From contig CBEUCJ010000001.1 in assembly GCA_965541615.1 (NCBI GenBank), positions 67,754-131,753 of the forward strand: DNA of 64,000 nucleotides, given 5' to 3'. The translations under genes were made by a program, and so were the position numbers. Source of the DNA: an uncultured bacterium (lineage in GTDB: Bacteria > Omnitrophota > Gorgyraeia > Duberdicusellales > CBEUCJ01). Numbering within the stretch: the stretch's first letter is position 1; every line of letters starts with the position of its first letter. Under the pieces are notes generated by a model. The model made no database searches. It had not been told where the DNA came from and saw only the letters and a program-made list of their open reading frames with translations. This document shows, one piece after another, positions 1 through 64,000 of this stretch.

Positions 1-1
1 A

Positions 2-363
2 GCTCATTATGCACATTTAAAAGATAAACCTTTTTTTGAAGATCTTATAAAATACATCCAAGGCTATTATCATGGAGTAAACAGAGTCTTAGCTTTAGTT
101 TATTATGGACCTCAAGCTATAGAAAAAGTAAGGAAAATTTGTGGTGCTACTAATCCTGAAGAAGCAGACCCCACAACCATCAGAGGTCAATATGGAAGAA
201 TTACTACAACTGGTGTTTATGAAAATGTCATCCATGCCTCTGCAAATGAATCTGAAGCTGAACGTGAAATAAAACTTTGGTTTGAACCAGAAGAATTAGT
301 ATTAGAATTATATCCAACAAAAGAGATAAAAATAAAAGAAGTCAAAAAGAAAGTGTGGGTTTA
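2..363 (+). CDS. ndk: nucleoside diphosphate kinase, C-terminal part (5' end outside the window)
   Basis: Translation ...TIRGQYGRITTTGVYENVIHASANESEAEREIKLWFEPEEL matches the conserved NDK C-terminus (TIRGDF...NxIHGSDSxESAxREIxLWF). The reading frame is open from base 2 and ends at a stop at 361-363. Confidence 0.7.
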
Positions 364-370
364 AAAAACT

Positions 371-619
371 GTGGGTAATAAACTTTTAAACATAGGTTAT
401 AACAACTTTATCTCTCAAGAGAAAATAGTCTGCATAATAGATTTTGACACAAAACCTGTGAAAAAATTAGTAGACCAAGCTCGCACTCAAGGAAAATTAA
501 TAGATGCCACTTGCGGAAGAAAAACAAGAGCAGTCATAATTGCAAGTTCCTCCCATATCATCTTATCTTCTCTTCAACCTCAAACTTTAGCTCAAAGATT
601 AGAAAAGGATGAAAAGTAA
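371..619 (+). CDS. remA: DUF370 / RemA-like regulatory protein
   Basis: The 82-aa ORF has ...LIDATCGRKTRAVIIASSSHIILSSLQPQTLAQRL, the hallmark of DUF370 (RemA/YlzA). It lies immediately upstream of gmk, as in the Bacillus remA-gmk-rpoZ locus. Confidence 0.7.
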   Translation: MGNKLLNIGYNNFISQEKIVCIIDFDTKPVKKLVDQARTQGKLIDATCGRKTRAVIIASSSHIILSSLQPQTLAQRLEKDEK

Positions 620-1169
620 ATATTTTATATTTGTAATCTCTGGTCCTTCAGGTTCTGGAAAAACGACTCTTATTAAAAGACTCTTCAGATTCAAAAAAAT
701 AAAAGAAAATTTAACTAAAATAACTACTTATACTACAAGGAGACCTCGCAAGAAAGAAAGTTCAGATTATACTTTTGTAGATATCTCTGAATTCAAAAGA
801 TTAAAAAGAAGGGGATTTTTCATAGAATCTCAAAAAATATACAAAGATTATTATGGAACTCCTAAAAAAGAACTCTTAAAAGCTATAAAGAAAAGTCATG
901 TACTTTTATGTATAGATTATAAAGGAGCTAAAATAATAAAAAAAATATTTAAAGATAAAGCAGTATTAATCTTTATACTTCCTCCTAATCTTAAAGAATT
1001 AGAAAAAAGGATCAGAAAGAGAGGAGAAAAAGAAATATCTTTAAGGCTTAAAAGAGCTAAAGAAGAAATACTTAATTCAAAATTTTACGATTTTAAAATA
1101 ATAAATAAAAATTTAAATGTTGCTTTAAAAGAGTTAAAAGATATAATTTTAAGAAAAATAGAGAGTTAA
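609..1169 (+). CDS. gmk: guanylate kinase
   Basis: P-loop ISGPSGSGKTTL, a YTTRRPRKKE (TTRxPR) motif and YYGT. 186 aa. Confidence 0.9.
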   Translation: MKSKYFIFVISGPSGSGKTTLIKRLFRFKKIKENLTKITTYTTRRPRKKESSDYTFVDISEFKRLKRRGFFIESQKIYKDYYGTPKKELLKAIKKSHVLLCIDYKGAKIIKKIFKDKAVLIFILPPNLKELEKRIRKRGEKEISLRLKRAKEEILNSKFYDFKIINKNLNVALKELKDIILRKIES

Positions 1170-1176
1170 AATTTTT

Positions 1177-1383
1177 ATGAGTTACATACCATTAGAAAAT
1201 CTCTTAGATAAAGCAGATGGGAGTGTTTACAAGTTAGTTATCATGGCTTCCAAAAGAGCCTTAGAATTATCAGAAGGAGCTTTCAGTTTAATAAAAGATG
1301 AATCTTTAGATGACAAACCAACTGTTAGAGCTCTTAAAGAAATAGCTGCAGGAAGGATTGGATATGAAGAAAGGAAAAAGTAA
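1177..1383 (+). CDS. rpoZ: DNA-directed RNA polymerase subunit omega
   Basis: 68 aa with LLDKADGSVYKLVIMASKRALEL, the omega-subunit signature. Conserved position after gmk. Confidence 0.85.
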   Translation: MSYIPLENLLDKADGSVYKLVIMASKRALELSEGAFSLIKDESLDDKPTVRALKEIAAGRIGYEERKK

Positions 1384-1906
1384 AAGTCTTATACTGGGAG
1401 TGACTGGAAGCATAGCTATTTATAAATCATTGAATTTATTAAGAATGCTCATAAAAGAAAAATTTGAAGTTGATGTTATTATGACGAAAGAAGCTCAACA
1501 ATTTATTACACCTCTCACCTTCCAGAGCATAGTAAAGAAAAAAGTCTACTCAGATCTTTTTGAACTGATTAAAGAAAATAATCCTTTGCATATAAGTCTT
1601 TGTGAGAAAGCAAGATTAATTTTAGTGTATCCGGCTACCTGTAATTTTATATCAAAAATAGCTTGTGGTATTTGTGATGATCTGCTAAGCTGCGTAATTA
1701 TGAGCTTTAAAGGGAAAGTCGTATTTTGCCCAGCTTCTGATACCAATATGTATTTAAATCCTATATTCCAAGAAAATTTAAAAAAATTAAAAAAACTTGG
1801 ATATATTTTTTTAGGTCCAGTTAAAGGAGAATTAGTTTCTGGCAAAAAAGGTGTAGGGCATATAATTTCAGAAGAAGAGGTTTTAAGAAAAATAAAAAAT
1901 ATTTGA
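1358..1906 (+). CDS. coaC: phosphopantothenoylcysteine decarboxylase flavoprotein (CoaC domain only, no CoaB half)
   Basis: ILGVTGSIAIYKSLNLLRML...FITPLTFQSI is typical of the CoaC/HFCD flavoprotein family. Only about 180 aa, and a tRNA gene follows, so no CoaB ligase domain is fused. Confidence 0.75.
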   Translation: MDMKKGKSKSLILGVTGSIAIYKSLNLLRMLIKEKFEVDVIMTKEAQQFITPLTFQSIVKKKVYSDLFELIKENNPLHISLCEKARLILVYPATCNFISKIACGICDDLLSCVIMSFKGKVVFCPASDTNMYLNPIFQENLKKLKKLGYIFLGPVKGELVSGKKGVGHIISEEEVLRKIKNI

Positions 1907-1915
1907 AAATAAAAA

Positions 1916-1987
1916 GGCGCGGTAGCCAAGAGGTCAGGCACGGGTCTGCAAAACCCGGATACGTGGGTTCAAATCCCACCCGCGCCT
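1916..1987 (+). tRNA. tRNA-Cys (anticodon GCA)
   Basis: Manually folded cloverleaf: acceptor ggcgcgg/ccgcgcc, anticodon stem cgggt/acccg, loop cTGCAaa, T-arm gtggg-ttcaaat-cccac, discriminator U. Confidence 0.85.
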
Positions 1988-2132
1988 TTTTAAAACGGTG
2001 AAATTTTAAAAAATTGTTTTAAAAATTAGAAAAAAATATTAAAATAAAGGAAGTTTTTAATTTAGAATTTTGGAAAATAGAAATAATTTTTAAAAGGAGT
2101 TTCAAGAAAACTGAATAAAATCTTTAAATTTT

Positions 2133-2220
2133 GGGCGGGTGGCGGAATTGGCAGACGCCCGGGACTTAAAATCCCGTGCTCCCTCGAAGGAGCGTGTGGG
2201 TTCGAGTCCCACCCCGCCCA
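2133..2220 (+). tRNA. tRNA-Leu (anticodon TAA), long variable arm
   Basis: Acceptor gggcggg/cccgccc, anticodon stem cggga/tcccg with loop cTTAAaa, long variable arm, T-arm gtggg-ttcgagt-cccac. Confidence 0.85.
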
Positions 2221-2232
2221 CATTTTATTTTT

Positions 2233-2307
2233 GGGCGCATAGCTCAGCCTGGTTAGAGCGTCACGTTGACATCGTGAAGGTCGGAGGTTCAAATCCTCCT
2301 GCGCCCA
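2233..2307 (+). tRNA. tRNA-Val (anticodon GAC)
   Basis: gggcgcatagctcagcctggttagagcg D-arm. Anticodon stem tcacg/cgtga with loop ttGACat. T-arm ggagg-ttcaaat-cctcc. Acceptor gggcgca/tgcgccc. Confidence 0.85.
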
Positions 2308-2325
2308 TTTTTTAATTTAAAAACT

Positions 2326-4050
2326 ATGCAGGACTTAAAAACTTTAAGACATTCAACTGCTCATGTATTAGCCCAAGCTGTAAAAAGATTATATCCTGAA
2401 GCTAAATTAGGAATAGGGCCTGCAACAGATGAGGGTTTTTATTATGATTTTGATAATTTAGATATTAAAGAAAAAGATTTAGAAAAGATAGAAAAAGAGA
2501 TGGAAAAGATAATCAAAGAAGATCATCCTTTCATTCAAGAATTTTGGGAAAGAGAAAAAGCTTTAGATTTCTTCTCCAAAAATAAAGAAGATTACAAAGT
2601 GGAGTTAATAAAAGAACTAAAAGATCAAAAACTCTCTATCTATAGATCTGGAGAATTTGTAGATTTATGTAAAGGTCCTCATCTTGATTCTACTTCTCAA
2701 ATCAAAGCTTTCAAACTCCTTAAAATATCAGGTGCTTATTGGAAAGGAAAAGAATCTAATCCTCAACTAACAAGAATCTATGGAACTGCTTTTTTTAGTA
2801 AATCTGATTTAGAAAAATTCTTAAAAAATTTAGATGAATCTAAACAAAGAGACCACAGATTATTAGGCAAGCAATTAGAATTATATGAGATCTTTTATAA
2901 GGAAGCTGGAGCTGGTTTTATCTTTTGGTTACCTAAAGGAGCTTTTATCAGAAGGAAAATTGAAGACTGGTTAATAGATGAACACCTCAAAAGAGGTTAC
3001 AAACTTCTTTATACACCTCACTTGTTTTTATCCAACCTTTTTAAAACTTCAGGACATTTAGATTACTATAGAGAATTAATGTATGTATTTAATCAAGAAA
3101 ATTCAGAAATGGTAATAAAACCTATGAATTGTCCTGCTCACATCTTAATCTACAAATCTAAAATAAGATCCTACAAAGAATTGCCTTTAAGATTTTTTGA
3201 ATTGGGTACTGTGTATAGATATGAAAAGTCAGGAGTCTTACATGGATTGTTAAGAGTGAGAGGATTTACTCAAGATGATGCTCACATATTTTCGCCAGAA
3301 GATATGGTAAAAGAAGAAGTAAAAGAAATAATAAAATTTATAGATCACACTTTTAAGACCTTTGGATTTAAAGATTTCGAGATAGAGTTGAGTACTCAAC
3401 CTGAAAAATTTATAGGGACTCAAAGTATGTGGGATAAAGCTACAAAATCTTTACAAAAAGCTTTAGAGGAATTAAATTTAAAATATAAAATTTGTCCTGG
3501 AGAAGGAGCTTTTTATGGACCTAAAATAGATGTAAAGGTCAAAGATGCGTTAAACAGATTATGGCAATGTTCTACTATTCAGGTTGATTTTGCTTTGCCT
3601 GAAAATTTTAATCTAAGTTACGTAGATGAAAACGATCAAAAAAAGAAAGTAGTCTTAATCCATAGAGCAATATTAGGAAGTTTAGAAAGATTTTTTGGTA
3701 TATTAATTGAACACTATAAAGGCTTGTTTCCTGTATGGTTAGCTCCTGTTCAAGTTAGAATTTTGAGTATTTCAGATAAATCTCTTAAATATGCCAAAGA
3801 ATTAGAAGAGATCTTTAAAAAAGAAAAGATTAGAGTCGAACTCGATTTAAGAAACTTAACTCTTTCTAAAAAAATCTTAGAAGCTGAATCTGAAAAAATA
3901 CCTTTAATATGTGTAGTAGGTGAAAAAGAAGCTGAAAACAAAACTATAAATTTGAGAGATAAGATAAGAAAAGTAAAAAAAGAAGTAAAAGTTGAAGAAT
4001 TTTTAAAAGAATTAAAGGAGAGAGTTGAATCTAAGGAGGTCTTATTTTGA
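2326..4050 (+). CDS. thrS: threonyl-tRNA synthetase (lacks the N-terminal TGS domain)
   Basis: 574 aa. HSTAHVLAQAV (editing-domain HxxxH), class II catalytic core and C-terminal anticodon-binding domain. The N-terminus starts at the N2/editing domain. It begins 19 nt after tRNA-Val. Confidence 0.9.
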   Translation: MQDLKTLRHSTAHVLAQAVKRLYPEAKLGIGPATDEGFYYDFDNLDIKEKDLEKIEKEMEKIIKEDHPFIQEFWEREKALDFFSKNKEDYKVELIKELKDQKLSIYRSGEFVDLCKGPHLDSTSQIKAFKLLKISGAYWKGKESNPQLTRIYGTAFFSKSDLEKFLKNLDESKQRDHRLLGKQLELYEIFYKEAGAGFIFWLPKGAFIRRKIEDWLIDEHLKRGYKLLYTPHLFLSNLFKTSGHLDYYRELMYVFNQENSEMVIKPMNCPAHILIYKSKIRSYKELPLRFFELGTVYRYEKSGVLHGLLRVRGFTQDDAHIFSPEDMVKEEVKEIIKFIDHTFKTFGFKDFEIELSTQPEKFIGTQSMWDKATKSLQKALEELNLKYKICPGEGAFYGPKIDVKVKDALNRLWQCSTIQVDFALPENFNLSYVDENDQKKKVVLIHRAILGSLERFFGILIEHYKGLFPVWLAPVQVRILSISDKSLKYAKELEEIFKKEKIRVELDLRNLTLSKKILEAESEKIPLICVVGEKEAENKTINLRDKIRKVKKEVKVEEFLKELKERVESKEVLF

Positions 4051-4550
4051 AGAATTACAGAGTTAACTTTCAAATCAAAAGTCCAACTGTAAAATTGATA
4101 GGTCCTGATGGAAAATTAATAGGCATAGTGCCTTTGAAAGAAGCTTTAAAAAAAGCTCAAGAATTAGATTTAGATTTAGTAGAACTCGCTCCTCAAACTA
4201 ATCCTCCTGTTTGCAGAATCATGGATTTTAATAAGTTTAAATATGAACAAGAAAAAAGAGAAAGAGAGATTAAAAAACAACAAAGAATGCACCAGTTAAA
4301 AGAAGTAAGAATAAAACCCAGAATAGAAGAACACGATTACCAAACAAAATTAAAGCAAATTCAAACTTTCTTAAAAAAAGGACATAAAGTAAGAATAAGA
4401 TTACTATTTAGAGGTAGAGAGTTAGCTCATCCTGAAAAAGGGAAAGAATTAATGGAAAGGATAATTGCAGACACAAAAGAATTCTCTAAAATAGAAAAGC
4501 CTTTACAAAAATTAGAAAGACAACTTTTATTAATTTTGGCTCCTAAATAA
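4047..4550 (+). CDS. infC: translation initiation factor IF-3 (non-ATG TTG start, overlaps the thrS stop by 4 nt)
   Basis: 167 aa. VNFQIKSPTVKLIGPDGKLIG and VRIKPRIEEHDYQTKL are IF-3 N- and C-domain signatures. A TTG start fits the known unusual infC start codons. Classic thrS-infC-rpmI-rplT-pheST order. Confidence 0.85.
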   Translation: MKNYRVNFQIKSPTVKLIGPDGKLIGIVPLKEALKKAQELDLDLVELAPQTNPPVCRIMDFNKFKYEQEKREREIKKQQRMHQLKEVRIKPRIEEHDYQTKLKQIQTFLKKGHKVRIRLLFRGRELAHPEKGKELMERIIADTKEFSKIEKPLQKLERQLLLILAPK

Positions 4551-4573
4551 AATTTTAAGGAGGTAAAAGAACT

Positions 4574-4765
4574 ATGAAACTAAAGACCAAAAAAGCTTTA
4601 AAAAAGAGGGTAAAAATAACAGGTACTGGTAAAATCTTAAGAAGAAGAGCTGGAAAATCTCATCTCCTATCTGGAAAAAGTAGAAAAAGAAAAAGGAGAT
4701 TAAGTAAACCTACTTTGGTCTCTGAATCTCATACTCAGATGATTAAAAGAGCTCTTTTAGAATAA
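4574..4765 (+). CDS. rpmI: 50S ribosomal protein L35
   Basis: 63 aa, basic, [31 protein letters not shown] upstream. Confidence 0.85.
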
Positions 4766-4784
4766 AAAAGGAGGTTCGATAAAA

Positions 4785-5150
4785 ATGAGTAGAGTAAAAA
4801 GCTGTGTAGCTAGAAAAAAAAGAGTTAAAAAATTGTTAAAGTTAGCTAAAGGGTATTGGGGTGAGAGAAAAAATAGGTATAGGAGAGCTAAAGAAACAGT
4901 ATTCAGAGCTTTAAGATATGCTACCAGAGATAGAAAAGTTAGAAAGAGAGAATTTAGAAGACTATGGATTCAAAGGATAAACGCTTTTTTAAGACAAAGG
5001 GGTAAAAAATACAGTGATTTTATGGGAAGGCTTAGAAAAAAAGAGATCCTTTTAGACAGAAAAATTTTACAAGAATTTGCTATTAGAAGACCTCAAGTAA
5101 TAGAAGCCTTGATTAAAGAAGTCTATGAAGGAGCAGATCCTAAAAATTAA
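4785..5150 (+). CDS. rplT: 50S ribosomal protein L20
   Basis: 121 aa. KKLLKLAKGYWGERKNRYRRAKETV...RDRKVRKREFRRLWIQRINA matches L20. Confidence 0.9.
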   Translation: MSRVKSCVARKKRVKKLLKLAKGYWGERKNRYRRAKETVFRALRYATRDRKVRKREFRRLWIQRINAFLRQRGKKYSDFMGRLRKKEILLDRKILQEFAIRRPQVIEALIKEVYEGADPKN

Positions 5151-6147
5151 AGAAGAAGCTATCAAAAGTTTAGAGAGTGTAAAAGATTTAAAAGAGTTTC
5201 AAGAGGTCTACAGCAAATTTTTGGGAAGAAAAGCAGAATTGAATACCTTAATCAAAAATTTAAAAAATTTAGAACTCTCAGAAAGAAAAGAGATAGGCAA
5301 ATTAATCAACCAAACTAAAGACCTCTTAATAAAAGCTTTTGAAAATAAAAGAAAAGAATTAGAAAAAGAAGAAAAAGAAAAGATAGACTTAACTGAACCT
5401 GAAAACCTTCCTCTCTTAGGAGTAAAGCATCCTGTCTCTTTAATAATAGAAGAGATTGTAGATATTTTCAGGTCCTTAGGATTCAAAATTGAAGAAGGTA
5501 AAGAAATAGATACTGAATTTTACAATTTCACAGCTTTAAATATACCTTCAGAACATCCTTCAAGAGATGTTTTTGATACTTTCTATTTAGACCTTCCTCC
5601 TCAAAATAACTACAGATGGTTATTACGCTCTCATACTTCTCCTTCCCAAATCCATATACTCAAAAGAAAACAATTACCTGCAAGATTCATCTCACCTGGC
5701 AGAGTTTACAGACCAGAAAATTTAGATGCTTCACATTCCTTTATGTTCCATCAAATTGAAGGTTTTTATGTAGATAAAGATGTGAAATTCTCTCACTTAA
5801 AAGGTGTCTTAAATCTTTTTGCTAAAAAATTATTTGGCAAAAACACTGAGACCCGCTTTAGACCCCATTATTTTCCTTTTACTGAACCTTCAGTGGAAAT
5901 GGATGTAAGCTGTTTTTTTTGCAATAAAAAAGGGTGCAGTGTTTGTAAAAAAACAGGTTTTATAGAGATATTAGGAGCTGGTTTAATTCATCCTAATGTT
6001 CTAAAAGCCTGTGGTATTAATCCTAAAAAATGGAGTGGATTTGCTTTTGGACTAGGAATAGAAAGAATAGCTATGCTCAAGTTTAAGATTTCAGATATCA
6101 GATATTTTACAGATAACGATATAAGATTTTTAAATTCTTTTGTATGA
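5125..6147 (+). CDS. pheS: phenylalanyl-tRNA synthetase alpha subunit
   Basis: 340 aa. HPSRDVFDTFY, FRPHYFPFTEPSVEMDV and GAGLIHPNVL are class II PheS motifs. The start may be a downstream Met, since the annotated ATG overlaps the rplT end by 26 nt. Confidence 0.85.
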   Translation: MKEQILKIKEEAIKSLESVKDLKEFQEVYSKFLGRKAELNTLIKNLKNLELSERKEIGKLINQTKDLLIKAFENKRKELEKEEKEKIDLTEPENLPLLGVKHPVSLIIEEIVDIFRSLGFKIEEGKEIDTEFYNFTALNIPSEHPSRDVFDTFYLDLPPQNNYRWLLRSHTSPSQIHILKRKQLPARFISPGRVYRPENLDASHSFMFHQIEGFYVDKDVKFSHLKGVLNLFAKKLFGKNTETRFRPHYFPFTEPSVEMDVSCFFCNKKGCSVCKKTGFIEILGAGLIHPNVLKACGINPKKWSGFAFGLGIERIAMLKFKISDIRYFTDNDIRFLNSFV

Positions 6148-8162
6148 AAGCACCTTTAAATTGGTTAAAAGACTATATAAATTTAGAAGAAGATATTAAT
6201 GTTTTATGTGAAGCTCTAACTTTTGCAGGTATAGAAGTACTTTCTTTAAATAAATCAGATTCTGATGTCTTATTTGAGCTAGAAATCACTCCTAACAGAG
6301 TAGATCTTTTAAGTATATATGGTATTTGCAGAGAGTTATCTTGCATTTTAAACAAGAATCTAAAAAAGATTCAACCTCCTTCTTATACAAAAAAGATAAA
6401 TGTAGACATAAAAATTCAAAATTTTTCTGATTGTCCTTTCTACACTCTAAGAATATTTGAAGATGTAAAAGTAACTGAGAGTCCTGGTTTTATAAAAGAT
6501 AGATTGAGTAAGATGGGTTTAAATTCCATAAACAATGTAGTAGATATTACAAACTTTTGTTTATTTGAATTAGGACAACCTTTACATGCTTTTGATTTAG
6601 ACAAATTAAAACTTCCTTTGATAGTAAGAAGAGCCTCACATGGTGAAAGATTGTTAGCTTTAGATAACAAAGAATATGAATTAAATCCTGAAATTTTAGT
6701 AATAGCTGATAGTCAGAAACCTATAGCTATAGCAGGAGTCATTGGAGGATTAGAAACATCTGTGACTCCTCAAACTAAAAGGATTCTTTTAGAGAGTGCT
6801 TACTTTAATCCTATTTTAGTAAGGAGAGCAAAAAGACTCTTAGGAATTGAGACTGAATCTTCTTATAGATTTGAAAGAGGAGTAATTCCTTATTATGTAG
6901 ATTTTGCATCGAGAAGATGCTCGCACCTATTTGAAAAATTTTGTTTTGCAAAATTTAAAGGATTTAAATCTGTAGGGAGATTAAAAATCTCTCATAAAAA
7001 GATACCTTTAGATATCGATCTTTTAAATAAAAGATTGGATTTAAATTTAAAAAAATCTGAAGTATCTAAAATCTTAAAAAGATTAAAATTTAAATTTACT
7101 CAAAAGAATAACAAAATTTATGTATATACTCCTGAATTTAGGAAAGATATAAACATACCTGAGGACTTAATAGAAGACGTAGCCAGAATCTACGGATATA
7201 AAAATATAAAAGATAGAATTCCTTCAAAAGAACCCTCAATAGAAAAAAAAGACTTTTTTGAATTTAAGCAAAATATCAAAAACATCCTTATAGAAAAAGG
7301 ATTCTATGAATTAATAACTTTTTCTTTAACCTCTGAAAAAACATTAAAAGATTTAGGAATATTTTCTGAAAATTTAATAAAACTAATTAACCCTTTAAGT
7401 CAAAAATATGTTTTTTTAAGAAATTCTTTATTGGCTGGACTATTAGAAAGAGCAAGTTTTAATCTCAACCAATATGCAGAATCTATAAGATTCTTTGAGA
7501 CCGCTCACATATACTATAAAGAAGAAAAGAATATTAAAGAAGAAGAGGTAATAGGCATTCTTTTAGGAGGAAAAAAATCTTTTTATTGGAAAGACAAAGA
7601 TAAAAACTTTGATTATTTCGATCTAAAAGGCATAGTTATTTATCTTTTAACAAAGTTAGGTATAAAAAATATAGATTTTAAAGAAAGGGAATTTCCTTTT
7701 TTTGAATTTGGAGCTCAAATTCTATTTAAAAAAGAATCTTTAGGGTTTATAGGAAAACTTTCTAAAAAAGTCTTGAAGAGTTTAGACATAAACAATATAG
7801 AGATTTTTTATTCAGAGTTAAGTTTAGAAAAATTATTTTCTAATTATAATGACAAAAAGGAATTTATACCTTTTTCTAAATTTCCTTTTACTTTTAGAGA
7901 TATTAGTTTCATAATAGATGAAAAGATAAAATTTGAAGAGATTAAAAAAGTGCTTTTTGAAAGAAAAGAAAAAGAACTAATCAAAGAGATAAGGCTCTTA
8001 GAGATCTACAAAGGCAAAGAGATTCCTAAAAATAAAAAATCTCTTCTTTTAAGAATCTTTTTTCAATCTTTCTCTAGAACTTTATCTTCTGAAGAGATTG
8101 AAGAAATAGTCCTTAAAATGAAAGAAGACTTAAAAGAAAAATTCTCTGCTCAAATAAGATAA
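6144..8162 (+). CDS. pheT: phenylalanyl-tRNA synthetase beta subunit (short form, 672 aa)
   Basis: Overlaps the pheS stop (ATGA). B3/B4 and B5 regions and a C-terminal FDBD-like domain. Position after pheS. Confidence 0.8.
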   Translation: MKAPLNWLKDYINLEEDINVLCEALTFAGIEVLSLNKSDSDVLFELEITPNRVDLLSIYGICRELSCILNKNLKKIQPPSYTKKINVDIKIQNFSDCPFYTLRIFEDVKVTESPGFIKDRLSKMGLNSINNVVDITNFCLFELGQPLHAFDLDKLKLPLIVRRASHGERLLALDNKEYELNPEILVIADSQKPIAIAGVIGGLETSVTPQTKRILLESAYFNPILVRRAKRLLGIETESSYRFERGVIPYYVDFASRRCSHLFEKFCFAKFKGFKSVGRLKISHKKIPLDIDLLNKRLDLNLKKSEVSKILKRLKFKFTQKNNKIYVYTPEFRKDINIPEDLIEDVARIYGYKNIKDRIPSKEPSIEKKDFFEFKQNIKNILIEKGFYELITFSLTSEKTLKDLGIFSENLIKLINPLSQKYVFLRNSLLAGLLERASFNLNQYAESIRFFETAHIYYKEEKNIKEEEVIGILLGGKKSFYWKDKDKNFDYFDLKGIVIYLLTKLGIKNIDFKEREFPFFEFGAQILFKKESLGFIGKLSKKVLKSLDINNIEIFYSELSLEKLFSNYNDKKEFIPFSKFPFTFRDISFIIDEKIKFEEIKKVLFERKEKELIKEIRLLEIYKGKEIPKNKKSLLLRIFFQSFSRTLSSEEIEEIVLKMKEDLKEKFSAQIR

Positions 8163-8200
8163 CCTTTCAAAAATCATAATTTTTTTAAACCTTATAAAAC

Positions 8201-8229
8201 TTGTCAACCTGAAAAATAGATGGTAATAT
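8201..8229 (+). promoter_or_regulatory. sigma-70-type promoter: -35 TTGTCA (8201-8206), 17-nt spacer, extended -10 TGgTAATAT (8221-8229)
   Basis: Read directly from the sequence. Near-consensus hexamers with exact 17-nt spacing and a TGn extended -10. It lies just upstream of a GC-rich structured element. Confidence 0.5.
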
Positions 8230-8236
8230 TTAAACT

Positions 8237-8425
8237 GAGAGATTTAAAGTTCTCTTTGAAAAATATCCCTGCCCTGTTGGTTGGGAAAAAGGCGCCTGCG
8301 CCAACACCATTTTTGAGGGAGCCTGCGTTCTCCTTGACTGTGGTCAAGGAGACAGGGCACCCACCTGTATGAGGATAGGGCTTGCAGTGGCAGCTTTTCC
8401 CAACGGCAGGGTGGGGATATTTTTA
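8237..8425 (+). ncRNA. candidate structured small RNA (6S/SsrS-like) or structured 5' leader of rarA
   Basis: About 150 nt at roughly 60% GC in an otherwise ~28% GC genome. A long closing helix pairs cctgccctgttgg (8268-8280) with ccaacggcaggg (8401-8412); only cctgcc/ggcagg and gttgg/ccaac are complementary, and neither strand's full span rcs to the other. Internal hairpins include ctccttgac-tgtg-gtcaaggag. The element ends in a T-run (atatttttattttt) and is preceded by a strong promoter. A 5-formyl-THF cyclo-ligase gene (the classic ssrS neighbour) lies about 1.2 kb downstream. Confidence 0.4.
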
Positions 8426-8430
8426 TTTTT

Positions 8431-9669
8431 ATGCAAAAAATACCCCTCCATCTAAGAATCAGACCCCAAAATTTAGAAGAGTTTATAGGCCAAGAACATT
8501 TTTTAGGTGAGAATAAGTTTTTAAGGAAGTTAATTAAAGAAGATAGATTAACTTCTTTAATATTTTATGGTCCACCAGGTGTAGGTAAAACTACATTAGC
8601 TTTATGTATTAAAAATGAAACTCAAAGTTATTTTTCTTATATAAATGGAGCTGATTCCAATTTAGAAAAATTAAAATCTGAAATAAATTTAGCAGAATTT
8701 AGATTTAAACAGACCCACAAAAAAACTATTCTCTTTGTAGATGAAATCCATCATTTCAATAAAAGACAGCAAGATATATTCTTGCCTGTATTAGAAGAAA
8801 ATTTCTTAATCTTAATTGGAGCTACTATTCACAATCCTTTTTTTTATCTAATCAGTCCACTCTTATCTAGGGTAACTGTTTTGGAATTTAAACCTTTCTC
8901 AAAAGAAGAGATACTAAAAATCCTAAAAAGAGCTTTAAAAGATGAAAGAGGATTAGGAAAAGAAAAGATAGAAATAAAAGAAAAAGTCTTAGAATTTATA
9001 GCTGAAAATTGTGAAGGAGACGCAAGGAAAGCTTTAAATATCTTGGAGTTAGCTTTTCTGATTTCAAAAGATAAAGAAAAAACTATCTTAACTTTAGAAT
9101 CTGTAAAAGAAGCTATGCAGAAAAAAGTTATTTATTACGATAAAGATGAAGACTATCATTATGATTTAACATCTGCTTTAATAAAATCTATTAGAGCCTC
9201 AAAACCCGATGCTGCAATCTATTATTTGGCTAAAATGTTAGAGGGAGGTGAATCTCCTCTTTTTATTGCAAGAAGATTAGTAATCAGTGCTTGTGAAGAT
9301 ATAGGTCTAGCTGATCCTTTTGCTCTGGTATTAGCCTCAGCTTGTGCTCAAAGTGTACATTTTGTAGGCATGCCAGAAGCTGAGCTCATATTAGCTGAGA
9401 CTGTAATTTATTTAGCAAAGGCTAAAAAATCTAATAGTGCTCTTCAAGCTCTTTTGAAAGCTAAAGAAGATATAAAGAATGAAAGAACTCAAGAAGTCCC
9501 TCAACATTTAAGAGATTCTCATTATAAAGGAGCTAAAATCTTAGGGCATGGAACTGGTTACAAAAATCCTCATTTTTTTAAGAATGTATCTCAAGAATAT
9601 TTACAAATTCCTAAAAAGTATTATAATTTCCAAGAAAATGATAAAGGTAAAGAGCAAAGAGAAGATTAG
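8431..9669 (+). CDS. rarA: replication-associated recombination protein A (AAA+ ATPase RarA/MgsA)
   Basis: 412 aa. Walker A GPPGVGKTTLA, Walker B ILFVDEIHHFNK, and a C-terminal MgsA_C-like region (PDAAIYYLAKMLEGGESPLFIARRLVISA). Confidence 0.85.
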   Translation: MQKIPLHLRIRPQNLEEFIGQEHFLGENKFLRKLIKEDRLTSLIFYGPPGVGKTTLALCIKNETQSYFSYINGADSNLEKLKSEINLAEFRFKQTHKKTILFVDEIHHFNKRQQDIFLPVLEENFLILIGATIHNPFFYLISPLLSRVTVLEFKPFSKEEILKILKRALKDERGLGKEKIEIKEKVLEFIAENCEGDARKALNILELAFLISKDKEKTILTLESVKEAMQKKVIYYDKDEDYHYDLTSALIKSIRASKPDAAIYYLAKMLEGGESPLFIARRLVISACEDIGLADPFALVLASACAQSVHFVGMPEAELILAETVIYLAKAKKSNSALQALLKAKEDIKNERTQEVPQHLRDSHYKGAKILGHGTGYKNPHFFKNVSQEYLQIPKKYYNFQENDKGKEQRED

Positions 9670-10210
9670 AAAAGAAATAAGAGAAATATTCAAAAAAATG
9701 GATAAAAATGAAATAAAAAGGAGGAGTAAGTATGTTAGAGAAAATTTACAAAAATTTGTTTTTTATAAAAGAGCAAAAAGAATACTTTTTTATGCCTCCA
9801 AAGAAGATGAAGTAGATACTTGGAGTTTAATGAGGGGAGCACTCAGAGAAAATAAAAAAGTTTATCTACCAAAGATTAAAGATAAAAATTTGGAGATCTA
9901 TGAAATAAAAGATTTAAAAAGGGATTTAGAAACTGGTAGTTACAGTATTTTGGAACCTAAAGAAACTTGCACAAAATTAGAAGATATAGAAAAATTAGAT
10001 TTGATTCTAGTCCCTTTGAGAGCAGCAGATCTTAATAAAAATAGAATTGGGAGAGGAAAAGGATTCTATGATAGATTTTTGAAGAAGATAAATTCTAAAA
10101 ATATAAAAAAAATAGGACTGTGTTTTTCCTTTCAAGTCTTTGAGTGCCTCCCCTCTAAGAAACAGGACGTAAGATTAGATTTTTTAATCACTGACAAAGG
10201 AATAATTTAA
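9638..10210 (+). CDS. 5-formyltetrahydrofolate cyclo-ligase (MTHFS/YgfA family)
   Basis: C-terminal ILVPLRAADLNKNRIGRGKGFYDRFL is the MTHFS signature (LVPgvAFD..G.RLG.GgGYYDRfL). The N-terminal Lys/Arg-rich motif is present. The ORF-track start at 9548 overlaps rarA by 120 nt, so a downstream Met is chosen (9638 or 9698). Confidence 0.75.
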   Translation: MIKVKSKEKIRKEIREIFKKMDKNEIKRRSKYVRENLQKFVFYKRAKRILFYASKEDEVDTWSLMRGALRENKKVYLPKIKDKNLEIYEIKDLKRDLETGSYSILEPKETCTKLEDIEKLDLILVPLRAADLNKNRIGRGKGFYDRFLKKINSKNIKKIGLCFSFQVFECLPSKKQDVRLDFLITDKGII

Positions 10211-10248
10211 ACATCTAAACCTCTATTTCTGTGAGGAGGTGAAGATAT

Positions 10249-11790
10249 ATGATGAGTTTAATATTTCTCCTTATAGGTTTTGGAATAGGAATCCCTTTAG
10301 GAATATATCTTCAAAATAGAAAGATAAAAAAAGCAAAAGAGAGTGCAAAAAAGATAATAGAATCTGCAAAATTTGAAGCTGAACAAATAAAAAGAAAACA
10401 AGAATTAGAACATAAAGAATACTTATTAAAATTAAAACAGGATTTTGAAAAGCAGACTAAAGAAAAAAGAGTTGAACTTCAAAACTTAGAGAGAAGGCTT
10501 CTTCAAAAAGAAGAAAATTTAGAAAGAAGGTTTAATTTTTTGGAAGAAAAAGAAAAGCAGCTCAATCAAAAACTTAATGAAATTTTAGAAAAAGAAAAAC
10601 AGGTGAATAAATTAAAAGAGAAATTAGTAGAAGTATTAAATAAAGAAAAAGAGTTTCTCTATAAAATAAGCAATCTTACTCCTCAACAGGCAAAAGAAAT
10701 CTTATTACAAAAAATAGAAAATGAATTAAAAAAAGAAAAAGCTTTGAGATTAAAACAATTAGAAGAAGAGATTAAACAAACAGCTACTAAAAGAGCAAGA
10801 GAGATTTTAACTTTAGCTATGCAGAAAGTATGTGTAGACCATACTCAGGAAACTACAATCAGTGTTGTGCAATTGCCTTCAGATGAAATGAAAGGAAGGA
10901 TCATAGGAAGAGAAGGAAGAAACATAAGGACATTTGAAATGCTCACAGGAGTAGATTTAGTAATTGATGATACTCCGGAGACCATTACCATTAGCTGCTT
11001 TGATCCTGTAAGAAGAGAAATAGCAAGAGTCGCCTTAGAAAAATTAATTCAGGATGGTAGAATCCATCCAGCCAGAATAGAAGAAGTTGTAGAAAAAACA
11101 AAACAAGAAATATATCAACAGATAATAGAGGCAGGAAAAGAAGTATGTTTAGAAACAGGTGTGCATAATTTGCATCCTGAATTGATAAAGCTATTAGGAA
11201 GATTAAAGTTTAGAACATCTTTTGGTCAAAATGCTCTGCAACATTCAAAAGAAGTAGCTTTATTAATGGGTAACTTAGCTTCTGAATTAGGTTTAGATGC
11301 TAAGATTGCTAAAAGAATAGGTCTGCTCCATGATATTGGAAAAGCTGTCGATCATCAGATCGAAGGTACACACGCCCAAATTGGAGCTGAGTTAGTTAAA
11401 AAATTCGGCGAATCAGAATTAGTAATCCAAGCTATCAGATCTCATCATGAAGAGACTGAACCCAAAAATATTTATGCAGTCTTAGCTATAATAGCAGATG
11501 CAATAAGTGCCACAAGGCCTGGAGCAAGGCGTGAAACTTTAGAAAGCTACATTCAAAGATTACAAAAATTAGAATCCATAGCTAAAAGCTTTGAAGGAGT
11601 GCAGAACTGTTATGCAATTCAAGCAGGTAGAGAAATAAGAGTAATAGTTGAACCTTCTAAAGTTTCAGATCAAGATGCTATAATTTTAGCTAGACAAATA
11701 AAGAAAAAAATAGAAGAAGAGACTGAATATCCAGGTCAGATAAAGATTACTGTTATTAGAGAAACGAGAGCTGTAGAATACGCAAAATGA
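10249..11790 (+). CDS. rny: ribonuclease Y
   Basis: 513 aa. N-terminal TM helix, long coiled coil, KH domain ([15 protein letters not shown]) and HD domain ([11 protein letters not shown]...HHEE). Confidence 0.9.
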
Positions 11791-12566
11791 TAAGGGTTTT
11801 GTTCTGTGGAGATGTAGTAGGACCAGGTGGTAGAAAAGTCTTATTAGAGTTATTACCTGTATTAAAAGAAGAGTTTAATTTAAATTTCATAATAGTTAAT
11901 GGTGAAAATGCTGCAGGAGGTTCAGGTTTAGTACCTAGTGTAGTAAATGAATTATTCTTTTCAGGAGTAGATGTAATCACTACAGGAGATCACGTATGGA
12001 AGAAGAAAGAGATATTCAAAATAATAGATAAAGAGGAATTTCTTTTAAGACCTGCTAACTTCAAAAGAACACTTCCAGGTAAAGGTTTTTGCATTAAAGA
12101 GAAAGATGGAGTAAAATTATGTGTGATAAATTTAATAGGAAGAGTGTTCATGAATCCTGTAGAATGTCCTTTCTTAAGAGTAAGAGAAATCTTAGAAGAA
12201 GTAAAAAAAATAACTCCTAACATAATCGTAGATTTTCATGCAGAAGCTACATCTGAAAAAAAAGCTTTAGGGTATTTTTTAGAAAAAAAAGTCTCAGCTG
12301 TAATCGGCACTCACACCCATGTACCCACAGCTGATGAGACTATCTTATCTAACCATACAGCTTATATAACAGATGTAGGAATGACAGGAAGCTTAGACTC
12401 AGTATTAGGAAGAGAAAAAGAAAAAGTAATAGAACATTTTTTAACAGATTTACCTAAAAGATTTGATGTCTCAAATAAAGATTTAGGTTTGCAAGCAGTC
12501 TTAATAGAAATAGATGAAAATACAGGTAGAGCTTTAAGTATTAAAAGATTGGAAAGGAGGATTTAA
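11787..12566 (+). CDS. ymdB: YmdB-like metallophosphoesterase (TIGR00282, 2',3'-cyclic-nucleotide phosphodiesterase family)
   Basis: 259 aa. [19 protein letters not shown] and [10 protein letters not shown] motifs. Directly downstream of rny, as in the Bacillus rny-ymdB pair. Confidence 0.8.
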
Positions 12567-12928
12567 TGTGGGATGGGATCAATAGGAGGAAATTCCCTAG
12601 GGCTCATTTTCCTTGTAAAATAATTATTCTTTCTTCAGAACATCCTAAAAGTTTTACTACAAAAACTGAAAATATAGGATGTGGAGGAGTCTGTGTAGTC
12701 CTCCCAAAACCATTAAAACTCTTTTCTATCGTAGGAATACAACTATTTTTAGAAGAAAAATCTTCACCTATTGAATGTTCAGGAAGAATAGTCTGGGTAG
12801 TAGGAAGAAAAAGTTCTAAAAGTTTTAAACCTGAATCTTTTGATACAGGTATAGAATTTGTAGATATAAAAGAAGAAGATATCGAAAAGATTGCAAAGTT
12901 AGTAGAAAAACTCTCAAAAGAAAAATGA
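12566..12928 (+). CDS. PilZ domain protein (putative c-di-GMP receptor)
   Basis: 120 aa. N-terminal RRKFPRAHF (RxxxR) and NIGCGGVCV (D/NxSxGG-like) match the two PilZ c-di-GMP binding motifs. Confidence 0.55.
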   Translation: MWDGINRRKFPRAHFPCKIIILSSEHPKSFTTKTENIGCGGVCVVLPKPLKLFSIVGIQLFLEEKSSPIECSGRIVWVVGRKSSKSFKPESFDTGIEFVDIKEEDIEKIAKLVEKLSKEK

Positions 12929-14796
12929 TTTTAGAAAAAATAAATTCTCCTCAAGATATAAAAAAACTTGGGATTAAAGATTTAAAGATTTTATGCAAAG
13001 AGATAAGAGATTACATAATAGAAGTAGTCTCAGAAACAGGAGGACATTTAGCCTCAAACTTAGGAGTAGTAGAATTAAGTGTTGCTCTTCATTATGTACT
13101 CAATACTCCTCATGATAAAATCATCTTTGATACAGGTCACCAATGTTATACTCATAAGATCCTTACTGGTAGATTCAGAGATTTTAAAAATTTAAGAAGA
13201 TTAGAAGGGATAAGTGGGTTCCCAGCTCCTTCTGAATCTGAATACGATGTATTCTATACAGGTCATGCTTCAAATGCAGTTTCACTAGGTCTGGGTTTGG
13301 TCTGTGCAAGAGATTTAGAAAATAAAGATTTTAAAGTCGTGTGTGTGGTGGGAGATGGAGCTCTATCAGGTGGTCAGACTTTTGAAGGATTAAACAATGC
13401 AGGTGAATTAAAGAAAGATTTATTAATAATCTTAAATTCCAATGAAATGTCAATATCTAAATGTGTAGGAGCAATATCTGTTTACTTAAACAGAATAATT
13501 ACTTCTCCTATTTACAATAGATTAAAATCTGAGATCTCTAAATTCATAGAATCTTTTCCTAAATTTGGCAAAAGAATGACAAATTTAATTAAGAAATTTG
13601 AAGAAGGATTAAAGAATATTTTGGTTCCAGGAATCATCTTTGAAGAATTAGGATTCAGATACTTTGGACCTATAGACGGACATAATTTAAAAATATTGAT
13701 CTCCACTTTAAAGAATGTATTAAAAATAAAAGGTCCAAAAGTCTTACATGTAGTTACCAAAAAAGGCAAAGGTTATGTATTCAGCGAACAAAATCCTGAA
13801 AAATTTCACTCAAGTCCACCTTTTATAATCCAGACAGGTGATCCTAAAAAACCTAAAACTGAAAGCTTTACAGATGTTTTTAGCAAAAAAATAGTAGAAT
13901 TAGCCAAAAAAGATAAAAAAATAGTAGCTATTACTGCTGCTATGAAAAAGGGGACAGGTTTAGATAAATTTGAAGCTGAATTCAAAGACAGATTTTTTGA
14001 TGTAGGGATCTGTGAAGAACATGCTGTAAGTTTTTCTGCAGGTTTAGCAAAGTTGGGATTTAAACCTTTTGTCTGTATTTATTCTACATTCTTACAGAGA
14101 GCTTATGATCAGATAATGCAGGATGTATGTCTGCAAAATTTAAAAGTAGTCTTTATTTTAGACAGGGCAGGTTTAGTAGGAGAAGACGGTCCCACTCACC
14201 ATGGAAATTTTGATATAGCTTATTTGAGAACTATACCCAGATTAATAATTACAGCTCCAAAAGATAAAGAAGAATTAGAAGATTTTTTAGAATTTTCATT
14301 AAATGTTAATGGTCCTATTAGCATAAGGTTTCCTAAAGATGAGAGCTTTTCTTTAAACAAAAGGACTCCCATTAAATTAGGAAAGGCTGAAATCTTAAAA
14401 GAGGGAAAAGACATAGCTTTATTATGCGTAGGTGTAATGTGTAAGTATGTATTTGAAATTTTAGAAGAATTAAAATCAAAAGGTATTTCGCCTTTAGTAG
14501 TAAATATGAGATTTATAAATCCTTTAGATGAAGATTTATTATTAAAAATAGCAAAAGAATTTAAATTGATAATTACTTTAGAAGAAGGAATCTTAGATGG
14601 AGGATTTGGTTCAGCAGTGTTAGAATTTTATGAAAAAAAAGATCTATTAGAAAAGATTAATATTAAAAGAATAGGATTAAAAAAAGATTTTATAACTTTT
14701 GGCAAAAGAGATGAGCTCTTAGAACTAAATGGATTGAAAGCCAAACCTCTCTTAAACCAGATCCTCAAATTTTTAAAAGAAACTATCTATGTATGA
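12925..14796 (+). CDS. dxs: 1-deoxy-D-xylulose-5-phosphate synthase
   Basis: 623 aa. GGHLASNLGVVELSVALHYV, TGHQCYTHKILTGR, a GDGALSGG TPP motif and a transketolase-like C-terminus. Confidence 0.9.
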   Translation: MILEKINSPQDIKKLGIKDLKILCKEIRDYIIEVVSETGGHLASNLGVVELSVALHYVLNTPHDKIIFDTGHQCYTHKILTGRFRDFKNLRRLEGISGFPAPSESEYDVFYTGHASNAVSLGLGLVCARDLENKDFKVVCVVGDGALSGGQTFEGLNNAGELKKDLLIILNSNEMSISKCVGAISVYLNRIITSPIYNRLKSEISKFIESFPKFGKRMTNLIKKFEEGLKNILVPGIIFEELGFRYFGPIDGHNLKILISTLKNVLKIKGPKVLHVVTKKGKGYVFSEQNPEKFHSSPPFIIQTGDPKKPKTESFTDVFSKKIVELAKKDKKIVAITAAMKKGTGLDKFEAEFKDRFFDVGICEEHAVSFSAGLAKLGFKPFVCIYSTFLQRAYDQIMQDVCLQNLKVVFILDRAGLVGEDGPTHHGNFDIAYLRTIPRLIITAPKDKEELEDFLEFSLNVNGPISIRFPKDESFSLNKRTPIKLGKAEILKEGKDIALLCVGVMCKYVFEILEELKSKGISPLVVNMRFINPLDEDLLLKIAKEFKLIITLEEGILDGGFGSAVLEFYEKKDLLEKINIKRIGLKKDFITFGKRDELLELNGLKAKPLLNQILKFLKETIYV

Positions 14797-14995
14797 AGTA
14801 AAGATAGAAAAAGATAGATGCAAAGGTTGTGGTTTGTGCATTGAATTTTGTCCTCAAAAAAACTTAGAGTTTTCAAAAGACTTAAACAAAAGAGGAGTAA
14901 AATATGCAGTATTTAATAAAAATAAGAAATGTATAGGATGTAAATTTTGTTATCTTATGTGTCCAGATTCTTGTATTGAAATCTATGAAAGATAA
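14789..14995 (+). CDS. 2-oxoacid:ferredoxin oxidoreductase delta subunit (2x[4Fe-4S] ferredoxin)
   Basis: 68 aa with two CxxCxxCxxxCP clusters (CKGCGLCIEFCP, CIGCKFCYLMCP). First gene of a delta-alpha-beta-gamma operon. Confidence 0.8.
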   Translation: MYEVKIEKDRCKGCGLCIEFCPQKNLEFSKDLNKRGVKYAVFNKNKKCIGCKFCYLMCPDSCIEIYER

Positions 14996-16034
14996 AAAAA
15001 TTTTCATTACAGGAAATGAGGCTATGGGTCTGGCAGCTATAAAAGCAGGCTGTAAATTTTATGCAGGCTATCCAATTACTCCTCAAAATGAGTTAACTGC
15101 TTTTATGGCTAGAGAACTCCCTAAAGCAGGAGGGGTATTTGTGCAGGCTGAATCAGAATTAGCTGCAATAAATATGATAATTGGAGCTGCGAGTGTAGGT
15201 GCCAGATGCATGACCTCTTCCTCATCACCTGGAATCTCTCTAAAACAAGAAGGCATTTCTTACATTGCTGGAATGCAACTACCATGTCTCATTATAAATG
15301 TAATGAGAGGAGGACCAGGGTTAGGTAATATTGCTCCTTCACAGTCTGATTATTTCCAAGCTACAAAAGGAGGAGGACACGGAGATTACAGATTAATAGT
15401 CTTAGCTCCAAATTCAGTCCAAGAAGCTTATGATCTGGTAATTTTAGGTTTTAATTTAGCAGATAAATACAGAAATCCAACGATGATCTTGTTAGATGCT
15501 ATGTTAGGACAGATGTCAGAATCTGTAATTTTAAAGAAACCAAAAATCTTGAAAGTTAAAAAAGACTGGAAAATAGATATTAAAAAAGATAGACCTCAAA
15601 GAATCATCAGATCTTTCTTTATAAAAGAAGGATTCTTAGAAAAACACAACCTGATTTTAAAAAGAAAGTATGAAAGAATAAAAAAGAAAGAACAGAGAGC
15701 ACAAGATTATAGAACTCAAGATGCCAAAATCTTAATTGTAAGCTTTGGGTCTCAAAGCAGGATCTCAAAAGAGGCAGTAGAAATTTTGAGAAAAAAAGGG
15801 ATAAAAGCAGGTCTATTTAGACCTATAACTTTATGGCCTTTTCCAGAAGATTCTCTTAAAAGAATCTCAAAAAAAGTAAAATTTATTTTAGTAGTCGAAC
15901 AGAACTTTGGTCAAATGGTAGAAGATGTGAGATTAGCAATTAGAGATAAAAAACCTGTTTATTTTTTTGGAAGAGCAGGTGGTGGAATACCTACAGCTAC
16001 ACAAATTGTAAATTTTATAAAAAAACTCTTATGA
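14976..16034 (+). CDS. 2-oxoacid:ferredoxin oxidoreductase alpha subunit (Por/Kor/Vor family)
   Basis: 352 aa. GNEAMGLAAIKAGCKFYAGYPITPQNEL is typical of the OFOR alpha subunit. Confidence 0.8.
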   Translation: MKSMKDKKIFITGNEAMGLAAIKAGCKFYAGYPITPQNELTAFMARELPKAGGVFVQAESELAAINMIIGAASVGARCMTSSSSPGISLKQEGISYIAGMQLPCLIINVMRGGPGLGNIAPSQSDYFQATKGGGHGDYRLIVLAPNSVQEAYDLVILGFNLADKYRNPTMILLDAMLGQMSESVILKKPKILKVKKDWKIDIKKDRPQRIIRSFFIKEGFLEKHNLILKRKYERIKKKEQRAQDYRTQDAKILIVSFGSQSRISKEAVEILRKKGIKAGLFRPITLWPFPEDSLKRISKKVKFILVVEQNFGQMVEDVRLAIRDKKPVYFFGRAGGGIPTATQIVNFIKKLL

Positions 16035-16762
16035 AAAAGATAACCAAAACTCCTTCAGTCCTAAAACCAAATCCTACTCATTATTGTCCTGGTTGCGGTC
16101 ATGGAATAGTGCATAGAATAATCTGTGAAGTTATAGAAGAATTAGGAATAAAAGAAAAAACAGTAGGAGTAGCTTCTGTAGGATGTAGTGTGATAATTTA
16201 TGATTATATAGATGTTGATTTCTGTGAATCTGCTCATGGAAGAGCTTTGGCTACTGCTACAGGTATTAAGAGATGTAGACCAGACCTAATAGTCTTTACT
16301 TATCAAGGAGATGGAGATTTAGCTTCAATAGGAGTAGCTGAAACCTTACATGCAGCAAATCGTGGTGAGAATTTAACTTGCATTTTTATAAATAATACTT
16401 GTTATGGAATGACAGGTGGTCAAATGGCACCTACTACTCTAGTAAATCAAGTAACTGCTACCACACCTTTTGGTAGAAAACCTGAAAGAGGAGAAGGTCA
16501 TCCTTTAAAGATATCTGAAATTTTAGCAAGTTTAGATGGAGTATGTTTTGTAGAAAGAGTTTCAGTTTCAAATCCTAAAAATGTATTAAAGGCTAAACAA
16601 GCTATAAAACAGGCTTTTATAAATCAAATAGAAAATAAAGGATTCTCTTTAGTAGAAGTCTTAAGTATGTGCCCTACTATATGGAGAAAGACTCCTTCCC
16701 AAGCTTGTAAATGGATAGATGAAGAGGTAACCAAAACTTATCCTTTAGGAAGAATCAAATGA
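16031..16762 (+). CDS. 2-oxoacid:ferredoxin oxidoreductase beta subunit (TPP-binding)
   Basis: 243 aa. CPGCGHG, GDGD and YGMTGGQ are TPP/OFOR beta motifs. Confidence 0.8.
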   Translation: MKKITKTPSVLKPNPTHYCPGCGHGIVHRIICEVIEELGIKEKTVGVASVGCSVIIYDYIDVDFCESAHGRALATATGIKRCRPDLIVFTYQGDGDLASIGVAETLHAANRGENLTCIFINNTCYGMTGGQMAPTTLVNQVTATTPFGRKPERGEGHPLKISEILASLDGVCFVERVSVSNPKNVLKAKQAIKQAFINQIENKGFSLVEVLSMCPTIWRKTPSQACKWIDEEVTKTYPLGRIK

Positions 16763-17283
16763 AGAGGAGTCTTATAATTTCAGGTTTTGGGGGACAAGGC
16801 TTAATGTTCTTAGGTAAATTGATTTGTAAATCTGCTGTTCTAGAGGGGAAATATGCTACTCATATTCCTTCTTATGGAGCTGAAATGAGAGGAGGAACTG
16901 CTCATTGCTATGTATGTGTCTCAGATTCTGAAATATCTTCTCCTTACATAGAAAAACCAGATATATTAATAGTAATGAATCAACCTTCTTTAGAAAAATT
17001 TGAATCCAAATTAAAAAAAGGAGGGATATTAATAGGCAATAAATCTTTGATAAATACTTTCCCTAAAAGGAAAGATGTAAAAGTGTATCTTTATCCTTTA
17101 AATGAAATGGCGAACAAAATAGGTGAGGTAAAAGTAGCAAATTTGATAGCCTTAGGGATATTATTAAAAAAAGATGAGTTTGTAAAAAAAGAATCTGTAA
17201 TAAAGATCTTAAAAGAAACTCTTGATAGTAAACTTTTAGAATTGAATTTAAAAGCTTTAGAATTAGGATGGGAAATTCAGTAA
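16759..17283 (+). CDS. 2-oxoacid:ferredoxin oxidoreductase gamma subunit
   Basis: 174 aa. IISGFGGQGLMFLGKLI is the gamma-subunit signature. The substrate (pyruvate, 2-oxoglutarate or branched 2-oxoacid) cannot be assigned from sequence alone. Confidence 0.75.
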   Translation: MKRSLIISGFGGQGLMFLGKLICKSAVLEGKYATHIPSYGAEMRGGTAHCYVCVSDSEISSPYIEKPDILIVMNQPSLEKFESKLKKGGILIGNKSLINTFPKRKDVKVYLYPLNEMANKIGEVKVANLIALGILLKKDEFVKKESVIKILKETLDSKLLELNLKALELGWEIQ

Positions 17284-18551
17284 GAGTAAGATTTGCACCT
17301 TCACCTACAGGTTTTTTACATATAGGCACAGCAAGGACTGCTCTTTTCAATTATGTGTATGCTAAAAGAAACAATGGAAAGTTCATTTTAAGAATAGAAG
17401 ATACAGATTTTAAAAGATCAAAACCTGAATTTCTGAATGAGATTTTAGATTCCTTAAAATGGTTAGGATTAGAACCTGATGAGATTTACTTTCAATCTGA
17501 AAGATTAGATATCTACAAAAAGTATGCACAAAAATTAGTAGATGAAGGTAAAGCTTTTTTAAAAGAAGGAGCTATAGTTTTTAAATATGAATTTCAAGAA
17601 GTTACATTTAAAGATTTAATTAGAGGTAAAATAAAATTCACAGAACTCCCAAAATCTGAAGAAGTCCTAATCAAAAGTGATGGAACTCCTACTTATAATT
17701 TTGCCTGTGTAATAGATGATGCACTTTTGGAAATAAGTTGTGTAATAAGAGGAGATGATCACATCTCTAACACTCCCAAACAAATTCTTCTATACAAAGC
17801 TTTAGGTTTTAAAATTCCAGAATTTGCACATTTGCCTATGATATTAGCAGAAGAAGGTGGTAAACTCTCAAAAAGAAAGGGAGCAGTTTCCATCAGAGAA
17901 TTCAGAGAACAAGGTTTTTTAGCTGAAGGAATTTGTAATTATCTTTTATTGTTAGGTTGGTCTCCAAAAAATAATCAAGAGATTATAACTTTAGAAGAGG
18001 CTATAAAGATATTTGATTTAAAAGATGTAAAAAAGACAGCAGCTACCTTTTCTATAGATAAATTAAAATGGGTAAATCAAAATCATATTAGAAAGAAAAG
18101 CACTCAAGAATTAAAAGAACTGTTAAAACCATTTTTAGAAAAGGAAAAAATAAATACTTCTGATTCTTATCTTGAAAAGGTTATCAGTTTATTTAAAGAA
18201 AGAATAAAAACTTTAAAAGATTTTTTAGAGTATTCAAAATATTTCTTTGTTGATACATTTGAGTTTGAAAAAGAAGCTTTAGAATTATTAAAGAAAAATT
18301 TAAAAAACGAATTTACTCTTTTAATAGAAAGGTTTAAAAATCTCTCAGATTTTAGAGCTCCTTTAATTGAAAAAGAATTCAGAGAGTTAGTAGCAGAATT
18401 GAATATAAAAGCAAAAGATTTAATCCATCCTGTAAGAGCAGCTTTATCTGGAAAAAGAATAGGACCTTCCTTATTTGAAATGATAGAAGTTTTAGGAAAA
18501 GATAGAGTTATAAAAAGATTAGAAAGAGCAAAAGAATTCATGGAGGTGTAA
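17268..18551 (+). CDS. gltX: glutamyl-tRNA synthetase (short, 427 aa)
   Basis: VRVRFAPSPTGFLHIGTARTALFNY (HIGH region) and LSKRKG (KMSKS). It is immediately followed by tRNA-Gln. Confidence 0.9.
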   Translation: MGNSVRVRFAPSPTGFLHIGTARTALFNYVYAKRNNGKFILRIEDTDFKRSKPEFLNEILDSLKWLGLEPDEIYFQSERLDIYKKYAQKLVDEGKAFLKEGAIVFKYEFQEVTFKDLIRGKIKFTELPKSEEVLIKSDGTPTYNFACVIDDALLEISCVIRGDDHISNTPKQILLYKALGFKIPEFAHLPMILAEEGGKLSKRKGAVSIREFREQGFLAEGICNYLLLLGWSPKNNQEIITLEEAIKIFDLKDVKKTAATFSIDKLKWVNQNHIRKKSTQELKELLKPFLEKEKINTSDSYLEKVISLFKERIKTLKDFLEYSKYFFVDTFEFEKEALELLKKNLKNEFTLLIERFKNLSDFRAPLIEKEFRELVAELNIKAKDLIHPVRAALSGKRIGPSLFEMIEVLGKDRVIKRLERAKEFMEV

Positions 18552-18554
18552 AAA

Positions 18555-18692
18555 ATGAAGTTCTTTTTAATCTTAATTTTGATCTTATCTTTGACAGGCT
18601 GCGGAACTATAAAAGGTCTTGTTGAAGGAATGAAATCTGACTATCAAAAACTCAAAGAGATAGATAAGTGGTTTCAAGAACACTACTGGTAA
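18555..18692 (+). CDS. small predicted lipoprotein (45 aa), not in the ORF track
   Basis: MKFFLILILILSLTGC: signal peptide plus lipobox L-T-G-C. The size and lipobox resemble entericidin-like small lipoproteins. Too short for confident calling. Confidence 0.35.
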   Translation: MKFFLILILILSLTGCGTIKGLVEGMKSDYQKLKEIDKWFQEHYW

Positions 18693-18700
18693 GAATCTTT

Positions 18701-18771
18701 TGCCCGGTGGTGTAACGGTAGCACCCCAGGCTCTGGACCTGGTAGTCGTGGTTCGAATCCACGCCGGGCAG
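18701..18771 (+). tRNA. tRNA-Gln (anticodon CTG)
   Basis: Acceptor tgcccgg/ccgggca (U1-A72, typical of tRNA-Gln), anticodon stem ccagg/cctgg with loop ctCTGga, T-arm gtggttcgaatccac. Confidence 0.85.
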
Positions 18772-19184
18772 GTTTTCCTCTAACTGAAGTATAAATATTG
18801 ATGATTCATCAACCAGCCTTTTGTTATTTGCTCCTTTCACAAAAAAGTATAGCTTCTTTCAATGACGTAGATTTTAAATATACTTTAGATAATTAGGAAT
18901 AAGTATGTCCATAAAGGTAAATGTAGTCTTTTATGTTTCAAAAAGGGGATGAATAAATATAGAAATAGAAAAAGAATACAATTTACTTATAAATTTGAGA
19001 AGTTTATTAATTCTATAGATGAGAGAGATTTAATGGATTTAAATAGACATTTGGATTGTTTATAGATTACTTAACTTTCTTGAAATAAATAATAAATAGA
19101 TATTGGCTTAACAAAGTAAAAGCATATTTTAGAAATATTTATGGTTAAATAAAATTTATGTTATAATTCTAAATGGAGGCTAAT

Positions 19185-19571
19185 ATGCAAGTAAAACCTA
19201 TAGTAAAAGCTTTTCTTATTGCAGATAAAGTTATGCGAGAGGAAGGGACTAAAAAGTGGAGTGTGATAGGTATATTTGACCGGATTTTTTCTAAAAATTT
19301 CCCTTGTATCCACCCAAGTTTAGCCTTATATATTAGATTAAGTAATGCAGAAGGTGAGTATAACGTTAAAATTGAGTTTTGTGAAATAGATGGGAAAGTT
19401 TTATCTCTATTCGAAGGAAAACTTAAGGTAGGTTCCAGATTAGCCACTCCAGAAATTGGGATTCAGACTTATAACCTTCCTTTACCAAAACCAGGGAGAT
19501 ATTTATTTAAGTTATATCTTAATGATGAATTTATTCAAGATTTTCCTATAGATGTTGTTCAAATAAAGTGA
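19185..19571 (+). CDS. hypothetical protein (128 aa); first gene of a tRNA-Gln-adjacent cassette
   Basis: GGAGG RBS 5 nt upstream of the ATG at 19185 (the ORF-track start at 19173 lies inside the RBS). A candidate -10 (tataat) sits at about 19163. No family recognised by eye. Predicted mostly beta. Confidence 0.5.
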   Translation: MQVKPIVKAFLIADKVMREEGTKKWSVIGIFDRIFSKNFPCIHPSLALYIRLSNAEGEYNVKIEFCEIDGKVLSLFEGKLKVGSRLATPEIGIQTYNLPLPKPGRYLFKLYLNDEFIQDFPIDVVQIK

Positions 19572-19587
19572 AAGGAGGTAATACATT

Positions 19588-19935
19588 ATGAGTCCAAAAT
19601 TGGAAATTAAAACAGAATTTATTCAGTCAGAAAAAAGTGGTGTTTCTTTAATTGAAGATATTTGGCAGACGCCAGCTACATATTTAATTAACAGATTAGG
19701 AAGAACTCCTCAAGTCAGATTAATAGGAGATAGATATTACCCAGAATATTTGCAAACTATTGTAGTTTTAGAAGACGATCCAGAAGGACTATTAGATAAA
19801 ATTTTTTCTATTGAAGTAGAGATGAGAAAAAAATTTAAGAATATAAACTTTGATCTTCGTGTTTGTGTAATTACTTCTGAAGAAGAAATAGAAAAGATGA
19901 AACAGGGACTTCTTATCCGATATGAACGAGTATGA
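19588..19935 (+). CDS. hypothetical protein (115 aa)
   Basis: Strong AGGAGG RBS 7 nt upstream. No recognisable motif. Confidence 0.5.
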   Translation: MSPKLEIKTEFIQSEKSGVSLIEDIWQTPATYLINRLGRTPQVRLIGDRYYPEYLQTIVVLEDDPEGLLDKIFSIEVEMRKKFKNINFDLRVCVITSEEEIEKMKQGLLIRYERV

Positions 19936-20398
19936 CTTCAGTAGAGGAGGAGTTGAGAAGTATTTTAGATTAATTGAACATGATTTAAAGCTATTAGATT
20001 TGCTTACAGAAAAATATCCATCTCATCTTGAAAAAGAAGATTTTTCTGACTGGATAGTAACTACTTTATTTTATATAGCATGTATTTATTTAAAAGCTTT
20101 ATTCAGATTGTATGGCGAAGATATTCAAAGTCATTATGCCTTGAAACAACAATTGTATGCAAGAAAAGAATTATTTCAAATCATAAAACCTTACAGACAT
20201 TTGGAAGAAGCAAGCAGAGATGCTCGTTATGAAGGGAGGGTCTTTTCTTCTGATTATATTATAAATAGACTTTATCCTAAATTTAAAATAGTGCGTGATT
20301 GTGTTGTTGAGCTGTTCAACAAAAATAGAATTTTTAATATTCCTCAAGTTGATCCCTTACCATTTTTAAAAAGATTAGAGAAACGAAGTATTTCTTAA
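19922..20398 (+). CDS. hypothetical alpha-helical protein (158 aa)
   Basis: Overlaps the previous gene by 14 nt (translational coupling). Arg-rich segment RHLEEASRDARYEG. No confident family assignment. Confidence 0.5.
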   Translation: MNEYDFSRGGVEKYFRLIEHDLKLLDLLTEKYPSHLEKEDFSDWIVTTLFYIACIYLKALFRLYGEDIQSHYALKQQLYARKELFQIIKPYRHLEEASRDARYEGRVFSSDYIINRLYPKFKIVRDCVVELFNKNRIFNIPQVDPLPFLKRLEKRSIS

Positions 20399-20479
20399 AT
20401 GAGAGTTATTTCTTGAATACTCAAATCGCACACTTGAATAAAATTTTAGCTAAAAAAGAATTAACTTCTTGAAATTTCG

Positions 20480-20542
20480 TTAATTACGATTATACTGAGA
20501 ATCGTAATTAAAAGAGAAATTAATTACGGATAGTGTAATTAT
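20480..20542. repeat. tandem imperfect palindromes TTAATTACGAT-N8-ATCGTAATTAA and AATTAATTACGG-N5-GTAATTAT
   Basis: Read directly: a perfect 11-bp inverted repeat at 20480-20490 / 20501-20511, plus a degenerate second copy at 20518-20542. The region is a 300-bp convergent intergenic gap. Confidence 0.5.
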
Positions 20543-20698
20543 AAGGAGCGGAGTTCAGATTCAATAATTTCAATACAAATAATTTAATCAAAAAATTTCT
20601 GAAATGGGGAATACTTAAAGAATGGGACGAAAGAGAAATAGAGTTTTCTTTTATGAAGAGTATCTGAATTTATTTTATTAGAAAGAACAAAAAGAAGA

Positions 20699-21184
20699 CT
20701 ACTTTATAAATCTTCCGTCGTCTTTTGTTTTATTTAATTTAAATATATTCTTTTTAAGCCAGCCAATTCTTTCTACTTCTCTTATATCAAATTGAGGAAC
20801 ATAAGGTTTTATATCTAAAAGAGGAGTTTTATCTACAATATCTACATCCTCTATATAAAGAATATTTTTTCTAATTTTAAGAAGACGTACTACTGAAATA
20901 CCAATAGGATTAGGACGAGAAGGAGCACGTGTAGCAAATATTCCATGGAATCTTTTATCCATAAATGGTTTTACTTTTAATTTACAGCCTTTGGTAAGAT
21001 GGAAATGATAAATTAAGATAATATGAGAAAAACCACCCAAGTCTTTTAAAGCTTCTTTATATTCAGAAAATACTTCCACTTTTCCTTTAATACCTTCTGC
21101 TGCTTGAGGCTGAATAGGAACACCTTTAGGTTCTTTAAAAGGAGAGTAAATTATCCCAATTGGTTTATATATTATCTCCTTCAT
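20699..21184 (-). CDS. tsaA: tRNA (N6-threonylcarbamoyladenosine) methyltransferase TsaA / YaeB-like
   Basis: 161 aa. PIGIIYSPFKEP...FSHIILIYHFH...RPNPIGIS...DIKPY is the YaeB/TsaA family pattern. Confidence 0.7.
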   Translation of the reverse strand: MKEIIYKPIGIIYSPFKEPKGVPIQPQAAEGIKGKVEVFSEYKEALKDLGGFSHIILIYHFHLTKGCKLKVKPFMDKRFHGIFATRAPSRPNPIGISVVRLLKIRKNILYIEDVDIVDKTPLLDIKPYVPQFDIREVERIGWLKKNIFKLNKTKDDGRFIK

Positions 21185-21330
21185 CTTTAATTTAATTTTA
21201 TACTACACACAAAAATTTCAAAATCATAATTTTAAAACTAAAAATTAATTTCTCTAAAAATCACTTCAGTAAGATTTCCTTACTTGACAGACTCCTTACT
21301 GTATGATACTTTTGGAATGGAGGTGAGAAA

Positions 21331-21567
21331 ATGCTTTGCAAGAAAACCAGTAAAAACCAGATAACTTTACCTAAAAAAATTGTAGAACGATTTAAAGATG
21401 TAGAATATTTTGAAGTAGAAGCGCAAGAAAATAAGATTATTCTAAAACCTGTCAAAATAGAACCAATAAAAAATATCTCCTTAACCAAAATTAGAGAGAA
21501 AATGGCTTCCTTAGGCATTACTGAAGAAGATATTGAAAAGGCAATTTTCTGGGCAAGAAGTAAATAG
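21331..21567 (+). CDS. AbrB/MazE/SpoVT-type antitoxin
   Basis: 78 aa. NQITLPKKIVERF is the swapped-hairpin AbrB/MazE DNA-binding motif. Its stop abuts the start of a PIN-domain gene. Confidence 0.6.
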   Translation: MLCKKTSKNQITLPKKIVERFKDVEYFEVEAQENKIILKPVKIEPIKNISLTKIREKMASLGITEEDIEKAIFWARSK

Positions 21568-22002
21568 ATGAAAAAATTAAGAGTAGTAATAGATACAAAT
21601 GTATTCATATCAGCAATTCTTTTCAAAGGATACCCAGCTAAGTTGGTCGATCTATGGAAAAAAAATTTTTTAAAAATTTTAATTTCTAAAGAAGTTTTAG
21701 AAGAGTACATAAAAGTCCTCTCTTATCCTAAGTTTCAACTCTCAAAAGAAGAAATAAAGTATATAATAGAAAAAGAACTGCTACCTTCTGCAGAAGTAAT
21801 AAAAGTTAAATCAAAAATCAACCTCATAAAAGAAGATAAAGAAGACAATAAATTCCTTACTTTAGCTTTGGAAGGAAATGCTCACTACATTATAAGTGGA
21901 GATAAACATCTTCTCAAACTAAGAAAACTTCATAAAATACCAATAGTTACAATAAAAGAATTTTTAGAAAAAGTTAAATATAAAATGAAATCAGCCAAAT
22001 GA
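21568..22002 (+). CDS. PIN-domain toxin (PIN_3 / TIGR00305-like VapC family)
   Basis: 144 aa. VVIDTNVFISA (first acidic residue), DNKFLTLALE and IISGDKHLL are conserved PIN acidic positions. Confidence 0.65.
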   Translation: MKKLRVVIDTNVFISAILFKGYPAKLVDLWKKNFLKILISKEVLEEYIKVLSYPKFQLSKEEIKYIIEKELLPSAEVIKVKSKINLIKEDKEDNKFLTLALEGNAHYIISGDKHLLKLRKLHKIPIVTIKEFLEKVKYKMKSAK

Positions 22003-22035
22003 TTGCAGGTAAATGTAAAGTAAAATTAATTAAAA

Positions 22036-22752
22036 TTAATAAACTTCTAAAGCTACTCTATTTAACTCTATCTGAATCAGAACAACTGCCAAAGGCCAGC
22101 AAACTAAATACAAAAGGGTCCAGAATCTAGGGGTGTTGTCTTTTTTAATCTGTAAAGAGAAGATCTCAAAGTATTTGTATAAAAAATAGAGAGTTGTGAA
22201 AGGGTTTATTAAATATAAAAATCCTGGTAACTCTGTTCCTGTAAGTTCTAATTCTTTCTTTGTCTTCATAAGCCACCAAAGATGATAAATCCCCAAACTC
22301 AGAATACTAAATATTAATACTAAAAATGGATTTCTTTCTTTTACTCCCAAGATTTTTCCTTCATTAATAGGTAACTTTTTAAACTCTTTTAGAAAAATGA
22401 AAAAACCTAATATAAAGATTATAACTCCTAAAATAAAAATACCTGGTATTAAAATCTTTTCTTCAAAATTAACAAAACTCGCCAAAATCCCCAAAAGCCA
22501 TAAAAAAAATCCTAAAGAAATAAATAAACTAGTCACCAGAATCTTCCTTTTTTCTGATTCTGCTGAAAATTTTGCTACTTGAATGAAGATAATACCTATC
22601 CCCAAAGCAAACATAGTTACTATAAAATCTCTTATTGTGAAGTTTAAAAAAAGCATTATAACCCCTATAACACCTGCAGATAAAAAAATGATCCCTAAAA
22701 ATCCCAAAATCATACCTGCCAGTACTTTTAAGACTTCTTTTATCTCTTTCAT
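22036..22752 (-). CDS. polytopic membrane protein with a C-terminal DUF4234-like region
   Basis: 238 aa, about six hydrophobic helices. GIYHLWWLMKTKKEL resembles the DUF4234 motif. Confidence 0.45.
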   Translation of the reverse strand: MKEIKEVLKVLAGMILGFLGIIFLSAGVIGVIMLFLNFTIRDFIVTMFALGIGIIFIQVAKFSAESEKRKILVTSLFISLGFFLWLLGILASFVNFEEKILIPGIFILGVIIFILGFFIFLKEFKKLPINEGKILGVKERNPFLVLIFSILSLGIYHLWWLMKTKKELELTGTELPGFLYLINPFTTLYFLYKYFEIFSLQIKKDNTPRFWTLLYLVCWPLAVVLIQIELNRVALEVY

Positions 22753-23094
22753 TTATTTAAAAAAGATGGGTTCTAAATATTCTGTCCAGATAAATAAAAA
22801 GACAGGGCCTAAAAGATAAAGGAGTAAGAAGACAAAAAAGAACTTTAACTTAGATTGTGAAAAAACAATACCCAAAATACTCAAAAAAATAGCACTTATA
22901 CCGAGCATAAGAGAACCTATGAGTCCTACTCTTTTGTACAGAATTATAAGAGGTAGATAAATGATTCTAAATATTTCAAATAATTTTTCTTCTTGGTCTA
23001 CACTTAAAGTAAAACGTAAAGAAAAAAATAAAACTCCAATTAAAAAAATAAAGATGAGAATAGAAATCAAATTCAATTTAAATCTCTTACCCAT
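22753..23094 (-). CDS. small membrane protein (113 aa)
   Basis: Three or four hydrophobic helices. Its start is adjacent to the downstream membrane gene. No family recognised. Confidence 0.4.
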   Translation of the reverse strand: MGKRFKLNLISILIFIFLIGVLFFSLRFTLSVDQEEKLFEIFRIIYLPLIILYKRVGLIGSLMLGISAIFLSILGIVFSQSKLKFFFVFLLLYLLGPVFLFIWTEYLEPIFFK

Positions 23095-23142
23095 ATAAAT
23101 TAAATTTTACTCTAAAAATTTTTATAAGTAAAATGTTTAAAT

Positions 23143-24168
23143 ATGGAAAAGTTCTTAAAAGTGGGCAAGATAAAAGTCTATCTTGTATGGTTCGATTCTA
23201 TGAAAGCTAAGTCTTCTGCTGTTTTTATCCAAACACCAGATGTAAAGATCCTCATAGATCCAGGAGCAGCTGTAATGCAGAACTCATATCCTTTGTCTAA
23301 TAAAGAAAAAGAATTTTTCAAAAAAGAAGCTTTAAAAAGAATAGAGTCTTTTTCTAAAAAATCTGATATTATAATCATTACTCATTACCATTATGACCAC
23401 CATACTCTTCCTACAAAAAAGTCAAACTTTTATGAACAAAAAACTTTATTTATAAAAGATCCTAATAAATGGATAAATAGATCTCAATTTTTTAGAGCAA
23501 GAAAATTCCTAAAGAGATTAGCAAATTTAAACAAAGTAAAGTTTAAAAACATATTAGAATCTCCTAAAAAATTAGAGTTTTATGACCCAGTTGAAGATTT
23601 GAAATTTAAAGAGGTAGATAAAAAACAACTCAAAAAAGGTAAAAAATGGCTAAAAGATTTATTTAAACTTTGGAATAAAGAAATGAGTGTTTGTGAGTGG
23701 TCTAAAAACAAAACTTCTGTTTACTTTGCAGATGGAAAAAAAGTAACTTTTAAAAACACACAGATATCATTTTCAGAACCTTTATTCCATGGAATAGAAT
23801 ATGATAGATTAGGCTGGGTAATAATGGTAAATGTTGAATATAAAGATAAAAAAGTCCTCTACACTTCAGATTTACAAGGTATTCCTATTAAAGATTATGC
23901 TCAAAAGATAATTGAGATTAACCCTGATTTATTAATAGCTGATGGACCTGCAACATATCTCTTAGGCTATTTATTAAATCAAAAAAATTTAGAAAGAGCT
24001 ATTGAAAATACTTCTTATATAATTAAAAATATAAAAGCTAAAACGATCATTTATGACCACCATCTATTAAGAGATTTAAACTACAAACAAAAAGTAGAAA
24101 AAATTTATAAGACAGCTTCTAATCTTGGAAAAAAGGTCTTAACTGCTCTTGAATTCTTAGAAGGGTAA
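23143..24168 (+). CDS. MBL-fold metallo-hydrolase (UPF0282-like)
   Basis: 341 aa. IIITHYHYDHH is the beta-lactamase-fold HxHxDH zinc motif. Confidence 0.6.
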   Translation: MEKFLKVGKIKVYLVWFDSMKAKSSAVFIQTPDVKILIDPGAAVMQNSYPLSNKEKEFFKKEALKRIESFSKKSDIIIITHYHYDHHTLPTKKSNFYEQKTLFIKDPNKWINRSQFFRARKFLKRLANLNKVKFKNILESPKKLEFYDPVEDLKFKEVDKKQLKKGKKWLKDLFKLWNKEMSVCEWSKNKTSVYFADGKKVTFKNTQISFSEPLFHGIEYDRLGWVIMVNVEYKDKKVLYTSDLQGIPIKDYAQKIIEINPDLLIADGPATYLLGYLLNQKNLERAIENTSYIIKNIKAKTIIYDHHLLRDLNYKQKVEKIYKTASNLGKKVLTALEFLEG

Positions 24169-27135
24169 ACCAAAACTTAAATGAAATTTTTCTCTCTTTC
24201 CTTCTTTAACTGGACCTAACTTAATCCCTAAGTCTAATCTTAAAAATCCCCATTTTGTTCTATATCTCAATCCTAAACCAGTCCCACATTTTAATCTTGA
24301 AATCTTAAATTCCTTAGGTTTATTTGTCAAAAAACCTGTATCAAAAAATAAAGCTCCATACCATTTTTTGTAAATAGGGAACCTAAACTCTGAATTTAAA
24401 ATCCCATAGAATCTTCCACCTAAAGGAAGGTTATCTTTATCTAAGAGATCTGCTCTCCTCCCTTTATAACCTCTTATACTACTTGAACCACCTATAAAAA
24501 ATTTCTCAAAGAATGGTATTGTCTGAAAATCTCCTATTTTATCTTCATATCCTAATTTATTTCTTAAAACAAACACTCTTTCTTTCTTTAAATCCCAATA
24601 AAATCTATTTTCAAATTCTATTTTATAAAAATTTGCATCTGAACCTAAAGCTGAATCTGATAAGTTAAAATTGATTACAGAGTAACTTCCTTTTGTAGGA
24701 TAAATCTTATTATCTAAGGTATCTCTTATAATCTTTAAATTCAAAAAATTGATTTGAGATCTTGGCTGATATTTTTTTAAACTTAAAGGTGCTTTAAAAG
24801 AAACTTTATTTATTGAGTACTCATTAAAACTAAATCCTATTTTTAACTTTGTAAATTTTAAAATTTGAGCACCTAAATAAAAATCCAATGAAAAATTAGT
24901 TTTTAAACTATATCTTTTATCTTTTTCCCATCTCCCTTTGAATACAATTCCACAAAATAGAGGTGAGTTAAATATTTCTTTTTTCTCAAAACCTAATCTT
25001 ATTTTTTTCTCATACTCAGAATACTTACCTCCTGCTATGAGTTTAATATTTTTAAAATGATAACTTAAATTCAGTTTGTTATAAGCTGTCATTCTTAATC
25101 TTAAAGTTTTCTTGGTATCTTTTAAAAAATTCAGAATCTTTTCTTCTATAAAACCTAAAAAAACTATAGAACTTAAATGTCCTGATAAAAGCCAATAGGA
25201 TTTTTTACAATTTAAAGCTCTTTGAAATTCTAATACACATTTTCTTGGGATGTACCTATCAAAGATAGCATTTATCATCAATATTTTTTTATCCTTTAAC
25301 TTATAAGCAAAATTTAAAGGATCTAAAACTTTTAATTCATTTAAGATCTCTGGTGCAAGTTCTTTTTTTACTTTATATTTTTTAGAAATAGTGCTCTTTA
25401 AAAGTAATTCTTTTAAATCAGCTCCTCCTAAAATAAATATCCCTGAATCTATATCCTCTCTTAACTCTAAAACTCTTTCACTAACTATACTCCCTAAACT
25501 TACTCCACCTAAAGTGATTTTAGCTGTGAATTCCTTTTCTTTTAGCCAGTCCAATATATTTTGAGCTTCAAACAAGAGTTCTTTAATTAAATCTAAATAT
25601 ATTAGAAAAATAATATCTTTTTTTCTCCTTATTTTTTTGTATTTGCGATAATCTTTTTGAAATCCTGTCTGAAAAGTTAAAAACCCAATGTCATTTTGAG
25701 CTAAAAATTTTCCTAACTCTCCTTCTATATTCTTACTCACTCCTCTTGAATGTGGAATAAAAACTAAAAATGGAATCTTTTCTTTGGCTTCTAAAGGTAA
25801 GTAACAATATATGTATATACTTTTATCAGGCAATCTATTTTTTATTTTTGGGATATAAAAATATATTAATTTTTTATAAAAAGGAGTTTGTAATTCCTTT
25901 ATCAATTTAGGAGAAATCTTTTCTGATCTTTTTAAACTTATTTTTTTATAAACTTTCTCTTTATAATCTTTAAATACACTTTTTAAAGAAAATCTTACGT
26001 ATTCTTTCTCTTTAACAGAATAAATAAAAAATTCCTTTTTTGAAGGAATAAAGACTATACTTTGCAAGAGATGATTTGAATAAAAAGGCTTAGCCCTCAA
26101 AATTTTAAAGATATCTTTTAAAGAAAACTTATCTTTACTTTTTATAAACTCTTTAAATTTCTTAAGTCTTTTATAAGAAGAAGTATTCTCTAATTTAGTA
26201 TTAGGATAAACTTTCTTCATCGTCTTAAATAATTCTTTTGAAAGATAATGGTTTACACTTACTAAATAATTATCTTTTGGAAAAAGTATTTGATATCTTT
26301 TGCCTGTAAATTCAATTAGTGCAGCTTTCTTATTTTTTTCACAAATAGTTATTGTGAAGCCTGCTATTCTTTTTGAAGAGATTACTTTTCCAATAGCTTC
26401 TTCTAAACTCTCAGAATTTTGAATTAGTTCTCTTAATAGAAACATAATCGGTATTCCTGTGCGATTTAATTCACTAGTTCCCACCCCTGTCTCAGAAACA
26501 GAGATTCCTTTTGCATTCATTGCACTTAAAACTCCACACATTCCAGGCCATCCAATAGAAACAAAAGGTACACCTTTTTTTGGCATAAAAAAGAAGATTA
26601 CTTGGTTTTCTACTAAACCCTGTGGGGGCACAAAACCTAAATCTCTACCATGAAAAAGTAAAGCTTCTTTTGTAATCTTAGGCATCAGTACAATATTCGT
26701 GCAAGTCTTTTTCTTCCTCAAAAAACTCAAAGTATCCAAAAAAGTATGCATCATTAATATTTTTGAATAACTTAACCCTGAACCTTTTGCTATCCCTATT
26801 ATTTCTTTCCTTAATTCTTTAGGGATGTATCTTTGGTACAAAAAAGCTTTAAATTTGAAATAATTCCAAAGGATAAACCTTTTAAGTTTAGATTTTATCT
26901 GTTTTTTTAAAAATGTATTTAAAAAATAATCTCTATAAAGCTGATTTATTTCTTTTCTTAATAAGACTCCTTGCTGATAACCCATCTCAAAGCTATCCCC
27001 TTTAAGATACACTATTTTAAAACCTGCTCTTTCTTCTAAATGGGCTTTTTTTAAAATCTTATAGAAATCTTGATGACAATTTAAATTTTTAAAAAATGAA
27101 AGGAAAATAATAAAGAAAAATATCTTTGCCTTCAT
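24157..27135 (-). CDS. 992-aa predicted outer-membrane protein fusing a C45 Ntn-hydrolase domain, an alpha/beta-hydrolase domain and an Omp85/Bac_surface_Ag beta-barrel
   Basis: N-terminal signal peptide (MKAKIFFFIIFLSFF). About aa 40-400: GDSFEMGYQQG, the autoproteolytic TCTNIV site and FHGRDLGF match the C45 acyl-CoA:6-APA acyltransferase/peptidase family. About aa 430-690: FLVFIPHSRG, the GVSLG nucleophile elbow and LSGHLSS match an alpha/beta hydrolase. About aa 700-992: FIGGSSSIRGYKGR and ALFFDTGFL are the Bac_surface_Ag (PF01103) motifs, and the protein ends in ...FGLPF. Confidence 0.7.
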   Translation of the reverse strand: MKAKIFFFIIFLSFFKNLNCHQDFYKILKKAHLEERAGFKIVYLKGDSFEMGYQQGVLLRKEINQLYRDYFLNTFLKKQIKSKLKRFILWNYFKFKAFLYQRYIPKELRKEIIGIAKGSGLSYSKILMMHTFLDTLSFLRKKKTCTNIVLMPKITKEALLFHGRDLGFVPPQGLVENQVIFFFMPKKGVPFVSIGWPGMCGVLSAMNAKGISVSETGVGTSELNRTGIPIMFLLRELIQNSESLEEAIGKVISSKRIAGFTITICEKNKKAALIEFTGKRYQILFPKDNYLVSVNHYLSKELFKTMKKVYPNTKLENTSSYKRLKKFKEFIKSKDKFSLKDIFKILRAKPFYSNHLLQSIVFIPSKKEFFIYSVKEKEYVRFSLKSVFKDYKEKVYKKISLKRSEKISPKLIKELQTPFYKKLIYFYIPKIKNRLPDKSIYIYCYLPLEAKEKIPFLVFIPHSRGVSKNIEGELGKFLAQNDIGFLTFQTGFQKDYRKYKKIRRKKDIIFLIYLDLIKELLFEAQNILDWLKEKEFTAKITLGGVSLGSIVSERVLELREDIDSGIFILGGADLKELLLKSTISKKYKVKKELAPEILNELKVLDPLNFAYKLKDKKILMINAIFDRYIPRKCVLEFQRALNCKKSYWLLSGHLSSIVFLGFIEEKILNFLKDTKKTLRLRMTAYNKLNLSYHFKNIKLIAGGKYSEYEKKIRLGFEKKEIFNSPLFCGIVFKGRWEKDKRYSLKTNFSLDFYLGAQILKFTKLKIGFSFNEYSINKVSFKAPLSLKKYQPRSQINFLNLKIIRDTLDNKIYPTKGSYSVINFNLSDSALGSDANFYKIEFENRFYWDLKKERVFVLRNKLGYEDKIGDFQTIPFFEKFFIGGSSSIRGYKGRRADLLDKDNLPLGGRFYGILNSEFRFPIYKKWYGALFFDTGFLTNKPKEFKISRLKCGTGLGLRYRTKWGFLRLDLGIKLGPVKEGKREKFHLSFGLPF

Positions 27136-27220
27136 TTCATCATTATTTTACTCCATCTACAATTTTTTTGTAAATCTGGTCTTGCTCATTTGACACAGTT
27201 TTTTTAAAGATGTAAAATTT

Positions 27221-28450
27221 TTGAGCTTTAAGAATTTTCAAAAAACTATGGCAGAACTCAACGTTCTACTCATAATAGGATCATCTATATTAATAAGTTT
27301 GGCAGCAGGAAAATTTATAAATAAATTCAAATTTCCTATGGTAGTTGGATACGTAATTATAGGTGTTATTCTGGGTAAATCTTTCTTAAATCTCTTAAAA
27401 CCTGAAATCGTTGAAAGAACTCATCTTTTAAATGATTTGGCTTTAGGAATCATTGCTTTTATGATAGGAGGAGAATTAAATTTAGTCCGTCTCAGAGAAG
27501 TAGGCAAAGCTATTTTTTTAATAACTCTGTTTGAATCTTTAGGAGCTTTTTTTCTTGTAAGTCTTTCTTCTTATCTTTTAACAAAGAAAATTTCTCTCTC
27601 TTTAATATTAGGAAGCATAGCTTCAGCTACTGCTCCTGCAGCTACAGTTGCAGTAATAAACCAATATAAAGCAAGAGGACCTTTAACAGATACTATATTA
27701 GGAATAGTAGGAAGTGATGATGCTATAGCTTTAATTATCTATTCTTTTGCTTCAAGTTTAGCTTTCCACCTTATAACTCATAACTCTCTTTCATTCTTTG
27801 CTACATTTCTAAATCCTCTTAAAAAAATTCTGCTTTCTATTTTAATAGGAGGAGCTTTAGGATTAAGTTTAAGTTATATTTTAAACAGAATAAAATCCAA
27901 AGAAGAAGGATTTGCTATTACAATGGGAATATTTCTTTTAGGAGAAGGACTCGCTTTAGAGTTTGATCTTTCAGAACTACTTCTTATAATGAGTTTAGCT
28001 TTTGTAGCAAGTAATTTGGCTTTTCGTAAATTTAATCCTGTAATGAATACTTTAAATATTGTAGGCTTTCCTTTAATAAGTGCTTTCTTTTGTTTAGCAG
28101 GAACAAGATTAGATATAAATCTTTTGCCTAAAATAGGGATTTTAGGATTTGTGTATTTAATTGCAAGATTAGTTGGGAAATTCTTTGGAGCTCAATTTGG
28201 AGCGAATTTAGCTTCAGCTCCTAAGGTTATAAAAAAATATGTAGGACTGTGTTTATGGCCTCAAATCGGTGTAGCTGTGGCTTTAGCTATCTTAGTAGAA
28301 AGAGATTTTGGTAAATTAGGAATAGTTGGTCATAATTTAGCTAACATAGCTATAAACATTCTTTTATTTACTACTATATTTACTGAAATAATTGGACCTT
28401 TAGCTACAAAATTTGCTTTAACAAAAGCAAAAGAAATAAAGAGGAAATAA
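27221..28450 (+). CDS. cation:proton antiporter (CPA2/Kef-NapA-like)
   Basis: 409 aa, about 11-12 TM helices. The N-terminal LLIIGSSILISLAAGKFINKFKFPMVVGYVIIGVILG is typical of Na+/H+ exchanger family proteins. Confidence 0.65.
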   Translation: MSFKNFQKTMAELNVLLIIGSSILISLAAGKFINKFKFPMVVGYVIIGVILGKSFLNLLKPEIVERTHLLNDLALGIIAFMIGGELNLVRLREVGKAIFLITLFESLGAFFLVSLSSYLLTKKISLSLILGSIASATAPAATVAVINQYKARGPLTDTILGIVGSDDAIALIIYSFASSLAFHLITHNSLSFFATFLNPLKKILLSILIGGALGLSLSYILNRIKSKEEGFAITMGIFLLGEGLALEFDLSELLLIMSLAFVASNLAFRKFNPVMNTLNIVGFPLISAFFCLAGTRLDINLLPKIGILGFVYLIARLVGKFFGAQFGANLASAPKVIKKYVGLCLWPQIGVAVALAILVERDFGKLGIVGHNLANIAINILLFTTIFTEIIGPLATKFALTKAKEIKRK

Positions 28451-28464
28451 AAAGGAGGCAGAGA

Positions 28465-28803
28465 ATGGAACTTTTGATACTTACTCTTAATAAAGAAGAA
28501 TACTTAGAAAAAATTTTATCTATTCTTATAGAAGCTGGAATCTCTCAAGCTGTTATTTTAGAAAGTGAAGCTTTAGGACATTTTTTAGCTTACAAAGTCC
28601 CTATCTTTGCAGGTTTAAGATACTTAGTAGGAAAGAAAAAATCTCAAAACAAGACTATCTTAGCCTTAATAGAAAACAAAGAAGATTTTTTAAAATTTAA
28701 GAAAATACTCGCAGAGGAAAATATAGATTTCACTGAACCTGGAATGGGTATGATCTTAACCTTACCTGTAAATGAAGTTATCAAACCTTCAAAAGAAATT
28801 TAA
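28465..28803 (+). CDS. P-II-like (DUF190-type) small regulatory protein
   Basis: 112 aa with a predicted beta-alpha-beta-beta-alpha-beta pattern. Position directly after a transporter gene. Confidence 0.35.
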   Translation: MELLILTLNKEEYLEKILSILIEAGISQAVILESEALGHFLAYKVPIFAGLRYLVGKKKSQNKTILALIENKEDFLKFKKILAEENIDFTEPGMGMILTLPVNEVIKPSKEI

Positions 28804-28826
28804 ACTCCTCTAAGTGAAGGTTCCTA
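28801..28826 (+). repeat. 26-bp direct repeat copy 1 (TAAACTCCTCTAAGTGAAGgTTCCTA); copy 2 at 30822-30847
   Basis: Exact match except one base (g/a). Copy 1 overlaps the stop codon of the PII-like gene. Copy 2 contains the GTG start of nfi. Confidence 0.8.
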
Positions 28827-28948
28827 GTTATAGTTATATTTTCAGCTAACCATTATTAAATTTTTGGACCGTTAAAAATTAATTTGACAAAAGAGATTTT
28901 TTTCTTATAAAATATAGTTGAAGAAGTTAGAAACAAAAGGAGGGAAAA

Positions 28949-29305
28949 ATGGCTAAAGTAGCAATTGTATGCAATGGTGCAGAACCTTCTAATATCTTTC
29001 CTCCTCTTATTTTGGGAACGAGTGCGATTGCTTGTGGTGATGAAGTAATTTTGTTTTACACTCCCGGAGGAGCTCCTGCATTAGTAAAAGGTAAACTGGA
29101 AGAGATGAGAGGGAAAAAAGGATTACCTGATCCAGTAGAACTATACCAAGGAATAGTAAAGTTAGGAGGAAAAATTTATGTTTGTGAACTTGCCTTAGAG
29201 GCAAAGGGATTAAAAAAAGAAGACTTCAGAGAAGGAGTGGAGATAATAGGAGCTACTACTTTTATGAATAAAATAAAAGACGCTACCATAACTTTTTCTT
29301 TTTAA
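28949..29305 (+). CDS. DsrE/DsrF-like sulfur-relay family protein
   Basis: 118 aa. AIVCNGAEPSNIFPPLILGTSAIACGDEVILFYT has the DsrE/YchN fold pattern with a conserved Cys. Confidence 0.6.
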   Translation: MAKVAIVCNGAEPSNIFPPLILGTSAIACGDEVILFYTPGGAPALVKGKLEEMRGKKGLPDPVELYQGIVKLGGKIYVCELALEAKGLKKEDFREGVEIIGATTFMNKIKDATITFSF

Positions 29306-29320
29306 TAAGGAGGTGGTAAG

Positions 29321-29545
29321 ATGGCTACAAAATTCTTAGATACTTTAGGGTTAAGATGTCCTCAACCTGTTCTTAAAATAGCAGAGATGGTTCCTCAAAT
29401 GCAACCAGGAGATATTTTAGAAGTAGTAGGTGACTGTCCCAGTTTTGAAAGAGATGTTCGCAGTTGGTGTGAAAGGATGGGGAAAGTTTTGCTTTCAGTA
29501 AAAGATGAAGGAGGTGGAAAAAAAAGAATACAGATACAATTTTGA
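29321..29545 (+). CDS. TusA-like sulfurtransferase
   Basis: 74 aa. LDTLGLRCPQPVLK carries the TusA CPxP motif. Confidence 0.75.
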   Translation: MATKFLDTLGLRCPQPVLKIAEMVPQMQPGDILEVVGDCPSFERDVRSWCERMGKVLLSVKDEGGGKKRIQIQF

Positions 29546-29561
29546 TTAAAAGGAGAGGTCA

Positions 29562-30812
29562 ATGTCAAGAAAGAAAATAATAACCCTTTCCTTCCTTTCT
29601 TTCTCACTTCTTCAAATTCTCCTTCTTACTTTCTTAAACCTACCTTTAAAAAAAGAAATTTATCTGCAGATTTTTTTAGGAGAAACAGTAATTTTTTCTC
29701 TCATAATTTGCCTCCTTTTAATTTTTTTCAAAAAGAAGTATCTTCAACCAGTTAAAAAGATAAATTCTTTATTGACTGAATTTGAAAAGGAGATTGATTT
29801 AAAAAAGAGAATTGAAATCTTTGGAGAAAAAGAGATTAAAGAATTAATAGATAAATTTAATAAATTTCTGGAAGAATTTCAAAAATTAATTGCTCAAGTC
29901 AAATCTGTGGGATGGATAGTTTCTGATTTGATTAACAGTTCAACCTCTACTGCTCAAGAGACTACCTCTGCAGGAAATGAAATTGTAAGAAGTGTAAAAA
30001 ATTTAGTAGACCATATAGAAAAGCAAACTACCGGAGTCAACCATGCTTTAAGTATGGTAGAAGCTATTGCTGTTTCTTCAGATTATTTAATTGGGCAAAG
30101 TAAAGAAACAGAGAAAACAGCGATGGAAATTCAGAGTTTTGTTGAAAAAAGTGGAAAAAATTTAGAAAGCGCTTCTGAGAAGATGGAAAAAATTAATGAA
30201 ATGGTTCTTAATGTAAATAAATCTATAGAAGCTTTATCTGCAAATATAAAAAAGATCACTGAAATCCTTAATGTATTATTACGAATCGCTGATCAAACAA
30301 ACCTTTTAGCTTTAAATGCAGCAATTGAAGCAGCGAGGGCTGGGGAAGCAGGTCGTGGATTTGCAGTAGTAGCTGAAGAAGTAAGGAAGCTCGCTGAAGA
30401 GAGTGCTCAATCTGCATCTCATATTGGAGATTTAATCAAAAATATAGAGAAAGGAAATCAAGCAGTAGTAACATCTGCAAGAGAAGGAGCTGAAGGAATT
30501 AAAGAAGGTATAAACACCTTCTTTAGTATTAAAGATTCCATTTCTCAAGTATTTTCTCTCATTAAAAAATCATATGAAGCTGTGGTAACTATTTCTGAAA
30601 CAATGATTACAACTTCTTCTGGCTTAGACACAATTAGAAAACACTTAGAAGAATCAGCAAAGCTATCTGAAGAAGTAAAGGAAGCTTCCCAGTTAGTTTA
30701 TACTTCTGTTCAACAGCAATCTTCAGCAATGGAAGAACTAACTTCAAACTTTTCTCAGATTTCTTCTATTTACCATTCCCTTGAAGAGTTTTTAGAAAAA
30801 TTCAAAGTTTAA
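29562..30812 (+). CDS. methyl-accepting chemotaxis protein (short sensor region)
   Basis: 416 aa. Two N-terminal TM helices, a HAMP region and the MCP signalling signature [34 protein letters not shown]. Confidence 0.85.
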
Positions 30813-30821
30813 AAATAAAAA

Positions 30822-30847
30822 ATCTAAACTCCTCTAAGTGAAGATTC
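30822..30847 (+). repeat. 26-bp direct repeat copy 2 (TAAACTCCTCTAAGTGAAGaTTCCTA)
   Basis: See copy 1. Together the copies bracket about 2 kb carrying the DsrE-like, TusA and MCP genes. Confidence 0.8.
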
Positions 30848-31485
30848 CTAAAAATTTAAATGAAGCCCTCCTCATTCAAAAAAGTTTAAAGAAAAAATTA
30901 AAAATTGTACCTTTAAAAAGAAAGATCCAAAAAATAGCTGGTTTTGATGTGAGTTTCAAAGAAGAGAAAAATATAGGAATAGCGAGTGCATGCGTATTTT
31001 CTTTTCCTGAATTAGAAATCTTAGAAACAAAAACATTAAAGAAAAAAATAGAATTTCCTTACATTCCAGGATTTTTTGCTTTCAGAGAAGCTCCTTTTAT
31101 TAAAGATTTATTTTTCTCTTTAAAAATAAAACCTGACTTACTTATCTTAGACGCTCATGGAACAGCTCATCCTCTTGGGTTTGGTTTAGCTTCTCAAATA
31201 GGAGTGATCTTAAAAATCCCTACTATTGGTTGTGCTAAAAATCCTCTTTATGGAAAGTATAAGATGCCTCCTCCTAAAAAAGGAAGTTTTTCTTATATAT
31301 TTGATAAAGACAATTCTATAATAGGAGCAGTTTTAAGAACAAAAGATAACACTAAACCTGTTTTTGTTTCACCTGGAAATCTAATAGACTTAGATTCCTC
31401 AATAAAAATTGTGCTTTTACTCTGCAAAAAGTTCAGAATCCCAGAACCTCTGAGAATAGCTCATCATTTGACAAAAACTTTATAG
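30838..31485 (+). CDS. nfi: endonuclease V (deoxyinosine 3' endonuclease), GTG start
   Basis: 215 aa. IAGFDVSF, PYIPGFFAFREAPF, LILDAHGTAHPLGFGLASQIGVILKIPTIGCAK match EndoV catalytic motifs (D..., PYIPGxLxFRE, DGxGxxHPR, GVAK). The only in-frame start before the conserved region is GTG at 30838. Confidence 0.8.
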   Translation: MKIPKNLNEALLIQKSLKKKLKIVPLKRKIQKIAGFDVSFKEEKNIGIASACVFSFPELEILETKTLKKKIEFPYIPGFFAFREAPFIKDLFFSLKIKPDLLILDAHGTAHPLGFGLASQIGVILKIPTIGCAKNPLYGKYKMPPPKKGSFSYIFDKDNSIIGAVLRTKDNTKPVFVSPGNLIDLDSSIKIVLLLCKKFRIPEPLRIAHHLTKTL

Positions 31486-31506
31486 AAAGTAATATAATCT
31501 TTAAGG

Positions 31507-32232
31507 ATGCAAGAAGTAAAAATAGGTTGCTGTGGATTCTGTCAAAGTCAAAAAGAGTATTTCAAAAATTTCAGTGTTATAGAATTACAAAATACTTTCT
31601 ACCAACCACCTTTAAAACTCAAAACTGTAGAAAGATTAAGAAAGACAGCTCCTCCTGATTTTGAATTCACTATAAAAGCTTGGCAATTAATTACTCATCT
31701 TCCAAGCTCTCCTACTTACAGAAGACTAAAAGAAAAGATAAAGAATAAAGAAAATTATGGATTTTTTAAACCAACAAAGGAAGTCTTTAAAGCCTTTGAA
31801 AGAATCTTAGAGATAGCTTACATTTTAAAATCTAAAATCATCTTATTTCAAACACCACCAAATTTCAAAGAAGAAAAAGAAAATATAAAAAATATGCAAG
31901 AGTTTTTTAAAAAAGCAGATAAGAATTTTATTTATGTATGGGAAGAAAGAGGCAGATGGAGCAAATCTACTATTAAAAGATTATGTAAAGAATTGAATTT
32001 AATACATTGCACAGATCCTTTTAAAAAACTTCCTTGTTGGGGAGATTTTTATTACTTTAGATTACATGGAAAAACAAGTTATAACTACAAATATACAGAA
32101 CAAGAATTAAGGATGCTTTTAGAATTTATTATTAAAAAGAAAAAAAGTTATGTTATGTTCAATAATGTATACATGAAAGAGTCAGCTTTAAAATTTAAAG
32201 AAATAATTTCAGAAAAATTTTGGAAAAAATAA
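31507..32232 (+). CDS. DUF72 family protein
   Basis: 241 aa. IGCCGF...ELQNTFYQPP...ITH fits the DUF72 pattern (IGTSGW...E.NSTFY). Confidence 0.6.
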   Translation: MQEVKIGCCGFCQSQKEYFKNFSVIELQNTFYQPPLKLKTVERLRKTAPPDFEFTIKAWQLITHLPSSPTYRRLKEKIKNKENYGFFKPTKEVFKAFERILEIAYILKSKIILFQTPPNFKEEKENIKNMQEFFKKADKNFIYVWEERGRWSKSTIKRLCKELNLIHCTDPFKKLPCWGDFYYFRLHGKTSYNYKYTEQELRMLLEFIIKKKKSYVMFNNVYMKESALKFKEIISEKFWKK

Positions 32233-32648
32233 TTTATACTTTAGGAACTTCTAACCGTACACTCACAGAATTCTTAAGAATCCTTAAAAAATACAAAATA
32301 GAATTAGTGTGTGATGTAAGAAGATTTCCTACTTCTAAATTTGAATATTTTAAAAAAGATTCTTTAAAAAAATCTCTTAAAGAACACAATATAGACTATC
32401 TTTGGTTAGGAGACATTTTAGGAGGATTCAGAAAACCAAATTATCAAGAGTACACAAAGACCAAAGATTTTAAAAAAGGAATTGAAAAGATTAAAAGTTT
32501 AGGTAAATCAAAAAAATTATGCATAATCTGCTCTGAAAGACTTTATTTTAAATGTCATAGAAATTTCATTGCAAAGGCATTGTCTAATGAATTTGAAGTA
32601 ATCCATATAATAGAGGAGGATAAAATTGCGTCAGTTAAAAGAAGCTAA
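32220..32648 (+). CDS. DUF488 family protein
   Basis: 142 aa. IYTLGTSNRTLTEFLRILKKYKIELVCDVRRFPTSK is the DUF488 N-terminal pattern. DUF72 and DUF488 genes are frequent neighbours. Confidence 0.6.
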   Translation: MEKIIYTLGTSNRTLTEFLRILKKYKIELVCDVRRFPTSKFEYFKKDSLKKSLKEHNIDYLWLGDILGGFRKPNYQEYTKTKDFKKGIEKIKSLGKSKKLCIICSERLYFKCHRNFIAKALSNEFEVIHIIEEDKIASVKRS

Positions 32649-33651
32649 ATTCTATAGAAAAAGATTAAATAAAAAAGTTGAATGTTATTTATGTGCAAGG
32701 AGGTGTGTAATTCCTGAAGGAAAGACTGGATTTTGCTTTGTTAGAAAAAATATAGATGGAGTTCTTTTCACATTAACTTATGCAAGACTAACTCCTATAA
32801 ATATTTCTCCTATTGAAAGGAAACCTATGTACCATTTTTATCCTGACTCAAAATGGTTATCTGTAGGAAGTTTAGGTTGTAACTTTAGATGTAAAGGATG
32901 TCAAAATTACGAAATAGCTTGCATTACAAAAATAGAAGAAAATCTCTTTAAAACAGAATACATAGAACCTCAAGATTTAGTAAATTTAGCTAAGACTTAC
33001 AAAACCAAAGGAATATCTTTTACTTACAATGAACCTACCATTCAAATAGAGTATATTTTAGAAGTCTCAAAATTAGCTAAATCTCAAGGATTGTTAACTA
33101 ATTGGGTAACTAATGCAAGTATAAATCCTGAAGTCTTAAAAGAAATCATTGATTTTATAGATTCTTATAGAGCTGACATTAAAGGTTTCTCTAAAAATAC
33201 CTATGAAAAAGTAGCAAACTTTACTGAATTCAATGAAATTTTAAAAAATGTAGAATTTGCTTTTAAGAAAGGAGTATGGGTGGAAATAGTTACAAATATA
33301 ATTCCTACTTTAAATGATGACTTAGAAGAATTAAAGAATTTAGCTCTCTGGATAAAAAATAATTTATCTGAAAATGTCCCTTGGCATATAACAAGATTCT
33401 TTCCTTACTTTAAATTAAAAAATCTTTATCCCACTCCTATAAAGACTTTACAAAAAATAAGAGAAATGGCTTTAGAAATCGGTTTAAAGTATGTTTATAT
33501 AGGAAATGTAAATCTTAAAGAAGCTAACAACACTTATTGTCCGAAATGTAAAAGTTTGTTAGTCGAAAGAGATCAAGTATCTGTCATCAAAAATTTTTTA
33601 AGTAAAGGTAAATGTCCAGTTTGCGGGTATGAGATACCAGGAAGATATTAA
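32626..33651 (+). CDS. radical SAM enzyme (PflA/COG1180, AmmeMemoRadiSam-like) with an N-terminal Cys-rich extension
   Basis: 341 aa. CNFRCKGCQN (CxxxCxxC) radical SAM cluster. N-terminal CYLCARRCVIPEGKTGFCFVRKN resembles the TIGR04337-type N-terminus. Confidence 0.7.
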   Translation: MRQLKEAKFYRKRLNKKVECYLCARRCVIPEGKTGFCFVRKNIDGVLFTLTYARLTPINISPIERKPMYHFYPDSKWLSVGSLGCNFRCKGCQNYEIACITKIEENLFKTEYIEPQDLVNLAKTYKTKGISFTYNEPTIQIEYILEVSKLAKSQGLLTNWVTNASINPEVLKEIIDFIDSYRADIKGFSKNTYEKVANFTEFNEILKNVEFAFKKGVWVEIVTNIIPTLNDDLEELKNLALWIKNNLSENVPWHITRFFPYFKLKNLYPTPIKTLQKIREMALEIGLKYVYIGNVNLKEANNTYCPKCKSLLVERDQVSVIKNFLSKGKCPVCGYEIPGRY

Positions 33652-34690
33652 GTTAAATGAATGTGCAGTCTGCAAAGAGAAAAAACTCATTTCTAAAATT
33701 TTAAAAGTATGCAAAGACTGCATAATAGAAAGATTTGACCAAAGCTTAGAGTTTATAAAGAAAGCCCATAACTTTGTAAAAGAAAAATACTCTTTTTGTA
33801 CACAACCTTTAAAGGAAGGAAAATTAAGTTGCAATATGTGTATTAATAATTGTAAGTTTGAAGAAGGTACAAAAAGTATATGTGGATTAAGAGAATTTAA
33901 AAATAATAAGTTAGATGGTCCTGACTCAAAAAATGCAAAACTCTTTTACTATTATGACTTGTTACCCACAAACTGTGTAGCTTCTTTTATCTGTGGAGAA
34001 AATAAATACACAGGTTATAAAAATTTGGCAGTATTTTTTTATGGATGTAGTTTCAATTGCTTATTCTGTCAAAATTCAGATTGGAGAAATATCCCTCATC
34101 ATTATGTAAGTTTAGAAGAATTAGAAAAAGCTGTTGATGAAACTACAAGATGTATATGCTTTTTTGGAGGAGACCCTTCTTGCCAAATTGAATTTCAAAT
34201 AGAGTTTTCTAAAAGGATATTAAGATCTAAAAAAGTCAGAATCTGTTGGGAAACGAATGGTTCTTTTAACCCCAAGTATTTAGACCAAATTATGAAGATA
34301 GCTTTAAAGAGTAAAGGTTGCGTGAAGTTTGATTTAAAAGCTTTTAATAAAAATTTGCATTTTGCTTTATGTGGGGTATCTAATGAATTTACTCTGGAAA
34401 ATTTCAAAAGAGCTTCTTTTTGGACAAAAAAGTATTCAACTTTTCCTCTTTTGGTAGCTTCTACTTTATTGGTCCCAGGTTACATAGATGAATCTGAAAT
34501 AGAAAGTATTGCAAAATTTATAGCTTCTTTAAATAAAGAGATCCCTTATTCTCTGTTAGGGTTTTCTCCTAATTTTTTTATGAAAGATATTGGATTTACT
34601 TCTAAAAATTTTGCTTTAAAATCTTATAGAATCGCCAAAGCTGTAGGGTTAAAGTATGTAAATATTGGAAATACTTTTATTTTGAAATGA
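33629..34690 (+). CDS. second radical SAM enzyme, paralog of the preceding gene
   Basis: 353 aa. CSFNCLFCQN (CxxxCxxC). The N-terminus has three Cys pairs (CAVCKEK...CKDC, CNMCINNC...IC). Overall collinear with the upstream paralog. Confidence 0.7.
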   Translation: MRYQEDIKLNECAVCKEKKLISKILKVCKDCIIERFDQSLEFIKKAHNFVKEKYSFCTQPLKEGKLSCNMCINNCKFEEGTKSICGLREFKNNKLDGPDSKNAKLFYYYDLLPTNCVASFICGENKYTGYKNLAVFFYGCSFNCLFCQNSDWRNIPHHYVSLEELEKAVDETTRCICFFGGDPSCQIEFQIEFSKRILRSKKVRICWETNGSFNPKYLDQIMKIALKSKGCVKFDLKAFNKNLHFALCGVSNEFTLENFKRASFWTKKYSTFPLLVASTLLVPGYIDESEIESIAKFIASLNKEIPYSLLGFSPNFFMKDIGFTSKNFALKSYRIAKAVGLKYVNIGNTFILK

Positions 34691-35583
34691 AATCAGGTTT
34701 TGTAGCTTTAATTGGAAGACCTAATGTAGGGAAATCTACTTTTTTAAATGCTATTTTAGGGAAAAAAGTCTCTATAGTAACTCCTATCCCTCAAACTACA
34801 CGTTACAAAATAAGAGGTATTTACACTGACAACAGAGGGCAAATAGTATTTATAGATACTCCTGGCTTTTACAAACCGCAACATTTTTTAGGAAAGACAC
34901 TCTTTAATTTTATGAAAGATTCTATAAAAGAAGTAGATTTAGTTTTATATATGACAGATGTAACAAGACCTGTTGGTGAAGAAGAGTTAGAAATTATGAA
35001 GATGATAATTAATGAAAATAAAAAAACTATAATGGCTTTAAATAAAATAGATAGAGGCACAGGTTTTAGTAATGATTACATAGAATACTGGAATAAGTTA
35101 ACCAAAGATCTTAAAAAAAATCCCCTTTTATTTTTTGTACCTATTTCAGCTTTAAATAATAAAAATTTAGATAAAATAATAGATATAATTTTTGAAAATT
35201 TAGAAGAAGGCACTTTACTGTACCCTCAAGATATGCTATCAGACTTACCAAAAGAAATAGCTTTTAGTGATATCATAAGAGAAAAATTGTATATGTTCTT
35301 AAAAGATGAGTTGCCACACTCAATTGGAGTAAATATCGAAGAGATGACAGAAAAAAGTGAAAATTTAATGTATATTAAAGCTATTATTTATGTAGAAAAA
35401 CCTTCTCATAAAAAAATAGTTATTGGCAAAGATGGTAGAATTTTAAAAGAAGCTGGAAAATTAGCAAGACAAGAGTTAGAAACTATACTCAATAAAAAAG
35501 TATATTTAGATCTCTGGGTAAAAGTGAAAGAAGACTGGCCTAATAAACCACAGTTTTTAAGAGAACTTGGATATGAAAGTTGA
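34687..35583 (+). CDS. era: GTPase Era
   Basis: 298 aa. GFVALIGRPNVGKSTFLNAILG (G1), DTPG (G3), NKID (G4) and a C-terminal KH domain. Confidence 0.9.
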   Translation: MKSGFVALIGRPNVGKSTFLNAILGKKVSIVTPIPQTTRYKIRGIYTDNRGQIVFIDTPGFYKPQHFLGKTLFNFMKDSIKEVDLVLYMTDVTRPVGEEELEIMKMIINENKKTIMALNKIDRGTGFSNDYIEYWNKLTKDLKKNPLLFFVPISALNNKNLDKIIDIIFENLEEGTLLYPQDMLSDLPKEIAFSDIIREKLYMFLKDELPHSIGVNIEEMTEKSENLMYIKAIIYVEKPSHKKIVIGKDGRILKEAGKLARQELETILNKKVYLDLWVKVKEDWPNKPQFLRELGYES

Positions 35584-36748
35584 AGAAAAAATTTGTCCTT
35601 ACTTTGGTGAGTGTGGTGGGTGTAGTCTCCAAAATATAGAATACTCTGAACAGTTAAACAAGAAAGAACAAAATTTAATTGAATATCTCAAATATTATGA
35701 AGTCTATGAAAAAGTTAAAGAATTTAAACCTTTTGTCCAGTCTCCAAAAATATGGTACTACAGAAATAAAATGGAATTCAGCTTCTCACAGAAAAACAAA
35801 GAACTCATCTTAGGTTTACATAAAAAACAAAGAGTAAAAGAAATAGTAGATATCAAAGAATGTGCTATTTTCTCAACAAGAGCTATGAAAGTAGCTAGAA
35901 AACTTTTAGAGCTTTTTAATAAAGAAGGGTATTCAGCTTATGATGTATTTAAAAGAAAGGGGTTTTTAAGGCACTTAGTTTTAAGAGAAACCAAATTCAC
36001 CCAAGAATTAATGATAAATATTGTGACTACTTCTGCTAAAGAACTGGATAAAGAAAAAATTTTAAAGATATTACAAGAAGATATTGATTCTGGTTACGTA
36101 AAATCTGTATACCATACTGTGAATGATTCAGCTTCAGATGCAGTTATTTTTGAAAAATGTTCTTTATTGGCAGGCAGAGAGTACATTATTGAAAAATTAG
36201 ATGACTTATACTTTAAAATCTATCCTGAAAGTTTCTTTCAAACTAACTCTGAATGTGTTCTGCTTTTGTATAAGAATGCTCAAAAGTATTCAGATTTTGA
36301 TAGAGAAAAAAACGTTTTGGATTTATATTGTGGAGCAGGAGTGCTTTCTTTGTTTTTGGCAAAAAACTCAAAAAAAGTAAAAGGTGTAGAAATAGTAGAA
36401 AAAGCAGTCTTAAATGCATTTGAAAATGCAGAATTAAACAAAATAAAAAACACTGAATTCATACAAGGAGATGTAGCAAAAATTCTTTACTTTAAAAGAG
36501 AAGATTTCAAAAACACAGAGTTAGTGGTGTGTAATCCCCCAAGAGCAGGAATGAGTAAAAAAGTTTTGAGAAGAATATTTGATATAAATCCTAAATATAT
36601 AATTTACATCTCATGCAACCCAAAGACTTTAGCTGAAAATCTTTACCAGATAAAAGAAAAAATAAATATAAGATTCATTGAGCCCTATGATTTCTTCCCT
36701 CACACTCTGCATTTAGAGACTTTAGCATTCTTAGAAGTGTTGAAGTAA
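35567..36748 (+). CDS. 23S rRNA (uracil-5-)-methyltransferase RlmD/RumA family
   Basis: 393 aa. N-terminal 4-Cys cluster CPYFGECGGCSLQ, SAM motif I DLYCGAGVLSLFLA and catalytic-region motif VVCNPPRAGM. Confidence 0.8.
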   Translation: MDMKVEEKICPYFGECGGCSLQNIEYSEQLNKKEQNLIEYLKYYEVYEKVKEFKPFVQSPKIWYYRNKMEFSFSQKNKELILGLHKKQRVKEIVDIKECAIFSTRAMKVARKLLELFNKEGYSAYDVFKRKGFLRHLVLRETKFTQELMINIVTTSAKELDKEKILKILQEDIDSGYVKSVYHTVNDSASDAVIFEKCSLLAGREYIIEKLDDLYFKIYPESFFQTNSECVLLLYKNAQKYSDFDREKNVLDLYCGAGVLSLFLAKNSKKVKGVEIVEKAVLNAFENAELNKIKNTEFIQGDVAKILYFKREDFKNTELVVCNPPRAGMSKKVLRRIFDINPKYIIYISCNPKTLAENLYQIKEKINIRFIEPYDFFPHTLHLETLAFLEVLK

Positions 36749-36777
36749 TTGAAATTTTATGGTAATTTTAAAGTATT

Positions 36778-37731
36778 ATGATTAAAGTAAAAGAAAAGGT
36801 AAATTTTAAAAATCCAATTTTTGTCGCCTGCTGGCCAGGTATGGGAGAGGTGGCTTTTAAAGCAGGTTTATTTTTAAGAGATGTATTAAATTTTAAGGAA
36901 TTTGCTTTCTTAGAAGGAAAAAATTTTTATTACCCTCAAAGTGTAATAGTAAAAGATGGCTTAATAGAACTTCCTCCAGAACCTGTAGGAGTTTTTTATT
37001 ATTACATAAAAGAAAACAAAGAGATTATTCTTTTTTTAGCTGAAGCTCAACCTCCTTTTGAAAAAGCTTATTTATATGCTTTAAATATCATTGAATTTGT
37101 AAAAAAATTGGGTTGTAAAAAAGTCTTCACTTTTGCAGCTATGCCTCAACCTATAGAACATACCCAAACTCCTAGCTGTTGGGTCTCAGCTACTTCTACA
37201 GAATTATTAGAGGAATTAGCTACAAAATTTGAAGTTAAAATTTTAAAAGAAGGGAGTATTAGTGGATTAAATGGACTGATTTTAGGGGTAGCCAAAGAAA
37301 AAGGATTAAAAGGAATCTGTCTATTAGGTGAAATTCCCTTTTATATGATACAGATAGAAAATCCTAAAGCTTCTAAAAGAGTATTAGAAATATTCTTAGA
37401 CTTAATAGGATTAAACGTAGATTTATCTCCTTTAGAAGAAAGAGCAAAACTTATAAATGAAGAAATAGATAAAATAATCGGTATGATAAAAGGAGAAAGT
37501 CCTCTTCAAAAACCTTTAGATGAAAAAGAAATAGAAAGGATTAAAAAAGAACTAAATGCCTCTACAAAACTCCCTGAATCAGCACGTAAAAGAATAGAAG
37601 AATTATTTAAAGAAGCTGAACACAATATCTCTAAAGCGTTTGAATTAAAAAAAGAACTCGACAAATGGAATGTATATTCTGAATATGAAGATAGATTCCT
37701 TGATCTCTTTAGAAAAAAGAAAGACCATTAA
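36778..37731 (+). CDS. PAC2 (proteasome assembly chaperone-like) family protein, archaeal type
   Basis: 317 aa. N-terminal NPIFVACWPGMGEVAFKAGLFLRDVL fits the PAC2/COG1938 pattern (P..v.GfPG.G.VG). The C-terminus is a charged coiled coil. Confidence 0.5.
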   Translation: MIKVKEKVNFKNPIFVACWPGMGEVAFKAGLFLRDVLNFKEFAFLEGKNFYYPQSVIVKDGLIELPPEPVGVFYYYIKENKEIILFLAEAQPPFEKAYLYALNIIEFVKKLGCKKVFTFAAMPQPIEHTQTPSCWVSATSTELLEELATKFEVKILKEGSISGLNGLILGVAKEKGLKGICLLGEIPFYMIQIENPKASKRVLEIFLDLIGLNVDLSPLEERAKLINEEIDKIIGMIKGESPLQKPLDEKEIERIKKELNASTKLPESARKRIEELFKEAEHNISKAFELKKELDKWNVYSEYEDRFLDLFRKKKDH

Positions 37732-38876
37732 TGCATCTATTAATCAGTGGCCTTCCTAAAGTTGGAAAGACTACTCTTGTAAAAGAACTCTTAAAAGAAT
37801 TTAAGAATTCATCTTGTGGATTTATTACTGAAGAACTTAAAAAAGACAGAAGAAGAATAGGATTTTTATTAAAAACTACAGATAAAAATGAATTCATCTT
37901 TGCTCAGAAAAATATGGATTCTGAATACAAATTAAAAGACTATGGAATAAATATAAAAGAATTTGAAGAGAAGGCTTTAAAGTTATTAACAAAAAAAGAT
38001 AAGAGATTCATAGTTATAGATGAAATTGGAAAAATGGAGTTGTTCAGTCAAAGATTTAAGAAAATTTTAGAAGAAATTCTTAACTCAGACAAAAGGATCT
38101 ATGGAACTATACACAGAGAAAACAAAGGTTTTCTAAAAGAAATCAAAGAAAGAAGAGATGTCTTGGTCTTAGAGTTAAAAAAAGAAAATTTTAAAGAAAC
38201 TTTAAAATTCTGTAGAGAATTTCTAAAAGCTTTTACTCCTGCTGAATGCAAAAAATTAGATAGAATCTGCAAAGAAAAGTTTAATATAAGTGAAGAAGTA
38301 TTAGCAGAATCTGCTGGATTATCTGTGAGTTTAGAGGTCTTAAAAATCTTTGAAAATATCAAAAAGGACATTTTTATCATAGCAGGAAAAGGAAATAATG
38401 GAGCTGATGGTTTAGTAGCTGCAAGATATCTTTCTATGAAAGTAAAAAATTTAAAAGTTTTTTTAATAAAAGAAAAAGACTACTCAGAGTTAAACAAAAA
38501 GAATCAAAGAATACTTAAAAATATAGGTATAAACTTAGAATACTTAGAAAATGAATCTGACTTTGATAAATTAAAGGAAGGAATCTATATAGACGGAATT
38601 TTTGGAATAGGTTTTAAAGGTAAAGTAGAAGGTTTCTATAAGGAATTGATAGAAAAAATAAATAAAGTCTCTATCTTTACAATAAGTATAGATACGCCCT
38701 CTGGCTTAGATTCTCAAACTGGATTTATAAACAAAACTTGCATAAGACCAGATTTAATTATAAGTTTTTTTGGCAAGAAAACAGGATTTTTAATCAACCA
38801 AGGGAAAGACCTTTGCAAAAAAATAATAGTTAAAGAGTTAGCTATAAGTACTAAAGAATTAGAAAGATTCTTATGA
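37731..38876 (+). CDS. fusion of a THEP1-like P-loop NTPase (N-term) and a YjeF_N NAD(P)H-hydrate epimerase domain (C-term)
   Basis: 381 aa. MHLLISGLPKVGKTTLVKEL (THEP1/MJ1559-like Walker A) and DEIGKMEL (Walker B). C-terminal IIAGKGNNGADGLVAARYL is the YjeF_N signature. No YjeF_C carbohydrate-kinase domain. Confidence 0.65.
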   Translation: MHLLISGLPKVGKTTLVKELLKEFKNSSCGFITEELKKDRRRIGFLLKTTDKNEFIFAQKNMDSEYKLKDYGINIKEFEEKALKLLTKKDKRFIVIDEIGKMELFSQRFKKILEEILNSDKRIYGTIHRENKGFLKEIKERRDVLVLELKKENFKETLKFCREFLKAFTPAECKKLDRICKEKFNISEEVLAESAGLSVSLEVLKIFENIKKDIFIIAGKGNNGADGLVAARYLSMKVKNLKVFLIKEKDYSELNKKNQRILKNIGINLEYLENESDFDKLKEGIYIDGIFGIGFKGKVEGFYKELIEKINKVSIFTISIDTPSGLDSQTGFINKTCIRPDLIISFFGKKTGFLINQGKDLCKKIIVKELAISTKELERFL

Positions 38877-39505
38877 AGATAGAACTCGTTATCAGAAAAA
38901 TAAAAGAGATGATAAAAGAAGAAAAACCTTTTTTAGACAAAGTAACATCCAAAAATGTTTTTAAAGTGTTAATTAGTTGTTTGCTCTCCTTAAGGACTAA
39001 AGATCAGATTACTAAAAAAGCTGTGCAAAGGTTTTTTAAAAGATTTAAGACTCTTAAAAGTATTGAAAAAGCCAGTATAAAAGAAATAGAAAAAGTAATC
39101 TTTCCTGTAGGCTTTTATAGAACAAAAGCTAAGAGAATAAAAGAACTAGTTTGTAGATTAATAAAAGAATATAAAGGAAAAGTTCCTGATAAAAAAGAAG
39201 AACTTTTGAAATTAAAAGGGGTAGGCAATAAATGTGCTAATTTAATTTTAAGCTTGGTATTCAAAAAACCTGAAATCTGTGTAGATACTCATGTGCACAG
39301 GATCTCTAACAGATTAGGTTGGGTAAAGACAAAAACTCCTCAACAAACAGAAAGAGAGTTAAAAAAAGTCCTACCTATAAAATTTTGGAGAGAAATTAAT
39401 TGGATTTTAGTAAGTTTTGGACAAAAAATCTGTAGACCTCTAAAACCTAAATGTGAAATCTGCAAAATAAGCAAAGAGTGTGAGTTTTTTAAAAGAAAAA
39501 GTTAA
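38873..39505 (+). CDS. nth: endonuclease III (HhH-GPD DNA glycosylase with [4Fe-4S] loop)
   Basis: 210 aa. LKGVGNKCANLIL (HhH-GPD), catalytic Asp in VDTHVHRI, C-terminal CRPLKPKCEICKISKEC (Cx6Cx2Cx5C). Confidence 0.85.
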   Translation: MKIELVIRKIKEMIKEEKPFLDKVTSKNVFKVLISCLLSLRTKDQITKKAVQRFFKRFKTLKSIEKASIKEIEKVIFPVGFYRTKAKRIKELVCRLIKEYKGKVPDKKEELLKLKGVGNKCANLILSLVFKKPEICVDTHVHRISNRLGWVKTKTPQQTERELKKVLPIKFWREINWILVSFGQKICRPLKPKCEICKISKECEFFKRKS

Positions 39506-39546
39506 GTAGAAATGATCTTACTCCCATAGACACTTAAATTATCCAC

Positions 39547-39590
39547 TTGACAACTAGTATACTCTAAAGTATACTACTTACGAGTATACT
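39547..39590 (+). promoter_or_regulatory. promoter (-35 TTGACA 39547-39552; 17-nt spacer; -10 TATACT 39570-39575) overlapped by three copies of the 8-bp palindrome AGTATACT (39556-39563, 39568-39575, 39583-39590)
   Basis: Read directly from the sequence. The three perfect palindromes sit in the spacer, over the -10, and at about +1 to +10. Confidence 0.6.
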
Positions 39591-39603
39591 ATTTAAGTTA
39601 AAT

Positions 39604-41019
39604 ATGAAGTTCATAAATCGAGAAAAAGAACTGCAATTTTTAGAAGAGAGATATTTATCTAAAAAACCCGAATTTATCATCATCTATGGCAAAAGAAGAG
39701 TAGGCAAAACTGAACTTATCAAACAGTTTATTAAGAAAAAACCTGCTATATATTTTCTTGCAGACAAAAGAAACCTCTTAGAACAATTAAAAGAATTAGG
39801 AAAAGTTATTGGAGGATATTTTAAAGATACAATTTTAGAAAGGAGAGGGTTTAATAATTTTTTAGAAGTATTTGAGTATCTGAAAGAAAAAGTAAAAAAC
39901 AGACTCATCTTTGTCATAGACGAATACCCTTATTTAGTTGAAGTAGAAAAATCTATTACTTCTATATTTCAAAAAGGGTGGGATGAATATTTAAAGAATA
40001 CCAAAATTTTTCTTATTCTTTGCGGCTCAAGTGTTTCTATGATGGAGGAAGAAACTCTTATTTATAAATCTCCTCTTTATGGAAGAAGAACAGGACAGAT
40101 TTTATTAAAACCACTTTCTTTTTATGAAAGTTGGAAGTTCTTTCCCAAGATAAATTTTGATAAGTTTTTAGAGATCTTTACTATTACAGGAGGAGTTCCT
40201 TGCTATCTTCTTCAGATTAACTCTGCTCTTTCTCTTGAAGAGAATATTAAGTTAAAGATTTTCCCTAAAACAGAATTTTTACATAACGAAGTTGAATTTA
40301 TTTTAAAAGAAGAATTAAGAGAACCTAAAAATTATCTTGCAATTTTGAAAGCTATTTCTTGGGGAAGAAAAAGATTTAGCGAAATAATAAACGAAACTGG
40401 CTTAGAAAAAAACATTCTTACAAAATATTTAGATGTTTTAAAAAATCTTCAACTGGTTGAAAAGGAAGTACCTGTTACAGAGAAGAATCCTGTAAAATCA
40501 AGAAAAGGACTTTATGAAATTTGTGACAATTTTTTTAGATTTTGGTTTCAATATATCTATCCTTATAAAAGTGATTTGGAGATAGAAAGATTCGATGAAG
40601 TTTTAAGGAAACTAAAAGAAAATTTTAAAATTTTAGAGGCTATAACTTATGAAAAAGTATCTCGTGAAATTCTCTGGAGATTGAGAGATAAAATATTTCC
40701 TTTTGAAAGAATAGGAAAGTGGTGGGAAAAAGGAGAGGAAATAGATATAGTAGGACTTAATCAAAAAACTAAAGAAATTATTTTTGGAGAAGCAAAGTGG
40801 TCAAATAAGCCTATAGATGTAGATGTGTATAAAAAACTAAGAATGAAAAGCAAATCTGTAAATTGGATGAGAAAAAACAGAAAAGAATATTATGTTCTTT
40901 TTAGTAAAAGTGGTTTTACTAAAAACATGATAAAATTAGCAAAAGAAGATGGAATATTTTTAGTCCATAAAGATAAATTGTTGTATAATCCTAAGAAAAG
41001 AAATGTTGGCTCTTTTTAA
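39604..41019 (+). CDS. Arch_ATPase/DUF234 family AAA ATPase
   Basis: 471 aa. MKFINREKELQFLEERYLSKKPEFIIIYGKRRVGKTELIKQF (Walker A), VIDEYPYL (Walker B), a C-terminal DUF234-like region with EIDIVGLN...GEAKWS. Confidence 0.7.
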   Translation: MKFINREKELQFLEERYLSKKPEFIIIYGKRRVGKTELIKQFIKKKPAIYFLADKRNLLEQLKELGKVIGGYFKDTILERRGFNNFLEVFEYLKEKVKNRLIFVIDEYPYLVEVEKSITSIFQKGWDEYLKNTKIFLILCGSSVSMMEEETLIYKSPLYGRRTGQILLKPLSFYESWKFFPKINFDKFLEIFTITGGVPCYLLQINSALSLEENIKLKIFPKTEFLHNEVEFILKEELREPKNYLAILKAISWGRKRFSEIINETGLEKNILTKYLDVLKNLQLVEKEVPVTEKNPVKSRKGLYEICDNFFRFWFQYIYPYKSDLEIERFDEVLRKLKENFKILEAITYEKVSREILWRLRDKIFPFERIGKWWEKGEEIDIVGLNQKTKEIIFGEAKWSNKPIDVDVYKKLRMKSKSVNWMRKNRKEYYVLFSKSGFTKNMIKLAKEDGIFLVHKDKLLYNPKKRNVGSF

Positions 41020-41062
41020 AAATAATTGAACGCTATGATAATCTTAAAAGGAGGTGAGATCT

Positions 41063-41719
41063 ATGAAAGTAAAATTCTTGGGACATGCTTGTTTTTTGAT
41101 CGAAACTCAAAATAAAAAAATATTAACAGATCCTTATGAACCTCAAAGTTATGGAGGAGCTGTAGCTTACACTCCAATAGAAGAATCTGTAGACATAGTA
41201 ACTGTAAGCCATTCTCATGCTGATCACAGTGGAACGAGTTCTTTAAAAGGTAATCCTATAATAAAAGATACTGAAAAAGAAGAAAATTTTGAAGGAATAA
41301 AAATAAAAGGGTTAAAAAGCTTTCATGATGAAAAAGGAGGTCTTTTGAGAGGTCAAAACATTATCTTTGTAATCGAATCAGAAGGTTTAAAAATAGCCCA
41401 TTTAGGAGACTTAGGAACCATTCCTTCTCAAGATATTTTAGATGAACTCAAAAATGTAGATATACTTTTGATCCCTGTAGGAGGAGTATTTACTATAGAC
41501 TACAAAAAAGCTACCCAATTAATAGACTTAATAAATCCCAAAATAGTCATCCCCATGCATTATAAAACAGAAAGATTAGGTTTTGATATTGACAGAGTAG
41601 ATAAATTTTTGGAAGGAAAAGAAAATGTTGTAAAAAAAGAAAATTCAGAAATAGAGATTAAAAAAGAAAATTTACCTTCTAAAACTCAAATAGTAGTCTT
41701 AAAACCTGCTAATGTATGA
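41063..41719 (+). CDS. MBL-fold metallo-hydrolase
   Basis: About 218 aa. VTVSHSHADHSG is the HxHxDH motif. Strong AAGGAGGTG RBS before the ATG at 41063 (the ORF-track start at 41054 is upstream of the RBS). Confidence 0.7.
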   Translation: MKVKFLGHACFLIETQNKKILTDPYEPQSYGGAVAYTPIEESVDIVTVSHSHADHSGTSSLKGNPIIKDTEKEENFEGIKIKGLKSFHDEKGGLLRGQNIIFVIESEGLKIAHLGDLGTIPSQDILDELKNVDILLIPVGGVFTIDYKKATQLIDLINPKIVIPMHYKTERLGFDIDRVDKFLEGKENVVKKENSEIEIKKENLPSKTQIVVLKPANV

Positions 41720-42422
41720 AGAAAGAACTTATAGAAAATATTCAGTACCCAAAGATCTGTTTAAAACACATTTAATCATTGAAGAATCTGATATTTTAGT
41801 CTTTACTTCTGAAAAAATAGAAAGTTCTGAAATAGAAAAAAAGGTAAAAAGTTTAAGAGAAGATATTAAAACTTACATTAAAAGAGATAGGAATTTTTTA
41901 ACTACCCTCTCAGCTTATGAACCAGAAAATTCTGCTCCCCAAATAATAAAAGAAATGTGTAAAGTAAGTAAAATTTTAGACGTTGGACCTATGGCGTGTG
42001 TGGCAGGTGCTATCAGTGAATTTTTAGGTAGAGAACTCCTTAAAAAAAGTAAAGAAGTTATAGTAGAAAATGGAGGTGATATCTTTTTAAAAATTACCAG
42101 ACAAAGAAATATAGGAATTTTCTACAATAAAAACGATCTTTTAAAAATAAAATTAACTACTCTTAATACTCCTTTAGGAATAGCTTCATCCTCAGGAAAA
42201 TTTGGACATTCTTTAAGCTTTGGAAACTGTGATTTAGTGTGCGTAATTAGTGAATCAGCTATTTTCAGTGACGGTGCAGCTACATTCTTAGGAAATCTCA
42301 TTAAAACTCAAAAAGACATTCTACCTGCTTTTAAAAAAATTAAAAAATACAAAGAAATAAAAGCAGTTCTTGTCATCTTTGAAGGAAAGATATTTGTTCA
42401 AGGAGACTTAGAATTTAGTTAA
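41712..42422 (+). CDS. UPF0280/ApbE-like family protein
   Basis: 236 aa. DVGPMACVAGAISEFLG resembles the conserved GPMAAVAGA motif of UPF0280/ApbE-like proteins. Assignment tentative. Confidence 0.35.
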   Translation: MYEERTYRKYSVPKDLFKTHLIIEESDILVFTSEKIESSEIEKKVKSLREDIKTYIKRDRNFLTTLSAYEPENSAPQIIKEMCKVSKILDVGPMACVAGAISEFLGRELLKKSKEVIVENGGDIFLKITRQRNIGIFYNKNDLLKIKLTTLNTPLGIASSSGKFGHSLSFGNCDLVCVISESAIFSDGAATFLGNLIKTQKDILPAFKKIKKYKEIKAVLVIFEGKIFVQGDLEFS

Positions 42423-42426
42423 CTTA

Positions 42427-43197
42427 TTAAAATTCTATAAAAGAAAAATCCTTTGGAAAAATAACGTTTCCTTTAAAATTTTTCTTTATTTCTTTCTTCA
42501 TCTTCTCTAAGTGTTTTTTTGAAGAAACGAGAAAATGTATAGGGACCAAATTTTTAACACCACATTCTTTTGCTAAAATTCCCAATTGTAAAGATGAAGT
42601 ATGCATTGAAAATAGATTTCTGTATCTTAAAAAATATGTATGAGGAGCTGTACAATCACATATTAGAAAGTCTGAACCTTTAGCTATTCTTGTTAACTCT
42701 TTAAAAAACCTAGTATCAGAAGTAAAAATTATTTTCTTTTCATTTTTTATAATCTTTATTCCAAAAGAATTAGAAATATGTTTTGTTTTGAAATAGAAAA
42801 TTTTCAAATTTTTATATGAATAAAAAGGCTCTGTTTTATCTACAGCAACAAATCTTATGTGAGGGTAAGGTTTTTTATTAAAAACTTTAAAAAGTTTTAA
42901 ATATTTTTTTATAAAATTTATAGATAGAGAATGCGTGTAAATATTTAAAAAATCATTAAAGTAACCTTGTGAATGTACCAAACTTACTAATCCATAAATA
43001 TGATCTGGATGAGTATGGGTAATGATTACATCTTTTAAATTATAAAATTTTATATTCAAAGTTTGTAATTTCTTGAGTGGACTTCCTCCTATATCTACAA
43101 GTATAGGTCTTTTACTATAAAGAATGAGAAGACTTGTGTTATCTCTTTCTTTTGTACTTACTGATGCTGAAGTTCCTAAAAAATAGATTTTAGCCAT
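42427..43197 (-). CDS. MBL-fold metallo-hydrolase (RNase Z/ElaC-like short form)
   Basis: 256 aa. IITHTHPDHIYGL is the HxHxDH motif. Divergent from dnaA. Confidence 0.6.
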   Translation of the reverse strand: MAKIYFLGTSASVSTKERDNTSLLILYSKRPILVDIGGSPLKKLQTLNIKFYNLKDVIITHTHPDHIYGLVSLVHSQGYFNDFLNIYTHSLSINFIKKYLKLFKVFNKKPYPHIRFVAVDKTEPFYSYKNLKIFYFKTKHISNSFGIKIIKNEKKIIFTSDTRFFKELTRIAKGSDFLICDCTAPHTYFLRYRNLFSMHTSSLQLGILAKECGVKNLVPIHFLVSSKKHLEKMKKEIKKNFKGNVIFPKDFSFIEF

Positions 43198-43301
43198 GAA
43201 ATTTTATAAATTATACAAGAAAATATTTTTCTTGAAAGTAGGAAATAACACTTTATAATATCCTTATTCTGAAAATTGCAACTATTATTCCTTATGAATC
43301 C

Positions 43302-43331
43302 TGTGGAAAAATTGTGGAAATTGTGAAAAAA
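43302..43331 (+). promoter_or_regulatory. three tandem DnaA-box-like 9-mers (TGTGGAAAA, TGTGGAAAT, TGTGAAAAA = complements of TTTTCCACA/ATTTCCACA/TTTTTCACA) directly upstream of dnaA
   Basis: Each is 1-2 mismatches from the TTATCCACA consensus (reverse orientation), spaced 11 bp apart. They end 6 bp before the dnaA ATG. Confidence 0.5.
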
Positions 43332-43337
43332 TAGATT

Positions 43338-44666
43338 ATGGATGTTTTAAAAATTTGGCAAGAAGCTAAAGAAAAAATAAAATCTAGGATTGGAGATACT
43401 TCTTTTGAAACATGGATATCTTCCACACAGGTAAAGGAAGACAAAAACTGTTTAATTTTAGAAGTACCTGATAAATTCTTTAAAGATTGGTTAGAGACCC
43501 ATTATTTAGAAATAATAAAAGAATGCCTTTTGTTATGTGGATATAAAGGAGAAATAAAATTAAAAATAAATCCTTATCTTTTGAAACCCTCTACAAAATC
43601 TAAATTTTCTCAGCTAGAATTTCAATTTCAAGAGACTCAAGATTTTTCACATCTAAATCCTCGTTATACATTTGAAAACTTTGTAGTTGGAAATTCTAAC
43701 AAATTTGCACATGCAGCCTGTTTAGCTGTAGCTAACTCTCCTGGAAAAACTTACAATCCTTTGTTTATATATGGAGGCGTAGGTTTAGGTAAAACCCATC
43801 TTTTGCAAGCTATAGCTCATAGAGTTAAAGGAAAATTTTCTGAAGCTAAAGTTTTATATATTTCAGCAGAAGATTTTACAAATCAATTGATAAAGTCTAT
43901 CCAAACTCATTCTACAGAAAGATTTAGGAATAAATTTAGAAATCTTAACGTATTATTAATCGATGATATCCACTTTTTAGGAGGTAAAGAATCTACCCAA
44001 GAAGAGTTTTTTCACACCTTCAATGTACTTTATGATAACCATAAACAAATAGTCATTTCTTCAGACCGTCCACCAAAAGAACTACCTAGGATGGAAGAGA
44101 GATTAGTATCTAGATTTAATTGGGGATTAGTTGTGGATATTCAACCTCCAGATTTTGAGACAAGATTAGCTATATTAAAAAAGAAAATAGAAAATGAACC
44201 TATAAAAGTCCCTACTGAAGTCTTAGAATTTATTGCAGAAAAGGTTACTTCTAACATAAGAGAATTAGAAGGTGCTTTGGTAAGAGTTTTTGCTTATTCT
44301 TTAATAGAAAATAAACCTATAACTTTAGAGTTAGCTAAAGAAGTGTTAAAAGACATGTTAAAAGAAGCTAAATTAAATATTAGTGTAGATAAAGTTAAAA
44401 GAAAAGTAGCTGAATATTTCAATATTTCTTTTGAAGATTTGAAATCTAAAAAAAGAAGTAAAACTATTATTTTTCCAAGACAAATAGCTATATATCTGGT
44501 TAGAAAATTAACTGATTTTTCTTTACCAGAAATTGCTAGGTTTTTTGGTAAAAAAGATCACACAACTATTTTACATTCTATCAACAAGATAGAAGAGTTA
44601 GTAAAAAAGGATTTAAAGGTTAAAAATATAGTTTTAGAAATAGAAAATGAAATTAGAAGAAACTAA
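43338..44666 (+). CDS. dnaA: chromosomal replication initiator DnaA
   Basis: 442 aa. GGVGLGKTHLLQAIAH (Walker A), LLIDDIHFL (Walker B), C-terminal DNA-binding domain KTIIFPRQIAIYLVRKLTDFSLPEIARFFGKKDHTTILHS. Confidence 0.95.
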   Translation: MDVLKIWQEAKEKIKSRIGDTSFETWISSTQVKEDKNCLILEVPDKFFKDWLETHYLEIIKECLLLCGYKGEIKLKINPYLLKPSTKSKFSQLEFQFQETQDFSHLNPRYTFENFVVGNSNKFAHAACLAVANSPGKTYNPLFIYGGVGLGKTHLLQAIAHRVKGKFSEAKVLYISAEDFTNQLIKSIQTHSTERFRNKFRNLNVLLIDDIHFLGGKESTQEEFFHTFNVLYDNHKQIVISSDRPPKELPRMEERLVSRFNWGLVVDIQPPDFETRLAILKKKIENEPIKVPTEVLEFIAEKVTSNIRELEGALVRVFAYSLIENKPITLELAKEVLKDMLKEAKLNISVDKVKRKVAEYFNISFEDLKSKKRSKTIIFPRQIAIYLVRKLTDFSLPEIARFFGKKDHTTILHSINKIEELVKKDLKVKNIVLEIENEIRRN

Positions 44667-44745
44667 TCCACATTTTTCACAATATTTTCTATCCCCTACT
44701 ATCTTAATTACAGAGTATAAGTGTAGAAGAAAATAGGAGGTAAAA

Positions 44746-45843
44746 ATGAGTGGAAATGTGGAAATTAAAAAGAATGAGTTTTTAAAAGCATTGCAAAAGT
44801 CATCTAAAATAATAACTGCAAAACCACCTTTACCTGTATTGAGTAATGTATTATTAGATTTTAAAGAAGATACAATGAGGATTTTAACTACTGATTTAGA
44901 AAAATCTATTTCTGTTAGGATTAATTCTTCTGTTAAAAAAGAAGGAAGAGTTTGTTTTCCTGCTAAAAGATTACTCAGCTTTGTTAGAGAAATGCCAGGT
45001 GAAGAGATTTTGTTAGAGATAGATGGAGATTTTCAAGGAATTTTAAGAAGTCAAAATTGTGAATTTAAGATTTTAGGTCAAAATCCAGATGAGTTTCCTG
45101 AGTTTCCTGAAATAAAAGAAGCTTTAACATTTGAGTTAGATACTCACAGTTTAGAAAAAGCAATAAAATTAGTCTCTTATGCAGTTTCTAGTGAAGAGAG
45201 TAAATATGTATTAAATGGTATTTTATTTGAATTTGAGGATTCAGAGTTAAAATTGATAGCTACTGATGGGAGGAGATTAGCTTTATCTAAGATTCCTTTA
45301 AAAACAGAAATAACTGAAAAAATTTCTTTTATAGCTCCTTCTGAGACAGTAGATGTTTTAGAAGATTTTATAAGTGAGAAGATAAATATAAAAATATGTT
45401 TTTCTGAAAATAAAATTTTATTTGATTTAGATAATATTCAAATAATCTCTAGGAGTTTAGAAGGAGAATTTCCAGATTATAAACAAGTAATACCTGATCC
45501 TTGGCCTTCAAGACTTAAGATAAACAGGGATATTTTTTTGGCTTCTTTAAAAAGAGCTAATTTGTTAACTACTTTAGATTATCAAGCTGTACAGTTAGAT
45601 ATAAAAGAAGACAGATTAATAGTTAAGAAACAGACACCAGAAATAGGTGAGATGCAGGAATCTTTAGAAGCTAAATTTTCAGGTAAACCTCTAAGTATTA
45701 GTTTTAATCCAGTTTATTTAATAGAGCCATTAAAGAATTTAAAAGACTCTGAACTTGAAATTGAAATTAGAGATTCTGAAAAACCAGCAGTTATTAGAAA
45801 AGAAGATTTTCTTTATATAGTGTTGCCTATTAGGATGGTATGA
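44746..45843 (+). CDS. dnaN: DNA polymerase III beta sliding clamp
   Basis: 365 aa, three-domain clamp pattern. LIATDGRRLA and ISFNPVYLIEPLK motifs. Position after dnaA. Confidence 0.9.
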   Translation: MSGNVEIKKNEFLKALQKSSKIITAKPPLPVLSNVLLDFKEDTMRILTTDLEKSISVRINSSVKKEGRVCFPAKRLLSFVREMPGEEILLEIDGDFQGILRSQNCEFKILGQNPDEFPEFPEIKEALTFELDTHSLEKAIKLVSYAVSSEESKYVLNGILFEFEDSELKLIATDGRRLALSKIPLKTEITEKISFIAPSETVDVLEDFISEKINIKICFSENKILFDLDNIQIISRSLEGEFPDYKQVIPDPWPSRLKINRDIFLASLKRANLLTTLDYQAVQLDIKEDRLIVKKQTPEIGEMQESLEAKFSGKPLSISFNPVYLIEPLKNLKDSELEIEIRDSEKPAVIRKEDFLYIVLPIRMV

Positions 45844-46112
45844 TAGAAAAAATAGGTAATAGTGTAAAAGAGATAGTAAATTCAACAAAGAAAAAGTATA
45901 TTAAATTTCAGAAAGAAATAAAAGAAAAGATTTTAAAAGAACTCTCTTCTAAAGAGATAAATTTTATAAAATCTATAGAAGTGAGTAATAAAATAGTGTA
46001 TATTAAAGTGTCAAATTTTTTTGTAGGTTATTTTTTAAAATTCAAAAAAGGAAAGCTTCTTAAGGTGCTTAAAGATTCAGAGATAGAAGATATAAAATTT
46101 AAGATTGCTTAA
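45840..46112 (+). CDS. DUF721 (DciA/YaaA-like) small protein
   Basis: 90 aa. It occupies the slot between dnaN and gyrB where DUF721/S4-like genes usually sit. recF is absent here. IVYIKVSNFFVGYFLKFKKGKLLKVL fits the DUF721 hydrophobic core. Confidence 0.45.
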   Translation: MIEKIGNSVKEIVNSTKKKYIKFQKEIKEKILKELSSKEINFIKSIEVSNKIVYIKVSNFFVGYFLKFKKGKLLKVLKDSEIEDIKFKIA

Positions 46113-46122
46113 GAATTTTTAA

Positions 46123-48492
<2,370 letters not shown>

Positions 48493-48495
48493 GCT

Positions 48496-50919
48496 ATGAA
48501 AGAGAAGGTAATTCCAAAATATTTAGAAGAAGAAGTAAAAGATTCCTATCTTTCTTATGCTATGAGCGTAATTATGGGAAGAGCTCTACCTGATGTTAGA
48601 GATGGTTTAAAACCTGTTCAAAGAAGAATACTTTACACTATGCATGAGTTGAATTTAAGGCACAATCAGCCTTTTAAAAAATCTGCAAGAATTGTAGGAG
48701 AATGTTTGGGGAAATTTCATCCACATGGAGATATGGCAGTATATGAAGCTCTAGTAAGGATGGCTCAGGATTTTACTTTAAGATACCCTTTAATTCAAGG
48801 ACAAGGTAACTTTGGTTCTATAGATGGAGACCCACCTGCTGCCATGCGTTATACAGAAGCCAGATTATCAAAGATTTCAAATTACATGTTGACTGATATT
48901 GAAAAGGATACTGTAGATTTTGTTCCTAATTTTGACAATACTTTATCTGAACCTGTAGTCCTTCCTGCAGTTTTACCTAATCTTTTAGTCAATGGAACTT
49001 CAGGAATAGCTGTGGGAATGGCTACGAGTATACCTCCTCATAACCTTTCAGAAGTTATAGATGGAATAATTTATTATTTAGAAAATCCTGATTGTAGAAT
49101 AAAAGATTTAATGAGATTCATAAAAGGTCCTGATTTTCCTACAGGTGGAATTATTTATGGAAAAGAAGATCTTTTAAAAGCTTATCAGACAGGAAAAGGA
49201 AGAATAGTTTTAAGAGGGAAAGTTGAATTTGAAGAACATAAATCAAAAAAAAGGATTATCATTACAGAAATTCCATATCAAGTAAATAAAGCTCAGCTTT
49301 TAGAGAACATAGCAAACTTAGTAAACAGAAAAGTAATTGAAGGGATACAAGATTTAAGAGATGAATCAGATAAAGAAGGTATGAGGATAGTAATAGAGTT
49401 AAAAAGAGAAGCTAATTCTGAAATAGTTTTAAACAGGCTTTATAAATTCACACAATTGGAAGTTACTTTTAGCATAATAAATTTAGCTATTGTAGAAGGA
49501 AGACCTAAGATCTTAAATCTTAAAGAGTTAATTTCTCTTTATGTTGAGCATAGAAAAAATGTTATTATTAGGAGAACAAAATTTGAATTAGAAAAAGCCA
49601 AAAAAAGAGCTCATATTTTAGAAGGATTAAAAAAGGCTTTAAAATTTATAGATTTGGTAATTTCTATCATTAAGAAATCTAAAACTCCTCAAGAAGCAAA
49701 AGGAAATTTAATGAAAAAATTAGAATTGAGCAAAATCCAAGCTCAAAGTATCTTAGAGATGCAGTTGCAAAAATTAACTAATTTAGAACAGAAAAAGATA
49801 GATGAAGAATATTTAGAGGTTATAAAAAAGATAGAGTATCTTGAAAGAGTATTGAGTTCAGAGGAGATGGTTAAAGAAATAATAAAAGAAGAGTTATTAA
49901 CTTTGAAAAAAGAGTTTAAGGATAAAAGAAGGACTGAAATTATAGAAGAAGTAGAAAAAATAGAAATAGAAGATTTGATTCCTCAAGAAGATGTGGTAAT
50001 AACTTTAACTCATACAGGTTACATTAAAAGACAGCCTTTAAGTTCTTACAGAGAACAAAAAAAACAAGCAAAAGGTTTGTTAGCTACTCAAATCTCTAAA
50101 GAAGATTTTTTAGAACATTTGTTTTTAGCATCTAGCAAAGATTATATTTTAATTTTTACTAACAAAGGTAAAGTTTTTTGGCTAAAAGTTTATGAGATTC
50201 CTGAAGGTTCAAGAGGAGCTAAAGGGAGGGCTTTGGTGAATTTTATAAACTTAAGTTCAAATGAGAAGGTTAGAGCTATTATTTCTTTAAAAGAAGTAGA
50301 AAAAGATAGTTCATTGATTTTAGCTACAAAAAGGGGATTTATAAAAAAATTGAGGATAAAAGATTTGGGTTCACCTAAAAAGAAAGGTTTAATCGTTATT
50401 TCTTTAGATAAAAATGATGATTTGGTAGGAGCAGGTTTAGTAAAAGAAGGTTATGATATAATTCTGGCTACTAAAGAGGGTTTATGCATAAGATTTTCTG
50501 AAACAGATGTGAGAAGAATGAAGAGAGCTGCAAGAGGAGTTAAGGCAATTGATTTAAAGAAATCAGATGAAGTTATAGGTATGGAAGTTGTGGATAAAAG
50601 ATTAGAAAAGGAGTTAGGGCTTTTAACATTTAGTGAGAAAGGATTTGCTAAAAGGACTCCTCTTTCAGAATACAGAGTTCAAAAAAGAGCAGGTAAAGGT
50701 ATTATAAATTTTAATGTTAATGAGAAGACAGGAAAAGTCGTTGGCATTCTCATTGTGAAAAAAGAAGATCAAATAGTGTTGATAACTCAGAAAGGTATTT
50801 TGAAAAGGTTAAACGTTTTGGCTATAAAACCTACAAAAAGAGCTACTCAGGGAACTAAAGTTATAAAGTTAGAAGCTCAAGATTTGGTAAGTTCTGTAGC
50901 TCGTATCGTTTCTGAATAA
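48496..50919 (+). CDS. gyrA: DNA gyrase subunit A
   Basis: 807 aa. AMRYTEARL contains the active-site Tyr. QRD-like HPHGD is present. C-terminal beta-pinwheel repeats. Confidence 0.95.
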
Positions 50920-50960
50920 GTTGACATAAATTCAGAGTTGGTATATTTTTATATAAATAA

Positions 50961-51034
50961 GTCCCCATCGTCTAGCCAGGTTAGGACTCGGGCCTTTCGA
51001 GCCCGCAGCGGGGGTTCAAATCCCCCTGGGGACG
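50961..51034 (+). tRNA. tRNA-Glu (anticodon TTC)
   Basis: Acceptor gtcccca/tggggac, anticodon stem cgggc/gcccg with loop ctTTCga, T-arm ggggttcaaatcccc. Confidence 0.85.
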
Positions 51035-51044
51035 TTCTGTTTTT

Positions 51045-51437
51045 ATGGGAATCACAATTTTAAGTTTTGTAAATGTATTAATAAGTCTCTTTTTCTTAGC
51101 AGCAGGCGTCTCTATTTTTTTAGTCCTAAAAGATCCTAAGTTAATAGAGTTATTGAAAGAAAAACTACCAGTTCCAATAACTAAAGAAATACTTTTGTAT
51201 ATGGGAGTTACTTATCTTGTGTGCAGTGTTTTATTTTTAATAAGTGGGATAGGATTAAATTTAAGAAGAAAATGGGCTCATAAATTTACAATATTTTTGT
51301 GTATCGTTTTTTGTTTTCTTATTTTAATCGGATCTTTAAAATCTCCTTTAAGTATTCTGAATATCATTTTTTTCTTATATCTTGGGATCCAGATTTTTTA
51401 TCTCACAAAAAAAGATGTTTTAAAATTTTTTAAATAA
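51045..51437 (+). CDS. small membrane protein (130 aa)
   Basis: Four predicted hydrophobic helices. No family recognised. Confidence 0.4.
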   Translation: MGITILSFVNVLISLFFLAAGVSIFLVLKDPKLIELLKEKLPVPITKEILLYMGVTYLVCSVLFLISGIGLNLRRKWAHKFTIFLCIVFCFLILIGSLKSPLSILNIIFFLYLGIQIFYLTKKDVLKFFK

Positions 51438-53260
51438 TGTGTGGAATTACAGCTTATTTAGGTAACTCAAAAGCAAAGGATGTTCTTTTAGATACTTTAA
51501 AAAGATTAGAATACAGAGGTTATGATTCTTGTGGAATGGTGGTTTTAAATGAAGGAAAATTTAGATTATGGAAGTTGAAAGGAAAGGTATCAGAATTAGA
51601 AGGGTTAGTAAAAGATAAGAGAATAGATGCAAATATAGGAATTTCTCATACTAGATGGGCAACACATGGTGCACCCAATAAAATAAATGCACATCCACAT
51701 ACAGATTGCCATAAAAAAATTTTCGTCGTTCATAATGGAATAATAGAAAACTTTGAGGAGTTAAAAAAAAAGTTAGTCAAAGAAGGTCATCATTTTACCT
51801 CAGATACTGATACAGAAGTCATTCCTCATTTAATAGAAAAATTTTATAAAGGAGATCTCTTAAAAGCAGTTCTTAAAGCTATTAAGGTATTAAAAGGAAG
51901 CTTTGCTATAGGAATAGTTTCCGTGTATGAGCCAGATAAAATAATAGGAGTAAGGTATTTTTCTCCTTTAATAGCAGGTCTTAACAAAGAAGAAAAATTT
52001 TTAGCTTCAGATTTACCAGCACTCTTACCTTTTACAGATCAAGTGATTTTTTTGGAAGAAGAGTCTGTAATCTTAATGACAAAAGAAAAAATTAAAGTTT
52101 TTGATTTTGAAGGAAAACCCAAAGATTTTGAAATAAAAAAAGTAGATTTAACTCCAGAACAGGCTCAGAAAAAAGGATTTAAACACTTTATGTTAAAAGA
52201 GATCTTTGAACAACCAGATGTTATGAAAAATTTATATTCTCTATATATAGATAAAACTAAAAAAATAAATTTTAAAAACTTAGATGAAAAATTTTTAAAG
52301 AGAGTAGAGAGAGTTCTAATAACAGCTTGTGGAACAGCTTTTCATGCAGGTTTAGTAGCTAAATACTTATTAGAAAAGTTTTGTAAAATAAAGTGCGAAA
52401 CAGAAATTTCTTCTGAGTTTAGATATAGAGATGTTTATTTAGATAAAGAAAAGGATTTAATGGTCTGCATTTCTCAATCAGGTGAAACTGCTGATACTTT
52501 AGCTTGTTTGAGGAGAGTAAAAGAAAAAGGTGTGAAAGTTTTAGGAGTTTGTAATGTTTTAGGTTCAAGTTTATATAGAGAATCAGATTTTTTGATCTAT
52601 ACGAATGCAGGTCCTGAAATAGGAGTTGCTTCCACTAAAGCCTATACTGCTCAAATTGCTTGTATGTTTTTATTTGCTTTATATTTAGCAAAACTAAAAA
52701 ATAAGATCTCTGAAAAAGAATATTTAGCTTATTTAAAAGAGTTTGAAAAAGTCGCAGACTTTCAAAGAGAAATTTTGTTAAAATCAAAAAAGATAAGGAC
52801 GATTTCTAAGAAGTTTTCAAAATTTGGATGTTTTTTATATTTAGGAAGAAATATAAATTACCCTTCAGCTTTAGAAGGAGCTTTAAAGCTTAAAGAAATT
52901 TCTTACATTCCTGCTGAAGGATACGCTGCAGGTGAAATGAAACATGGTCCTATTGCTTTGATAGATGAGTATAGAGCCGTTGTTTGTATAAATCCAAAGA
53001 GTTTTGTTTATGAAAAGATGCTTTCTAATATGCAGGAGATAAAAGCAAGGAAGGGTAAAATTGTAAGTATTTTAACTGAAGGTGATAAGTTATGTGAAAA
53101 GCTTTCAGATGAGGTGATTTTTATTCCTCAAATAAAAGAAGAATTAAGCCCTCTTTTAGTAGCTCTCCCTCTTCAACTTTTTGCATATTATTTAGCTGAC
53201 AATTTAGGTTTAGAAATCGATAAGCCCAGAAATTTAGCAAAATCTGTTACAGTAGAGTAA
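51437..53260 (+). CDS. glmS: glutamine--fructose-6-phosphate aminotransferase
   Basis: 607 aa. N-terminal MCGITAY (Ntn Cys2), two SIS domains, C-terminal ...KSVTVE. Confidence 0.95.
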   Translation: MCGITAYLGNSKAKDVLLDTLKRLEYRGYDSCGMVVLNEGKFRLWKLKGKVSELEGLVKDKRIDANIGISHTRWATHGAPNKINAHPHTDCHKKIFVVHNGIIENFEELKKKLVKEGHHFTSDTDTEVIPHLIEKFYKGDLLKAVLKAIKVLKGSFAIGIVSVYEPDKIIGVRYFSPLIAGLNKEEKFLASDLPALLPFTDQVIFLEEESVILMTKEKIKVFDFEGKPKDFEIKKVDLTPEQAQKKGFKHFMLKEIFEQPDVMKNLYSLYIDKTKKINFKNLDEKFLKRVERVLITACGTAFHAGLVAKYLLEKFCKIKCETEISSEFRYRDVYLDKEKDLMVCISQSGETADTLACLRRVKEKGVKVLGVCNVLGSSLYRESDFLIYTNAGPEIGVASTKAYTAQIACMFLFALYLAKLKNKISEKEYLAYLKEFEKVADFQREILLKSKKIRTISKKFSKFGCFLYLGRNINYPSALEGALKLKEISYIPAEGYAAGEMKHGPIALIDEYRAVVCINPKSFVYEKMLSNMQEIKARKGKIVSILTEGDKLCEKLSDEVIFIPQIKEELSPLLVALPLQLFAYYLADNLGLEIDKPRNLAKSVTVE

Positions 53261-53931
53261 TGCTTTATATAGTAGGTACTCCTATCGGGAATCTTAAAGA
53301 CATTACTTTAAGAGCTTTGGATATTTTAAAAGAAGTAGATTTAATAGTATGTGAAGATACAAGGAGGACTTTAAAGCTTTTAAATCATTATCAAATTAAA
53401 AAACCTCTTTTAAGTTACCATGAACATAATAAATACAGACAGTTGAATAAAATAATAAAATCTTTAAAAGAAGGCAAAAATTTAGCTTTAGTTTCAGATG
53501 CAGGTTTACCGTGTATATCTGATCCTGGGTATTTGATTGTGAAAAGACTTATAGAAGAGAACTTACCGTTCAGTATAATCCCAGGACCTTTTGCAGGAGT
53601 TTTGGGGTTAATACTTTCAGGATTACCTACAGATAGATTCGTTTTTGAAGGATTTTTGCCTTACAAAAAGAGTAAAAGAAAAAAGAGATTAGAAGAGTTA
53701 AAAGAAGAAAAAAGGACTGTAATTATTTATGAATCTCCACATAAAATTATTAAACTATTGGATTCTATTTTAGAAATTTTAGGAGATAGAAAAATAGCAG
53801 TAGTAAGAGAGTTAACCAAAGTCTATGAAGAAGTTTTAAGGGGTAGAGTTTCAGAGGTTAAAAAGATTTTGGAAAAAAGAAATAAGATAAAAGGAGAATT
53901 TATAGTTTTGATTTCTAAAGATGAAAATTAA
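53260..53931 (+). CDS. rsmI: 16S rRNA (cytidine1402-2'-O)-methyltransferase RsmI
   Basis: 223 aa. LYIVGTPIGNLKDITLRALDIL...DLIVCEDTRRT is the RsmI/tetrapyrrole-methylase-fold signature. Confidence 0.85.
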   Translation: MLYIVGTPIGNLKDITLRALDILKEVDLIVCEDTRRTLKLLNHYQIKKPLLSYHEHNKYRQLNKIIKSLKEGKNLALVSDAGLPCISDPGYLIVKRLIEENLPFSIIPGPFAGVLGLILSGLPTDRFVFEGFLPYKKSKRKKRLEELKEEKRTVIIYESPHKIIKLLDSILEILGDRKIAVVRELTKVYEEVLRGRVSEVKKILEKRNKIKGEFIVLISKDEN

Positions 53932-54757
53932 TTTAGCAAAAAATTTAGGTTTTTGTTTTGGAGTAAAAAGAGCTTTAAAACTAACAGAGGAAGTTTTGAA
54001 AGAAAATAAAAATGTTTTTATTTTAAATCCTTTAGTCCACAATGAATATGTCATGAAGGATTTAGAAAAGAAAGGATTAAAAAAAGTAAAGTTTTTAAAA
54101 GAGATTCCTGAGAATAGTTTTTTGATTTTGCCTGCACATGGAACGAGCCCTGATTTAATAAGAGAAGCTAAGAAAAAAAAGCTAAAGCTAATAGATTGTA
54201 CATGTCCTTTTTTATTAGAGATTCACAGAAAAATTAGAGAGTTAGAGAAAAGTAGATACTTTTTAGTCATTATAGGAGACAAATTCCACGCAGAAACAAA
54301 AGCAATTAGAGCTCAAGTGAAGAAAGCTCTGGTTATAGAGGATATGAAAGATTTAAGAGCATTTAAAAAAGAATTAAATCAAAAAAAGATAGGAGTAGTA
54401 TTTCAATCTACACAAGATTTAGAACAAGTTTTTGATATAATCTTAGAAATACTTAAGAACACTCAAGAGTTAAGGGTCTTTAATACTATTTGCAAACCTA
54501 CTCAATTAAGGCAAGAAGAAATAAAAAAATTAGCTCAAGAAAATGATATAGTCTTAGTTATTGGTTCAAAGACTAGTGCGAATACTAATAGACTTTATAA
54601 AATAAGTAAGAAAATAAATCCTTCTACATATTTAATTTCAGAACCTTCAGATATTCCTTATGAAAATATAACACCCAATACAAAGATAGCTATTACTTCA
54701 GGTTCATCTACGCCTCCTTTTTTAATAGACCAAATAATTAAATCCTTGAAAAAATAA
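53921..54757 (+). CDS. ispH: 4-hydroxy-3-methylbut-2-enyl diphosphate reductase
   Basis: 278 aa. GFCFGVKRAL (first Cys ligand), HNEYV, and the typical three-repeat LytB architecture. Confidence 0.85.
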   Translation: MKINLAKNLGFCFGVKRALKLTEEVLKENKNVFILNPLVHNEYVMKDLEKKGLKKVKFLKEIPENSFLILPAHGTSPDLIREAKKKKLKLIDCTCPFLLEIHRKIRELEKSRYFLVIIGDKFHAETKAIRAQVKKALVIEDMKDLRAFKKELNQKKIGVVFQSTQDLEQVFDIILEILKNTQELRVFNTICKPTQLRQEEIKKLAQENDIVLVIGSKTSANTNRLYKISKKINPSTYLISEPSDIPYENITPNTKIAITSGSSTPPFLIDQIIKSLKK

Positions 54758-54851
54758 GGTAATTTTTTAAATTCTTACAAAGTAGGCTAAAAGTTTTTAT
54801 AATAAGCTATTCTTGACAGAAAAAGGAAAAGCTGTTATTCTTTAAAAGACC

Positions 54852-56363
<1,512 letters not shown>

Positions 56364-56380
<17 letters not shown>

Positions 56381-57632
56381 AGGAGCAAAAATCTGTGATT
56401 TAGAGAAAAAAGAATTTGTAGAAGCAGATATTTTAATTGCAGGAGAAAAAATTAAAAGAATAGGGAAAAATTTAAAAGCAGATGCAAAACTTATAGATGC
56501 TAAAGGTTTATATTGTTTTCCAGGGTTTGTAGATTTGCATACTCATGTAAGAGAGCCAGGTGCAGAGTATAAAGAAAATATAAGTACTTTAACGAGATCA
56601 GCTTCAAAGGGAGGTTTTACATCTCTTTTGTGTATGCCCAATACTCAAATATGTTTAGATACTCCTGAAAAGATAAGGAGTTTTCTAAAAATAGCAAAAT
56701 CTTCAGATATAAATATATTTGTATGTGGAGCAATAACAAAAGAAAGAAAAGGTAAAGAACTTACAGAGATGTTTTTAATGAAAAGAGAAGGAGCTTTAGC
56801 TTTCAGTGATGATGGAAGTTGGGTAGAAGATAGTTTTCTTTTCTTAATGGCATTAAGATATGCTAAATTTTTAAATACTTTAATAATTACTCATGCAGAA
56901 GAGAAAAGTTTATCTCAAGGAGTATGTAGAGAAGGAAGATTAAATATAGAATGTGGGTTTTTCCCTAATTATGCAATTTCAGAGACGATAGCTATTTTAA
57001 GAGATTTAGAGATTGCTAAATACACAGGTGCCAAACTCCATATAGCTCATGTTTCTACTAAGAGAGGTGTGGTTTTAATTGAAAGAGCAAAGAAAGAAGG
57101 AATAAAAGTTAGTTGTGAAGCAACACCTCATCATTTAATTTTAAATTTTCAAGAGTTATCAAAATACGATCCAAATTTTAAAGTAAATCCTCCTTTAGGT
57201 TCTGAGGAAGATAGAAGGGAATTAATAAAGGCTCTTAAAAAAGACATAATAGATTGTATAGCTACTGATCACGCTCCTCATACCAAAGAAGAAAAATTAA
57301 GACCATTTTCAGAAGCTAATCCTGGAGTAATAGGTTTGGAAAGCTGTTTTTCTGCACTTTACACTTATTTGGTCGATAAAGGATATATTGATATCTTTAA
57401 ATTGGTAGAAAAACTCACTTTAAAACCTGCCCAAATCTTAGGTCTTAAAACAAAAGGCTTGTTAAAGGAAGGCTTAGATGCAGATCTAGTTTTAATAGAC
57501 TTAGATGAAGAATGCGTCTTTACAGAGAAAGAAATCGAGTCAAGATGCAAGAATTCTCCTTTCTTAGGTAGAAATTTGAAAGCAAAGGTTAAGTTTACTA
57601 TTTCTAAAGGAAAGATAGTCTATAAAGAATGA
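56364..57632 (+). CDS. pyrC: dihydroorotase (amidohydrolase family)
   Basis: 422 aa. DLHTHVREPG (metal-binding HxH), IATDHAPH, cyclic-amidohydrolase pattern. Follows pyrB. Confidence 0.8.
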
Positions 57633-58078
57633 AGCTTTTATTAACCCAAGAATTAGGAAGATTGGCTAAATGGTTAAGAATATTAGGTTTTGATACTGAG
57701 TATACAAGAGAAGAAAAGTTTTCCAAAGTGATCTTAGAAGCTTTAAAAGAAGATAGGGTGATAATAACAAAGAGAAAAAAGATTTATGAGCATCCAGGAG
57801 TAAAGTTTATAAAAGTGAATTCAGATAGCTATAAAGAGCAGTTAAAAGAAATTTTAAGTTTTTTAAAAGATTATATAAAAGAAGAGAAAAAATTTACTAG
57901 ATGCAATATCTGCAATACTCAGATAAAAGAGATAGAAAAAGAAAAAGTAAAAGACAAAGTTCCTGAATACGTATTTATTACACAAAAAAAGTTTTATTTC
58001 TGTCCAAAATGTAATAAAATTTATTGGCAAGGTTCACACTGGCAAAAGGTAGAAGAACTTTTAAAAGAAGTATTATGA
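57629..58078 (+). CDS. Mut7-C RNase domain (DUF82) protein with C-terminal zinc ribbon
   Basis: 149 aa. QELGRLAKWLRILGFDTEY matches the Mut7-C motif (LGkLArwLRlLGfD). C-terminal CNICN...CPKCNKIYWQGSHW zinc ribbon. Confidence 0.65.
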   Translation: MKLLLTQELGRLAKWLRILGFDTEYTREEKFSKVILEALKEDRVIITKRKKIYEHPGVKFIKVNSDSYKEQLKEILSFLKDYIKEEKKFTRCNICNTQIKEIEKEKVKDKVPEYVFITQKKFYFCPKCNKIYWQGSHWQKVEELLKEVL

Positions 58079-59313
58079 AATTTATAGCTGATTTTCACAT
58101 CCATTCAAAATTTTCAAGAGCTACTTCCAAAGATATGGATATTAAGAATTTAGTAAAATGGGCAAAACTAAAAGGTATAACTCTATTAGGTACAGGAGAT
58201 TTCACTCATCATCTTTGGTTTGAAGAGTTAAAGAATAATTTAGAGTATATAGAAGATAAAGGTTTGTTTATTTCTAATGGGGTTTATTTTATTCTCTCTG
58301 TAGAGGTCTGTAATATATTTTCACAAAATAACAAAGTTTATAGAGTACACAATGTGATATTAGCACCTTCTTTTAAAATAGCCAAAGAAATAAATAACAT
58401 GTTAAGTTTTTATGGGAATTTAGCTTCAGATGGTAGGCCTGTTTTAAGTATGAGTTGCAAGAGATTAGCTGAAGAACTTTTTAGAATTTCACCAGATATT
58501 ATGTTGATACCCGCTCATATTTGGACTCCTTGGTTTAGTTTGTTTGGATCAAATTCAGGATTCGATTCCATAGAAGAAGCTTTTGACAAATACACAACAA
58601 AAATAACAGCTTTAGAGACTGGTTTATCTTCTGATCCAGCTATGAATTGGAGAGTCTCTAGTTTAGATAGGTTTAGTTTAGTTTCAAACTCAGATTCTCA
58701 TTCTCCTTCAAGGATTGGAAGAGAAGCAAATGTTTTTGATTGTGATTTAAACTACTGGGAAATAAAAAGAGTTTTAGAAAATAAAGATAAAGAAAAATTT
58801 TTATATACAATTGAATTCTTTCCTGAGGAAGGCAAGTACCATTATGATGGACATAGAAACTGCAAAGTGAGATTACATCCTAAAGAGACAAAAAAAATTG
58901 GAGGTATCTGTCCTAAATGTGGTAGACCTTTGACTAAAGGAGTCTTACACAGAGTAGAGGATTTAGCAGATCGTCCTGAAGGTTTTATACCTTCACAGAC
59001 TATACCTTTTAAAAGTTTGGTTCCTTTAGAAGAAATAATAGCTCAAAGTAGAGGACTAAATAAAAATACAAAGGCAGTTCTTGATGAATATTTAAATATA
59101 GTCTATAAATTTGGTTCAGAATTCGAAACATTAATTAATGTTCCAGAACAAGATTTAAGAAAAAACCTTTCTCCAAAAATAGCAGAGGGTATTATTAGAG
59201 TGAGGCAAGGTAAAGTTAAAAAAGAACCAGGTTTTGATGGAGAGTATGGAGTAATAAAAGTTTTTGACCAAGATTCAGAACCTAAAAAAGAGACTCAATT
59301 GAATTTGTTTTAA
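58075..59313 (+). CDS. endonuclease Q-like protein (PHP-domain nuclease, TIGR00375 family)
   Basis: About 412 aa. MKFIADFHIHSKFSRATS (PHP His motif). C-terminal GICPKCGRPLTKGVLHRVEDLADRPEG zinc finger typical of archaeal EndoQ. The start is taken at the ATG overlapping the upstream stop (ATGA), not the ORF-track 58024. Confidence 0.6.
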   Translation: MKFIADFHIHSKFSRATSKDMDIKNLVKWAKLKGITLLGTGDFTHHLWFEELKNNLEYIEDKGLFISNGVYFILSVEVCNIFSQNNKVYRVHNVILAPSFKIAKEINNMLSFYGNLASDGRPVLSMSCKRLAEELFRISPDIMLIPAHIWTPWFSLFGSNSGFDSIEEAFDKYTTKITALETGLSSDPAMNWRVSSLDRFSLVSNSDSHSPSRIGREANVFDCDLNYWEIKRVLENKDKEKFLYTIEFFPEEGKYHYDGHRNCKVRLHPKETKKIGGICPKCGRPLTKGVLHRVEDLADRPEGFIPSQTIPFKSLVPLEEIIAQSRGLNKNTKAVLDEYLNIVYKFGSEFETLINVPEQDLRKNLSPKIAEGIIRVRQGKVKKEPGFDGEYGVIKVFDQDSEPKKETQLNLF

Positions 59314-59314
59314 A

Positions 59315-59800
59315 ATGAAGGTAAGGATCTTTTATTATTCAGAGACAGGAAATACAAAAAAAGTAGCAGAGTTTTTTAAAGATATTTTAGAAGCAAGAGG
59401 TATTTTTACAAAAATAGAAAGGATAGTAGCTTTAAATGAAGCAAAGAGTTTTTTTAAAAAAGCAGTCAGGAGTTTTTTTAAAAAGAAGACTCAAATATAT
59501 CCTATAGATTTTTCTATAGAAGAAGAGATAGTTATAATTGGGTGTCCTGTTTGGGCTTTTACTTTTCCACCAGCTGTTAGAACATTTTTTGAAGATTTGC
59601 CCAAACTTCAAGATAAAAAGATAATTTTGTTTGTAACTTATGGCAGTGGTTTAGGTAAAGATAAATGTTTAAATGAAATGGAAAAGTTTTTAGAGAAAAA
59701 AGGAGCTTATTTTATTAGAAAGATTTCTTTCCAAGAAAAGGAAATTAAAGAGAAAAGGGGTTTAATAACAAAGTTAGAAAAACTTATAAAATCTCTATAA
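59315..59800 (+). CDS. flavodoxin-like protein
   Basis: 161 aa. MKVRIFYYSETGNTKKVAEF is the flavodoxin FMN-binding N-terminus (T/SxTGxT). Confidence 0.7.
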   Translation: MKVRIFYYSETGNTKKVAEFFKDILEARGIFTKIERIVALNEAKSFFKKAVRSFFKKKTQIYPIDFSIEEEIVIIGCPVWAFTFPPAVRTFFEDLPKLQDKKIILFVTYGSGLGKDKCLNEMEKFLEKKGAYFIRKISFQEKEIKEKRGLITKLEKLIKSL

Positions 59801-59803
59801 AAA

Positions 59804-59881
59804 GCCCCTGTAGCTTAAATTTGGATAGAGCACAGGCCTCCGGAGCCTGAGGTGGCAGTTCGAGTCTGCCCAGGGGCACCA
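59804..59881 (+). tRNA. tRNA-Arg (anticodon CCG), CCA encoded
   Basis: Acceptor gcccctg/caggggc, anticodon stem caggc/gcctg with loop ctCCGga, T-arm ggcag-ttcgagt-ctgcc, 3' ...a-CCA. Confidence 0.85.
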
Positions 59882-59908
59882 AAAGGGAAAGTTTATAAAA
59901 AAATTAGG

Positions 59909-60352
59909 ATGAATGTTGGAGTAATTGGAGGTTCAGTCTGTAATAAGAAGATTTACAAAATAGCTTTTGAGTTAGGTAGATTAATTGCAAAAGAAAAATG
60001 GGTTTTAATATGTGGAGGTGGAGGTGGTGTAATGGAAGCTGTGTGTAAAGGTGCAAAGTCTGAAGGAGGCTTAACTGTAGGAATATTACCCAGTATAGAT
60101 GGAAGAGAAGCAAACAAATATTTAGATGTTAAACTTCCTACAGGTTTAGGTTATGTTAGAAATACTTTAATAGTTAGAGCTTCAGATATTCTGATCGCTG
60201 TCGATGGAAGGTATGGGACTTTATCTGAAATAGCTTTTGCTTTAAATGAAGGTAAATTAGTTTTAGGGATAGAGACTTGGGATATAAAGGGTATAAAAAA
60301 AGTAAAGACACCTCAAGAGGCTATTAACTTTATAAAAAAATTGAAAAGATGA
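59909..60352 (+). CDS. TIGR00725/LOG-like Rossmann-fold nucleotide-binding protein
   Basis: About 147 aa. MNVGVIGGS...VLICGGGGGVMEAVCKGAKSEGGLTVGILP fits the LOG/SLOG lysine-decarboxylase-like family. The start is set after the tRNA (the ORF-track start at 59852 overlaps tRNA-Arg). Confidence 0.6.
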   Translation: MNVGVIGGSVCNKKIYKIAFELGRLIAKEKWVLICGGGGGVMEAVCKGAKSEGGLTVGILPSIDGREANKYLDVKLPTGLGYVRNTLIVRASDILIAVDGRYGTLSEIAFALNEGKLVLGIETWDIKGIKKVKTPQEAINFIKKLKR

Positions 60353-61482
60353 AAAAAGCTGTTTTGTTACTTGAAGATGGATTCTATTTAGAGGGAAAAT
60401 CTTTTGGTTTTAAATCTGAAGCAATAGGTGAAGTAGTCTTTAATACATCTATGACAGGTTATCAAGAAATCTTAACAGATCCTTCTTACAAAGGTCAGAT
60501 AGTTTGCATGACTTACCCTTTAATTGGAAACTATGGGATAAATTCACAAGATACAGAATCTTATAGAATCTGGGTAGAAGGTTTTATAATCAAAGAGAAA
60601 AGTAGGATATTTTCTAATTGGAGAGCAGAAAAATCTTTAGATGAATATCTAAAAGAGAATAAGATTGTAGGAATAGAAGGAGTCGATACCAGGAGTTTAG
60701 TTAAGCATATTAGAGAGAAAGGCTCAATGAAAGGAATAATTTCAGCTATAGATTTTGATAAGGAAAGTTTAATGAAAAAACTAAAAGAATTCCCTTCCAT
60801 TGTAGGAATAGATTTAGTAAAAGAGGTAACTACTCAGAGTATTTTTGAATGGAACCAAGTCTTAGAAGATAAAGAAGAAATAACTCCTCATAAATTCTGT
60901 GTAGTAGTTATAGATTGCGGAGTAAAGTACAGTATTTTGAGGAATTTAAAAAAATATGTAGAAAAGGTGATAGTAGTTCCAGCTTTTACTCCTTTAAGTG
61001 AGATTTTAAAGCTTTCTCCACAAGGGATTTTATTTAGTAATGGTCCAGGAGATCCTGAGCCTGTTAGGTATGTAATAGAGACTGCAAGAGAATTAATCCA
61101 GAGACTGAGAAAAAAAGATTTGAAAATAGCTGTTATGGGAATTTGTTTAGGACATCAGATTTTGGGTTTAGCTTTTGGAGGTAAGACCAAAAAACTTAAA
61201 TTCGGCCACCACGGAGGAAATCACCCAGTTAAAGACTTGAGAACAGGCAAAATAGATATTACTTGTCAAAATCATAATTTTATAGTAGATCCTGAAAGTA
61301 TACCTGATAAAAATTTAGTTCTTACTCATATTAATCTTTATGACAATACTCCTGAAGGTGCAGTTCATAAAGAGTTACCTTTGTTCAGTGTGCAGTTTCA
61401 TCCAGAAGCAGGACCTGGCCCTTTAGATGCAAAGTATATTTTCAAGAATTTTATAAGACTGATCAAAGATTTACATGCCTAA
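60349..61482 (+). CDS. carA: carbamoyl-phosphate synthase small (glutaminase) subunit
   Basis: 377 aa. CPSase small-chain N-domain, GATase motif GICLGHQIL (Cys nucleophile), HNH... catalytic His. Confidence 0.9.
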
Positions 61483-64000
61483 AAGAAAAGATATTGAAAA
61501 GATCTTAATAATAGGTTCTGGTCCTATAGTAATTAGTCAAGCTTGTGAGTTTGATTATTCAGGTACTCAAGCTTGTAAAGCTTTAAAAGAAGAAGGTTAT
61601 AAAGTTATACTTTTGAATTCTAACCCTGCTACCATAATGACTGATCCTGAATTTGCAGATAGTACTTACATAGAGCCTATTACTCCAGAGATTTTAGAAA
61701 AAATTATTCAAAAAGAAAGACCTGATGCACTATTACCTACTTTAGGAGGGCAGACCGCTTTAAATGTTACTTTTGAATGTGCTAAAAGAGGTGTCTTTAA
61801 AAAATATAAAGTAGAGTTAATAGGAGCAAATGAAACTGCTATTGCTCGTGCTGAAGATAGAGAGTTATTTAAAGAAACTATGATAAAAGCAGGGTTAGAA
61901 GTTCCAAAATCTATAACAGTTAATTCTTTGGAATCTGCAAAAAAAGCTTTAGAAGAAATAGGTTTACCTTGTGTGATAAGACCTGCTTTTACTTTAGGAG
62001 GCACAGGAGGAGGGATAGCTTTTAATAAGGAAGAATTTGAAGAAATAGTTTTGAGAGGTTTAGAACAGAGTTTAATTCATCAAGTTTTAATTGAAGAATC
62101 AGTTTTGGGTTGGAAAGAATTCGAGTTAGAAGTTATGCGTGATAAAAAAGATAATGTGGTGATAATCTGCTCTATTGAGAATTTTGATCCTATGGGTGTC
62201 CATACAGGAGATTCTATTACTGTAGCACCTATTCAGACTTTGACAGATAAAGAATATCAGAAAATGAGAATGCAAGCTATAAGAGCTATCAGAGCTATAG
62301 GAGTAGAGACTGGTGGTAGTAACGTTCAATTTGCACTCAATCCTGAAACAGGCAGGATGGTAATAATTGAGATAAACCCAAGAGTATCAAGGTCTTCAGC
62401 TTTAGCTTCAAAAGCTACAGGTTTCCCCATAGCCAAAATTGCAGCCAAATTAGCAGTAGGATTTACTTTAGATGAGATTCCAAATGATATTACAAAAGAA
62501 ACTCCTGCTGCTTTTGAGCCTACAATAGATTATTGTGTGGTAAAGATACCCAGATTTACTTTTGAGAAATTTCCTGGAGCAGATAACACTCTTACTACAT
62601 CTATGAAATCTGTAGGTGAAGTAATGGCTATAGGAAGGAATTTTAAAGAAGCTTTACAAAAAGGAATAAGAGGATTAGAGCTTCAAAAAGCAGGATTAGA
62701 AAGTATTATTTTTAAAGATCTTTCTTGCAAAAAAATATTTGAAGATTTAAAAGAAGAGGTAAGAATAAAATTAACAAAGCCTACTCCTGAAAGGATCTTT
62801 TACATAGGAGATGCTTTTAGATTAGGTTTTACCATAGAAGAGGTTTCTAAATTAACTAAAATAGATAAATGGTTTCTCGAGAATATAAAAGAAATAATCG
62901 AAGTCGAAGCTAAGATTTTAAAAGAGGCAAAGAATTTGACTTATGAGACTTTGAAAAAAGCAAAAGAAATAGGTTTTTCAGATCTTTATATTTCAAAATT
63001 AACAGGTATTGCAGAAAGAGATGTGAGGAGACTTAGAGAAAATAAAGGTATAAAACCTAAATATAAATTAGTAGATACTTGTGCTGCAGAATTTGAAGCT
63101 TACACTCCTTACTTTTATTCTACATATGAAACTGAAGATGAATCCAGAGTATCTGACAAAAAGAAAGTTATGATTTTAGGAGCAGGTCCTAACCGAATAG
63201 GCCAAGGTATAGAATTTGATTATTGTTGTGTACATTGTGTATTTGCTTTAAGAGAAGAAGGTTTTGAGACTATAATGGTAAATTCTAATCCTGAAACAGT
63301 CTCAACTGATTATGATACCTCAGATAAGTTATTTTTTGAACCTATTACTTTAGAAGATGTTTTAAATATTATAAAAATTCAGAAACCCGTAGGAGTGATC
63401 TTGCAATTTGGAGGTCAAACCCCACTTAACTTAGCTTTAGGATTAAAAAAAGAAGGAGTAAGAATTTTGGGGACTTCAGCTGAGAATATAGATAGAGCTG
63501 AAGATAGAGAAAAATTTAGGAGACTTTTGCATAAATTGAAATTGAAACAACCTGATTCTGAGATAGTCTTTTCTTTAGAATCTGCAAAGAAAGTGGCTTC
63601 CAAATTAGGATTTCCAGTTCTGGTAAGACCTTCTTATGTGTTGGGAGGAAGAGCTATGGAGATTGTGTATGATTTTGAGACTTTAGAAAGATTTATAATA
63701 CAAGCTCAAGAAGCCTCCCCCCATCAAGCTATATTAATAGATAAGTTTTTAGAAGATGCTATTGAAGTAGATGTCGATTTAATAGGTGATGGAGAAACTT
63801 TTGTAATAGGTGGTATATTAGAACATATAGAAGAAGCTGGCATCCATTCAGGAGATAGTGCAATGTGTCTACCTCCTTACAGTTTAGGTACAGAGTTAAT
63901 TGAAAAGATTAGAAGAGCTACTTACTCCTTAGCTCAAGAGTTAAATATTATAGGATTGATGAATGTTCAGTATGCAATAAAAGGAGATGAACTTTATGTA
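61475..64000 (+). CDS. carB: carbamoyl-phosphate synthase large subunit (5' part; continues past the window end)
   Basis: [42 protein letters not shown]... is the canonical CarB N-terminus. The frame stays open to the end of the window and a second ATP-grasp repeat is visible ([20 protein letters not shown]). Confidence 0.9.

Follow-up and report, generated by a model that had tools for sequence, protein, structure and literature searches.

Within a 64,000-nucleotide stretch of a contig from an uncultured Omnitrophota bacterium (hereafter the window), a run of housekeeping genes ends at tRNA-Gln and is followed by three tightly packed small genes. A sequence-only reading had found no family for any of the three proteins, and had suggested that the genes were inserted next to the tRNA and might constitute a novel defence or abortive-infection islet. 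We asked what the three proteins are, whether the genes travel together and what they might do.

Gene layout and expression signals

The basic arrangement, a three-gene cassette 3′ of tRNA-Gln behind an AT-rich gap, was confirmed with ARAGORN, the ORF list and GC content. The tRNA-Gln gene (anticodon CTG; 18700-18772, + strand; 61 bits in Rfam) closes a conserved block of gltX, a small lipoprotein gene and tRNA-Gln, and the same arrangement is found in gltX relatives. Approximately 410 nt of AT-rich non-coding DNA separate the tRNA from the start of gene A at 19185. Between 18773 and 19185 there was no ORF of at least 40 aa beyond obvious shadows, and the largest, a 38-aa ORF at 18949-19065, was rejected as a gene since it had no spaced ribosome-binding site and was not conserved. 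The spacer at 18773-19150 had a GC content of 0.23-0.24, compared with ∼0.28-0.33 nearby, and neither blastn nor blastx found a homologue of these 378 bp in any fetched locus. We regard this segment as specific to the host lineage and outside the conserved module. An Rfam search over 18000-22000 returned the tRNA as its sole match and no conserved RNA element.

All three genes lie on the + strand at the starts first proposed, as the ORF list and the sequence confirmed: gene A at 19185-19571 (128 aa, DUF6941), gene B at 19588-19935 (115 aa, acidic alpha/beta) and gene C at 19922-20398 (158 aa, predicted HEPN fold), with B and C overlapping by 14 nt and the module measuring ∼1.2 kb. The ORF of gene A has an alternative upstream start at 19173. 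We assigned it 128 aa because GGAGG is located 5 nt before the ATG at 19185, a start that also agrees with the N-termini of its homologues. Strong GGAGG ribosome-binding sites had been ascribed to the whole cassette, and this was correct for A and for B, which is preceded by AAGGAGG, but not for C. The AGGAGG near C (19941-19946) falls within the ORF, past the only in-frame ATG, so that C probably depends on coupling to B for its translation. An extended −10 promoter element, TGtTATAAT, was read at 19159-19167 (+ strand). It is identical in locus L097, a 91%-identical copy of the triad with different flanks in another genome, where the DNA further upstream is unrelated; the element is thus carried with the module. 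A consensus promoter scan upstream of gene A produced only a weaker site at 19128-19155. A, B and C form one operon with its own extended −10 promoter and with Shine-Dalgarno sites before A and B.

The coding signal of the three ORFs was clear on two grounds. Homologues of all three were present at 40-60% identity in other phyla, and comparison with the 91%-identical L097 copy yielded dN/dS ratios of 0.074 for A and 0.065 for C, indicating purifying selection.

The HEPN-like protein and its two partners

The AF2 model of C (pLDDT 93.6) contained helices at residues 3-29, 42-63, 82-103 and 110-134 and a shorter one at 71-80, and it showed the four-helix up-and-down bundle of HEPN domains. Its top Foldseek match was the HEPN protein AF_0298 (2hsb; probability 1.00, TMt 0.73), and further HEPN chains dominated the top of the list (1ufb, 1wol, 3o10, 7bxo, 5yep and 4nqf), with weak E-values throughout (best 0.02). 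Against the Pfam HEPN family PF05168, C scored 16.1 bits and missed the gathering cut-off of 22; this profile matched 19 of the 31 C family members at E ≤ 1, again below threshold, with 2.5e-4 as the best value. Neither the single protein nor the family profile had a sequence match in the PDB. The search for HEPN, nucleotidyltransferase or Abi folds that the sequence-only reading had recommended thus identified C as HEPN-like and left B without a match. Its statement that no family could be recognised did not hold, given that A belongs to Pfam DUF6941 and C is a sub-threshold member of PF05168.

The Arg-rich patch noted earlier in C proved to be exactly the HEPN motif region, as judged from the alignment, the model and the published description of the superfamily (PMC3710099). 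Codons 91-106 (Y-R-H-L-E-E-A-S-R-D-A-R-Y-E-G-R; 20192-20239, + strand) were invariant or nearly so, and in the model this block falls in helix 82-103 and loop 104-109. Across 31 sequences the invariant polar residues were K58, H71, R92, E95, E96, S98, R99, D100, R102, Y103 and E104, and the block S98-R99-D-A-R102-Y103-E104-G105-R106 is situated at the HEPN motif position (PMC3710099). The canonical Rx4-6H motif was absent: C has R99-x4-E104 instead, with E104 at +5 and no His after R99, and C could therefore be a non-catalytic binding domain. In AF0298-like HEPN-T proteins and AbiV, the motif Arg is kept, the His has given way to another residue, often an acidic one, and a further conserved His is found N-terminal to the motif in an insert between helices 2 and 3 (PMC3710099). 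C displays this variant, having R99, E104 and an invariant His71 (codon 20132-20134, + strand; 31 sequences). In the AF2 model this candidate alternative catalytic His opens the short helix 71-80, which is inserted between HEPN helices 2 and 3, and its proximity to R99 is putative. On the strength of the model we assign C to the AF0298/AbiV type of HEPN fold, and we predict it to be an RNase effector.

Gene A passed the gathering threshold of Pfam DUF6941 (PF22091; E = 1.4e-23, 84.1 bits versus a cut-off of 27) over profile positions 2-124 of 125, and the domain was carried by all 43 of its close homologues (43/43). When the A family profile was compared with the PDB, the matches were non-significant (E 0.4-2) and nearly all to Ig-like or other beta-sandwich domains; A, rich in beta strands, probably folds as an Ig-like sandwich. 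A is conserved at least as much as C and is under strong purifying selection, which is unusual for a dispensable accessory and counts against a toxin-antitoxin-like reading of the operon. DUF6941 is a large family (3,676 clusters), and its fusions give no functional hint because the longer DUF6941 proteins have no second Pfam domain. Most DUF6941 contexts examined had no adjoining toxin-antitoxin genes. At one locus, L095, a DUF6941 gene overlaps by 8 nt a 77-aa gene, antitoxin-like and unrelated to the triad, which is followed by a ParE_toxin gene. This order suggests that the domain may be a reusable accessory of toxin-antitoxin pairs, a link to ParE that comes from this single locus. The L095 protein had no match in PLSDB plasmids by tblastn. 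Searches of the available literature produced nothing relevant on DUF6941/PF22091 or on three-gene or tripartite HEPN systems.

B had no match in Pfam, NCBIfam or PDB sequences, and its profile retrieved only chance matches from the PDB (GCN4 adaptor helices). Its AF2 model (pLDDT 73.6) has a disordered stretch at residues 1-25 and the topology a-b-b-a-b-a-b, for which Foldseek returned no significant fold match, no known antitoxin fold and no MNT nucleotidyltransferase. The only PADLOC-DB v2.0.0 matches of B were to Csx1 (E = 0.0026, 16 bits) and E2 (E = 0.021). B is acidic (median pI 4.8, net charge −8.7) and the least conserved of the three genes. It had no detectable relatives outside the A-B-C operon, and in all 11 loci its gene was flanked by those of A and C. 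We predict B to be the antitoxin or a partner of C.

Distribution, flanks and mobility

The A-B-C order was intact in all 11 distinct loci with an intact C (11/11), with short gaps or small overlaps between the genes, and the sources included Firestonebacteria, Omnitrophota and Brocadiaceae/Planctomycetota. The module was present in 6 of 185,579 species-representative genomes and the neighbourhood differed at every locus, bearing out the expectation of an accessory, sporadic and mobile unit rather than a syntenic core. Transposases (IS66, DDE_3, DDE_Tnp_1 and DUF772), toxin-antitoxin pairs and defence-type genes were found beside A-B-C loci. Besides the transposases, the neighbours included Rep_1, a weak NikA-like match, BrnT/CopG, HigB, RmuC, a CapP/ImmA-like peptidase and genes resembling PsyrA/DprA, SIR2 and Cas4 (PD-(D/E)XK). 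These distributions indicate that the operon is passed on whole among uncultivated bacteria that are only distantly related.

Searches of defence and virus collections were negative. In PADLOC-DB v2.0.0, A and C had no match and the 31 C homologues had no recurrent match, so that the proposed check for a known defence system gave no usable match for any triad member. NCBIfam and PHROGs yielded no usable match for the three proteins, the A and C profiles found no relatives in IMG/VR, and A and C had no tblastn match in GenBank phages or PLSDB plasmids. The proposal of a defence or abortive-infection islet was therefore upheld in part. The mobility, the transposase, toxin-antitoxin and defence neighbours and the HEPN fold agree with it, but PADLOC, PHROGs, IMG/VR, phages and plasmids supplied no match. 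As there is no direct tie to phage defence, this role stays a plausible reading of context and fold.

Comparison with L097 also clarified the DNA around the module. The copies in the two genomes are 89-96% identical in amino acids, compared with 56% for the next syntenic gene. Homology by blastn starts at 19151, and the flank upstream of it is unrelated. TrmO is within the shared high-identity block (94% amino acid identity). In the window this TrmO/tsaA tRNA methyltransferase gene occupies 20699-21184 on the − strand (Pfam TrmO_N, E = 1.4e-41), convergent with the triad. Past it lies a MazE/AbrB-PIN pair (21331-22002, + strand; Pfam), as the sequence-only reading had stated for a toxin-antitoxin pair downstream of the cassette.

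The interval 20399-20698 had been described as a palindrome-rich gap. The palindromes are real, but the comparison with L097 revealed the scar of a deleted Fic gene rather than a plain spacer. The scar of this Fic-family gene (20545-20698, + strand) was delineated by blastn and alignment against L097, whose counterpart gene has Pfam Fic_N+Fic, and by tblastn of the 103-aa L097 product. The 5′ stub has ATA in place of the ATG start codon, the 3′ stub is at 20584-20687, and ∼880-980 bp present in L097 have been lost; an AATAATT microhomology marks the junction. Two TTAATTACG-based palindromes at 20480-20543 (RNA fold z = −2.9) consist of a perfect 12-bp stem (20480-20511) and an imperfect one (20521-20543). 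A promoter-like site found by promoter scan (20469-20496) overlaps them, and L097 retains both immediately before its Fic gene. They could be the operator/promoter of the lost Fic gene, the terminator of the triad, or both; a terminator scan found none.

The position directly 3′ of tRNA-Gln invites the view that the cassette is a classical island, inserted by an integrase into the 3′ end of the tRNA gene. In gltX relatives this flank is indeed variable: various small cassettes, an IS element and toxin-antitoxin genes occur there, and some of these relatives have tRNA-Leu only 20-50 nt after tRNA-Gln. When metagenomes were scanned for gltX, no close relative of the host emerged, and the best match had 61% amino acid identity. 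However, no integrase or recombinase gene was present among the ORFs at 18773-24200. The expected direct repeat of the tRNA 3′ end was not found, the only nearby resemblance being 76% identity over 25 nt inside gene C. The L097 copy does not adjoin tRNA-Gln and is homologous only from 19151, and the 378-bp spacer is without a homologue in the fetched loci by blastn and blastx. Site-specific integration at the tRNA is thus largely refuted, and we consider it highly improbable.

A candidate tripartite HEPN module

HEPN-T proteins of the AF0298-like type (PF05168, 2hsb; PMC3710099) include the best structural match of C and represent its only recurrent Pfam family, at sub-threshold scores, and they deviate from the canonical motif in the same way: Arg kept, His replaced by an acidic residue, second His in the helix 2-3 insert. 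C differs in having an extra C-terminal segment of ∼25 aa, and in its partners: HEPN-T proteins typically stand alone or are paired or fused with a minimal nucleotidyltransferase, whereas C accompanies an orphan alpha/beta protein and a DUF6941 protein. AbiV, like C, is a small HEPN protein. It is reported in a preprint to have RNase activity, so that this HEPN variant can be catalytic. The AbiV system has two components with an RNA antitoxin, whereas in the triad two protein genes precede the HEPN gene and no conserved RNA was found; neither C nor its family had a match among PADLOC models bearing the name AbiV or Abi. Type VII HepT-MntA resembles the triad in having a partner gene upstream of, and overlapping, a HEPN gene of ∼140 aa, and HepT/MNT complexes (7bxo, 5yep and 8xeh) were among the fold matches of C. 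Unlike C, HepT belongs to the DUF86/HEPN-M clade with a canonical Rx4HxY motif. Neutralisation in type VII needs an active nucleotidyltransferase, for which B has neither signature nor fold match, and the triad has a third gene. TAC (toxin-antitoxin-chaperone), HipBST and PaaR-PaaA-ParE also comprise three small co-transcribed genes of which the third modulates a pair. This is an analogy of architecture only: none of their components is homologous to the triad, A neither resembles SecB nor contains a recognisable DNA-binding domain, and the gene for the triad's third component comes first and is the best conserved of the three.

The operon has the generic architecture of type II toxin-antitoxin systems, with small coupled genes, the partner upstream and a patchy, mobile-linked distribution. 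We consider A-B-C to be a tripartite HEPN toxin-antitoxin-like module, with a probability of roughly 55%, and probably a toxin-antitoxin or defence system of three parts that has not been described before. The effector would be C, most likely as a dimeric RNase that halts growth whenever it is free. B would be its protein antitoxin, held at a fixed ratio by translational coupling and labile through its disordered N-terminus. A, as a third subunit, might sense the trigger or stabilise or regulate the B-C complex. The module may serve the addiction or stabilisation of mobile DNA, abortive infection, or both. Here we infer the toxicity, the RNase activity, the neutralisation by B and the role of A.

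A different reading of the same proteins, which we consider unlikely though deserving of weight, is a non-toxic RNA- or nucleotide-binding complex in which C is an inactive HEPN ligand- or RNA-binding subunit, comparable to sacsin or to HEPN domains fused with nucleotidyltransferases, and A-B-C is a regulatory or RNA-metabolism accessory. HEPN domains can be domesticated for binding or regulation (PMC3710099), and the lack of canonical Rx4-6H in C, the lack of any defence model match and the strong purifying selection on A are consistent with such a role. Inactive HEPN domains are, however, expected to be without conserved polar residues (PMC3710099), whereas in C eleven charged or polar residues are invariant and cluster at the motif position, in addition to the alternative His. 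The operon does adjoin the tRNA-modification gene TrmO in both the window and L097, but this adjacency was seen only in the host lineage, and a rare, patchy distribution in transposon, toxin-antitoxin and defence neighbourhoods is unlike that of a housekeeping accessory.

The overlap of C with an upstream partner gene, reminiscent of HEPN-MNT operons, and the closeness of C to the MNT-associated HEPN-T clade would also accord with a degenerate type VII-like system, in which B is a decayed MNT that binds the HEPN protein without AMPylation and A was added later. In the HepT of type VII systems the AMPylated Tyr is located within the motif, and C has the invariant Tyr103 beside its motif Arg. 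The pattern of B loosely recalls MNTs (a helix, 'VRFIGEK', 'DYLQxIVVxDDD', a helix and 'FDVRVRV'), and one BFVD match of B was to a Pol-beta NTase domain (E = 0.21). Against this, 10 B homologues had no NTP_transf_2, Polbeta or other nucleotidyltransferase Pfam match at E ≤ 5, and the best 50 PDB Foldseek matches of B contained no MNT chain, despite the many MNT structures that exist. In the B model a beta1-beta2 hairpin with a 4-residue turn takes the place of a helix found in NTases, the G-S/DxD signature is missing, and the divergent triad L099 has 'RYAV' instead of 'DYLQ'. Such a decayed origin is therefore quite improbable. B as an active MNT was rejected, as it has no nucleotidyltransferase Pfam match, fold match or G-S/DxD signature.

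The tripartite toxin-antitoxin-like reading admits a bolder extension, which we put forward tentatively. DUF6941 might be a general, hitherto unrecognised third component of toxin-antitoxin and abortive-infection systems, acting as a beta-sandwich sensor or adaptor for the licensing of various toxins (here a non-canonical HEPN RNase with an alternative H71/R99 active site, in L095 ParE), and the triad would then be a new tripartite anti-phage or anti-mobile-element family. If so, the family is so far confined to uncultivated Omnitrophota, Firestonebacteria and Planctomycetota and is absent from current defence catalogues.

Among toxin-antitoxin, Abi and CRISPR-ancillary systems, HEPN RNases recur as effectors. 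The module described here would be a new combination, in which a HEPN protein of the AF0298/AbiV type is joined by a protein partner that is not a nucleotidyltransferase and by a DUF6941 protein. It would provide a first functional context for DUF6941, and the orphan family B is a candidate for a new antitoxin fold. If the module is non-toxic, it would instead exemplify strong conservation of a non-canonical HEPN protein in a role outside defence. The lineages that carry it, among them Omnitrophota, anammox Planctomycetota and Firestonebacteria, have a defence repertoire that is almost unexplored.

Anatomy and conservation of the three-gene operon

The sequence-only reading had described tRNA-Gln, an ORF-free AT-rich gap and three packed small genes, and this anatomy was borne out by ARAGORN, Rfam, an ORF scan and GC content. 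The + strand gene run, which comprises three 2-oxoacid:ferredoxin oxidoreductase-like subunits, gltX and a 45-aa lipoprotein gene, is closed by tRNA-Gln(ctg) (18700-18772, +; ARAGORN and Rfam). In the following spacer (18773-19184) GC falls to 0.23-0.24 and the ORF scan found no credible ORF; the largest one, of 38 aa (MNKYRNRKRIQFTYKF...; 18949-19065), has neither a spaced ribosome-binding site nor a homologue and is probably not a gene. Neither blastn nor blastx against the fetched loci turned up a homologue of its 378-bp part at 18773-19150. Gene A (19185-19571, +) begins with an ATG at 19185, in agreement with the N-termini of its homologues, and has GGAGG upstream at 5-nt spacing. Gene B (19588-19935, +) is preceded by AAGGAGG, and gene C (19922-20398, +) overlaps B by 14 nt. 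The AGGAGG seen earlier near C turned out to be internal to the C ORF, so that translation of C presumably depends on coupling to that of B. An extended -10 element (TGtTATAAT, 19159-19167) lies upstream of A, within the block common to the window and L097, a locus carrying a near-identical relative of this copy. Elsewhere in the window, Rfam detected a 6S/SsrS RNA gene on the + strand (8263-8421; 69.5 bits).

All three genes are genuine, and together they make up a single conserved unit. For C, a search of 5.8 billion proteins gave 34 clusters of homologues. A single-sequence search with B retrieved only 3 homologues, and a second search, using an alignment of concatenated A and B sequences from related loci as the query, retrieved 43 homologues of A, all PF22091, and 8 more of B. 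When HMMs of the three families were scanned across every fetched locus, the A-B-C order on a single strand, with neighbouring genes either closely spaced or slightly overlapping, was observed at 11 of 11 distinct loci with an intact C. These are the window, L097/L098, Firestonebacteria (L001/L007), a JGI bin (L004), Scalindua japonica (L005), a 5.1-Mb ENA contig (L006), an Omnitrophota genome (L008), two Brocadiaceae (L009, L010), a Planctomycetota MAG (L011) and a divergent high-GC copy (L099). The dN/dS values relative to L097 were 0.074 for A and 0.065 for C. A decayed copy of C was also seen in a high-GC Planctomycetota MAG as a frameshifted remnant ('DYRKLEEASRR...'; L012, 8097-8345), with neither A nor B nearby.

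Genomic surroundings and mobility

The triad is mobile. The C family occurs in 6 of 185,579 species scanned with one genome per species, and the surroundings of the triad differ from locus to locus in every case. Its neighbours are IS66 and Rep_1 genes in L005, several DDE transposases in L006, a DUF772 transposase, a weak BrnT match and a CopG antitoxin in L008, RmuC and a SIR2-like gene in L004, weak NikA-like and Rep_trans matches in L010, and a Cas4-like PD-(D/E)XK gene, an HTH gene and a weak HigB match in L001. A further neighbour pair in L008 we take, from its sequence, to be DUF4160/DUF2442. In L011, a CapP/ImmA-like M78 peptidase gene and its truncated duplicate lie upstream (5753-7201), and a PsyrA/DprA-like gene downstream (8416-9075) shares 8 nt with the end of C. 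No triad copies were found in IMG/VR, GenBank phages or PLSDB plasmids.

The order gltX, lipoprotein gene, tRNA-Gln is kept in gltX relatives, and the content 3' of the tRNA differs among these relatives, all of them distant, so that this flank is variable. It consists of tRNA-Leu(gag) within 20-50 nt (L017, L035), two small genes (109 and 93 aa) with an IS element encoding a 412-aa transposase (L018, 6254-8645), an AbrB-type antitoxin with a 92-aa toxin-like gene (L016, 11550-12727), or 2.4 kb including glnS (L019). In L013 (9094-9442) it holds no real genes but a repeated sequence with two overlapping ORFs, both encoding 'GPNKVLRTFLLTQKLGS'. The lipoprotein gene (18555-18692), whose product has a signal peptide, a Cys and a C-terminal W..Q...W, occupies the same position in distant relatives (L013, 8673-8837; L016, 11296-11469). 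A search for a tRNA 3'-end direct repeat that might delimit an island returned none that was tRNA-derived, and an integrase is also absent. Because the flank is variable, these two hallmarks are missing and the spacer is homologue-less, we place the cassette in a variable region, with no demonstrable integration at the tRNA.

Comparison with L097 delimited the block more closely. Identity is 91% over 19151-20570, covering the -10 element, A, B, C and 170 nt beyond, and 92% over 20572-21179, at the convergent tsaA gene (TrmO; 20699-21184, -). No homology between the two loci was found left of 19151, where L097 carries a 100-aa gene, a 40-aa zinc-ribbon gene and a glycosyltransferase and lacks tRNA-Gln. 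The C-TrmO interval is ~980 bp longer in L097, which has a Fic-family gene (Fic_N+Fic, called as 268 + 103 aa) directly downstream of TTAATTACG palindromes. In the window, 20399-20698 retains a 5' Fic stub, whose ATG has become ATA, together with a 3' stub (20584-20687); the two meet at an AATAATT microhomology, with a promoter-like site and the palindromes just upstream of the lost gene. The palindrome-rich convergent gap reported earlier is therefore what was left when a Fic-family gene was deleted. Beyond TrmO, the window has ~3 kb extra (21185-24200), a second variable segment flanking that gene, with a MazE/AbrB-PIN pair, a DUF4234 membrane protein, a 113-aa membrane protein and an MBL-fold protein.

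In L097, TrmO directly abuts an Omp85-family gene whose counterpart lies at 24160-27087. Across L097 2053-8081, amino acid identity is 89-96% for the triad proteins and TrmO (window 19151-21184), whereas for this next syntenic protein it is only 56%, and the best metagenome gltX relatives, including those in the sample that gave L098, are ≤61% identical. With a single flanking gene as its basis, this step suggests that the triad-TrmO block was recently exchanged laterally between diverged genomes; it may instead reflect an unusually fast-evolving outer-membrane protein. Within the block, the middle of A (19271-19510) is 75-83% identical at the nucleotide level, against 97-100% in the promoter, at the 5' end of A and throughout B (dS 0.90 for A and 0.03 for B; dN/dS of A still 0.07). 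Such mosaic divergence has the appearance of a patch recombined in from a different triad allele.

Protein families and the predicted active site of C

The earlier statement that none of the proteins belongs to a recognisable family holds for B only. A is DUF6941 (84 bits, E=1.4e-23), a Pfam family with no mention in the literature searched. A profile search of 1.84 billion representatives gave 3,676 clusters at E≤1e-3 and just 12 at E≤1e-30; on the strength of L099, the one member near this cut-off that was checked, the 12 are presumed to be the triad subfamily. Nearly all clusters are stand-alone proteins of 130-150 aa, and longer members have no second Pfam domain. The broad profile gave only non-significant PDB matches, almost all of them Ig-like or other beta-sandwich domains (filamin repeats, BslA), a hint of such a fold. 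At L095 (804-1755; also L096), a DUF6941 gene of 145 aa and a 77-aa antitoxin-like gene share an 8-nt overlap, and a ParE_toxin gene comes next, with HTH_17 (excisionase-type) and DUF3854 genes nearby on one element. This second kind of DUF6941-led trio, at a single locus, supports an accessory role in toxin-antitoxin (TA) modules. Another DUF6941 gene adjoins an AP-endonuclease-2-family gene, and further ones have nothing suggestive adjacent; one neighbour, read off a partial ORF, may be an acetyltransferase.

B has no sequence relative in Pfam, NCBIfam or the PDB, and its family is acidic (median pI 4.8). Its AF2 model (pLDDT 73.6 overall, ~87 in the core) has an alpha-beta-beta-alpha-beta-alpha-beta topology with residues 1-25 disordered. 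Foldseek against PDB and BFVD returned nothing significant and no minimal nucleotidyltransferase (MNT).

C is modelled as an all-alpha bundle (AF2 pLDDT 93.6) that most closely matches, among PDB structures, the HEPN protein AF_0298 (2hsb; Foldseek probability 1.00, TM 0.60/0.73), followed by TT1696, ST0689, sacsin HEPN, HepT toxins and the ANT(4'') C-terminal domain. Pfam HEPN PF05168 matched 19 of 31 family members, below threshold. Invariant residues are K58, H71, Y91, R92, E95, E96 and S98 to G105 (S98, R99, D100, A101, R102, Y103, E104, G105). In the model, S98-R106 spans the junction between helix 82-103 and the loop leading to helix 110-134, and H71 is the first residue of a short helix that separates helix 42-63 from helix 82-103. 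The motif His is missing both from AbiV and from the AF0298 (2hsb) family, and an alternative active site could come from a second conserved His in a helix 2-3 insert; truly inactive HEPNs have been argued to be without conserved polar residues (Anantharaman et al., PMC3710099). C matches this description point by point, with R99-x4-E104, H71 in the insert and 2hsb as top fold match, and contrary to the inactive HEPNs it is rich in conserved polar residues. AbiV is reported to have RNase activity. C is therefore probably a non-canonical HEPN RNase, in which the proximity of H71 and R99 is presumed from sequence and secondary structure. C falls below the Pfam threshold and is without the canonical motif; it would work like the AF0298-like HEPN-T/AbiV group, to which it probably belongs as a divergent member.

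A proposed tripartite HEPN module and its alternatives

The best-supported model, to which we assign a probability of about 0.55, is a tripartite HEPN TA-like module. C would be an RNase effector, and potentially a toxin, acting through R99 and H71; B, acidic, partly disordered and translationally coupled, would be the protein antitoxin that neutralises it; and A may be a third subunit serving as sensor, adaptor or stabiliser. Behind this model stand the observed conservation and mobility, the fold of C and the placement of its motif in sequence and secondary structure, whereas the toxicity and RNase activity of C, its neutralisation by B and the role of A are predicted. The operon could instead encode a non-toxic binding complex, a much less likely reading.

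A degenerate HEPN-MNT pair is improbable: no test applied to B identified it as a nucleotidyltransferase, and the operon is therefore not type VII HEPN-MNT. Still more doubtful is a classical tRNA island, for which the tRNA-Gln flank offers a variable position but neither integrase nor tRNA-derived repeat. Nor is the triad AbiV, since that system consists of two components and uses an RNA antitoxin. PADLOC matched the triad to no defence-system model. We classify the triad as a putative HEPN-toxin module with two new partners; it is small, amenable to testing and previously undescribed, with an effector of a familiar class.

Follow-up and report, generated by a model that had tools for sequence, protein, structure and literature searches.

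What does an outer-membrane β-barrel do when two hydrolase folds precede it in a single chain? The question is raised by an ORF on the minus strand of the window (the whole 64,000-nucleotide stretch of DNA analysed here). In an earlier note on this DNA, the two enzyme domains had been read as passengers of a type Vd-like barrel, perhaps surface-displayed or released. With moderate confidence we favour another answer, in which the protein would be a two-hydrolase enzyme anchored on the outer membrane's inner face rather than a secretion device.

The ORF spans 24157..27135 and comprises an ATG start, 992 codons and a stop (24157-24159); it is apparently monocistronic, and all protein features described below lie on the same strand. 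These limits agree with those first described, and every motif quoted at the time is found in the translation at its assigned domain, including FIGGSSSIRGYKGR and the C-terminal FGLPF. The tripartite order is real: a signal peptide is followed by a C45-type domain, an α/β-hydrolase and an Omp85 barrel, and profile searches for the three domains return matches to PF03417, PF09752 and PF01103, respectively, with scores well beyond those expected by chance. The same domain order is kept in independent assemblies (JGI, ENA, Logan and NCBI MAG) down to ~32% identity, and one homologue from an independent assembly (P0001) is likewise 992 aa long and 98% identical. The signal-peptide-like N terminus (residues 1 to ~22; 27070..27135) consists of MKAK and then an 11-residue hydrophobic core, at which hydropathy reaches its maximum for the whole chain; homologues have equivalent N termini. 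A lipobox was considered here and ruled out, the sequence reading N-L-N-C, and the cysteine is not conserved in the homologues.

The first enzyme domain (residues ~25–383; 25987..27063) belongs to the C45 family. It matches the NCBIfam model C45_proenzyme (NF040521) over residues 45–366 (E 1.7e-50; 172 bits against a curated cut-off of 85) as well as Pfam AAT (PF03417; E 6e-17), and it has the αββα fold of Cys-Ntn-hydrolases. GDSFEMGYQQG occupies residues 46–56 and TCTN residues 144–147. Within the latter, Cys145 (26701..26703) aligns with the nucleophile of the family C[ST] motif and with Cys103 of isopenicillin-N acyltransferase (IAT). It is predicted to serve both as N-terminal nucleophile and as the point of autocleavage (T144|C145), so that the chain would presumably divide into an α chain ending at Thr144 and a β chain beginning at Cys145. 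The catalytic residues of IAT and their roles have been described (PMC13044924). Two of them, the oxyanion Asn and an Arg, are retained as Asn295 (IAT Asn246) and Arg323 (IAT Arg268), and both are invariant in the clade of the window protein, throughout which Cys145 is also unchanged.

The remaining catalytic motif is non-canonical. HGRDLGF had been listed among the motifs of the domain and is indeed present at residues 162–168 (26632..26652), but it deviates from the consensus G-R-N-L-D-[FWY]: Asp165 takes the position of IAT Asn119, and Gly167 that of IAT Asp121. The Asp of R-N-L-D, equivalent to Asp121 in IAT, Asp162 in acid ceramidase and Asp145 in NAAA (PMC13044924), is Gly in P0001–P0006 and Ser in P0013 and P0015. 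With this residue lost, the C45 domain may be able neither to self-cleave nor to catalyse. Because the canonical Asp is absent, its sequence points either to a non-canonical acyl-amidase or acyltransferase, or else to a substrate-binding partner. Nevertheless, C45 is the best-conserved domain within the clade of the window protein (63, 52, 54 and 41% identity), and hence it would still be functional there.

Elsewhere in the family the C45 domain is not always intact. The segment bearing the Cys nucleophile is deleted in three Omnitrophota-type relatives (L004, L005 and P0014), and the whole domain is missing from P0016 and P0018, each of which has its own signal peptide; the P0018 gene lies at the genomic position that in L004 and L010 is taken by the tripartite gene. 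The α/β-hydrolase domain (residues ~396–672; 25120..25950) behaves differently. PHSRG lies at residues 461–465, GVSLG at 544–548 and SGHLS at 651–655, and a helical cap is placed at 574–613. Its fold, the GxSxG elbow and a Ser-Asp-His triad in canonical order place the domain in the α/β-hydrolase superfamily. The nucleophile, Ser546 in the GVSLG elbow (25498..25500), and the predicted triad acid Asp626 in NAIFD (25258..25260) and base His653 in SGHLS (25177..25179) are each invariant in all 26 aligned relatives, whatever their architecture, and also in A4. Because the triad is invariant in these relatives while the C45 segment or domain has been lost in some, the alignments identify the serine hydrolase as the catalytic element that stays constant throughout the family. 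The idea that both hydrolases function equally is thereby weakened, as it is by the absence of the canonical Asp from the C45 domain in this clade.

The C-terminal barrel (residues ~679–992; 24160..25101) is of the Omp85 type, to which BamA and TamA belong, by both profile and fold. The Pfam Omp85 profile (PF01103) aligns to residues 701–992 with E 1e-41 and a score of 144 bits (cut-off, 24), and the chain ends in a C-terminal β-signal (...SFGLPF). Closed Omp85 barrels carry lid-lock motifs, defined as (V/I/L)RG(Y/F) in loop 6 and FxDxG in strand β13 (PMC11358297). Both are present, as IRGY at residues 887–890 (within FIGGSSSIRGYKGR, residues 880–893; 24457-24498) and FFDTG at residues 930–934 (within ALFFDTGF, residues 928–935; 24331-24354), and R888, G889, Y890, F930, D932 and G934 are invariant in eight tripartite proteins. 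The structural model predicts 15 clear strands plus a three-residue strand at 679–681 in a low-confidence stretch. Counted together, they place 11 strands ahead of loop 6 and 5 beyond it, the pattern of BamA and TamA.

Between the last helix of the hydrolase (residues 654–672) and the clear barrel strands lies a linker (residues 673–688; 25072..25119) of 6–16 residues, too short to leave room for a POTRA domain of ~75 aa. Consistent with this, the Pfam search returned no POTRA family at E≤1 and the model contains none, so that the domain layout differs from that of type Vd, to which it had been likened. Model confidence falls below a pLDDT of 50 at residues 676–678 and 682–686, and the short strand modelled at 679–681 may be β1. 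Outside the fusions, the closest barrels belong to 350-aa proteins made up of nothing but a signal peptide and the barrel itself (P0039, P0048, P0052 and P0063), which align over the whole barrel with 29–33% identity.

We propose that the protein is exported by Sec and that its POTRA-less barrel would act as an anchor in the outer membrane, which it may also perturb locally. The C45 Ntn-fold and the capped Ser-Asp-His hydrolase would be held at the periplasmic face, serving as an anchored enzyme as in PlpD, with no passenger export. The enzyme domains probably face the periplasm because there is no POTRA domain, the linker has at most 16 residues, the lid-lock motifs are retained and the enzyme of PlpD is periplasmic. 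N-terminal domains of Omp85 proteins lie in the periplasm, which for the PlpD enzyme domain has been shown experimentally (PMC11116518), and a closed dome has been used as an argument against transport (PMC11358297). For these same reasons the terms passengers, type Vd-like and surface-displayed or released no longer appear apt. Among related architectures, P0158 combines C45, TPR, POTRA and barrel, placing C45 beside modules whose location in known Omp85 proteins is the periplasm, and sibling C45–α/β-hydrolase proteins with signal peptides are exported in soluble form. A linker of 16 residues, if extended, could in principle span the barrel, and this counts against a periplasmic location.

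The enzyme would most likely act on acyl ester linkages, and possibly also on acyl amide linkages, in envelope lipids or lipopeptides of the outer membrane's inner leaflet. We lean towards lipids because of several hints, each weak and indirect, from the C45-fold relatives, ABHD18 matches, the cap, structures close to that of the hydrolase domain and adjacent genes. Among solved structures, the nearest relatives of the C45 fold (IAT, NAAA and acid ceramidase) all act on acyl amides. Pfam ABHD18 (PF09752), whose namesake is a cardiolipin-deacylating lipase (PMC12173737), is matched by 6 of 11 family members and is the best Pfam family for several (E down to 1e-10). The window protein scores 25–30 bits against a cut-off of 21, in a partial alignment of residues 598–659 to profile positions 274–336 of 351; other members match positions 39–206. 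The hydrolase domain has esterases among its structural neighbours, and the nearest structure solved, 4z8z, is that of an uncharacterised protein from Ruminiclostridium. Two loci have genes for PEMT/ICMT-type membrane methyltransferases as immediate neighbours, and a third has one for a diacylglycerol kinase. No lipid gene lies beside the window ORF, and no neighbourhood is conserved across its clade. Also counting against the lipid assignment are the span of the ABHD18 match, 62 residues, the presence of feruloyl esterases, acetyl-xylan esterases and acylaminoacyl peptidases among the structural neighbours, and the rank of Peptidase_S9 as the commonest Pfam match of family members.

This last observation bears on a different, though unlikely, reading, in which an S9/S15-like peptidase and a C45 amidase or peptidase would trim or degrade damaged or misassembled envelope proteins at the outer membrane as a form of quality control, the barrel perhaps recognizing unfolded OMP substrates through their β-signals. 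Peptidase_S9 is matched by 9 of 11 members and Peptidase_S15 by 5 of 11, and a role in periplasmic proteolytic quality control was suggested by Heinz & Lithgow for the 'Metallo' Omp85 subfamily. In Omnitrophota-type loci, moreover, M23 and M48 peptidases with the protein-repair methyltransferase PCMT lie upstream and YfiH-like and SurE genes downstream; PCMT is also near the gene in L002. However, these peptidase-rich surroundings are limited to one lineage, and the S9/S15 matches are near threshold and cover only the half of the domain with the nucleophile elbow. The hydrolase also has neither the β-propeller nor the gating domain typical of S9/S15, its closest structures are esterases, and Ntn hydrolases of the C45 clan cleave non-peptide amides (PMC13044924).

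Export of both enzymes by the barrel in the manner of a type V autotransporter, with display or with release after C45 autocleavage as extracellular acyl- or peptidyl-hydrolases, strikes us as distinctly improbable. In its overall order, enzyme before barrel, the chain follows PlpD and FplA, which have in the past been assigned to type Vd (PMC4104836), and the low-confidence linker at residues 673–688 is not seen docked in the model. Autocleavage at Cys145 would free only about the first 144 residues and could be regulatory. Yet the chain has neither a POTRA domain nor a long linker or helix to fill the pore, and it retains the lid-lock motifs of closed barrels, while the nearest barrels, those of the noNterm subfamily, are passenger-free. 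For PlpD, experiments contradict the type Vd secretion model, and FplA could not be detected at the cell surface (PMC11116518); by an argument from the same work, two globular, fast-folding domains of ~650 residues are unlike known autotransporter passengers.

We consider it very unlikely that the barrel retains an Omp85 assembly or translocation activity towards other proteins or lipoproteins, with the attached enzymes processing clients in transit, for instance by deacylation or trimming. It does have all the Omp85 hallmarks, its first strand is ill-defined in the model, as would fit a lateral gate, and noNterm Omp85 proteins have been proposed to be auxiliary foldases or translocases (PMC11358297). 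Nonetheless, it lacks POTRA domains, with which BamA, TamA and TpsB deal with their clients; at the compared loci no gene for a partner or client is consistently found beside it; and PlpD, the best-studied enzyme–Omp85 fusion, displays no such activity. Quorum quenching or detoxification, in which an Ntn acyl-amidase and a lactonase- or esterase-like hydrolase would jointly attack N-acyl-homoserine-lactone (AHL)-type or comparable compounds, with both amide and ester bonds, on their entry into the periplasm, is scarcely credible: dienelactone-hydrolase matches occur in 6 of 11 members and an MBL-fold hydrolase gene adjoins the ORF, but nothing points specifically to AHL, MacQ belongs to a different Ntn family and the C45 site is non-canonical or dead across much of the family.

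The MBL gene, for which a functional link had been mooted, is convergent with the ORF, overlapping its 3′ end by 12 nt, and was not found next to homologues at any compared locus. It is not operonic with the ORF. On the other side, an 85-bp divergent intergenic region (27136..27220) separates the ORF from a Na+/H+ exchanger gene and contains one promoter-like site per strand. That on the minus strand (TTTACA-18-TAAAAT; 27174..27145) is a consensus match alone, and such sites are no commoner in these 85 bp than in shuffled sequence.

Soluble C45–α/β-hydrolase proteins are common (31 of the best 160 representatives, for example P0023, P0031 and P0042), whereas the fusion to a barrel is very rare: out of 1.84 billion representatives, it occurs in three clusters at 50% identity. 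None of these clusters carries a name. The architecture falls outside the ten Omp85 subfamilies of Heinz & Lithgow, none of which includes a fusion to C45 or to an α/β-hydrolase (PMC4104836), and a full-text literature search for peptidase C45 together with Omp85 retrieved no paper.

Known systems compare with the protein as follows. The match to eukaryotic ABHD18 (PF09752) is partial and distant. Relative to IAT, a member of peptidase family C45 to which NAAA and acid ceramidase are clan relatives, Asp121 has become Gly167 and Asn119 has become Asp165, and the domain forms part of an exported chain together with two others. The soluble C45–α/β-hydrolase proteins share the module, its order, the signal peptide and the Ser-Asp-His triad, but lack the barrel, show the canonical C...RxLD motif and separate the two domains by a longer spacer. 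By sequence, the nearest POTRA-less barrels are those of the noNterm subfamily (Heinz & Lithgow 2014; Leptospira LIC12252/12254/12258), which by definition have ~20–45 periplasmic residues, whereas the window protein has ~650 enzyme residues before its barrel. The 'Metallo' (PF00149–Omp85) proteins, whose barrels Heinz & Lithgow noted to resemble those of noNterm, and WD40–Omp85 proteins likewise place a non-POTRA N-terminal domain on an Omp85 barrel, although the folds differ. PlpD and FplA are alike in joining, in a single chain, an N-terminal lipolytic-type hydrolase to an Omp85 barrel with lid-lock motifs (PMC11116518); their barrel has 16 strands, a number that the window protein would share. 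They differ in having one enzyme fold, a patatin domain with a Ser-Asp dyad, and the single POTRA of type Vd; the window protein has two, C45 and a Ser-Asp-His hydrolase, with no patatin match and no POTRA. Type Vd translocation is itself disputed for PlpD, and the likely logic, in which the outer membrane keeps an enzyme on its periplasmic side, would be common to both (PMC11116518). We regard the window protein as a variant among enzyme–Omp85 fusions.

The minus-strand ORF at 24157..27135 is intact, running for 992 codons from an ATG to the stop codon at 24157–24159, and every motif quoted in the earlier note lies in the protein where that note had placed it. Its C45 and Omp85 domain assignments were both confirmed by profile search at very high significance: NF040521 (NCBIfam C45_proenzyme) matches residues 45–366 (E 1.7e-50; 172 bits against a cut-off of 85) and PF01103 (Pfam Omp85) matches residues 701–992 (E 1e-41). 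The middle domain gave only a partial Pfam match, to ABHD18 (25 bits; cut-off 21). Among family members, this region matched Peptidase_S9 in 9 of 11 and ABHD18, DLH and BAAT_C in 6 of 11 each, and its profile aligned over nearly the full length of the solved alpha/beta-hydrolase 4z8z (E 5e-16), for which a literature search yielded no function. The window protein is a genuine member of three superfamilies: Omp85, C45 and alpha/beta-hydrolase. POTRA families in Pfam gave zero matches to it even at E≤1. Cys20 was considered as a lipoprotein cysteine and rejected: its N-L-N-C context does not make a lipobox, nor is the residue conserved.

An AlphaFold2 model built from seven close homologues alone was poor (pLDDT 54.8); the model built with a 90-sequence alignment mixing full-length, two-domain and single-domain relatives reached pLDDT 90.7 and pTM 0.83. 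Foldseek matched this model to isopenicillin-N acyltransferase (IAT), a family C45 enzyme, with a TM score of 0.79–0.81 and to the TamA barrel with 0.78. The last helix of the hydrolase domain spans residues 654–672, residues 676–686 are modelled with low confidence, and the barrel strands, the last of which ends at 989, begin at 689 or at a three-residue strand, 679–681. In the model, then, no more than 16 residues join the hydrolase module to the barrel, a junction too short to hold a POTRA domain. The barrel has 11 strands before loop 6 and 5 after, the split seen in BamA and TamA, the count of 11 being reached only if 679–681 is included.

Relatives of the whole protein are few. Among 5.8 billion 90%-identity clusters there were six, at 98% to 48% identity, all metagenomic and unnamed. 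For a census of architectures, 1.84 billion representatives at 50% identity were searched by profile without a filter, the results were combined with per-domain HMMs and the best 160 matches were sorted. C45 alone accounted for 75 of these, C45 plus alpha/beta-hydrolase without a barrel for 31 (for example P0023, P0031 and P0042), the barrel alone for another 31, the tripartite order of C45, alpha/beta-hydrolase and barrel for 7 (P0001–P0005, P0013 and P0014), and alpha/beta-hydrolase plus barrel without C45 for 2 (P0016 and P0018). At 50% identity the seven tripartite matches form three clusters, with P0004, P0013 and P0014 as their representatives. Signal peptides are present in the C45-plus-hydrolase proteins. 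P0016 and P0018 have signal peptides of their own and are therefore complete proteins, not fragments. When GTDB species genomes were scanned, further tripartite proteins (921 and 928 aa, 32–33% identity) came to light in metagenome-assembled genomes labelled Candidatus Omnitrophota and 'Planctomycetia'; these proteins keep the AAT, alpha/beta-hydrolase and Omp85 matches. Because the identical architecture occurs in assemblies of four independent sources, an artefact of assembly or fusion was dismissed.

Besides the fusions, the nearest barrels are P0039, P0048, P0052 and P0063, proteins of ~350 aa consisting of signal peptide and barrel only, with 29–33% identity to the window barrel over its whole length. 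They are of the noNterm type, which carries neither POTRA nor another N-terminal domain, and they rank nearer to the window barrel than do POTRA-bearing BamA- and TamA-like proteins. The picture is modular: a widespread, exported C45-plus-hydrolase module has been joined, rarely, to a noNterm-type barrel. P0158, a sibling protein of 981 aa, begins with a signal peptide and a C45 domain of canonical motif (C-T-S...H-A-R-N-L-D-F), followed by TPR repeats, one POTRA (PF07244, residues 605–677) and an Omp85-like barrel that is degenerate and ends in ...YQGF; the TPR and POTRA modules lie between C45 and barrel. In P0158 a C45 domain has thus been joined to an Omp85-type barrel a second time, and independently.

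The predicted triad of the hydrolase domain, Ser546 (in GVSLG), Asp626 and His653, shows no variation in 26 aligned relatives of every architecture and is likewise invariant in eight tripartite proteins. The C45 family consensus, C[ST]...G-R-N-L-D-[FWY], aligns in a profile-to-PDB comparison with IAT Cys103 and Q-N119-W-D121-F. IAT uses Cys103, Asn119, Asp121, Asn246 and Arg268 in catalysis, and in acid ceramidase the Asp stabilizes the alpha-amino group of the nucleophile (PMC13044924). In the window protein Cys103, Asn246 and Arg268 are kept as Cys145, Asn295 and Arg323, Asn119 is changed to Asp165 and Asp121 is lost, its place taken by Gly167. The Asp121 position is Gly throughout the window clade and Ser in P0013 and P0015. 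In P0014 and the proteins of L004 and L005 (L-numbers are homologous loci on other contigs) a deletion takes out the Cys-bearing strand plus the R-N-L-D strand, and no Cys is left in the deleted region of the C45 domain. P0016 and P0018 lack the domain entirely, and the P0018 gene occupies exactly the genomic slot in which L004 and L010 carry their tripartite genes. Within the window clade, C45 is nevertheless the best conserved of the three domains (63, 52, 54 and 41% identity, where the hydrolase domain has 55, 45, 45 and 30%) and is hence under selection for something; this may be non-canonical catalysis or substrate binding.

The signal-peptide-like N terminus would direct export through Sec, and the C-terminal ...SFGLPF beta-signal together with the Omp85 barrel implies insertion in the outer membrane by BAM. 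To our knowledge, the N-terminal domains are periplasmic in all Omp85 proteins of known structure, and PlpD, a patatin–Omp85 fusion, is the sole enzyme–Omp85 fusion to have been studied. The patatin domain of PlpD is exclusively periplasmic, the protein is dimeric and it affects phospholipid levels (PMC11116518). The window barrel keeps the IRGY and FxDxG motifs of the lid-lock that closes Omp85 barrels (PMC11358297). Taken with the periplasmic Omp85 N termini and PlpD, the short tie to the barrel, the lid-lock motifs and the layout of P0158 lead us to favour an outer-membrane-anchored hydrolase on the periplasmic side.

Such a hydrolase could act on envelope lipids or lipopeptides, at their acyl-ester or acyl-amide bonds. 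This suggestion is a weak one, drawn from the following: the nearest Ntn relatives are specific for acyl amides, the hydrolase fold is capped and esterase-like, ABHD18, a distant relative, is a cardiolipin lipase (PMC12173737), and lipid-enzyme genes adjoin homologues. At L001, radical-SAM genes lie upstream of the homologue and a gene for a prokaryotic diacylglycerol kinase (13069–13452) adjoins it downstream, and a PEMT/ICMT-type membrane methyltransferase gene adjoins the homologues of L002 (7677–8297) and L008 (4064–4810), otherwise unrelated loci. The main rival is a role in peptide or protein quality control. Loci of the Omnitrophota type (L004, 5182–15001; L005; L010; L011, 3277–12916) hold a fixed cluster of AMP-binding, Hydrolase_4, M23, M48, PCMT, the fusion gene, Cu-oxidase_4 (YfiH-like), Metallophos_2, DUF362 and SurE, reminiscent of the surE-pcm-nlpD stationary-phase cluster of E. 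coli, and in the fusion gene of this cluster the C45 domain is dead or missing. Context therefore offers no more than hints: genes for lipid enzymes at three loci and, in a single lineage, genes for envelope peptidases and protein repair. True surface export of the N-terminal domains, the display or release that the earlier note had envisaged, may occur instead, against which stand the same tie and lid-lock motifs that point to the periplasm. We consider unlikely a more far-reaching version of the periplasmic hydrolase, an unrecognized Omp85 enzyme-fusion class whose POTRA-less barrel presents outer-membrane lipids to a bifunctional deacylase, the serine esterase cleaving ester-linked and the non-canonical Cys-Ntn amidase amide-linked acyl chains. 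Its candidate substrates, chosen as envelope lipids with both ester and amide bonds, would be lipid A, ornithine or aminolipids, and triacylated lipoproteins. Were it true, Omp85 barrels would, with PlpD and P0158, have been repeatedly recruited as lipid-remodelling platforms, not protein translocases.

In the window the 992-aa gene stands alone. A convergent MBL-fold gene (23143..24168, plus strand) overlaps its 3′ end by 12 nt (24157–24168), with no terminator-like hairpin found between the two, and a divergent Na+/H+ exchanger gene faces its 5′ end across 85 bp. The only plus-strand hairpin, 24410–24432, lies within the 992-aa ORF. A functional link to the MBL hydrolase and other neighbours, raised earlier, is not supported: the MBL gene is convergent and the immediate neighbours do not recur at homologous loci. 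TrmO lies ~3 kb downstream in the window and downstream of the homologue in L007, which has a two-component system upstream. Sharing in the window clade is only partial (TrmO in the window and L007, PEMT/ICMT in L002 and L008); a conserved neighbourhood as a functional argument for this clade was rejected, as no neighbour is common to the window, L001, L002, L007 and L008.

The source organism has ~29% GC, and the window also carries PFOR and radical-SAM genes. Its dnaA (43338–44666), probable dnaN (44746–45843), gyrB (46129–48492) and gyrA (48496–50919) form a stretch, 43338–50919, that marks a replication-origin-type region. GC skew is positive on both flanks of this region and negative only at ~22–28 kb, where genes are minus-strand; it seems to follow the coding strand. 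A 6S RNA (Rfam RF00013, 69.5 bits) lies at 8263–8421 (plus strand), flanked by pheT and a gene for an MgsA-type AAA+ ATPase, and six tRNA genes are dispersed over the window. After tRNA-Gln come three small plus-strand ORFs (19173–20398), one matching DUF6941 and two matching no Pfam family. ATPase_2/DUF234 ('archaeal ATPase') genes occur at 39604–41019 and near the homologue in L007 (7218–8316), a locus that ends in a Transposase_20 gene.

Omp85 proteins have so far been viewed almost exclusively as machines for protein assembly and translocation. The finding in 2024 that PlpD is a periplasm-facing lipase (PMC11116518) opened the idea that the Omp85 scaffold was put to a further use, as an anchor for enzymes that serve outer-membrane lipid homeostasis. 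The window family adds a second, structurally unrelated enzyme module on an Omp85 barrel, with P0158 providing a third layout. What sets the window family apart is its lack of any POTRA and its natural variants in which C45 is non-canonical, dead or absent beside a constant serine triad, a combination that amounts to a natural experiment on what a barrel contributes to an attached enzyme. Moreover, the outer membrane is the first cellular context for a large, uncharacterized group of bacterial C45-plus-hydrolase proteins.

Heinz and Lithgow distinguish ten Omp85/TpsB subfamilies, BamA, TamA, BamA-like, Lipo, PlpD, Metallo, WD40, noNterm, FhaC and Hmw1B, none of which has a C45 or alpha/beta-hydrolase N terminus (PMC4104836), and our literature search found no paper that joins 'peptidase C45' with 'Omp85'. 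The window protein had been described as type Vd-like; it has neither the patatin nor the POTRA of that type, and the family bears on the reality of 'type Vd secretion' as a category. Nor does it belong to noNterm, given the large N-terminal module before its barrel. P0158, in contrast, is laid out as is PlpD. The window protein thus joins the enzyme–Omp85 fusions as a new variant.
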